DNA of 25,813 bases, from positions 1 through 25,813 of the IMG/VR virus record IMGVR_UViG_3300020042_004016; one strand, given 5' to 3'. The position numbers were made by a program, and so were the translations under genes. The notes under the pieces are model-generated. The model had not been told where the DNA came from and made no database searches. It was given only the letters and a program-made list of their open reading frames with translations. The DNA is from a virus (Duplodnaviria > Caudoviricetes). Within the stretch, counting starts at the first letter, position 1; each line of letters begins with the position of its first letter. Positions 1 through 25,813 of this stretch are shown here, piece after piece.

Positions 1-50
1 TTTTTTAATTTATTTTTAATTTATTTTATAACTTGTTGAAAATCAAGCAT

Positions 51-82
51 AAAAAAAAGCCGTCTGAATAAACAAACGACTT
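51..82 (-). terminator. Intrinsic terminator at the end of the late operon / putative sRNA
   Basis: The - strand reads AAGTCGTTTG-TTTATT-CAGACGGCTT, a 10-bp stem with 2 G-U pairs running into a U tract. Confidence 0.8.
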
Positions 83-111
83 AATTAACCTTAAAAACAC
101 AATATGGAAAA
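51..111 (-). ncRNA. Putative ~55-60 nt trans-acting antisense small RNA
   Basis: Bounded by TATATTTG (119-112) and a terminator. Its 5' part TTTTCCATATTGTGTTTTT is complementary to the erf leader and start (23728-23747) with a single bulge. Confidence 0.55.
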
Positions 112-119
112 CAAATATA
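112..119 (-). promoter_or_regulatory. Bacteroidota-type -7 promoter element
   Basis: TATATTTG matches TAnnTTTG and lies just after the stop of 127..321. No clear -33 TTG at canonical spacing. Confidence 0.55.
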
Positions 120-126
120 GTTATTA

Positions 127-321
127 TTATTTATCTATTTTCTTATTCCAAACATTTATTCCTATTGCTGTTGCGCTGTAACCTAAGAACATTAAAACGA
201 TTTCGTAATGAAATCCACACAAAGCAACTCCAACCGCCACCCAGAACGCTGTAAACGACGCTAATCGCTTCTGCTCAAACTTTCCGTTGGGAGCGAGTGT
301 ATCGAGAATTATTTTTTTCAT
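127..321 (-). CDS. Small two-TM membrane protein, holin-like
   Basis: 64 aa with two hydrophobic stretches (FTAFWVAVGVALCGF; IVLMFLGYSATAIGINVW) and a basic C-terminus; last gene of the late operon. Confidence 0.55.
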   Translation of the reverse strand: MKKIILDTLAPNGKFEQKRLASFTAFWVAVGVALCGFHYEIVLMFLGYSATAIGINVWNKKIDK

Positions 322-541
322 TAGGTAAAATTGCGATTAATCGTTTTGGTATTTCAAAAGTATTATTTACGTGGCGTTGAATCAAAACCCTATCTTCGTA
401 ACAATCGTATAATTTCGCTTCAATCTTTTCTATTTTAGCTTCGTTTTTTAAAGTCGCTAAATACAAGTAAACAATTGCTCCAATAAAAAAGAAATTTTTA
501 GCACCGTATTTTTGTAGTAATTCTAATCCGTCCTTAATCAT
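275..541 (-). CDS. Hypothetical membrane-anchored protein (possible lysis accessory)
   Basis: 88 aa; one N-terminal TM (FFFIGAIVYLYLATL) followed by a coiled-coil-like segment; overlaps both neighbours. Confidence 0.6.
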   Translation of the reverse strand: MIKDGLELLQKYGAKNFFFIGAIVYLYLATLKNEAKIEKIEAKLYDCYEDRVLIQRHVNNTFEIPKRLIAILPNEKNNSRYTRSQRKV

Positions 542-758
542 TGTTAATTGGTGTTATTGGTGCTACGTATTCGCTCAAAGGTATTTCTAGCAAGTATGCG
601 TATTCAGTTACAGAAATATCAATTTCATCTGAACTACTCAAAAATAAGAAATAAACGTTATTTATATCCTGCACAAAGTTAAAGAAAGTATCGCTATCAA
701 AAAATACATTTTGTAGGTTTTCCGCTTGTTCGTTTGTTACTATTCTACCTTCTATCAT
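534..758 (-). CDS. Hypothetical acidic protein (possible fibre-associated chaperone)
   Basis: 74 aa; ATGA overlap with the upstream gene. Function inferred from position only. Confidence 0.65.
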   Translation of the reverse strand: MIEGRIVTNEQAENLQNVFFDSDTFFNFVQDINNVYFLFLSSSDEIDISVTEYAYLLEIPLSEYVAPITPINND

Positions 759-1540
759 ACGTTTCTGCTTAAACTTGTTTGATATGCTTGAACTGCTGTA
801 TATAAGTTAGCAGCCTCTACATCTGTAAGACCATCACCTATAGATGCAAAAGCACATTCTTTAGTTGAATAATTACCACCAATACCAGCACCAGTGTTTA
901 AGGCTAAGATGAAAATATTACCAGTAGTTGGTGCTGAGGATGCAGTTGTTGCACCCGTTACTATTTTTACTCCATTTTTCCACGCATTGATAACTGTTGA
1001 CGCTGTTCTGTTACCAGTGTAAAACCCTAAAGAATTTGCATCAGCATGTTGTGCCAAAGCACTACCATTGACTCTATGATAAGTGATACCAGCAGTTCTA
1101 ATCTCAAGAATATTGTTAAATTGTCCAACTCCCATTTCAATAGTAGTTGTATTTGTATTTGTTCTTGAGTAAAATGAGTAATGAGTACTATTTTGTGTTA
1201 AGTTACCTGATGGCTGTAGTTGTGTGTTAGCAAGTCCAGTAGTACCATTACCTATCATTCCAGTAGCTGAGTGATTCACACCAGTAGCATAAGTTAACCT
1301 GAATGCAGCGTTTAAATCTCTTGGGTCTTTAAGGTTGAATTTATGCTGTGATGCTGTGCCACCTACAATTGGGTAGATAGCCTTGAACTTTGTCCAAATA
1401 GAATATCCTTTCAATGCAAGTACCAAAGTGTTAATAGCATTTTGTTGGGTGTTATCAGTTATTGCAGCCGCTGTAATAAACGCTTGTGCATCAGGGTCAA
1501 AGCTACTTTTAGGCATTAAAGAAATTAAGCTTCTGTACAT
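755..1540 (-). CDS. Virion/fibre-associated beta-sandwich protein (LamG/ConA-like)
   Basis: 261 aa, T/A/G/N-rich; N-terminal DPDAQAFITAAAITD and C-terminal LTDVEAANLY segments resemble LamG-like phage structural proteins. Confidence 0.6.
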   Translation of the reverse strand: MYRSLISLMPKSSFDPDAQAFITAAAITDNTQQNAINTLVLALKGYSIWTKFKAIYPIVGGTASQHKFNLKDPRDLNAAFRLTYATGVNHSATGMIGNGTTGLANTQLQPSGNLTQNSTHYSFYSRTNTNTTTIEMGVGQFNNILEIRTAGITYHRVNGSALAQHADANSLGFYTGNRTASTVINAWKNGVKIVTGATTASSAPTTGNIFILALNTGAGIGGNYSTKECAFASIGDGLTDVEAANLYTAVQAYQTSLSRNV

Positions 1541-2379
1541 ACTCCAATTATATCAAATTTAGTATCAGTTGAATTGTAAATGCAACCTATGTAAGTTGTT
1601 TTGCTTATAACCGTTGTAGTGGGTGCGGTAACTCCTATCGCTCTAAAATTAGCACCGTAAGTAATTGTTCTTGCCGTTGCATTGTCTTTAATTCTAAATA
1701 TTAAACTTTGACCTTCTGAAAATGTACCCGTTGGATTTGCTAACGTTAAACCCTCAGCTTGTGCTGTAATTGTTACTATATCATTTGTGCTAACTGCTGT
1801 AACTGTTGCACTTGAACTTACTGTTTGAACTCTTGGATTAAAGAACGTTTGGTCACCCGTATTCGTTCCACTTGTGTTTCCAATTACAGTTAAATTTGCA
1901 TCAGTTACATAACGCTTATTACTTGAATCTGCAATGTCTGCTGTTGTTGCATCTGCGCCACTTGTAATTAACCCTTTTGCATCGAATGTAATTTTTGTTT
2001 TCGTTGCACCCGTAATAGCTGAATTTGTAGCAACTGCACCCACATCACTCGCTGATAACGTTCTGTTTGCGCTTAAATCGTAACCGTTGATTGTTCTTGT
2101 TGTTGGTACAAAATTAGAATCAGGTAACGAAACATAAGAAATCCACGATCCCGAATGAAACACTCTAAAAATACTTGTTCCAACGGTATAACCAACTGAA
2201 TTAATAGTTGCCGTTCCATTTCTCACGAATACTCGATAACCTTTTCCCTCAACGGGCGTTGGGTCTGTAAATATGCTATTTGCTACTACGGTATAACTTG
2301 CATCGTTTACTGCTATTTGATTAGTTGAAACTACAACGGCTTTTGATTGTACGTTTGTTAAATTTATGTCTAAACTCAT
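1525..2379 (-). CDS. Tail fibre-like modular protein
   Basis: 284 aa, very Thr-rich; contains the fibre repeat VPTTRTING..L....TLSASDVGA and a TKITFDAKGLITSG module. Confidence 0.65.
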   Translation of the reverse strand: MSLDINLTNVQSKAVVVSTNQIAVNDASYTVVANSIFTDPTPVEGKGYRVFVRNGTATINSVGYTVGTSIFRVFHSGSWISYVSLPDSNFVPTTRTINGYDLSANRTLSASDVGAVATNSAITGATKTKITFDAKGLITSGADATTADIADSSNKRYVTDANLTVIGNTSGTNTGDQTFFNPRVQTVSSSATVTAVSTNDIVTITAQAEGLTLANPTGTFSEGQSLIFRIKDNATARTITYGANFRAIGVTAPTTTVISKTTYIGCIYNSTDTKFDIIGVCTEA

Positions 2380-3062
2380 ACTGTGATATTTATTACTGAA
2401 TTAGGGTCTAAAGTTACAATACTTCCCGTTTGGTTTAATATGCCGTCAACATAAACGTTTACTGTTGTGTTCGGTAGTTCTAAATTTGTGCTTGTTGTTA
2501 CTAAATAACTATCGTTTGAATTGCTTACAACAACGCTCGCACCCGAACAAGTGTAAGTTCCACCCGCTAAAACTTGTACCGAACTTGCGCCGTCCGTTAC
2601 CGTTACATTTGGGCAACCGCTAACAAAACCAGTGTCGCAAATAGTCATATCGGAAACCATTATAACATCGAACGTCATCGCCCAACCTGCTAACTTATTC
2701 TCAAATCTATCTGTAAACGGTTCTAATGTTGCATCTCCGTCCATCATTACATAATCAGGGTTTAAATCCCCTCGTTTCATTATGTCGTGAACTCGATTAA
2801 GTGCTTGTAACATTGCATTCATTATAGACGGTTCAAGGTCGTATTTTTCCTTACTATCTAAAATATCCATCGCTAAAACGGTAATATTAAAGCGTTGCAT
2901 TTTACCTTCGATACTTGCTGAATTGATGATAATATGCGCTAAAGGGAAAATCGTTTGTTTAGCTAAATCAATGTCACTAATTTGCCCGTCAGTAATTGTG
3001 GCAATTAGGTTAGTCGCTTGTAACTGCGCTCGAAGTGTATCAAGTATTTTGAAGTAACTCAT
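2376..3062 (-). CDS. Putative tail-terminator/neck protein with a beta-rich C-terminal extension
   Basis: 228 aa; IFPLAHI and EPFTDRFENKLAGW segments resemble tail-completion proteins; follows the adaptor gene. Confidence 0.5.
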   Translation of the reverse strand: MSYFKILDTLRAQLQATNLIATITDGQISDIDLAKQTIFPLAHIIINSASIEGKMQRFNITVLAMDILDSKEKYDLEPSIMNAMLQALNRVHDIMKRGDLNPDYVMMDGDATLEPFTDRFENKLAGWAMTFDVIMVSDMTICDTGFVSGCPNVTVTDGASSVQVLAGGTYTCSGASVVVSNSNDSYLVTTSTNLELPNTTVNVYVDGILNQTGSIVTLDPNSVINITV

Positions 3063-3145
3063 TTCTTTTCCTTTGGTTTTTCTTGTTCAATTTGTTGAAG
3101 GAAAACCATTAATTTTTCAATGTTTTTTTTTGACCGCTTTTTCAT
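3059..3145 (-). CDS. Small basic peptide (28 aa) not in the ORF track
   Basis: MKKRSKKNIEKLMVFLQQIEQEKPKEKK*; ATGA overlap at both ends, so it exactly fills the gap. Confidence 0.6.
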   Translation of the reverse strand: MKKRSKKNIEKLMVFLQQIEQEKPKEKK

Positions 3146-3642
3146 AAAACCCAATTTGTAAAATTAGTGTCTGAACTTGGATAAATGTCACCGTTACTGT
3201 TGCTGTTGTATTCAGGGAATAACGCTTGATTAAAACACATATAATCAACAAATCTACTGCTGTAATGATTAGCCGTTTGCGTTTGTTTGTCTATAAGTAA
3301 AGATAGTTCTAAACGGTCTATATTCTCGCTTTGTTCTGCGTTGTGTTTATAAACACCTTTGTTTCCAATTGTGTATGCTGAATACGGTAAATACTCCACC
3401 ATCGCCCAATGAATAAGCATAGGTTTAATATATGTATTTACTAAAGTCAAATAATTACCCGCTAAAGTGTTTGTTATAATATTTGATTTTATACGCTCCA
3501 ATAAATCCGTCCCTAAATATTTTTGAACGTGAATATCTTGAGCAATTTTAATATATTGAATAAATTTATCAGGGTCAACGTTGCCGTTTAAAGACGTGAA
3601 TTTCACCACGTCGTCCCTTGTTATAATTAGTGCTTCTGCCAT
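3142..3642 (-). CDS. Putative head-tail adaptor/connector
   Basis: 166 aa, helical, directly downstream of portal; IKIAQDIHVQKYLGTDL motif. Confidence 0.6.
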   Translation of the reverse strand: MAEALIITRDDVVKFTSLNGNVDPDKFIQYIKIAQDIHVQKYLGTDLLERIKSNIITNTLAGNYLTLVNTYIKPMLIHWAMVEYLPYSAYTIGNKGVYKHNAEQSENIDRLELSLLIDKQTQTANHYSSRFVDYMCFNQALFPEYNSNSNGDIYPSSDTNFTNWVL

Positions 3643-5420
3643 TATTGTACGTCTTTTGGTAGGTTTTTATTTCTTGGGCTGAAACCTTTTAAAGGTAGGT
3701 TATTAGGGTAAAAAGAAACTTGATAAGGGTTTGTAACTTTATAACCTTTTACTTCTGCCTCACGTGTTCCAACTTTCTTATAACCGTCTTCAATAGCGTT
3801 TAAATCTAACATAAACGTTACCCTTGCAAATTTATGGTGGCATCTTGCACCGCCTTTAAATTTAAAAATATCGTAAACGTTTGCTCCAAATTCTCCAAAA
3901 CCTGGATTAACAGAACGTCTGCTCATTTCTTCAATATCTTCTTTTCTAAATAAACGTTCTTCACGTGCCATCATTGCTTTACAAAATGCTCTTTCAGGGT
4001 TTTTATTTCCCGTGTATTTATAACGCACTTTAAAATACTTTAAATCCCCAACTTTTTTATCTTGTGAACTCTTTAAGTCAGGTCTTGCATTACCAGTTTG
4101 AATAAGGTTAATAAGTGCGCTTAAAATCGTTGTTTTAGGTTCTAAGTTCTTTTCTGCTTCAATCAATTCTAAATCCAAATCGCTATCATCTTCTTCAATT
4201 TCTCTTTCGTCAACCATTATCCAACCGTCTCCTAATTGTTCACTATCTACACGTGCTAAAATTTCTTCTAATTCCGTGTTAACTTTACTTAATTCCGTTC
4301 CCGTTTCCTCTTGTTTATCTTCGCTCGATTGCACGTTTTCCAAATCCGTAAACTCCAAAGGTTGTAACGTCTTAAAGAATAATTTAGCGGTGTTTCCGTT
4401 AAAAGATGTTATTTGTTCTAACCCATCAATCAAAAGTTGCTGTAACGGTCTAATAACCATATTGTCGAACAATACAAACGCATTCTTTAATTCATCTGCA
4501 TTGCTTCCGAAACCGTTTGCACTTCCTAACCCTAATAGCAAACCGCTTGTAATCGAATGCGAAACCATAATTTTACGCTCACATTCAGTTGATAGATATT
4601 GATAGTGTTCGGGTGCATCGTTTAAAGGAATATCGTCTACCGTTGTTGCTGTTTCTTTATTGTTGTTAAATCCAACAATTACCCTTTGTCCTTTACTTCC
4701 AGTTAGCTTGTTTTTAATTTGTGATTGTAACAAATTTTGCGTTTCAATATCAGGTTGCCCGTTGTTGAAATTTACTACTTTCGTTCCACTAAAACCATTT
4801 TGAACCTCGTTAATAAGATAACCGCTCACTTCTTCTTCAAGTAACGCATAAGACGTTCCTGCAACGTAATCGGGCAAAGAAAAATACTTCATTCCGATTG
4901 CATAAGGTCGAATAACTAATATTTCAACTTTATCATTTGAACTTTTAAATGTTGCAAATTTCTTAGGCGGAAATTTCTTAACGTCTTCCCAATTATTTGA
5001 ATAATACCAATTGTTAATTTTACCTTCATCGTCGCATTTTTCAGGTGCTAAAAGATTCATTTCAATATGAAACGCTTTTAGTATTTTATCGTGTTTGTCG
5101 TTATAGTGTACTTGAATTGCACATTGTCCTAATGTCTTTAAATCAAAGCAAAGTTTTCGTAAACAATCTTTATTAAACAAAGCCATTACTTGAGCGTATT
5201 CGCTTGGTTTACGGCTCGCATCAATTACTCCCAATCCTTTACCATACATTAAGCGGGTAACGTTGTTTATAATAGATTGATTCGTTACACTTTTTCGATA
5301 ACGATCTATAAGAAATTGAAAGTAACTATTGTTTTCTGCAAAAGTTACATAACCTTTTTGCTTCGATTCTATTATTTGCGGTGCTTCGTATTGCGCCAAA
5401 TTTATTACGTCTATATTCAT
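3642..5420 (-). CDS. Portal protein with a C-terminal minor-head-like extension
   Basis: 592 aa; the N-terminal ~370 aa is portal-like (YFSLPDY, IMVSHSITSGLLLG, VIRPLQQ); the C-terminal domain has RAFC...GGARCHH. Confidence 0.8.
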   Translation of the reverse strand: MNIDVINLAQYEAPQIIESKQKGYVTFAENNSYFQFLIDRYRKSVTNQSIINNVTRLMYGKGLGVIDASRKPSEYAQVMALFNKDCLRKLCFDLKTLGQCAIQVHYNDKHDKILKAFHIEMNLLAPEKCDDEGKINNWYYSNNWEDVKKFPPKKFATFKSSNDKVEILVIRPYAIGMKYFSLPDYVAGTSYALLEEEVSGYLINEVQNGFSGTKVVNFNNGQPDIETQNLLQSQIKNKLTGSKGQRVIVGFNNNKETATTVDDIPLNDAPEHYQYLSTECERKIMVSHSITSGLLLGLGSANGFGSNADELKNAFVLFDNMVIRPLQQLLIDGLEQITSFNGNTAKLFFKTLQPLEFTDLENVQSSEDKQEETGTELSKVNTELEEILARVDSEQLGDGWIMVDEREIEEDDSDLDLELIEAEKNLEPKTTILSALINLIQTGNARPDLKSSQDKKVGDLKYFKVRYKYTGNKNPERAFCKAMMAREERLFRKEDIEEMSRRSVNPGFGEFGANVYDIFKFKGGARCHHKFARVTFMLDLNAIEDGYKKVGTREAEVKGYKVTNPYQVSFYPNNLPLKGFSPRNKNLPKDVQ

Positions 5421-5722
5421 AGCATTACAAAATCATTATTACTTGAATGTTCGTCAGTTTGCAAACCTGCTTTATAACACCAAACCTGCTCGCTTCCTAA
5501 AAAATTAGTAAGGTTGTATAATTGCACGATATAAAAACGCCCTGCTTTTAACGAATACACCGCTTGAACTCCGATGTAATAACCGTAATCAATTATAGTC
5601 GGTGCGTTAATTGTTGCGCTTGTTCCTGCTTCTTGGTCGATTACTACAACACTTGTTATCGTTGTGCTACGTGGCGCACATTTCAATATTTGGCTTGATG
5701 CACTTACTTGTAAAACATTCAT
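5417..5722 (-). CDS. Hypothetical structural-region protein
   Basis: 101 aa; ATGA overlap with portal; preceded by the late promoter motif. Confidence 0.7.
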   Translation of the reverse strand: MNVLQVSASSQILKCAPRSTTITSVVVIDQEAGTSATINAPTIIDYGYYIGVQAVYSLKAGRFYIVQLYNLTNFLGSEQVWCYKAGLQTDEHSSNNDFVML

Positions 5723-5729
5723 ATTATTA

Positions 5730-5756
5730 AAACTATTAAAGTGTAATTCTGTTGCA
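5730..5756 (-). promoter_or_regulatory. Putative late promoter TGCAAC-N14-ATAGTTT
   Basis: One of four copies; immediately after a terminator and 7 nt before the ATG. Confidence 0.75.
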
Positions 5757-5757
5757 T

Positions 5758-5785
5758 AAAAAAAGGGTTACATTTCTGCAACCCT
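5758..5785 (-). terminator. Intrinsic terminator after the major tail gene
   Basis: AGGGTTGCA-GAAA-TGTAACCCT followed by a U tract. Confidence 0.88.
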
Positions 5786-5812
5786 CTTTCTATGGAGACA
5801 ATCAAAACAAAT

Positions 5813-6364
5813 CTAAGATGTTGTGAAAGAAGCTAAAGACGTTAAGTCAACTAATAAACCTGCTTCCGTTGAACAATTAATGAAATTCGCTGGCAATGCT
5901 TCCATTCCCGTAAATGTCAAAGTGTAACCGTTCAAGTCGCCTGCTTCCGTTCCCATTCCAATAGTACCTGCAGTTAAATCCATTCCTCTTTTAAGTCCTG
6001 CGATTCTGTAAGTATTGTCACGCCCTCTAACAATAATATGCGGTCTGCCGTAAGCTAATAGTTTAACTATTTTTTGGCTGTTTGCATCTTGTTTTTTAAG
6101 CGTGATAGTAAGTTCTTGCTGAAAGAACGTAGTGCCGTTGTTTCTATCTGAAGTGATAGTTTCTTGGTAGCTATTAGTTCCTTTTAATTGAAATCTGAAA
6201 CAAGCTGTTACGTTTGCAATCGCACTAATCAAATCAGGGTTTCCTGCGTCATAAGTAACATCAACTTCGGGGTTAAAATCCCCGTAGTTGATGAAATATA
6301 CAGCTTCTAATCCACCGATTGTGTCCTTACAAACTTCTTGTCTTCCGTTAGCTAAGTCGCACAT
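5813..6364 (-). CDS. Putative major tail (tube) protein
   Basis: 183 aa, beta-rich (NGTTFFQQELTITL, GDLNGYTLTFTG); co-transcribed with the capsid gene and followed by a terminator. Confidence 0.7.
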   Translation of the reverse strand: MCDLANGRQEVCKDTIGGLEAVYFINYGDFNPEVDVTYDAGNPDLISAIANVTACFRFQLKGTNSYQETITSDRNNGTTFFQQELTITLKKQDANSQKIVKLLAYGRPHIIVRGRDNTYRIAGLKRGMDLTAGTIGMGTEAGDLNGYTLTFTGMEALPANFINCSTEAGLLVDLTSLASFTTS

Positions 6365-6370
6365 AGGTTC

Positions 6371-7330
6371 TTAGTTTACTGAGTTAGTAACGTTGTATGT
6401 AACGATGTCCTCAACGATTCCGTATTGAACACCTGCAGTCATTCTCATAACGATTCTAACGTTTTGTGAGCCGTCAGTATCTGCCATATCCAAAAGTCTA
6501 ACCTCGTTTGCATCGTTAAGTAAACCAGTTCCGAATACTAAATTTTCTTTAGTTGTTGCAATCATTGTAGATGCAGGTAAACCCGGTGCGTGTGCTAATT
6601 TAACACCCTCGAAAGGTAAAATTGCACCACCGTTAAACCACATTGAACCTTTACCGTCGATACCATTTGCTCCTAAGTTAGTTGCGAAACCACCCAATGC
6701 ACGAACGTATAATCTAAACACGTTTGTAGATACGTAGATATGAAAATCTTCACGTGCTGAAACTGCTAATGGAGTAGCGTCTAAAACTTTTCCGATTTCT
6801 GCAATTACGTTAGTTGATAACAAACCGCCACCTACTAATGCAAGTTCTTGTGCTGTTGGTAATGCAGGGTCTAAAGCTAACAAAGTAGTAAATCCGTCAA
6901 ACTCTCCGTTTACAGATGCAACACCTCTCCAAATGTTTACTTCGTTTTCCGAAGCAACTTTTTCAGCGTATTGTGCTAATAAGAAATCAGTAAATGATTT
7001 CGGCATTACGTCAAATGCTGAATAACCCATTTCGATTGCGTCCCAATCATTTCTGAAAGTTGTTTTACACAATTGACGGTTAACTTGTAATTCTTTAGGT
7101 TGAATTACTCTTTCTGTTAAAGTAATCGTTCCTGCAGGGTTAAAGTCGCAAGATGCGTTAGATAAAAGTTTGTCAGTTGCAAGTCTTTTCATTACTGACT
7201 TGAACTTAACGTTTGGCATAATAGTAATTAAATTACTTGCCAAAGTTGGCGCAGGCAATAAAGCCGCTGCGATGTACTTACCTGCGAACTCGCCAGCGTA
7301 AGTAGTTGTAATTGATGTAGTTGTACTCAT
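6371..7330 (-). CDS. Major capsid protein
   Basis: 319 aa; TYAGEFAGKYI N-terminus; size and position after protease and scaffold fit an HK97-fold MCP. Confidence 0.85.
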   Translation of the reverse strand: MSTTTSITTTYAGEFAGKYIAAALLPAPTLASNLITIMPNVKFKSVMKRLATDKLLSNASCDFNPAGTITLTERVIQPKELQVNRQLCKTTFRNDWDAIEMGYSAFDVMPKSFTDFLLAQYAEKVASENEVNIWRGVASVNGEFDGFTTLLALDPALPTAQELALVGGGLLSTNVIAEIGKVLDATPLAVSAREDFHIYVSTNVFRLYVRALGGFATNLGANGIDGKGSMWFNGGAILPFEGVKLAHAPGLPASTMIATTKENLVFGTGLLNDANEVRLLDMADTDGSQNVRIVMRMTAGVQYGIVEDIVTYNVTNSVN

Positions 7331-7351
7331 TTTTTATAAATGTTTTTTAAA

Positions 7352-7774
7352 TTAAACTGCTGTTAAAGTGATTGCTCCTGCTGTAACACCTGAACCGTTC
7401 ACATACCAATTTGTTCCGTCACAAACTAATTCTGCGAAGTCACCGATTGATTCTGCTGATGCTACGAAAGAGATAGTGTTTTCGTTAACTCCTGCAACGT
7501 GCGCTCCGTTAACTAATACGCTTCCCTCAATTTTGTTAGTAAGTGCTTTTACAGTCCAATCAGTAGTTGCAAATGCTAAACCTACGATAAACTTGAATCG
7601 TAAACCTGCTGATGTTGCTACTGCAGGCAAAGTAACTTGTGCTCCTGCTGCTGCTTTTAATATTAATACTTTTCCGCTATCCTCTGCGGTTAAAGTTGTT
7701 GCGCCTGTTACGGCTTCAACTACTGCCAACTGACGTTCTTCGTCGTTGGTTACTGCTAAATAAGTTGTACTCAT
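7352..7774 (-). CDS. Putative capsid decoration/cement protein
   Basis: 140 aa; TLTAEDSGK, VTLP and LVCDGTNWY beta-rich motifs; lies between scaffold and MCP. Confidence 0.55.
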   Translation of the reverse strand: MSTTYLAVTNDEERQLAVVEAVTGATTLTAEDSGKVLILKAAAGAQVTLPAVATSAGLRFKFIVGLAFATTDWTVKALTNKIEGSVLVNGAHVAGVNENTISFVASAESIGDFAELVCDGTNWYVNGSGVTAGAITLTAV

Positions 7775-7778
7775 TTTC

Positions 7779-8306
7779 TTATTGGTTTATAAATTTCATT
7801 ACTAAATCTCTTGTGCTTTTAGGTGCTTCTACCTTTACTTTTTCCGTTGGCTCTGGATTGTGAACAATTGCTTTTGGTTCTTCCATTTGTGCTAACTGTG
7901 TTTTCAATGTTTCGTTTTCTAATTTCAATGCTTCGTATTCTGAAAAGAACGTTTCTTTAACCATTGATTCAACTGTTTTCTTAACCGCTGATTTTTCAAT
8001 CATTTTTTCTTCGTCTTTTTTCATTTCTTCTTCTGCTACTTCAACTTCTTCTGGTGCTTCTTGTTCTTTAATTTCTGCAATTACACCCTCTTGAGTAACA
8101 ACTAAAAGCATTCCGTTTTCAACAACGTATTCACCAATTGGCAAAGGTATTTTTTGGTCGTCTTCCGTTACTACAAAAATTTCGTTATTCGCTTCAAAGC
8201 TATCTGCTTCGATAACAGTAACACCGTCGTTTAATTTCATTTGCTCTAATTTCACTTCGATATTCAAAGCGATACAAATCTTTTTTACAATTTCTTTATA
8301 ATTCAT
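7779..8306 (-). CDS. Putative scaffolding protein
   Basis: 175 aa, Glu/Lys-rich with coiled coil and an LPIGEY motif; upstream of MCP. Confidence 0.65.
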   Translation of the reverse strand: MNYKEIVKKICIALNIEVKLEQMKLNDGVTVIEADSFEANNEIFVVTEDDQKIPLPIGEYVVENGMLLVVTQEGVIAEIKEQEAPEEVEVAEEEMKKDEEKMIEKSAVKKTVESMVKETFFSEYEALKLENETLKTQLAQMEEPKAIVHNPEPTEKVKVEAPKSTRDLVMKFINQ

Positions 8307-8323
8307 TTGACTTTTTTTTAATT

Positions 8324-8350
8324 AAACTATTCTACTTTTGTTCTGTTGCA
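8324..8350 (-). promoter_or_regulatory. Putative late promoter TGCAAC-N14-ATAGTTT
   Basis: Intergenic copy 17 nt before the scaffold ATG. Confidence 0.75.
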
Positions 8351-8352
8351 TT

Positions 8353-8532
8353 CTAGCGAATTATTACCGTTGTATTTTGGCTCGGATTGATTACAATTTG
8401 CGTCCCACCGCTTACCGTTGACCCTATCCCTTGCTGTGATAATTCGCCCTCACAACACTCTTTGCGATACTTACCGTCCTTGCATAAGCAACCACGTTTT
8501 CCCCCTTTAGGTGATGTTGTTCTTGTTGGCAT
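8353..8532 (-). CDS. Small Cys-rich protein (59 aa) not in the ORF track
   Basis: MPTRTTSPKGGKRGCLCKDGKYRKECCEGELSQQGIG...IIR*; starts 1 nt after the upstream stop and ends just before the promoter motif. Confidence 0.75.
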   Translation of the reverse strand: MPTRTTSPKGGKRGCLCKDGKYRKECCEGELSQQGIGSTVSGGTQIVINPSQNTTVIIR

Positions 8533-8533
8533 A

Positions 8534-8896
8534 TTATTTTCTTAAAAAGTTTACTGCGTCCATATCCCAATTATTGCCATAAATACTTGAAACGCTTGCT
8601 TTTAACTTAAATGCTGGGTCGTTTTCCAACCCTAATTCTTTTGATTTTTTAAAAATATTGTCGCCCTCATTTTTCAGCTTATCAAAATCAGATATTAATT
8701 TTTTATCTAATGCTTTAAATTGACTTTTAAATGCACTAACTTTTTTTATTAAATCAACAACTTGTTCGTTTTCTTTTTTAAATAATTCAATTTTATTTTC
8801 AAAGTCTTGAATCATTCCTAACTCAACCAATTGACTATCCAACTTTACCGCTTCTTTTTCAGATAGCTTGTTGATAATTTCTAAACTTGTTTTCAT
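8534..8896 (-). CDS. Hypothetical coiled-coil protein, possible internal head protein
   Basis: 120 aa, Lys-rich and helical; between protease and scaffold. Confidence 0.7.
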   Translation of the reverse strand: MKTSLEIINKLSEKEAVKLDSQLVELGMIQDFENKIELFKKENEQVVDLIKKVSAFKSQFKALDKKLISDFDKLKNEGDNIFKKSKELGLENDPAFKLKASVSSIYGNNWDMDAVNFLRK

Positions 8897-8907
8897 TTTA
8901 TTATTTT

Positions 8908-9906
8908 TTATTTATTTAAAGCGTGATATAAATATTGGCTTTCTTCCGTGTGTTCTTTACCAGTCATTAAACGACCGTCTTTATCTTTATGTGTTTCTCC
9001 GTCCCAAATTTTACCGTCAATAGTATAATGGATTTGACCCTCTTCAAGTTCTTGCTTTCTAATTTGCTCTAATTTTCTACTTGCCCACTCAATACCTGCA
9101 TCGCCACCCCAACAAAGCCACATCAATCTTCCGCAACCGTCCCCTAATTCCTTTTGTGAATTTTCTTTGTGACGTGCAAAACTTGCCATCCGTGCGATTG
9201 TTTCACGGCTTATGTTTTGTCCGTTTGCCAACATATTGGCTCTTTTTTTTCCTACGGGTGTTCCACAATCACCCCACCCGTTTTCCTCAACCCAACGAAG
9301 TGCTATCTTTGCATTTTCCGTTGCTTGTTCTGGGTAGTCGTTGTATGTTTCTAAGTTGATTTCTTTGCGTAACAATTCTGCTACTTTCTCACGTGCTGAC
9401 ATTTCGTAACGTTCTGCAAAATAACCCTCGATGCTGAAACCTTTTAATTCGCCGTCTTTTACTTTTTTCCACGTTTCGTCGTTATCAACTTTCATTGCAA
9501 TCATCCACGTTCCTTTTGGTAAATCGAAACCGTATAATTTAGATTTATCCATTTCGGCATCTTCAATAATCCACGATTCTACGATTGTCATTCCGTCAAC
9601 TTTAACAGCGTGTTGCTCCGTTGCGTTTTGATGTTGACCTCGCATAAATACCAACTCACTTGCACGTTTTACCGTTGCCTCGGAAAAGAATATTTCGAAC
9701 TCTTTATCTTTATCTTTACGGTAAATTTTCTTATTTGGAATTAAAGCCGCACCTAAAACAATCCGCTTTTCATCAATTGCTTTAAGTTCAACAAAGTCTT
9801 TTGAAAGTGCAATAAAATTTTCTTCCATTGCAGGTTTTTCAACAAGTGAAACAGCAAAAACACCATCTTTCTTTTCGTCCTTAATTACTAATTCGTAAAC
9901 TTCCAT
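8908..9906 (-). CDS. XkdF-like prohead serine protease with two appended domains
   Basis: AVSLVEKPAMEENF, GAALIPNK.IYR, ESW, LPKGTW and KGFSIEG motifs, followed by ~160 extra residues. Confidence 0.8.
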   Translation of the reverse strand: MEVYELVIKDEKKDGVFAVSLVEKPAMEENFIALSKDFVELKAIDEKRIVLGAALIPNKKIYRKDKDKEFEIFFSEATVKRASELVFMRGQHQNATEQHAVKVDGMTIVESWIIEDAEMDKSKLYGFDLPKGTWMIAMKVDNDETWKKVKDGELKGFSIEGYFAERYEMSAREKVAELLRKEINLETYNDYPEQATENAKIALRWVEENGWGDCGTPVGKKRANMLANGQNISRETIARMASFARHKENSQKELGDGCGRLMWLCWGGDAGIEWASRKLEQIRKQELEEGQIHYTIDGKIWDGETHKDKDGRLMTGKEHTEESQYLYHALNK

Positions 9907-9913
9907 AACTATA

Positions 9914-9939
9914 AAACTATAATTGTGACGTTTGTTGCA
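9914..9939 (-). promoter_or_regulatory. Putative late promoter TGCAAC-N13-ATAGTTT
   Basis: Overlaps the 3' end of the tape measure gene; 7 nt before the protease ATG. Confidence 0.7.
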
Positions 9940-11965
9940 CTTTCATATCGAACTGTTGTGCGCTCGTTATGTCGTTACTTACAACGTACGCTTTTACGGG
10001 TTGTTGTTGTAATGTCGCTAATTGGTTTATTCCCGTATTACCTACAACGTTAAGATTAGGTGCGATAATACTTGAAGGGTTTGGAACGTCAACACCACCA
10101 CCACCGCCACCACCACCAAATTGAGTGCTTGCAATTTTAACAACCGAAGCTAAACCCGTAGCACCTGCAATTCCTGCTTCAACAAATCGTTGTCCTGGAA
10201 ATAAACTATCTTTTGGGTTTAAAGCTAAAGCTGAAGTTACTGCTAAAGCTGTATTAACCAATGCACTTGAAAGATTAAATGCTTTTGCTATTTTAAATTG
10301 TTTACGTGCTGTTGCTTCGTCTTTAGCATTGAACGATTCTATTAGTTGACCTATTGCTCCAAAAGCGTCCGCAGTTAATTGTAGTTGTGTGTTTCTAAGT
10401 AGTTTTTTACGTGCTATTTCATCTTCATCTAATTTTCTTTTCTTATCTGCTGTATCTTTTTCAATTTGTAATTCAGTTGTTCGTGTGTCTGATAATAATT
10501 GTATTCCGTCTTTTGCTGATTTAATTTCAGCCATTGACGTGTCCCCTAAATACAAAGCTAAATTTTCTGCGTCCATTTTACGTTGCGCTTCACGTCTTTG
10601 CATTTCTGAATCGTCAATTGTGTAAATTTCTTCGTTAGTTTTTTTAGTTACCTTACCCGTTTCAATTCTTGCAATTTGTATATCCGTTTCAGTATTTAAA
10701 ATTGCTTGTTTCATTTCAGCGATAGCCGTTAACGTTTCCTCAATCATTTCATCGTTAATGCCACCTACATTCGTTGCTCTTAAAATTTGTAAGTTCAAAC
10801 GTGCTTCTTTGATTAGTTCACGTTGATTTGTTAACGAACGTTTAAGCTGTAATTTCTCTAATGCCTCCGTTGATTTCCCTTGCGCTTCTAATAACTTAAT
10901 TTGGCGGTCTATATTTCCCGTTTCTTCGTCGTATGCTTTTTTACGTGCTTTGCGTTGTTCTTCACGTTTCGCAAGTTCTTTGTCAATACGTTTTATATTT
11001 GCGACGTGCCTTGCTGACATATCACGCTCGTTTTTTGTGTCGATAACATTGAAGTATTCAAGTGCTTTTATCGCTCCATAAATAACACCAATAAGAGGGA
11101 AAAATATACCTATTAAAACTTTTATTCCCGTTCCTAAATTATCGAAATAGTCATACGCTTTAATTACGTAACCTGAAAGTTTTGTAACAACCGCTGTTAC
11201 TTTGTCAAAATTTGCAATTAGTAAACCTATTAAAACAACTATTGCACCGATTCCCGTAGATATTAAAGCAATTCTAAACAACTTCATCGCTGTTGTTGCT
11301 CCACCCGTAACCGTTGCAAGTCCACCCGTTGCACCCGTTAAACCAACTTTTGCTGTTGTATCTGCTTCGGTTACCAATACGTTTGTCGCTGTTTCTTTAT
11401 TCGAAACACCCATAACAAAGTTGTAAAGGGTAGTGTAAACAGTTGTTGATTTTACAACCGCTCCCAACTGTTTAAACGCTTTTCCTGCATCTTTTAAACC
11501 CTCCAAACCTTCCGACAAAGCCATTGCACTTTGAACGCGTAAAATTGCTTGTTCAACTTCTTCGCTTTCAACACCAATAAGCCCCAAAGCTCCTTGATAG
11601 ACAGCAAACCCACTTGTAACACCTCCGAGTGCGCCTGACATTTTTTGTGTCATTGTAGTGGCAGCTGCATCAACTACTTTGTCAGTTTCAATTTGTATTT
11701 TTCTATAATCGGCAACCGTTTTTAATAAATCTTTATATTCTTGAGAAGCTGTTTGTCCTGCAGCTGCAAGTTCATAAAGCATGTCTTCGGCTTCACCCAT
11801 TCGAGAAGTTAACGGCTGTAATTCGCCGTATACATCAGAAAATGTTTTATTTACATCTTTTGTTGTATCAGCTGTTTCTTTTAAAGATTGATTTAAAGAG
11901 TCTAAATCCTTTTCAACTTTTTTAAAATTGTCTTTAATTTCTATTTCAATAACCTTTTTTTCCAT
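9917..11965 (-). CDS. Tail tape measure protein
   Basis: 682 aa; long helical Ala-rich and coiled-coil segments, central hydrophobic region (ALISTGIGAIVVLIGLLIANF), C-terminal VKAYVV motif. Confidence 0.85.
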   Translation of the reverse strand: MEKKVIEIEIKDNFKKVEKDLDSLNQSLKETADTTKDVNKTFSDVYGELQPLTSRMGEAEDMLYELAAAGQTASQEYKDLLKTVADYRKIQIETDKVVDAAATTMTQKMSGALGGVTSGFAVYQGALGLIGVESEEVEQAILRVQSAMALSEGLEGLKDAGKAFKQLGAVVKSTTVYTTLYNFVMGVSNKETATNVLVTEADTTAKVGLTGATGGLATVTGGATTAMKLFRIALISTGIGAIVVLIGLLIANFDKVTAVVTKLSGYVIKAYDYFDNLGTGIKVLIGIFFPLIGVIYGAIKALEYFNVIDTKNERDMSARHVANIKRIDKELAKREEQRKARKKAYDEETGNIDRQIKLLEAQGKSTEALEKLQLKRSLTNQRELIKEARLNLQILRATNVGGINDEMIEETLTAIAEMKQAILNTETDIQIARIETGKVTKKTNEEIYTIDDSEMQRREAQRKMDAENLALYLGDTSMAEIKSAKDGIQLLSDTRTTELQIEKDTADKKRKLDEDEIARKKLLRNTQLQLTADAFGAIGQLIESFNAKDEATARKQFKIAKAFNLSSALVNTALAVTSALALNPKDSLFPGQRFVEAGIAGATGLASVVKIASTQFGGGGGGGGVDVPNPSSIIAPNLNVVGNTGINQLATLQQQPVKAYVVSNDITSAQQFDMKVQQTSQL

Positions 11966-12104
11966 AATGCTTTCTTAATTCTTGTTTGAATATTTTTTTA
12001 CTTGAACTACTTAATTCGTTCAATCCTTTTGCTATGTCAATTTCCTTTGACTGCTTAAAATGGTCGCTAACTTTTAGTAGCTGTATTATATTTTGTATTC
12101 TCAT
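11946..12104 (-). CDS. Small basic protein (52 aa) not in the ORF track
   Basis: MRIQNIIQLLKVSDHFKQSKEIDIAKGLNELSSSSKKIFKQELRKHYGKKGY*; A-rich leader; overlaps the TMP start. Confidence 0.7.
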   Translation of the reverse strand: MRIQNIIQLLKVSDHFKQSKEIDIAKGLNELSSSSKKIFKQELRKHYGKKGY

Positions 12105-12116
12105 AATTTATTTTTA

Positions 12117-14336
12117 TTAATAACAAGATTCAACTTTAAACGCTTGTAAACCTGAACCCTCTTCAATTGTGTAAGTACCGAAAGGACATTCTGTATCTAA
12201 ATTAAGCATTGCTCCATAATCAAAACCCCACGTATCCACAGTTGACGACCATCTTAACGTATAAGTTTGTCCGCTAATTGCTATTTCATAATAAAGTTTT
12301 CCGTCAATTGTTCCACTATTTTGAACCTCCACTGTAACGGGGCTTCCACCTACTAAAGTGTAAGTTACTTTTATACATTCGCAATTGGGTTGTATCGTTA
12401 CCAATTCACGAATTAAATTCATTTTAACTTCGCCGTTGTTCAACGTGCTTGAAATATCGTTAATCAAATATCGTTTGTCCTTAATAATAATTTTATCATT
12501 CATTTTTAATTTCGCAAGTGTGCCAGTTGGTAACATAGCTGTAAATGAGAACAACCGTTGCTGTAAGTCGTAAAGGTTGCCTAAATGATTAGCATAATAA
12601 GTTTGGTAAAGGCTATTCGGCTCGGTTTCTTGCGTTACGATGTTAAATTCATTACCAAAGCAAAGTGAAAAACCCGTTGTGTTAACGCTGTTAAATAATG
12701 CGTAATCTGTTATGTTTACTTCGGTACTTTCTTTTTTGAATTTAAAAGCTGAAGTTGTTTCGCCACTAAAATAAAGTAGCATCGGTTCTGGAATATAGCT
12801 ACTATTGTTTTCATCTAAGCAATAAGAACAAAATAAATTAGTGTTTGCGATTTCTACAAATTGATTATTTTCAAAAGGTAAATCAATTTTAAATTCACTT
12901 CCATCGTAAAAGAAACTTGCATCTAAATTTCCGTATTGACGATTAAATAAACTTAAAAAATTCTTATTTGTAAACGATTTGCTTTCTTTATATCCAAAAG
13001 AAATTTGTTTGTAAAGTGGTAATTTTTTTATTCCACTTGAATTTAAAACGTATTTCGTTATGTCTTTTTCAGTTCCTAAATTATACCAATCTTGTAAAGG
13101 CTCTATTGTAAATGTCGTTTCATTTTCCCCAACGCAAACTAAGTTAAAAGTTTTCAATATTGCTGAAAAGAAATCCGCTATTTTAATCGTGCTACTGAAA
13201 GCACCTGAAATATCGTTAACAACTAAAGTAATAGGGTCTACAATTGCTTTGTCGAAAAATTGTGCTCCTCCCTCATAAGATACTGTAAATCTTAAATCGA
13301 AATTAACGGTTATTGATTCATCTGAATATATATAAATTTGATAATCATTAATTGCTACACTTGGTGCTGTTGCGAAAATCGTTAAACCAGTTACTCCAGT
13401 TTCAACCGTTGTAGTTGAAAATAAAACATTATTTCGATAAACTTCTACAAACAATTTTGCTGAACCTGAACTTCTTGTAAGGTTGATTATTTCAACTTCG
13501 GTTCTATATTCCTCTTTTATTGTAATTACGCTCGTTGTTGAATTTATAGAAATTTGCGAACTTTGAGGCGCAGGAACTGAACCGTTTGGAAAACTAACTA
13601 AATGTTTATTTGATAAAACATTAAACGTTTCCGCTAATTGATTTCTGAAATATAAATCCGTCCATCTTGTTGAACTGAAAAATGTACTGTTAAAGGTAAT
13701 TCCAAATTTAGTTTCTATGAAATCAAATATTTTAGAAACACGAACCGCAGGAAACAATTCTCTATAACTAATTCCTTTTGTAGCTTCAAAAATATTATCT
13801 ACATTTCCAGCTACATTATTCCAAAAACGTTTTGGCGAAATCAAAGGAAATCTAACGTTATAACTTGTTGTTCCGTCTTCAAGTCTATTCTGAACGGCTT
13901 GCCCGTTGTAAGTGAAATTTAAACTTGAATAATCTAAATCCTTTAATTGTAATTCTCCAAACCTATCTTTTAAACTTGTCAACGCACCGAAGAAATTTAA
14001 CGAATAACTTACAACTTGACCGTCTTTAATTACCGCTTCATTCAGTTGTATTTTACCAACTCTAAACGGCATCGTTTCAATTTCTATAAAAGCGTCACGT
14101 CTTAAATTTTGGTCGATAGTTGGCACAACATCACTTTCATACCAATGTTGGAAAATAGCGTTGTTTCTTGGTGATGCAGGAACTAAAAACGATTGTGAGA
14201 AGTCGCTGAATACTTTGCTAATATCTTGAACGTTTGCAACGGAACTATTAACCGTAACAATTTCATCTTTGAACAAATCAACTTGAACCCCCTCAATAAA
14301 CAGTTGCAACTTCGTCATAAGCAAATTCAAAATCAA
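12117..14336 (-). CDS. Large tail tip/hub protein (likely start at ATG 14318)
   Basis: N-terminal VDLFKDE...FSDFSQSFLVPASPRNNAIF motif typical of tail proteins; adjacent to TMP. Confidence 0.7.
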   Translation of the reverse strand: MILNLLMTKLQLFIEGVQVDLFKDEIVTVNSSVANVQDISKVFSDFSQSFLVPASPRNNAIFQHWYESDVVPTIDQNLRRDAFIEIETMPFRVGKIQLNEAVIKDGQVVSYSLNFFGALTSLKDRFGELQLKDLDYSSLNFTYNGQAVQNRLEDGTTSYNVRFPLISPKRFWNNVAGNVDNIFEATKGISYRELFPAVRVSKIFDFIETKFGITFNSTFFSSTRWTDLYFRNQLAETFNVLSNKHLVSFPNGSVPAPQSSQISINSTTSVITIKEEYRTEVEIINLTRSSGSAKLFVEVYRNNVLFSTTTVETGVTGLTIFATAPSVAINDYQIYIYSDESITVNFDLRFTVSYEGGAQFFDKAIVDPITLVVNDISGAFSSTIKIADFFSAILKTFNLVCVGENETTFTIEPLQDWYNLGTEKDITKYVLNSSGIKKLPLYKQISFGYKESKSFTNKNFLSLFNRQYGNLDASFFYDGSEFKIDLPFENNQFVEIANTNLFCSYCLDENNSSYIPEPMLLYFSGETTSAFKFKKESTEVNITDYALFNSVNTTGFSLCFGNEFNIVTQETEPNSLYQTYYANHLGNLYDLQQRLFSFTAMLPTGTLAKLKMNDKIIIKDKRYLINDISSTLNNGEVKMNLIRELVTIQPNCECIKVTYTLVGGSPVTVEVQNSGTIDGKLYYEIAISGQTYTLRWSSTVDTWGFDYGAMLNLDTECPFGTYTIEEGSGLQAFKVESCY

Positions 14337-15435
14337 GTGTATAATTTAAATCTTTTTTGTTAACTATCTTAAATAAGTCAGCATCGTTTGTTAATATTTT
14401 TGCAGGTAAATTATTAACCATTATTCTTTCAGATAACATTAATTGTTCAATGATAAACTTAAAATTTTCATCAACTGAACCGCTGTTAACTGTTATTTTT
14501 CTGCGAGCGTTTCGATTCATTTGCCTTGTTTGACCGTCTGAAACAGTCCATTGATTTACCGTTGGAACGGCAGTAAGGAAATTATAATCTTCGCTTGTTG
14601 TTGTAATTTTATTCGTTGATGCTTTAAAGAAAAATACTCGTTGCCAACCGCCTGATTTATTTATGAAATCAATCGTTACGGGTGTGTATCTACATTCTGC
14701 TAACGGTTTAATAATAAACGACTGTAATAATACATTTGTAGGAGAGTAAAATTCTAATAAGTTTCCACCGAAATAATAATTTGTGTTTGGAAAACTTGGG
14801 CTTTGCCAAATAACAGGAATGTCGCAATATCGTTGGTTTACTGCGTCTATATTTGTTGTTTGTGTTTGTGCCGTGTTCGCTAAAGATGTATATTTTACAT
14901 ACGCCGAAATTCCAATATAAGCTGTAATATAACCTGGAGAAAGCAATCCACTTGGCACGCTCGCCGCACTTGTTTGAGGATAATAAAATGTCATTCCACT
15001 TGGATAAGAAAACAAAGGAAACGCACTGTTAAAAGTTGTTACTTCATTGTTCCACGGCAATATAGAAAGCACGGCACTATCAACATAAGCACGATAACCG
15101 TCAAAAGAGCGGTAAGTTCTTGTATCTAATAAAGTGTAAGTTCCTGAAACGTTTTTATATCGCTTAACTTGAACGTATGCACTCGCGCCACTTGGCGTTA
15201 AAGTTGCAGGAACTGTTAACGTTCTAATATTTTGATACGTGTTACTAATAAATTCACGAACAAAAGGCGTTACGTTGTATCGTGTAACGTTATTCGTTGC
15301 ACTTGGGTTATTCTTTTCAAGTGTGTAAGTTGCAGTTGCGGGAAAAGTAGATGTTAAACTAATAAACAATTCTACCTTTGAACCAGTTTGCCCCGACTCA
15401 CTTACTTGAACTAAAAACGGCGTTCTTGCGTACAT
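14293..15435 (-). CDS. Tail structural protein (distal-tail-like)
   Basis: 380 aa, beta-rich; C-terminal FINKSGGW...NSG...QLMLSE motif; lies in the tail cluster. Confidence 0.6.
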   Translation of the reverse strand: MYARTPFLVQVSESGQTGSKVELFISLTSTFPATATYTLEKNNPSATNNVTRYNVTPFVREFISNTYQNIRTLTVPATLTPSGASAYVQVKRYKNVSGTYTLLDTRTYRSFDGYRAYVDSAVLSILPWNNEVTTFNSAFPLFSYPSGMTFYYPQTSAASVPSGLLSPGYITAYIGISAYVKYTSLANTAQTQTTNIDAVNQRYCDIPVIWQSPSFPNTNYYFGGNLLEFYSPTNVLLQSFIIKPLAECRYTPVTIDFINKSGGWQRVFFFKASTNKITTTSEDYNFLTAVPTVNQWTVSDGQTRQMNRNARRKITVNSGSVDENFKFIIEQLMLSERIMVNNLPAKILTNDADLFKIVNKKDLNYTLDFEFAYDEVATVY

Positions 15436-16000
15436 TTTCTTTAATTGCTATGTCAATAATATTACTGACGGTTAATACATAAGGGTTAATTAATTCAGTT
15501 GGTAATTTCTTTAATTTAGTTTCGATTGCATCACTAAAAAACATCGTTGGCTTAATACCACGATTGTAAATATTTCCTGCTATTATTTGCGCTATTGTTC
15601 TATAATTACCTTTCTTATATTTGCCTTCTTCGTCTCTTAATCTTATATTTTTTCGCTTTGCCCAAACTTCAATGTTTGTAACAAAACTTTGCCAACTTCC
15701 TGCATAATTTCCAGAACCAAATTTAAAACGGCTATTGGGTGCTTGTTGTCCTTTTATCTTTGCATTCTTTGAAACTTTGCTTGGGTCTTTACCTCGAACC
15801 CCTTGGTCTTGAAAGAACCCGTAATCTTCCATTTGAAAGCCTATGCGAATAGAATTAGGATAAACCTTACTTTCGCCTTTAATTGAATTATAAAGTTTCT
15901 TAGAAGCGTTCTTTTTGCGCTTAGTTAAATTCGTTCTTGCTTGTTTTACAACTCCATCAACGAACTTTTGAAGTGCTTTTGCTCTTTCGTCTTGACTCAT
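15398..16000 (-). CDS. Basic neck/tail-completion protein (HK97 gp10-like)
   Basis: 200 aa, very basic; ASKKLYNSI, YGFFQDQGV and GIKPTMFFS motifs. Confidence 0.55.
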   Translation of the reverse strand: MSQDERAKALQKFVDGVVKQARTNLTKRKKNASKKLYNSIKGESKVYPNSIRIGFQMEDYGFFQDQGVRGKDPSKVSKNAKIKGQQAPNSRFKFGSGNYAGSWQSFVTNIEVWAKRKNIRLRDEEGKYKKGNYRTIAQIIAGNIYNRGIKPTMFFSDAIETKLKKLPTELINPYVLTVSNIIDIAIKENVRKNAVFSSSK

Positions 16001-16263
16001 TTCGTTAAGCGTTTAAATTCTCGTTGCTGTAAGTCATCGCTTTGTTTCGTAAACGTGAGAAAAGTAAGGCACTTTCTAAGTCCCAATTTGGTAATTTCAT
16101 CGAATCTTGTAATGTCGCCTTGAGCGAGGACGTGTAAGCTTCCATACCACCCCCATTGCTTTCCAAATTGAGTTCTTTCGCTAAGTGAGTTTTCATTTCC
16201 TGCGTTGTCTCCGTCTCCAAAAATGTCAGGGTAGCTTTCAATAAGTCTTTTTCTAAAGTCCAA
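15997..16263 (-). CDS. -1 frame extension of the tail assembly chaperone (gpGT-like C-terminus)
   Basis: Opens exactly at the T9 slippery run and has only a TTG start; its stop overlaps the next ATG (ATGA). Confidence 0.75.
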   Translation of the reverse strand: MDFRKRLIESYPDIFGDGDNAGNENSLSERTQFGKQWGWYGSLHVLAQGDITRFDEITKLGLRKCLTFLTFTKQSDDLQQREFKRLTK

Positions 16264-16751
16264 AAAAAAACATTCGCTCCTTTAACAATTTGCAACGGTG
16301 CGAACTTCATTAAGTCGCTGTATTCATCACTTCCGTTATAATCGTGAATAGTATAACGGTCTTTAAAAGTTTCCTTAATTGGTCGATACATAACCGCCAT
16401 TGCTTTGTGGAATGTAGAAACATCTTGTAAGTATTTCTCTAAATCCACGTATTCGCCAAAACTAATCTCTTCTAAATTTGGAATAAAACCAAACTCCAAA
16501 TCTTTAATTTTAAATCGTTGTTGAAACGTTCCTTCTGCTTCTAAAGTTTTTGTTAGTGAAATTATTAATTCGGTTAAATCGGTCATTCGCATTTTAGCGA
16601 TTGATTTCAATTCTAATCCCGTAAAACATTGCACCATTGTTTCCATTAAAAAATCTTCGTCGTCACTATTTTGAGAAACGTTAACGAATTTTTGATATGC
16701 GCTAAGTGGTATTTCTGCAATCGATGTTGGTATGTTTATTTCAAGTCTCAT
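16005..16751 (-). CDS. Tail assembly chaperone (gpG-like)
   Basis: 248 aa; FGFIPNLEEISFGEYVDL and HKAMAVMYRP motifs; contains GTT TTT TTT TGG (V-F-F-W). Confidence 0.7.
   Translation of the reverse strand: MRLEINIPTSIAEIPLSAYQKFVNVSQNSDDEDFLMETMVQCFTGLELKSIAKMRMTDLTELIISLTKTLEAEGTFQQRFKIKDLEFGFIPNLEEISFGEYVDLEKYLQDVSTFHKAMAVMYRPIKETFKDRYTIHDYNGSDEYSDLMKFAPLQIVKGANVFFWTLEKDLLKATLTFLETETTQEMKTHLAKELNLESNGGGMEAYTSSLKATLQDSMKLPNWDLESALLFSRLRNKAMTYSNENLNA
16261..16271 (-). other. Programmed -1 ribosomal frameshift site (T TTT TTT)
   Basis: A run of 9 T (16262-16270) in the correct X XXY YYZ phase joins the two overlapping ORFs. Confidence 0.75.
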
Positions 16752-16758
16752 ACCTTAT

Positions 16759-16785
16759 AAACTATAAAGTTTAATAAATGTTGTA
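16759..16785 (-). promoter_or_regulatory. Putative late promoter TACAAC-N14-ATAGTTT
   Basis: Overlaps the end of terL; 7 nt before the chaperone ATG. Confidence 0.7.
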
Positions 16786-17925
16786 AACGCCTTTGTTCGT
16801 GCTTATAGATTCCATTTCGTGGTAACGCCACGCATCAATAGCGTGGTCGTTTTTTCCTTGCGGTTTATTTGTTGTTTTTCCAGTTCTGTCAACGTCCCAA
16901 CAATACCCACGAAGTTCTTTAATTAGGTTTGTGCTGTCTGAAGTTACTAAATATTCTTGTTGTTGCATTACGTCAATACCGTAGTTGATTGAATCCTTGC
17001 CTTTCGTTACGGGGTAAATTTGTAAACCTCTACGTCGTATTTCTTCAATTGATTTCGGTTCTGCTGAATCTGCATAAATAACCGCATCTTTTGGTAGTGC
17101 ATTTGCGATGTCGCCGTTAACCATTCCAGTACGGTAAAATAATTCTTTAACAATTCGTTTATCATTCCATTTGTAAACTGCAATCGCTGAAGTCGGGTCG
17201 TTGGTATATCCGAAGTCTAATCCAATTCCTAATAACCTTGCTTCGTCTGGAATAGTATCAATAGTTTGCCAATTACTGAATACAACGCCTTGTAAGTTTC
17301 CGATTTGTCCTTCACCGTAAACACGCCACCAATTAGCCCAATAATTTGACGTTTTAGCTTTCTCTTTTTTAATCATTAAATCTTCGAGCGTTTCCTTTGA
17401 AATACCTTCGTTATCTAAGTAAGTAAGTAGTAAAAATTCTGCATTGTGCTGTGGTAATATTTCAGAATGCACCCAAAATTCGTTATCAGGATTGAAGTCA
17501 ATATAGGTTTCTGCGCTCCTAATCATTAAAGCATCTGCAATAATAAAAGGAATATGGTTTGCTTCGTTTAGAAATAGAATATCACGTTTACCACTTGCTT
17601 TTGCTTTACCGTCACTATCGAACGATTTAAACTGCATTCGTGAACCGTTAGTAAAAGTATAAATCAAAGCGGAAGCGTTCCAGTTATTCTCAATCCAACG
17701 GCTTGTTTCGACCATTATTGTTTTGAAAATATCTAACGCTCCCTCTTTTACTGCTGGCAAAGTTTCTGCAACAACGGTTATTTTAATTCGTTGTTCTTTG
17801 ATTGCCCTATCGATTAAAATAGGAATTATTGCGTATGTTTTCCCTGCATTCGTGCCTCCTTGAATAACACGAATACGGGATTGCATTTTAAGTATCTTGT
17901 TGACCGCCGATGTTCTCTTGAACAT
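16771..17925 (-). CDS. terL: Terminase large subunit (PBSX/Terminase_3-like)
   Basis: Walker A QGGTNAGKT, Walker B ILFLNEAN, DFNP coupling motif, nuclease motifs GLDFGYTNDP, ADSAEP and HAIDAWRY. Confidence 0.95.
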   Translation of the reverse strand: MFKRTSAVNKILKMQSRIRVIQGGTNAGKTYAIIPILIDRAIKEQRIKITVVAETLPAVKEGALDIFKTIMVETSRWIENNWNASALIYTFTNGSRMQFKSFDSDGKAKASGKRDILFLNEANHIPFIIADALMIRSAETYIDFNPDNEFWVHSEILPQHNAEFLLLTYLDNEGISKETLEDLMIKKEKAKTSNYWANWWRVYGEGQIGNLQGVVFSNWQTIDTIPDEARLLGIGLDFGYTNDPTSAIAVYKWNDKRIVKELFYRTGMVNGDIANALPKDAVIYADSAEPKSIEEIRRRGLQIYPVTKGKDSINYGIDVMQQQEYLVTSDSTNLIKELRGYCWDVDRTGKTTNKPQGKNDHAIDAWRYHEMESISTNKGVYNIY

Positions 17926-18274
17926 AACTATTAAATACTTTTTTTAGTTCACTAATCCTATCTAATAAGCAACTACCACAAGTTGTAAATTCAGCGTGTT
18001 TGTTGAACGTGCTTGTGTAAATTTGGTTTAATCGGTATTGTACTGTTGGAACAACTGAACCTCTTGTAACTTCAAAAAATTCCTTTAGAAAGTTGTAATC
18101 TTGTTCGCTTAAACAGTTAGGTTTTGAATAAGGGAATAGTTTGTTTAACGCTTCCTTTCGTTGTTCGCAACCGCAGTCAGTTCCTGCTACAAATTTAACA
18201 AGTGCTTTTATTCCCGTTGCTGTTGTGATTTGGTCGATAGTATCCCCTAATCCTTGTGCTTTTTTTCGTGCCAT
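17888..18274 (-). CDS. Hypothetical Cys-containing protein
   Basis: 128 aa; GLGDTI..IT.ATGIK, DCGC and CGSC motifs suggest metal binding. Confidence 0.75.
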   Translation of the reverse strand: MARKKAQGLGDTIDQITTATGIKALVKFVAGTDCGCEQRKEALNKLFPYSKPNCLSEQDYNFLKEFFEVTRGSVVPTVQYRLNQIYTSTFNKHAEFTTCGSCLLDRISELKKVFNSYVQENIGGQQDT

Positions 18275-18798
18275 TATATCAATTCTAAATCGTTATTAAT
18301 TAAATCTAAATAATCGTCTCCACAATTAATTCTAATCTTTTCTTTACATTCCCCTATTACTTCAAAGATTGAACGTAAACTAATATCCGTTCCGTTGGCT
18401 ATATCTCGCATCGAATGGTTGCCAGTAAGATACAATCTAAATAGTGTTTGGTCGTAACTATGCCAGTTGTTTATTTCTATGTTAATCTTTGCTCTAAATC
18501 TATTTTGTGCTTCGTAAAATTCGCTATTATCAACGTCTGCAATTTCCAAAGGTAAATTATTTATCTTAGATATTTGCTTTTTTGCTTTTATAAAATTTAA
18601 GAATATAGATTTAAGGGTTAAGTGAATAAAGTATTGGTTTATTTTTCCGTCAACGATTATGTCTTCAGGTCGCTTGTTTCGGTCTAATCGCAAGTACATT
18701 TCTTGTACCAAATCTTCAGCGTAAAAATACTCGCCAAACTTGTTAATCGTTCGGACGTAATCTTTATGGTGTTTAGCTATTTCGCCTAACCATTCCAT
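18274..18798 (-). CDS. Phage-encoded ECF-like RNA polymerase sigma factor
   Basis: Region-2 signature AEDLVQEMYL and region-4 HTH SMRDIANGTDISLRSIF in 174 aa. Confidence 0.8.
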   Translation of the reverse strand: MEWLGEIAKHHKDYVRTINKFGEYFYAEDLVQEMYLRLDRNKRPEDIIVDGKINQYFIHLTLKSIFLNFIKAKKQISKINNLPLEIADVDNSEFYEAQNRFRAKINIEINNWHSYDQTLFRLYLTGNHSMRDIANGTDISLRSIFEVIGECKEKIRINCGDDYLDLINNDLELI

Positions 18799-19212
18799 TT
18801 ATTCTTCGGGAAATAAAGGTTGTTCTATAATCGTTGTTTCTGTTGATTCTTTCAATCCGTTTAATCGTTGTGTTATGCTTGGATTGTAAAACCCTAATAA
18901 ACCGCCAGTTATTTGGTCTTGACGGATTTCTTGTTTTATATGCGAACAGATAGCAACGAAATCATTGTATAATTTATCTTTATTATCAAAATATTGACCT
19001 ACGCAACCATAATTATTATAGCAAAATATCTCAAACCCCTCTTTAGTGTAAGGTACTTTTTGCGGTTCTTCAACTCGTTCTCCGTCTTTACCTACAAAGT
19101 GAACTTTAACCCACTTAAAAGATTCTTGTTTAACGTGTTCTTTGTATTCAATCCACGCATTTAAAAGTTCTTCGGGTGTTTTGAATATTCTTGTTGGGTG
19201 TGGTTTTTTCAT
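18799..19212 (-). CDS. terS: Terminase small subunit (P22 gp3-like)
   Basis: RIFKTPEEL...Y N-terminus, PYT.EGF and G.YNPSITQRLNGL motifs; upstream of terL. Confidence 0.7.
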   Translation of the reverse strand: MKKPHPTRIFKTPEELLNAWIEYKEHVKQESFKWVKVHFVGKDGERVEEPQKVPYTKEGFEIFCYNNYGCVGQYFDNKDKLYNDFVAICSHIKQEIRQDQITGGLLGFYNPSITQRLNGLKESTETTIIEQPLFPEE

Positions 19213-19751
19213 TCTATTGGTATTAAGTTTTGTATTTCAGTTTGGAACGTTTCAAAGTCTATCCATTTACAAAGGTAGTAAATTCCACCGTCGTTTTCTA
19301 TTTCTGTTTTTCTTTTTAATTGTGATTCTCTAATTTGGTCTTTTCCAATTTTTACTTCCAAAGATAAAAACTTTCCGTTAACAATTCCCTCGACGTCTGA
19401 AAGCCCTTTATTTGAACTTGGAATAAATCCAATTCCTTTGCGATATTTCCCTTCGCTTGAAATCCTGCGTATTGATTTACTGTTATAAACGTAACGCAAA
19501 TAATCTACGATTAGATTTGTTATTTCGTTGGTGTTTGCGTTTGGAATTTTTTTAGTTTCTTTTTTCTGAATAACAAATTCGTAAGGAATACCGTTTTCCG
19601 TTTGCCGAACCTCAACTAATCGTTTTTTAACAATACGTTTTTTATCTAAGTCGTACTTTTTAAAAGTAACTTTTGACGCTGGCATAGTTGTATTTAAACA
19701 GTCAATTAAATGTACGTAATCAATAAATTGTTTAAGGGTGTATGGTTTCAT
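19209..19751 (-). CDS. VRR-NUC/PD-(D/E)XK nuclease (resolvase-like)
   Basis: GLSDVEG...LEVKIGKD..RESQ...GGIY motif. Confidence 0.8.
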   Translation of the reverse strand: MKPYTLKQFIDYVHLIDCLNTTMPASKVTFKKYDLDKKRIVKKRLVEVRQTENGIPYEFVIQKKETKKIPNANTNEITNLIVDYLRYVYNSKSIRRISSEGKYRKGIGFIPSSNKGLSDVEGIVNGKFLSLEVKIGKDQIRESQLKRKTEIENDGGIYYLCKWIDFETFQTEIQNLIPIE

Positions 19752-19963
19752 TGTTGTATTTGTATTTCGTAATCTGCAAAACTTTCGTTATCGTCTAAAT
19801 AACCGCTTAACTTTACTAAAAGTAATCCTTTTTCTTCTGCTTGTTGAATAAACTTTTTTAAACATCTTTGGGTTAATAAATTGCTTTTATCGAAGTGTTT
19901 AAACTTAATACAGAACTCTTCGTATTTATCTAAACTTAGTTCAAATGTTAAATTGTCTGTCAT
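19748..19963 (-). CDS. Hypothetical protein
   Basis: 71 aa; ATGA overlaps at both ends. Confidence 0.65.
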   Translation of the reverse strand: MTDNLTFELSLDKYEEFCIKFKHFDKSNLLTQRCLKKFIQQAEEKGLLLVKLSGYLDDNESFADYEIQIQQ

Positions 19964-20091
19964 ATCGTTTCTATTTTAAATTCACGTGAATAATTACCAG
20001 TTGCAATTAGTTGTTTCTTTTTCCAAAGTGCTAATTGACGGCTCGGAAAATACCAAACTTGAAAGTTAGCGTAAATTAGTTTATAAGTCAT
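19960..20091 (-). CDS. Small protein (43 aa) not in the ORF track
   Basis: MTYKLIYANFQVWYFPSRQLALWKKKQLIATGNYSREFKIETI*; ATGA overlaps at both ends. Confidence 0.7.
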   Translation of the reverse strand: MTYKLIYANFQVWYFPSRQLALWKKKQLIATGNYSREFKIETI

Positions 20092-20417
20092 TTGATATTT
20101 ATTTTATACGCTTCAAACTTCTGTTTCATTTGCTCGTTTTGTAACTCCAAATCACGAATATAACTTTGCGATTTATTAAAATATTCCTGAATTAAAAGTA
20201 AACGGTTTAATGTTTTCTCAAATTTCTGAATTGTTTTAACGTTAGGTAAATCTTCCTTTTGCTTCGTTATTAAATTACGTTCAACTTCTATAATAATATC
20301 GTTAAGGAAATAACCACTATGTTTATATTGCGTTTCCATTATCCAACTCATATCAAGTTTTCGCCACGCTTTTTCTATTTCGTGCGTTTCTTCTAAAATC
20401 TGTTTTACTGAAATCAT
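20088..20417 (-). CDS. Hypothetical coiled-coil protein
   Basis: 109 aa; ATGA overlap with the helicase gene. Confidence 0.7.
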   Translation of the reverse strand: MISVKQILEETHEIEKAWRKLDMSWIMETQYKHSGYFLNDIIIEVERNLITKQKEDLPNVKTIQKFEKTLNRLLLIQEYFNKSQSYIRDLELQNEQMKQKFEAYKINIK

Positions 20418-21841
20418 ATTCCTGCTTTTTTATTTAGTTCGTCCCAAATTTCAACTTTCTTTGTTTTTTCTACAATAAAGAATTTCAAAACTCCACTTGA
20501 CGTTCTTTCTTCAAATGGAATATTATAAAATTGCAAATAAGCTTTTAAATTAATTGTTAAACGGTTTTGAGTATATCCAAACTTTTTTAATTCTGGATAA
20601 GAAATCATAAATTTATCATAAATATCTTTAATTGAAACCCAATCGTTTTTGGTAATTGTTTCAACAAATGTAAATAATTCATTTCCAATTTTATCTTTTA
20701 GCTTTCTAATTCCTAAATTCTTAGGTGCTGATTTCACCAAACCACTTGTTAAATATTTCTTTACGCATTCAATCATATAATTATCAAATCGCGCCCATTC
20801 TTGAGCGTCCCAATCGTTAAATAATTCATTCTTAAAATAGTCTTTAGGTGTGTTATTTGCATTAAAGAAAGTACTTAGTTCAACTTCAAACTTTCGTGCT
20901 TCGTGTGAACCTGAATCGCCCTTTACAGTGTAATTTGTAGTAATTAAAATCTTTGGGCTTTCTTCAATTGGTAAATGAATTGCATCTTTACCTTTGTATT
21001 CAATTGTTAAACCCTCCGTAATTACGCTAAATAGTTTTTCAAATGGAAAGTTTCTTATAATATCGTCAAAAACTAAAACTTGGCAATCCGTTGAAACACT
21101 TTGATAAGGAAAAGATTTTCCAAAGCTAAACGTTTTTCCGTCAATAGATTGAACTTTCTTAAGGTTCTTTAAAGCATTCCAAAATAAACCTTTACCGCTC
21201 CTACCGTTTGGTTCATCTGAAATCATTTCATCGTTTAAAACTATTGCAAAGTTATCTGTTTTTGATTTATACGAGTGAATTAAGTAACCTATAATAGATT
21301 GAAACGTATTATATCTGTTTACATCTTCACCGCTAATTTTCCAAATAAATTCACGATACTGCGATTTATGGTGGTCGCATTCGGTATAATCACGTTTAAT
21401 AATTTGGTCTTTCCATATTGAAATACTTACATCGTTGTATTCAATTAATTCACGTTTATCTTTTGTAGTTTTTACAATACAATTTTTATAAAACAAATAG
21501 CTTGTATCTCGGTCGTCTTTGAATATTTCAATATCAATACTATTTATCATTGATAAAAATTCACGTTTAAAAAACTTTAAGTTACCAGACATAAGATTAA
21601 AAACCCTATCTTCAATATTATTATTTTCAATGTAATCTAAAACGAAATCCTTTACATCAACTTCGTTTATAATTTCTAAAAATATACCGTTCTTTTGAAT
21701 TATAACAAATGAACTTGAAGCATCTTTTGTTGGTTTATATTTATAAAAATTATTATCTGAAAGAAATTGTTTAAATAACTTATTGTTTAACGATGGAACT
21801 CCTTTTTCAGTAAAACTCCAAAACTCTATTTGTTTATTCAT
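20414..21841 (-). CDS. SF3/D5-like P-loop helicase (primase-helicase C-terminal part)
   Basis: Walker A NGRSGKG, Walker B VLVFDD, motif C ILITTN, and an ARKF arginine-finger-like segment. Confidence 0.8.
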   Translation of the reverse strand: MNKQIEFWSFTEKGVPSLNNKLFKQFLSDNNFYKYKPTKDASSSFVIIQKNGIFLEIINEVDVKDFVLDYIENNNIEDRVFNLMSGNLKFFKREFLSMINSIDIEIFKDDRDTSYLFYKNCIVKTTKDKRELIEYNDVSISIWKDQIIKRDYTECDHHKSQYREFIWKISGEDVNRYNTFQSIIGYLIHSYKSKTDNFAIVLNDEMISDEPNGRSGKGLFWNALKNLKKVQSIDGKTFSFGKSFPYQSVSTDCQVLVFDDIIRNFPFEKLFSVITEGLTIEYKGKDAIHLPIEESPKILITTNYTVKGDSGSHEARKFEVELSTFFNANNTPKDYFKNELFNDWDAQEWARFDNYMIECVKKYLTSGLVKSAPKNLGIRKLKDKIGNELFTFVETITKNDWVSIKDIYDKFMISYPELKKFGYTQNRLTINLKAYLQFYNIPFEERTSSGVLKFFIVEKTKKVEIWDELNKKAGI

Positions 21842-22098
21842 AAGTTAAGGTTTAATAGTTTTTCAATATTAACTCTTACTCCTATTGCATTACTTATATT
21901 TTCAATTAAAAATAAATTATTAGCCATTAATTTTGCAAATTCTAAATCGTTTAATTTAGTTTTAAAATGCTCATTAAATCTTTCTTTATATAAATAATGA
22001 ATATCTAAATATTTGTGTAAATCACTACAAAGTTGCTTTACTTCATTTGTAAACTCTTCGCCGTTTACTTCAATTTCTGTAATCTTAATTTTAATCAT
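21838..22098 (-). CDS. Hypothetical protein, first gene of the replication operon
   Basis: 86 aa; coupled (ATGA) to the helicase gene. Confidence 0.7.
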   Translation of the reverse strand: MIKIKITEIEVNGEEFTNEVKQLCSDLHKYLDIHYLYKERFNEHFKTKLNDLEFAKLMANNLFLIENISNAIGVRVNIEKLLNLNL

Positions 22099-22099
22099 T

Positions 22100-22224
22100 C
22101 CCGAACAATTTTAAAAGATAAAAGCCCATTAATCTTTCGTGGTTCGGGCACTACTTAATTAATGAGCTTTCAAGAATACTTTCTGTTACTCTTTGCTGAT
22201 AAACCGAACTATCAACATTAACGT
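22100..22224 (-). ncRNA. Structured 5' leader with two hairpins and complementary loops
   Basis: Hairpin 22216-22195 (loop region GTTCGG); hairpin 22170-22121 (apical loop CCCGAAC); GTTCGGG at 22106-22100, 1 nt before the ATG. Confidence 0.65.
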
Positions 22225-22227
22225 CCA

Positions 22228-22235
22228 CAAATATA
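22228..22235 (-). promoter_or_regulatory. Bacteroidota-type -7 promoter element
   Basis: TATATTTG directly upstream of the structured leader. Confidence 0.65.
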
Positions 22236-22256
22236 AAAACAATTTTTAATATAAAC

Positions 22257-22580
22257 ATAGGAAAAGTTTAAAAAAGTTTTAATAAAAAAGTTTTACTACT
22301 TAACTATTTGATATTTAAGAACTTACAAACCAATAGGAAAACTTCATTTTACAAACTTTTACTATCTAAAATATTGTTAATCAATTACTTAACTACAAAA
22401 AGTAAAAGTTTGCATCGAATTTTAAAAAAATATTTTGCCGAACATTCCGTTATATTATAAAGAGTTGGGTTTTCACTCAAAACTTTTACTTTTCGCTGTA
22501 ACTCATTGAACATCAATACTAAATATAGGAAAAGTTTGCTCTTAAAAACTTTTCTAAACTTTTATAGTTTTACTATTTTA
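22257..22580. repeat. Putative replication origin: three inverted-repeat modules plus AAAAGTTT-type iterons
   Basis: Arm pairs at 22289-97/22335-43, 22353-63/22401-11 and 22480-90/22527-37 with spacers of 37, 37 and 36 bp; direct repeat ATAGGAAAAGTTT at 22257 and 22525; non-coding and upstream of the helicase operon. Confidence 0.65.
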
Positions 22581-22606
22581 GTTGAATGTTGCGAAAATAA
22601 CGCATA

Positions 22607-22636
22607 AAAAAACCCCTACAACTATTTGCAGGGGTT
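22607..22636 (-). terminator. Intrinsic terminator of the recombination operon
   Basis: AACCCCTGCAA-ATAG-TTGTAGGGGTT followed by a U tract, ~20 nt after the stop of 22655..23128. Confidence 0.85.
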
Positions 22637-22654
22637 AAATTAATTCAAATCGTG

Positions 22655-23128
22655 TTACCTGAATTTAACCATCAAACTATCTTTATTATAGCTAATTGAT
22701 ACTTTCGGAACTTCAACGCCCTCGTTATCGAATAGCATTGTTTGTTTCTGCGCAACCTTTAAAAGTTCCTCGCGTGCTTTTAAATTAGCTTGTAAGTTAG
22801 TGTAAACCAAATCTTCTGAATAGTTTAATTTCTTTGCTCCGTCTTTACGTGTAAATTCTACGTTTCCGAAAGTAAAAGTTTTCGCCGTGTATTTTTCCGC
22901 TTCGTCACGTGCCATTTCATCAATCTTAACTTTTGCTTCCTTAAATAGTTTTTCAAGTTTGTTAAATGAAGCAAACGCATCTAAGGGGTTTACTACTCCA
23001 TTTTCAACGGCTTCAACTATTGCGTTAATACCTTGCGTTGTTTTCTCGATAACGTTCTTCGGCTGTGCGGTTTCGTAATCGTGCTGTTTTGCTTGTTGGT
23101 CAATATCGACCTGTTCTAAATGTTCCAT
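22655..23128 (-). CDS. Hypothetical protein of the recombination module
   Basis: 157 aa, helical; GVVNPLDA and GVEVPKVS motifs; downstream of erf. Confidence 0.75.
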   Translation of the reverse strand: MEHLEQVDIDQQAKQHDYETAQPKNVIEKTTQGINAIVEAVENGVVNPLDAFASFNKLEKLFKEAKVKIDEMARDEAEKYTAKTFTFGNVEFTRKDGAKKLNYSEDLVYTNLQANLKAREELLKVAQKQTMLFDNEGVEVPKVSISYNKDSLMVKFR

Positions 23129-23130
23129 AT

Positions 23131-23226
23131 TTATTGTTTGTTTTTAGCTCGTAAATAATTCAAATATAATTCAATGTTAAAATGTCCTCGCTTATTCCAG
23201 TAACTTTCGATATCTGCTAAATTCAT
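23131..23226 (-). CDS. Small peptide (31 aa) not in the ORF track
   Basis: MNLADIESYWNKRGHFNIELYLNYLRAKNKQ*; ATGA overlap with erf; stop 2 nt before the next ATG. Confidence 0.6.
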   Translation of the reverse strand: MNLADIESYWNKRGHFNIELYLNYLRAKNKQ

Positions 23227-23735
23227 TTCTTAAGATTTAAAAGTTCAATGTTCTGAGTTCCTGTAAATATAAACTTTTCCTTAGCTTGTTCAATGGTTCT
23301 TTTACCGTCTAAAATAGCTTGCTTAATAGTTTCGAACGTTGGCGCGTCGCATTCAATCTTTTGCACTTTAACAGGTTGCGAAGCGTGTTGCCCGTCGTCG
23401 TCGATTGCTTGCAAAGTTAAAAGTGACAAAGTGTAACGACGAAAATAGGTAATTTGACTACCGAGTGCTTGGGCTGTAAGTCCTGGAGTTAAATCAATGT
23501 AGCTTTCTACAAATGTAGCATCTTCAACGTTTGTTATTACGGTGAATACCTTGCCGTCTTTAATCGGTTGTAAAAGCAATAAACCCTTTTCAAGTAGTAT
23601 CGGTTCAACCGCATCGATTAAAGCGTTTAAATCGGCATAAGTGTTTTTAAAATGCGGGTTTTTAGCATTCTTTGCTACTTTTCCGATTTCTTGTTTTGCT
23701 TCGTAAAGCTTTTGATAAATGTTTTTCTTTTCCAT
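23223..23735 (-). CDS. erf: ERF-family single-strand annealing protein
   Basis: KNAKNPHFKNTYADL and Q.LGSQITYFRRYTL...DDDG signature. Confidence 0.92.
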   Translation of the reverse strand: MEKKNIYQKLYEAKQEIGKVAKNAKNPHFKNTYADLNALIDAVEPILLEKGLLLLQPIKDGKVFTVITNVEDATFVESYIDLTPGLTAQALGSQITYFRRYTLSLLTLQAIDDDGQHASQPVKVQKIECDAPTFETIKQAILDGKRTIEQAKEKFIFTGTQNIELLNLKK

Positions 23736-23749
23736 AATTGTGTTTTTTA

Positions 23750-23757
23750 CAAATTTA
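23750..23757 (-). promoter_or_regulatory. Bacteroidota-type -7 promoter element for erf
   Basis: TAAATTTG 14 nt before the erf ATG. Confidence 0.6.
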
Positions 23758-23766
23758 AAGTTAAAT

Positions 23767-23800
23767 AACCGTTCATCGCTTGGTTATGTGATGAACGGTT
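23767..23800. terminator. Strong hairpin between ssb and erf (terminator or operator)
   Basis: AACCGTTCATC-N12-GATGAACGGTT, a perfect 11-bp inverted repeat with only a weak U tract. Confidence 0.55.
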
Positions 23801-23818
23801 GTATAGGTTTATAAGTGG

Positions 23819-24169
23819 TTAAAATGGAAGCCCGTCGCCGTCATCTTCAATTTGGTCAATGCGTGCTTTGTCCTGAATACTTTCTCCGTTACCATCTATG
23901 CGTTCAAGTCGCCACGCTTCTAACGTATTGAAATACCTTACTTCGCCTGCAGGGGACGTCCATTCGCGACCTCTTAAATTAAAGCTAACTTCTACTTGGT
24001 TTCCTAATTGGTACACGTCCAAATAATCGCATTTGTCTTGCGTTAGTTGAAACATTACTAACTGCGGATATTGGTCTTTTGTTTCGATTACGAATTCCCT
24101 CTTTGAGAATTTCTCGCTAATTACTTGTGTTTGGTTTGCTACCTTGAGCGTTCCGTTAATTTTAAACAT
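23819..24169 (-). CDS. DUF3127-type single-stranded DNA-binding protein
   Basis: FSKREFVI, YPQ, FNLRGREW and YFNTLEAWR motifs with an acidic tail ending DGLPF. Confidence 0.88.
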   Translation of the reverse strand: MFKINGTLKVANQTQVISEKFSKREFVIETKDQYPQLVMFQLTQDKCDYLDVYQLGNQVEVSFNLRGREWTSPAGEVRYFNTLEAWRLERIDGNGESIQDKARIDQIEDDGDGLPF

Positions 24170-24186
24170 ATATTTGTTTTTATTGA

Positions 24187-25266
24187 TTACTTATTTATTT
24201 TACTCAACCATTGTTCATAAATATTACTTGCTATTTGTGCAGTCATTACTGGAGGAACTGACATTCCTATTAAATACTGAGGTCTATTATTTAAAAAATT
24301 ATAATCTATTGGATAAGATCCAGTATATATATAATCATTATCAGTAAACCAACAATTATCAAAACTTCTGAAGTTTTTTCCATTTGCTATAATTGTACCA
24401 GATACAATATTGTCATCAACAATCATATCAGTAAATCCACTTATTTTATTATCTATTCTTTGACTTATTTCACCAAAACTATTTTCATTTGGTAGTCTTA
24501 AACTAAGCAATCTTTTCTGTCTTTCTGTTAACTTTTCCGAATTACCTACTTTACTTCTATATTCTCCAAAATATATTTTTGGTTCGTTAAACTCTATATC
24601 TATTTTAGGTAGTTCAGTAAACATATCAGCTTGATATAAAAATTGACCAGCTAAATCTTTACGTAAACAAATAAAAAATACTCTTTCTCTACGTTGTGGC
24701 ACACCCATTTTTGAAGCATCAAGCAAAAAGTATTGACAATAGTAACCTGCTTTGTCAAATGCTTCATAAATTTTAATTACATATTGTTTAGCGTCTCCTA
24801 AAAGTAAACCTTTAACGTTTTCAGCAACTACAATTTTTGGTTGTAATTCTTTTGCCAAATCGATAAAATCAAAAAACAAAGTATCTAAAACTTGTTCCGC
24901 TTGTCCTTCTCTAAATACCTTTTCTTTTCCCCAATCTTTTTCACGATTTCCAGCCATTGAAAAACTACTGCAAGGCGGCGAACCATCTAAAATATCTAAG
25001 TTGTATAATTCTTGTGGTAAATCTTTTCTCTTTGCAAAAGTTGTAATTGATTCTAAAAAACTAAATTTAGGATTGTGATTTTCTTTATAGACTTCAATCA
25101 TTTTTTTATCAATATCGTTGTGTCCTATAACATCAAAACCTGCTAATTTATAGCCCATTGTTGAGCCACCACCACAAGCAAAACAACTAAATACTTTGCC
25201 TTTATCTTTTGTAAAAACTGCATCTTTCAAAGTCCAGTTATACGGAAATCTGTGTTCGTTTTTCAT
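24187..25266 (-). CDS. Orphan C5 cytosine DNA methyltransferase
   Basis: Motif I FACGGG, catalytic GSPPC, ENV, QRRERVF and motif X GMSVPP. Confidence 0.93.
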   Translation of the reverse strand: MKNEHRFPYNWTLKDAVFTKDKGKVFSCFACGGGSTMGYKLAGFDVIGHNDIDKKMIEVYKENHNPKFSFLESITTFAKRKDLPQELYNLDILDGSPPCSSFSMAGNREKDWGKEKVFREGQAEQVLDTLFFDFIDLAKELQPKIVVAENVKGLLLGDAKQYVIKIYEAFDKAGYYCQYFLLDASKMGVPQRRERVFFICLRKDLAGQFLYQADMFTELPKIDIEFNEPKIYFGEYRSKVGNSEKLTERQKRLLSLRLPNENSFGEISQRIDNKISGFTDMIVDDNIVSGTIIANGKNFRSFDNCWFTDNDYIYTGSYPIDYNFLNNRPQYLIGMSVPPVMTAQIASNIYEQWLSKINK

Positions 25267-25499
25267 TGCGCTACAAATTCAGTTTTAAGCCATTGAATAA
25301 ATGCTCTTTGAATATTTACTTGTTGACTTTGCGCTTCAAGTTCTGCGTCTTTAATTATCGTGTTATCGACCTTTCTAACTTCGTCAATAAATGCGTTACC
25401 GTGTTTCTTTGCCATTCTGAATATCTTTACGTCTTCTAATAAATCCGCCATTACGGGTAAAAGTGCAACGACTGCTAATAATTTTTGTTCGTTTGTCAT
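25263..25499 (-). CDS. Hypothetical protein
   Basis: 78 aa; ATGA overlaps at both ends. Confidence 0.7.
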   Translation of the reverse strand: MTNEQKLLAVVALLPVMADLLEDVKIFRMAKKHGNAFIDEVRKVDNTIIKDAELEAQSQQVNIQRAFIQWLKTEFVAQ

Positions 25500-25624
25500 T
25501 TGTCGTAAACAATTAAAGGTTTAATTAACTCGATTATTTTTGCTTTGTTGAATTTTGGAACTGTAACAATTAGCTTTGTTCCATCTGTTACTTTTTTGCG
25601 TCCTGCGTTTCTGGTGTTTTTCAT
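25496..25624 (-). CDS. Small basic putative DNA-binding protein (42 aa) not in the ORF track
   Basis: MKNTRNAGRKKVTDGTKLIVTVPKFNKAKIIELIKPLIVYDK*; RxAGRK motif followed by a strand-helix pattern; ATGA overlaps at both ends. Confidence 0.65.
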   Translation of the reverse strand: MKNTRNAGRKKVTDGTKLIVTVPKFNKAKIIELIKPLIVYDK

Positions 25625-25701
25625 TTTGTTTTAAGGGTTAAAATTTTAATAGTTGCTACTATTGAGTAGATAATTAATAGGTAAACGATTGTTCCGCTCA
25701 T
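25621..25701 (-). CDS. Single-TM peptide (26 aa) not in the ORF track
   Basis: MSGTIVYLLIIYSIVATIKILTLKTK*; leader AAAACAAACACA; first ORF after the promoter. Confidence 0.55.
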   Translation of the reverse strand: MSGTIVYLLIIYSIVATIKILTLKTK

Positions 25702-25723
25702 TGTGTTTGTTTTAAAGTGTTCA

Positions 25724-25753
25724 CAAAAATAAGTATATTTTATTAATAAACAA
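25724..25753 (-). promoter_or_regulatory. Host-sigma early promoter TTG-N19-TATTTTTG
   Basis: Matches the Flavobacterium/Bacteroides -33/-7 consensus and lies directly after a terminator. Confidence 0.65.
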
Positions 25754-25779
25754 TACTTTTATTAAAAATAATTGAAAAT

Positions 25780-25805
25780 AAAAAAACCGCCTATTTCTAA
25801 GCGGT
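25780..25805 (-). terminator. Intrinsic terminator of an upstream unit outside the window
   Basis: ACCGCTTA-GAAA-TAGGCGGT followed by a U tract. Confidence 0.8.
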
Positions 25806-25813
25806 CAAAATTC

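Follow-up and report, generated by a model that had tools for sequence, protein, structure and literature searches.

A conserved FopS-like unit at the late/early border of Bacteroidota phage genomes, probably a small RNA gene directed at the phage's own early genes

Genes and features at the locus

The window, which is the whole 25.8-kb virus record IMGVR_UViG_3300020042_004016 (25,813 nucleotides; linear, 81% complete), has all its recognisable genes on the − strand, namely a methyltransferase, SSB, erf, a helicase-like gene, the terminase, and head and tail genes. The best cultured matches of the terminase and Erf are Flavobacterium, Elizabethkingia, and Nonlabens phages (44–49% identity), which points to a host that is probably a Flavobacterium-like bacterium. 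The features relevant here are as follows:

51..82, − strand: intrinsic terminator by fold prediction, with a 10-bp stem (82-57) and an eight-U tract (58-51)
84..95, − strand: UUUAAGGUUAAU stretch, the same as the FopS consensus in the Rfam alignment; predicted to be a second arm that pairs with AACCUUAA-type leaders
93..107, − strand: unpaired seed, with CAU (anti-AUG) at 106-104 followed by a GU/U-rich anti-leader; the 5′ part is unpaired in the centroid fold
112..119, − strand: predicted −7 promoter box TATATTTG of the Bacteroidota housekeeping-sigma, TAnnTTTG type, six bases past the stop codon that ends the last late gene
127..321, − strand: last late gene, 64 aa, hydrophobic, no family match; relatives that keep the unit have other genes in its place
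18274..18798, − strand: sigma-70-like protein preceding the terminase (Atlas feature score 0.99, a lead); context, outside the unit
23115..23150, − strand: start of the gene that follows erf (157 aa), a weaker predicted target (−13.1 kcal/mol)
23223..23735, − strand: Erf-family ssDNA annealing protein, 170 aa (phrog_2324, E 3.6e-31; PF04404)
23728..23747, − strand: erf leader and first codons, the best predicted target in the contig; with the −7 box of erf itself at 23757-23750, the leader would be ∼10 nt long
25690..25725, − strand: start region of the gene that comes first after the early promoter at 25731, the second-best predicted target (−17.0 kcal/mol)

The 64-aa last late gene may be holin-like, and the sigma-70-like protein, which gave no match in Pfam and PHROG searches, is a probable late-gene activator. 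An endolysin was not recognised at the late end of the window (1-330), and clade-2 relatives carry one just before the unit. The 475-aa protein at 20414-21841 matches an 804-position PHROG family in its C-terminal part only, and the region upstream of its gene (22100-22650) is long, very AT-rich, non-coding, and possibly an origin. Immediately before the box of the erf promoter comes an inverted repeat (23768-23800), a possible operator or terminator, whose left arm is found in 16 of 16 close erf loci and recurs ahead of early promoters in relatives.

The original prediction had outlined a − strand transcript of ∼55 nt made up of a promoter box, 25 nt (positions 111-87), and a terminator, and this outline was confirmed by the box at 119-112, the hairpin at 82-57, and the U8 tract at 58-51. 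The box was assigned with the TAnnTTTG-type consensus given in PMC7366714; a canonical −33 box was not seen upstream of it, just as none was found in F. johnsoniae in the same source. In a true FopS copy on the gut phage contig L116, the Rfam model starts at the fifth base past the box, and the predicted +1 of the unit is by this token 107, with a predicted RNA of 57 nt (107 to 51). Bases 111-108 would then lie outside the promoter-derived RNA and be there to pair only in a read-through late transcript, the terminator at 82-51 being likely to end late transcription as well. The fold of the unit has a z-score of −2.99. A small gene on the + strand, for which the seed would be a leader, was rejected and has next to no probability: a 25-codon frame does open at 104, but the matching frame varies from 3 to 39 codons across 34 contigs and encodes no conserved peptide, and the promoter and terminator run in the opposite direction.

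Conservation of the unit and similar known RNAs

The unit occupies the late/early border and is kept behind differing upstream genes. Among 31 listed loci of an 88-aa late gene, 29 have downstream DNA, and the unit directly follows the last gene in 27 of these; at L097, it lies further downstream, and at L084, a different promoter-terminator unit is found instead. A scan anchored on the terminator only gave 37 stretches, some of them behind another last gene and many from contigs already counted; 32 are the unit, and each of the 32 has the box and the anti-AUG seed. In 42 related contigs read whole, most of which were picked because the unit had already been seen there, the detector found it in 34 and looser settings added G115 (35/42), with the other seven giving no unit at either setting. 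The copy number is one in 33 of the 34 contigs and two in G126, and the distance from the unit to the first called early gene is 110–430 nt in every case. The detector gave a single match in 800 kb of Flavobacteriaceae DNA. A TAnnTT-type box, which the detector requires, is found in every one of the 34 detected units, in ten variants that mostly differ at the two free positions; all 51 aligned copies have CAUA, partly owing to detector design, and the box-to-CAU spacing is 4–8 nt (5–6 nt in 28 of 34). The terminator stem shows double-sided changes at five of its ten pairs (26 sequences).

A metagenome scan found two stretches, apparently of the same relative as G006 (the nearest relative), and neither extends to erf. 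Compared with cultured phages by blastn, the unit gave short chance matches only, and a narrow pattern searched in 185,579 genomes had 33 matches, none with a terminator. Model R1, which had no base pairs, was used only for placing units; model R2, applied to 101 Flavobacteriaceae genomes with 50 candidates scored in each, gave 14 matches in 13 genomes, mostly plain terminators, although two of the 14 (L422 and L426) are seed-like.

These R2 matches, like the frequency of U-rich tails ahead of terminators and the missing −33 box, are what would be seen if the unit were just a late terminator whose U-rich tail came from an early leader copied in inverted orientation, with the box and CAU as functionless relics. 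This is distinctly unlikely, as the box-like pattern, the CAU spacing, and the seed outlast exchange of both the upstream gene and the terminator stem, and a −33 box was not found in F. johnsoniae either.

Other RNA elements were seen in the window and its relatives. In L083 (10503-10595), as also in L009, L088, L092, L094, and L110, a second box-to-terminator unit of ∼90 nt lies directly behind the first, with no Rfam family near cut-off. In L108, a permuted tmRNA (777-1039; RF04321, 46.6 bits, cut-off 47) is inserted right behind the unit, so that the slot collects small RNA genes. In the window itself, a conserved 3′ UTR with a terminator follows a 183-aa gene (5750-5812, − strand) and contains CUCCAUA; it is near-identical in L082, L085, L087, L091, L105, L107, and L111, and no own start paired with it better than −11.5 kcal/mol.

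At the gathering level, Rfam had no match in the window, L233, or L420. The best match of the unit is FopS (RF04319), aligned over the full length of the model (1–71 of 71) at 23.1 bits against a cut-off of 56, with 24.6 bits for L083. FopS and GibS, which the original prediction had not named, are the closest precedent: both block start regions in Bacteroides thetaiotaomicron (PMC11697453; PMC7366714), FopS represses susC starts, and the protein RbpB binds the 5′ part of FopS (PMC11697453). The unit shares with FopS a housekeeping-sigma box, a single-stranded 5′ start-codon seed, an intrinsic terminator, and the identical UUUAAGGUUAAU. The sigma-ABfr promoter of FopS is matched by the predicted −7 box but not by a −33 box. 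Of the FopS seed R1/R1′, for which the model begins GUGUUUUUCAU, only the U-tract and CAU are shared; the U-tract precedes the predicted +1, and CAU stands at the very 5′ end rather than at positions 9–11. FopS has 12–15 chromosomal copies in Bacteroidaceae and susC as a target, whereas the unit is single-copy on apparently non-integrating phages with phage early genes as its predicted targets. The unit is thus not a FopS member, failing on score, seed, and copy number. The FopS model also matches the antisense of the start at 25624, and the likeness may be convergent because both RNAs mirror the generic Bacteroidota start. One phage with a true FopS is mentioned in PMC11697453, and apparent true FopS copies were seen here on the viral contigs L116, L145, and L175.

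The 12-nt identity with the FopS consensus, together with the binding of RbpB to the 5′ part of FopS, would also suit an RNA that acts as a decoy for an RbpB-like host protein or as a FopS mimic and does not repress by base pairing. Such a role is very unlikely, since the UUUAAGGUUAAU stretch varies within the family and can itself pair with leaders, no chromosomal family was found to mimic, and the tracking of leaders by the seed (see below) would be left unexplained.

Among phage RNAs, P1 C4 is a short RNA that lowers a phage gene by pairing in lysogeny control, grouped with OOP and sar. Lambda OOP and P22 sar are lysogeny-control antisense RNAs, OOP being cis-encoded with one target, according to PMC5415839. 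They resemble the unit as short phage RNAs that lower phage gene expression by pairing (predicted for the unit), yet they are encoded opposite their target with full complementarity, while the unit is in trans, imperfect, and predicted to have several targets with non-Shine-Dalgarno leaders, on phages with no integrase detected. Lambda PreS (LPR1) is likewise a phage-encoded trans-acting sRNA of infection but, according to the preprint, acts on host genes and raises dnaN translation (bioRxiv 10.1101/2024.10.31.621285), in contrast to the phage early targets predicted here. No description of this phage RNA family or of class-wide self-silencing was found in open-access papers and bioRxiv.

Predicted pairing with erf and other early starts

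Gene starts were taken from a simple ORF rule, and duplex energies are from duplexfold, with accessibility left out. The 19-nt pairing with the erf start, claimed from the sequence at the outset, is present as described: − strand 111-93 is complementary to 23747-23728 at 19 of 20 positions with one bulge. The three shorter matches were also located, at 23123, 25700, and 25627, and TTCCATATT was found additionally at 21411, within a gene. A match with at most one edit is uncommon among shuffled 19-mers (found for 20 of 5000 after dinucleotide shuffling and for 4 of 5000 when ATG is kept fixed), and the duplex of −20.0 kcal/mol is the best of 39 starts in the window, equalled by 4/300 and 3/300 shuffles. 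If +1 is 107, however, the duplex falls to −15.7 kcal/mol, which 34 of 300 shuffles equal, and if both RNAs start where their boxes predict, 13–14 bp at −13 to −14 kcal/mol are left. The single-genome evidence for erf pairing is therefore real but modest. Across the comparisons made, seed complementarity to start regions exceeds chance, and it is weaker for erf alone with +1 at 107. The separation of 23.6 kb once put between the unit and erf is due to the cut of the contig, as in relatives erf lies 5.1–7.8 kb downstream of the unit.

The comparative evidence is broader. Early starts were defined as those within 7 kb downstream of the unit. In all 24 genomes that are 24 kb or longer, the seed pairs more strongly with its own early starts than with the late ones (mean −1.9 kcal/mol), and the same holds for 23 of 24 when recomputed with the later +1. 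The difference is singly significant in 15 of the 24 and not in the window alone (p 0.23), while CAT-fixed shuffled seeds give an early-late gap of −0.02. Part of the preference is generic, because a true FopS seed also favours early starts (−0.7 to −0.8). In a double-centred matrix of own versus other genomes, early starts score −1.3 (permutation p 5e-5) and late starts 0.0; this signal is mainly a two-clade block, with p 0.01 (mean) and 0.055 (top five) within clade 1, to which the window belongs, and no signal within clade 2. The top three targets fall in the first 7 kb in 73 of 99 cases, against a background of 565/1457. The leaders differ accordingly between clades: ATT precedes ATG at 72/226 early starts in the CAUAAU clade versus 20/148 and 8/165 elsewhere, and a CGA leader motif occurs at 27/165 and 21/148 early starts versus 3/226 in the CAUAAU clade. 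The seeds thus track clade-specific early leaders, on few independent lineages. The predicted targets lie on the same strand 0.2–8 kb from the unit, in duplexes that contain bulges or G-U pairs. For several seeds, no target in their own genome goes below −13 kcal/mol. When both strands are flipped, scores are equal (10/21), and this orientation test therefore lends no support to selection at the RNA level over likeness at the DNA level, a result that also suits a plain terminator.

Seeds of the window type usually find their best match in an early gene of 116 aa, 0.5–0.7 kb downstream of the unit, with duplexes of −19.5 to −23.6 kcal/mol in G003, G005, G006, and G119; in G006, a two-arm duplex (−22.0) combines an anti-AUG arm with a UAAGGUU arm. 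This gene is absent from the window, its slot being in the part of the early region that the contig seems to be missing. Among distinct pairs, a CCAU seed is accompanied by AUGG in 6 of 9 and a UCAU seed by AUGA in 12 of 12; on the tree, this covariation comes down to three independent pairs without reaching significance, and the gene is linked to the unit. The 116-aa protein belongs to no named family, and most top targets have no PHROG family. The start of the 157-aa gene pairs at −17.8 and −18.8 kcal/mol in two relatives sharing the seed type, and no seed-start covariation was found for it (p 0.36).

Comparative data thus fit an anti-leader sRNA against early genes, as first proposed, and speak against erf as its dedicated target. 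A dedicated erf silencer or immunity switch would agree with erf being the best start in the window, with the own-versus-other result for erf (p 0.008, 12 non-independent pairs), and with the top-three rank of erf-like genes in 8 of 13 clade-1 contigs. Their rank is that high in only 2 of 13 other contigs (10/26 in all), and three of three near-complete relatives tested (G003, G004, and G007; 93–98% complete) keep the unit and lack erf, G003 even with the seed of the window. Most close relatives have UUUCAUAUUCG-type seeds, while their erf starts with AUGG. The immunity role has no support: a tyrosine integrase was not found in any of five near-complete relatives, which makes timing likelier than immunity. 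The erf-dedicated reading accordingly retains only a very slim probability.

The RNA may instead mainly silence host mRNAs with strong A-rich starts (transporters, receptors, or defence), with the phage leaders copying these. Host mRNAs may also be hit, since what the seed mirrors is a generic Bacteroidota gene start: 73 of 120 viral matches to the seed pattern are opposite-strand ORF starts, some host-type starts pair with the window seed at −19 to −23 kcal/mol, and FopS on susC and PreS in lambda act on host genes in the sources cited above. Against a reference of 684 host-type starts from eight surrogate Flavobacteriaceae genomes, 39/370 own early starts exceed the top-2% level versus 6/413 late starts. 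This fivefold enrichment of own early over host-type starts, the clade-specific preference for own early rather than late starts, and the fit of a cultured phage's seed to its own GUG start (below) make a mainly host-directed RNA unlikely, although a host of about 3000 genes would be expected to have some 60 starts at the top-2% level, which weighs against own early genes as the targets.

In Flavobacterium phage Fpv5 (NC_031921.1), an unannotated box, short body, and terminator lie in the same slot (19888-19965), by eye not alignable to the unit of the window. The CAC seed forms a 14-bp duplex (−22.7 kcal/mol) on an in-frame GUG at 21178 of the early gene gp21, the best of 156 candidate starts and reached by none of 250 shuffles; the match was noticed post hoc in one of five cultured phages examined. 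The GUG lies 57 nt upstream of the annotated gp21 start, and a PHROG profile covers the extension; the protein has a weak exonuclease match (E 1e-5), and the gp21 start is probably mis-annotated by 19 codons. An identical unit is present in 29 records. Nonlabens phage P12024L has a promoter-terminator unit after its holin (∼9825-9895) that begins like FopS with AAU in place of CAU, and no strong target was found for this unit, which lacks CAU. In FCL-2, FL-1, and P12002S, no comparable unit was found within 12.7 kb of each.

A proposed early-translation timer and its meaning

The reading favoured here, with a probability of about 0.58, is that the unit is an sRNA gene whose 5′ end pairs with the phage's own early starts, erf among them, and blocks their translation; it is probably a conserved FopS-like sRNA turned on the phage's own early genes, with erf as one likely target and not its purpose. 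Host polymerase would transcribe the unit from phage entry alongside the early genes, as it shares the box type of the early promoters, and the RNA, being short and hairpin-capped, would accumulate. Its free 5′ seed would occlude the AUG and the A-rich leader positions of early mRNAs, which Bacteroidota use for initiation according to PMC7366714. Late transcripts, whose activator is probably the sigma-like protein at 18274-18798, would stop at this terminator too and contribute further 3′ ends carrying the seed, so that early translation may become a pulse, and the target set would differ with the early gene cassette of each phage. Bacteroidota initiate translation without Shine-Dalgarno pairing, and for this reason, one antisense seed can hit the leader signature of a whole gene class.

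More tentatively, and at somewhat less than even odds, lytic Bacteroidota phages may widely time their development without a protein, by a tiny RNA encoded at the late/early border that mirrors and co-evolves with their early starts (anti-GUG in Fpv5) and ends early translation. The 29 Fpv5-group records with an identical unit make this idea testable in a cultured system, and the unit could serve as a compact knock-down cassette for flavobacteria. If true, the proposal would amount to a regulatory logic of its own, the class-wide self-silencing of early genes by one 57-nt RNA, and would explain why many uncultured phage genomes have a small gap that is conserved.

Follow-up and report, generated by a model that had tools for sequence, protein, structure and literature searches.

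A predicted family of kissing-loop leader RNAs ahead of replication genes in phages of presumed Bacteroidota hosts

The replication operon of the phage analysed here is preceded by a leader that, judged from comparison of sequences, belongs to a real and uncatalogued family of structured leaders, for which RNA–RNA control of replication operons is predicted. What its alleles appear to share is a conserved pairing between two loops, a hairpin of the terminator type and a link to replication genes, with an optional third partner beside the start codon. The window, i.e., the whole stretch of 25,813 nucleotides that was analysed, is the linear, 25.8-kb virus record IMGVR_UViG_3300020042_004016, with a completeness of ~81%. 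All its main genes (methylase, SSB, Erf, helicase-like, terminase, portal and capsid-type) lie on the − strand. Promoters of the TANNTTTG type, with a consensus taken from the available part of PMC6847099, point to a Bacteroidota host, and Bacteroidota titles on 10 of the 13 genome-contig matches support this probable assignment.

The promoter, the two hairpins, the U-rich tract and the start-codon site that a preliminary description had placed on the − strand are all present. In order, the leader comprises a Bacteroidota −7 promoter, hairpin 1 carrying site 1, an A/U-rich linker, hairpin 2 with site 2 as its loop, a U-tract, the optional site 3 and the ATG. The −7 box, TANNTTTG (22228..22235), was recognised by the consensus and the 4–5 nt spacing given in the available part of PMC6847099, and predicts a transcription start near 22223, 5 nt past the box. 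Hairpin 1 (22195..22216; predicted fold −6.2 kcal/mol) holds site 1 (22209–22204) in its loop. The linker (22171..22194), with the family consensus AAGAAATTATT just 5′ of hairpin 2, is kept in alignments A2 and A3 (A2 is described below) and may serve as a cleavage site or as a groove-binding strand. Hairpin 2 (22121..22170; −15.5 kcal/mol) has a long, terminator-like stem, the apical loop of which is site 2 (22148–22142). Beneath this loop, and as an addition to the preliminary description, we find an internal loop of AGUA (22155–22152) and GAA (22138–22136) that matches the sarcin–ricin consensus; both AGUA–GAA and AGUA–AAA are given as sarcin–ricin motif sequences in the accessible text of PMC1865062. 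At the sequence level, AGUA opposite GAA or AAA and closed by helices occurs in the window and in 16 of the 46 clusters of the pooled family (see below). The U-rich tract (22113..22123) is a predicted point of leaky intrinsic termination, at which a strict terminator scan made no call. Site 3 (22100..22106), assigned as a second partner of loop 2 by its complementarity and its co-change with sites 1 and 2, stands one base before the ATG (22098–22096). Site 1 lies about 45 nt ahead of site 2, and site 2 lies 13–21 nt before the stem base; the distance from site 1 to the stem is 20–36 nt in 21 clusters and never below 20 nt. A mini-ORF of 10 codons also runs over hairpin 1 in the window (22186–22218, − strand) and is not conserved in other alleles.

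As had been proposed, loop 2 is complementary both to site 1 and to the seven nucleotides beside the start codon, with predicted duplex energies of −9.1 and −12.5 kcal/mol, respectively. For the 137-nt leader, the predicted fold is better than that of 199 of 200 shuffled versions (z −2.9). When the leader was shuffled with its dinucleotides preserved, 3 of 10,000 versions showed a GC-rich 6-mer in direct, inverted and direct order (533 with any 6-mer allowed), and among 792 tiles of the window the direct/inverted/direct pattern occurred once, in the leader's own tile. Four further − strand copies of the seed lie in the window outside the leader. The one in the origin-like region has, by eye, no equivalent in other alleles.

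Downstream of the leader, an 86-aa ORF of unassigned function (21838..22098, −) occupies a variable first-gene slot, and its stop overlaps the start of a 475-aa ORF (20414..21841, −), in agreement with the claim that the first ORF is coupled to the helicase. The 475-aa product is a P-loop helicase-like replication protein (phrog_28855, E 1.5e-94) with a weak primase match (phrog_6088, E 0.004); the motifs GRSGKG and FDD/WDD are invariant in its family, and our search found no solved structure for it. Most of the helicase homologues among the matches listed carry PF09250 (Prim-Pol), and others are fused to BT4734-N. The window protein is devoid of the N-terminal primase domain that most homologues have fused, and no separate primase gene was recognised within the window. 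For the 86-aa ORF there was no Pfam, PHROG or Atlas match. In relatives its slot holds NUMOD4-HNH or other genes, or no gene, and even near-identical phages differ there (an 85–102-aa ORF, NUMOD4-HNH, a small ATPase-like ORF, or nothing). At three loci (L077:3492-3779, L135:657-950 and L136:1111-1401) a first gene of 95–97 aa looks, on inspection by eye, similar to the N-terminus of the helicase encoded next. Upstream, the leader promoter is adjoined by an AT-rich region (22240..22600) with direct and inverted repeats, which is likely to be the replication origin; it is 80–94% identical in eight relatives, irrespective of the leader allele. Short A/T repeats and long inverted repeats are present in this region, which lies between a terminator (22636–22611) and the leader promoter.

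Pairing was assessed in a helicase-anchored set of 166 helicase-bearing loci, with the window included and duplicates present. Candidate leaders, defined by criteria blind to loop pairing (a promoter outside an ORF, a hairpin of −11 kcal/mol or lower, a U-rich tail and an ATG), were found in 94 loci; among the 113 loci whose upstream sequence reached 1,100 nt or more, 83 had one. The 70 distinct leaders formed 28 hairpin clusters, each of which entered the pairing test through one unselected representative. Site 1 and loop 2 formed at least six Watson–Crick pairs in 21 of the 28 cognate combinations, as against 11.5% of 756 non-cognate pairs, and the mean cognate pairing energy over the 28 clusters was matched by none of 100,000 permutations. 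Among the seven clusters that fail are probable non-members, together with alleles whose helices are short or contain wobble pairs. In only 12 of the 28 clusters did the cognate loop outrank all other partners, and the alleles are therefore not fully orthogonal. Site 3, at −8.5 kcal/mol or lower, was found in 8 of the 28 clusters as compared to 6.3% of non-cognate combinations (24 of 100,000 permutations); of the three sites described beforehand, site 1 and loop 2 form the conserved core, and site 3 has to be regarded as optional. The sense strand was the better folder in 26 of the 28 clusters, and G–U outnumbered A–C combinations 44 to 7, a strand-specific signal; at the pairs flanking the kissing helix, where G–U and A–C numbered 10 and 15 of 92, no strand signal was seen.

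Alignment A2, a plain MAFFT alignment of 14 alignable, hand-picked leaders from one subfamily other than the window's, gave a similar picture. Pairing amounts to 92% in its kissing helix and to 94% in its hairpin 1 helix, and two-sided changes are seen at 6 of 8 and 5 of 5 pairs, respectively. On four of the five measures used, the whole structure surpasses every one of 500 shuffles (2 of 500 reach it on the fifth), and it surpasses all slid controls. Closer to the window, relative L091 has a G–U-compatible change in the hairpin 1 stem, and the scaffold of the window recurs in L165, L364 and L369 with other seeds (GTTCGG in the window; ATGCAG, GTTGCAG and GTCGCAG in the others), sites 1, 2 and 3 changing jointly.

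An independent scan, blind to seed and promoter, used a pattern made of the linker and the AGUA/GAA motif only and returned 70 viral stretches. Thirty of the 70 matches have a −7 box upstream, and represent 27 distinct sequences and 13 distinct loops. Site 1 and loop 2 matched over 6 bp or more in 30 of 30 promoter-bearing and 5 of 40 promoter-less stretches, and a site 3 match was present in 18 of 30 and 2 of 40, respectively. Conservation of the loop complementarity in relatives, which had been set beforehand as a refutation test, holds in both the helicase-anchored and the promoter-bearing sets, through complete changes of letters. For each apparent gene type one or two scan loci were picked by hand, and 14 of these 17 loci had a replication-category PHROG match; the replicase types behind the leader include Prim-Pol-helicases, primases, DnaB-like or T7-like primase/helicases, DnaD-like loaders and replication initiators. 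Since these proteins are unrelated, the leader seems to track the replication module and not one protein family.

Pooling of all loci gave 91 elements in 46 clusters with 39 seeds, a collection selected for pairing and with at least one likely false positive. Site 3 was assigned in 15 of the 46 clusters, in one of them spuriously, and lies 0–5 nt from the ATG in 14. U-runs were shorter where site 3 is present (2.7 vs. 5.0, p 0.0025, uncorrected for relatedness). By eye, a scan for promoter plus linker returned mostly chance matches (~16 of 114 distinct sequences being elements). The exact loop motif of the window was found in none of the records of viral_contigs, a set that may leave out records close to the window. 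Model R1 had no match on the stretches searched from the annotated phages Leef_1, BT-TP2, MW202828 and MT835542, which encode distant helicase homologues, so that a cultured model phage was not found among them; it matched in none of five MAGs and, in a shallow search with only 22 candidates scored each, in 1 of 151 genus-level bacterial genomes. In a lake metatranscriptome (X1, share 0.08, contigs only) one contig begins at 22205 and carries the same allele with five differences in 156 nt; it has a different first ORF and then runs into the helicase, in one study and as a contig that comes without read ends or strand. The X1 contigs gave no cover at 22219–22622.

The leader appears, from sequence comparison, to be swapped wholesale between close phages. 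Over the origin-like region, and likewise over the helicase gene, L001, L009, L092 and L093 share 92–94% identity with the window, as against only 36–48% over the leader; L091 has the leader allele of the window, at 98% identity. In the helicase tree, monophyly of the GGGCAT allele was rejected (p-AU 0.0023), and that of the AAGTGG allele was not (p-AU 0.057). Eight of the ten inner branches of that tree are without support, however, and since the tree itself is poorly resolved, the allele mosaicism could also arise without selection. Second leader copies with different seeds occur on the same contig in L060, L096, L170, L315, L359 and L070, and L110 carries a copy beside a leader of another type; seed types are so numerous that differing seeds in six of six copy pairs are expected by chance. 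The extra copies (L096:536-660, L170:6377-6475, L060:6716-6842, L070:7184-7299 and L110:5792-5910; also in L359, L315 and L309) mostly precede endonuclease- or methylase-like cargo rather than replicases, and L096 and L359 show tandems of leader, cargo, leader and replicase. The genes concerned are mostly NUMOD4-HNH-like, T5orf172-like or methylase-like; the copy in L309 lies in a bacterial genome assembly. The swap could plausibly come about if a cassette were first inserted and the stretch from one promoter to the other were then deleted.

The leader does not correspond to a named Rfam family, as had been surmised: at the gathering score, neither the window nor any of 20 loci with other alleles gave a match in Rfam 15. 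At E ≤ 10, the 11 weak matches over 21800–22700 included none on the leader, and at E ≤ 1 the 20 further loci gave five weak, unrelated matches; no C4/IsrK-type family was among either. Full-text searches, which covered few subscription papers, found no description of the leader; the supplements of PMC2864571 and PMC5737381, lying beyond the available parts of both papers and giving motif taxa and neighbours, could hold a related motif.

Two analogies had been drawn, and of these the P4-like layout is the closer. With the P4 arrangement of seqA, seqB (CI RNA) and seqC, and with IsrK and C4-like RNAs, as presented in the available parts of PMC4825925 and PMC3632133, the leader shares its position ahead of a replication operon. 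Further features shared with P4 are a central RNA segment complementary to one upstream and one downstream site, premature termination as the likely output, and short pairings that set specificity. The two-site layout is found in the window, in 8 of the 28 clusters and in 18 of the 30 promoter-bearing matches, other alleles having the upstream site only. The leader matches none of the P4, C4 and IsrK models of Rfam, and replication-operon control as in P4 is known here only from position, at the 14 of 17 loci scanned. Ribosomes of Bacteroidota ignore Shine–Dalgarno sequences. Unlike P4, the family has a Bacteroidota promoter, presumed hosts without Shine–Dalgarno use and relatives without a tyrosine integrase; its specificity would reside in a single loop of 6–10 nt on the terminator hairpin itself, the leader is only ~110–130 nt long, and the downstream site is optional and located at the start codon.

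In the rep control of IncI, IncB and IncK plasmids, a translated leader peptide is coupled to the initiator. With the IncIα repZ pseudoknot and Inc/RNAI the leader shares, in site 3 alleles only, a hairpin loop that pairs beside the start of a replication gene; in I-complex plasmids, changes of a few nucleotides in the loop define compatibility groups (PMC10724649, available part). The IncI analogy fails, however, on two features, a countertranscript promoter and a conserved leader peptide, neither of which the leader has; in addition, its conserved partner is the extra, upstream one (site 1), and its target hairpin is terminator-like. By analogy, the seqA/seqB/seqC layout is the better fit. 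An opposite-strand −7 box no more than 150 nt downstream, used as a promoter proxy, was seen in 1 of 21 clusters as compared to 26 of 187 background windows, and a countertranscript is not supported. Nor is a conserved leader peptide: of 46 clusters, 17 have an ATG in the 5′ part as against 16.8 in shuffles, and an upstream ORF of at least eight codons in 14 as against 9.8 (40 of 500 shuffles being as high), with no common frame or end. The replication initiators of pT181 and pIP501 are preceded by antisense-driven attenuators. Here, too, RNA–RNA recognition through a loop is predicted to decide on termination before a replication initiator, but the leader has no opposite-strand RNA promoter and no conserved alternative antiterminator helix. 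A helix of the latter kind, between the 5′ segment and either arm of the hairpin, was rejected since cognate and non-cognate combinations were alike (−4.4 vs. −4.7 and −5.1 vs. −5.2 kcal/mol).

By analogy to seqA/seqB/seqC, we propose that the leader acts as an RNA-only, allele-specific feedback brake on the replication genes, with pairing in cis as the ON state and pairing in trans as the OFF state, a reading in which belief and doubt weigh about equally. Upon fresh infection, site 1 of the nascent RNA would capture its own loop 2 as this emerges; the kiss would hinder zipping of the long terminator stem, leaving the start codon free. One speculative basis is that the kiss makes the 5′ arm part of a closed ring, and that a 3′ arm tethered to the polymerase would wind up more slowly as a result. 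Once terminated, and probably cut back within the A/U linker, leader RNA would accumulate with its loop 2 free, bind site 1 of new transcripts and lead to their termination; the loop 2 of accumulated terminated leader would be the simplest remover of site 1, giving negative feedback that is specific for the seed. Where site 3 exists, free loop 2 would also cover the start codon. In P4, CI RNA pairs with the upstream seqA and the downstream seqC, terminating transcription of the replication genes (PMC4825925, in the part available), and negative feedback logic for the P4 immunity region is also reported in the accessible part of PMC3632133. Both the sign of the switch (kiss as ON) and the action in trans are presumptive. 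With the spacing of the sites (~45 nt; 13–21 nt), site 1 would be open to a partner in trans first, and a kiss in cis would be possible before the lower stem closes. In Flavobacterium, structure at the start codon tunes initiation, and the initiation region must be A-rich and open (PMC6847099, available part). Pairing at site 3 would cover this region, and we infer that it represents OFF and its competitor, site 1, ON. Co-variation of loop 2 with a second site, next to the start codon, also indicates that this loop is more than a structural contact; and if termination and start-codon block are two outputs of one OFF state, the shorter U-runs of alleles with site 3 would be expected.

Repression would be limited to phages with the same seed, rivals of the same type included, which, as we propose, would give an advantage to novel seeds and to exchange of the cassette as a whole. 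A role in lysogenic immunity is unsupported, since a tyrosine integrase (PF00589) was found in none of five relative records, four of which are at least 90% complete. In its widest and more doubtful form, which we put forward tentatively, the leader would be a replication incompatibility system that operates across the phylum and without protein, in Bacteroidota phages that apparently do not integrate: a swappable cassette of 110–130 nt with dozens of seeds, in which the first-formed kiss topologically blocks zipping of the terminator on the polymerase and the released hairpin represses, seed by seed and in trans, the phage itself and its co-infecting kin. Counting against a brake in trans, a linker of at least 20 nt fits a stable intramolecular kiss and could self-silence the terminated RNA, about two thirds of the clusters have no site 3, and the extra copies stand before endonuclease or methylase genes rather than replicases.

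Because covariation cannot separate cis from trans pairing, and the linker permits an intramolecular kiss, two other functional readings retain a smaller probability. The leader could be a purely cis switch, in which sites 1 and 3 compete for loop 2 within one molecule, with ageing of the RNA, cleavage of the linker or the kinetics of transcription as the trigger, seeds drifting and recombination shuffling them. The covariation data fit this equally well, the linker never falls below 20 nt in the 21 clusters, and in the window site 3 is predicted to bind loop 2 more strongly than site 1 does. We nevertheless think it rather unlikely, as it supplies no trigger for the majority of alleles, which have no site 3, and makes no prediction of selection for many seeds; linker length and hairpin height are also uncorrelated (rho −0.34, p 0.13). 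Certain put-type antiterminators provide a precedent for an RNA fold read by a protein, and the kiss might likewise be a tertiary contact of a compact fold that is read by a protein such as RNA polymerase, the replicase or an antiterminator of the phage. As such a fold would have it, the geometry is fixed, and linker and AGUA/GAA internal loop are conserved while seeds vary; yet the replicases downstream are unrelated, which leaves no obvious ligand common to the phages, only 16 of 46 clusters have the AGUA motif, and a co-varying site 3 is left unexplained. This reading is in our estimate unlikely, and more so than the cis switch.

The cargo genes raise another possibility, that of a promoter–attenuator cassette by which selfish genes (NUMOD4-HNH, T5orf172, methylases) limit their own expression, left before replication genes after insertion. 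Among 24 first ORFs scanned there are seven NUMOD4-HNH, one T5orf172 and two methylases, second copies with other seeds precede such cargo, and L096 and L359 have the tandem layout noted above. Most elements, however, lie directly or one or two genes before a replicase, often without an endonuclease, and selfish cargo may account for the movement of alleles rather than for the function of the leader; we regard it as improbable as an explanation of the latter. Finally, that the repeats act as DNA, either as operator sites or as single-stranded hairpins of the adjoining origin for primase loading, seems very improbable. It is true that the leader adjoins the origin-like region and that primases and helicases are encoded downstream; but a promoter lies 5 nt upstream, a U-tract follows, site 3 is fixed to the start codon, the G–U pairs are strand-specific, the swap of leaders leaves origin and helicase unchanged, and no co-varying DNA-binding protein was seen.

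The feedback brake, if correct, bears on how replication is limited, or kin excluded, in the abundant small aquatic Bacteroidota phages, which is left unexplained by their annotated genes, with no evident repressor or integrase. The leader offers a concrete and testable RNA mechanism common to unrelated replicase families, and some 39 natural seeds on interchangeable scaffolds would readily supply orthogonal RNA regulators for use in Bacteroidota. In L034, L036 and L110 (L110:2440-2570), a compact leader of another type was seen about 95 nt upstream of the Prim-Pol start. Its G-rich 5′ end pairs with a C-rich stem ahead of a U-tract, and a word in its inner loop is complemented just before the ATG, with letters that differ between loci.
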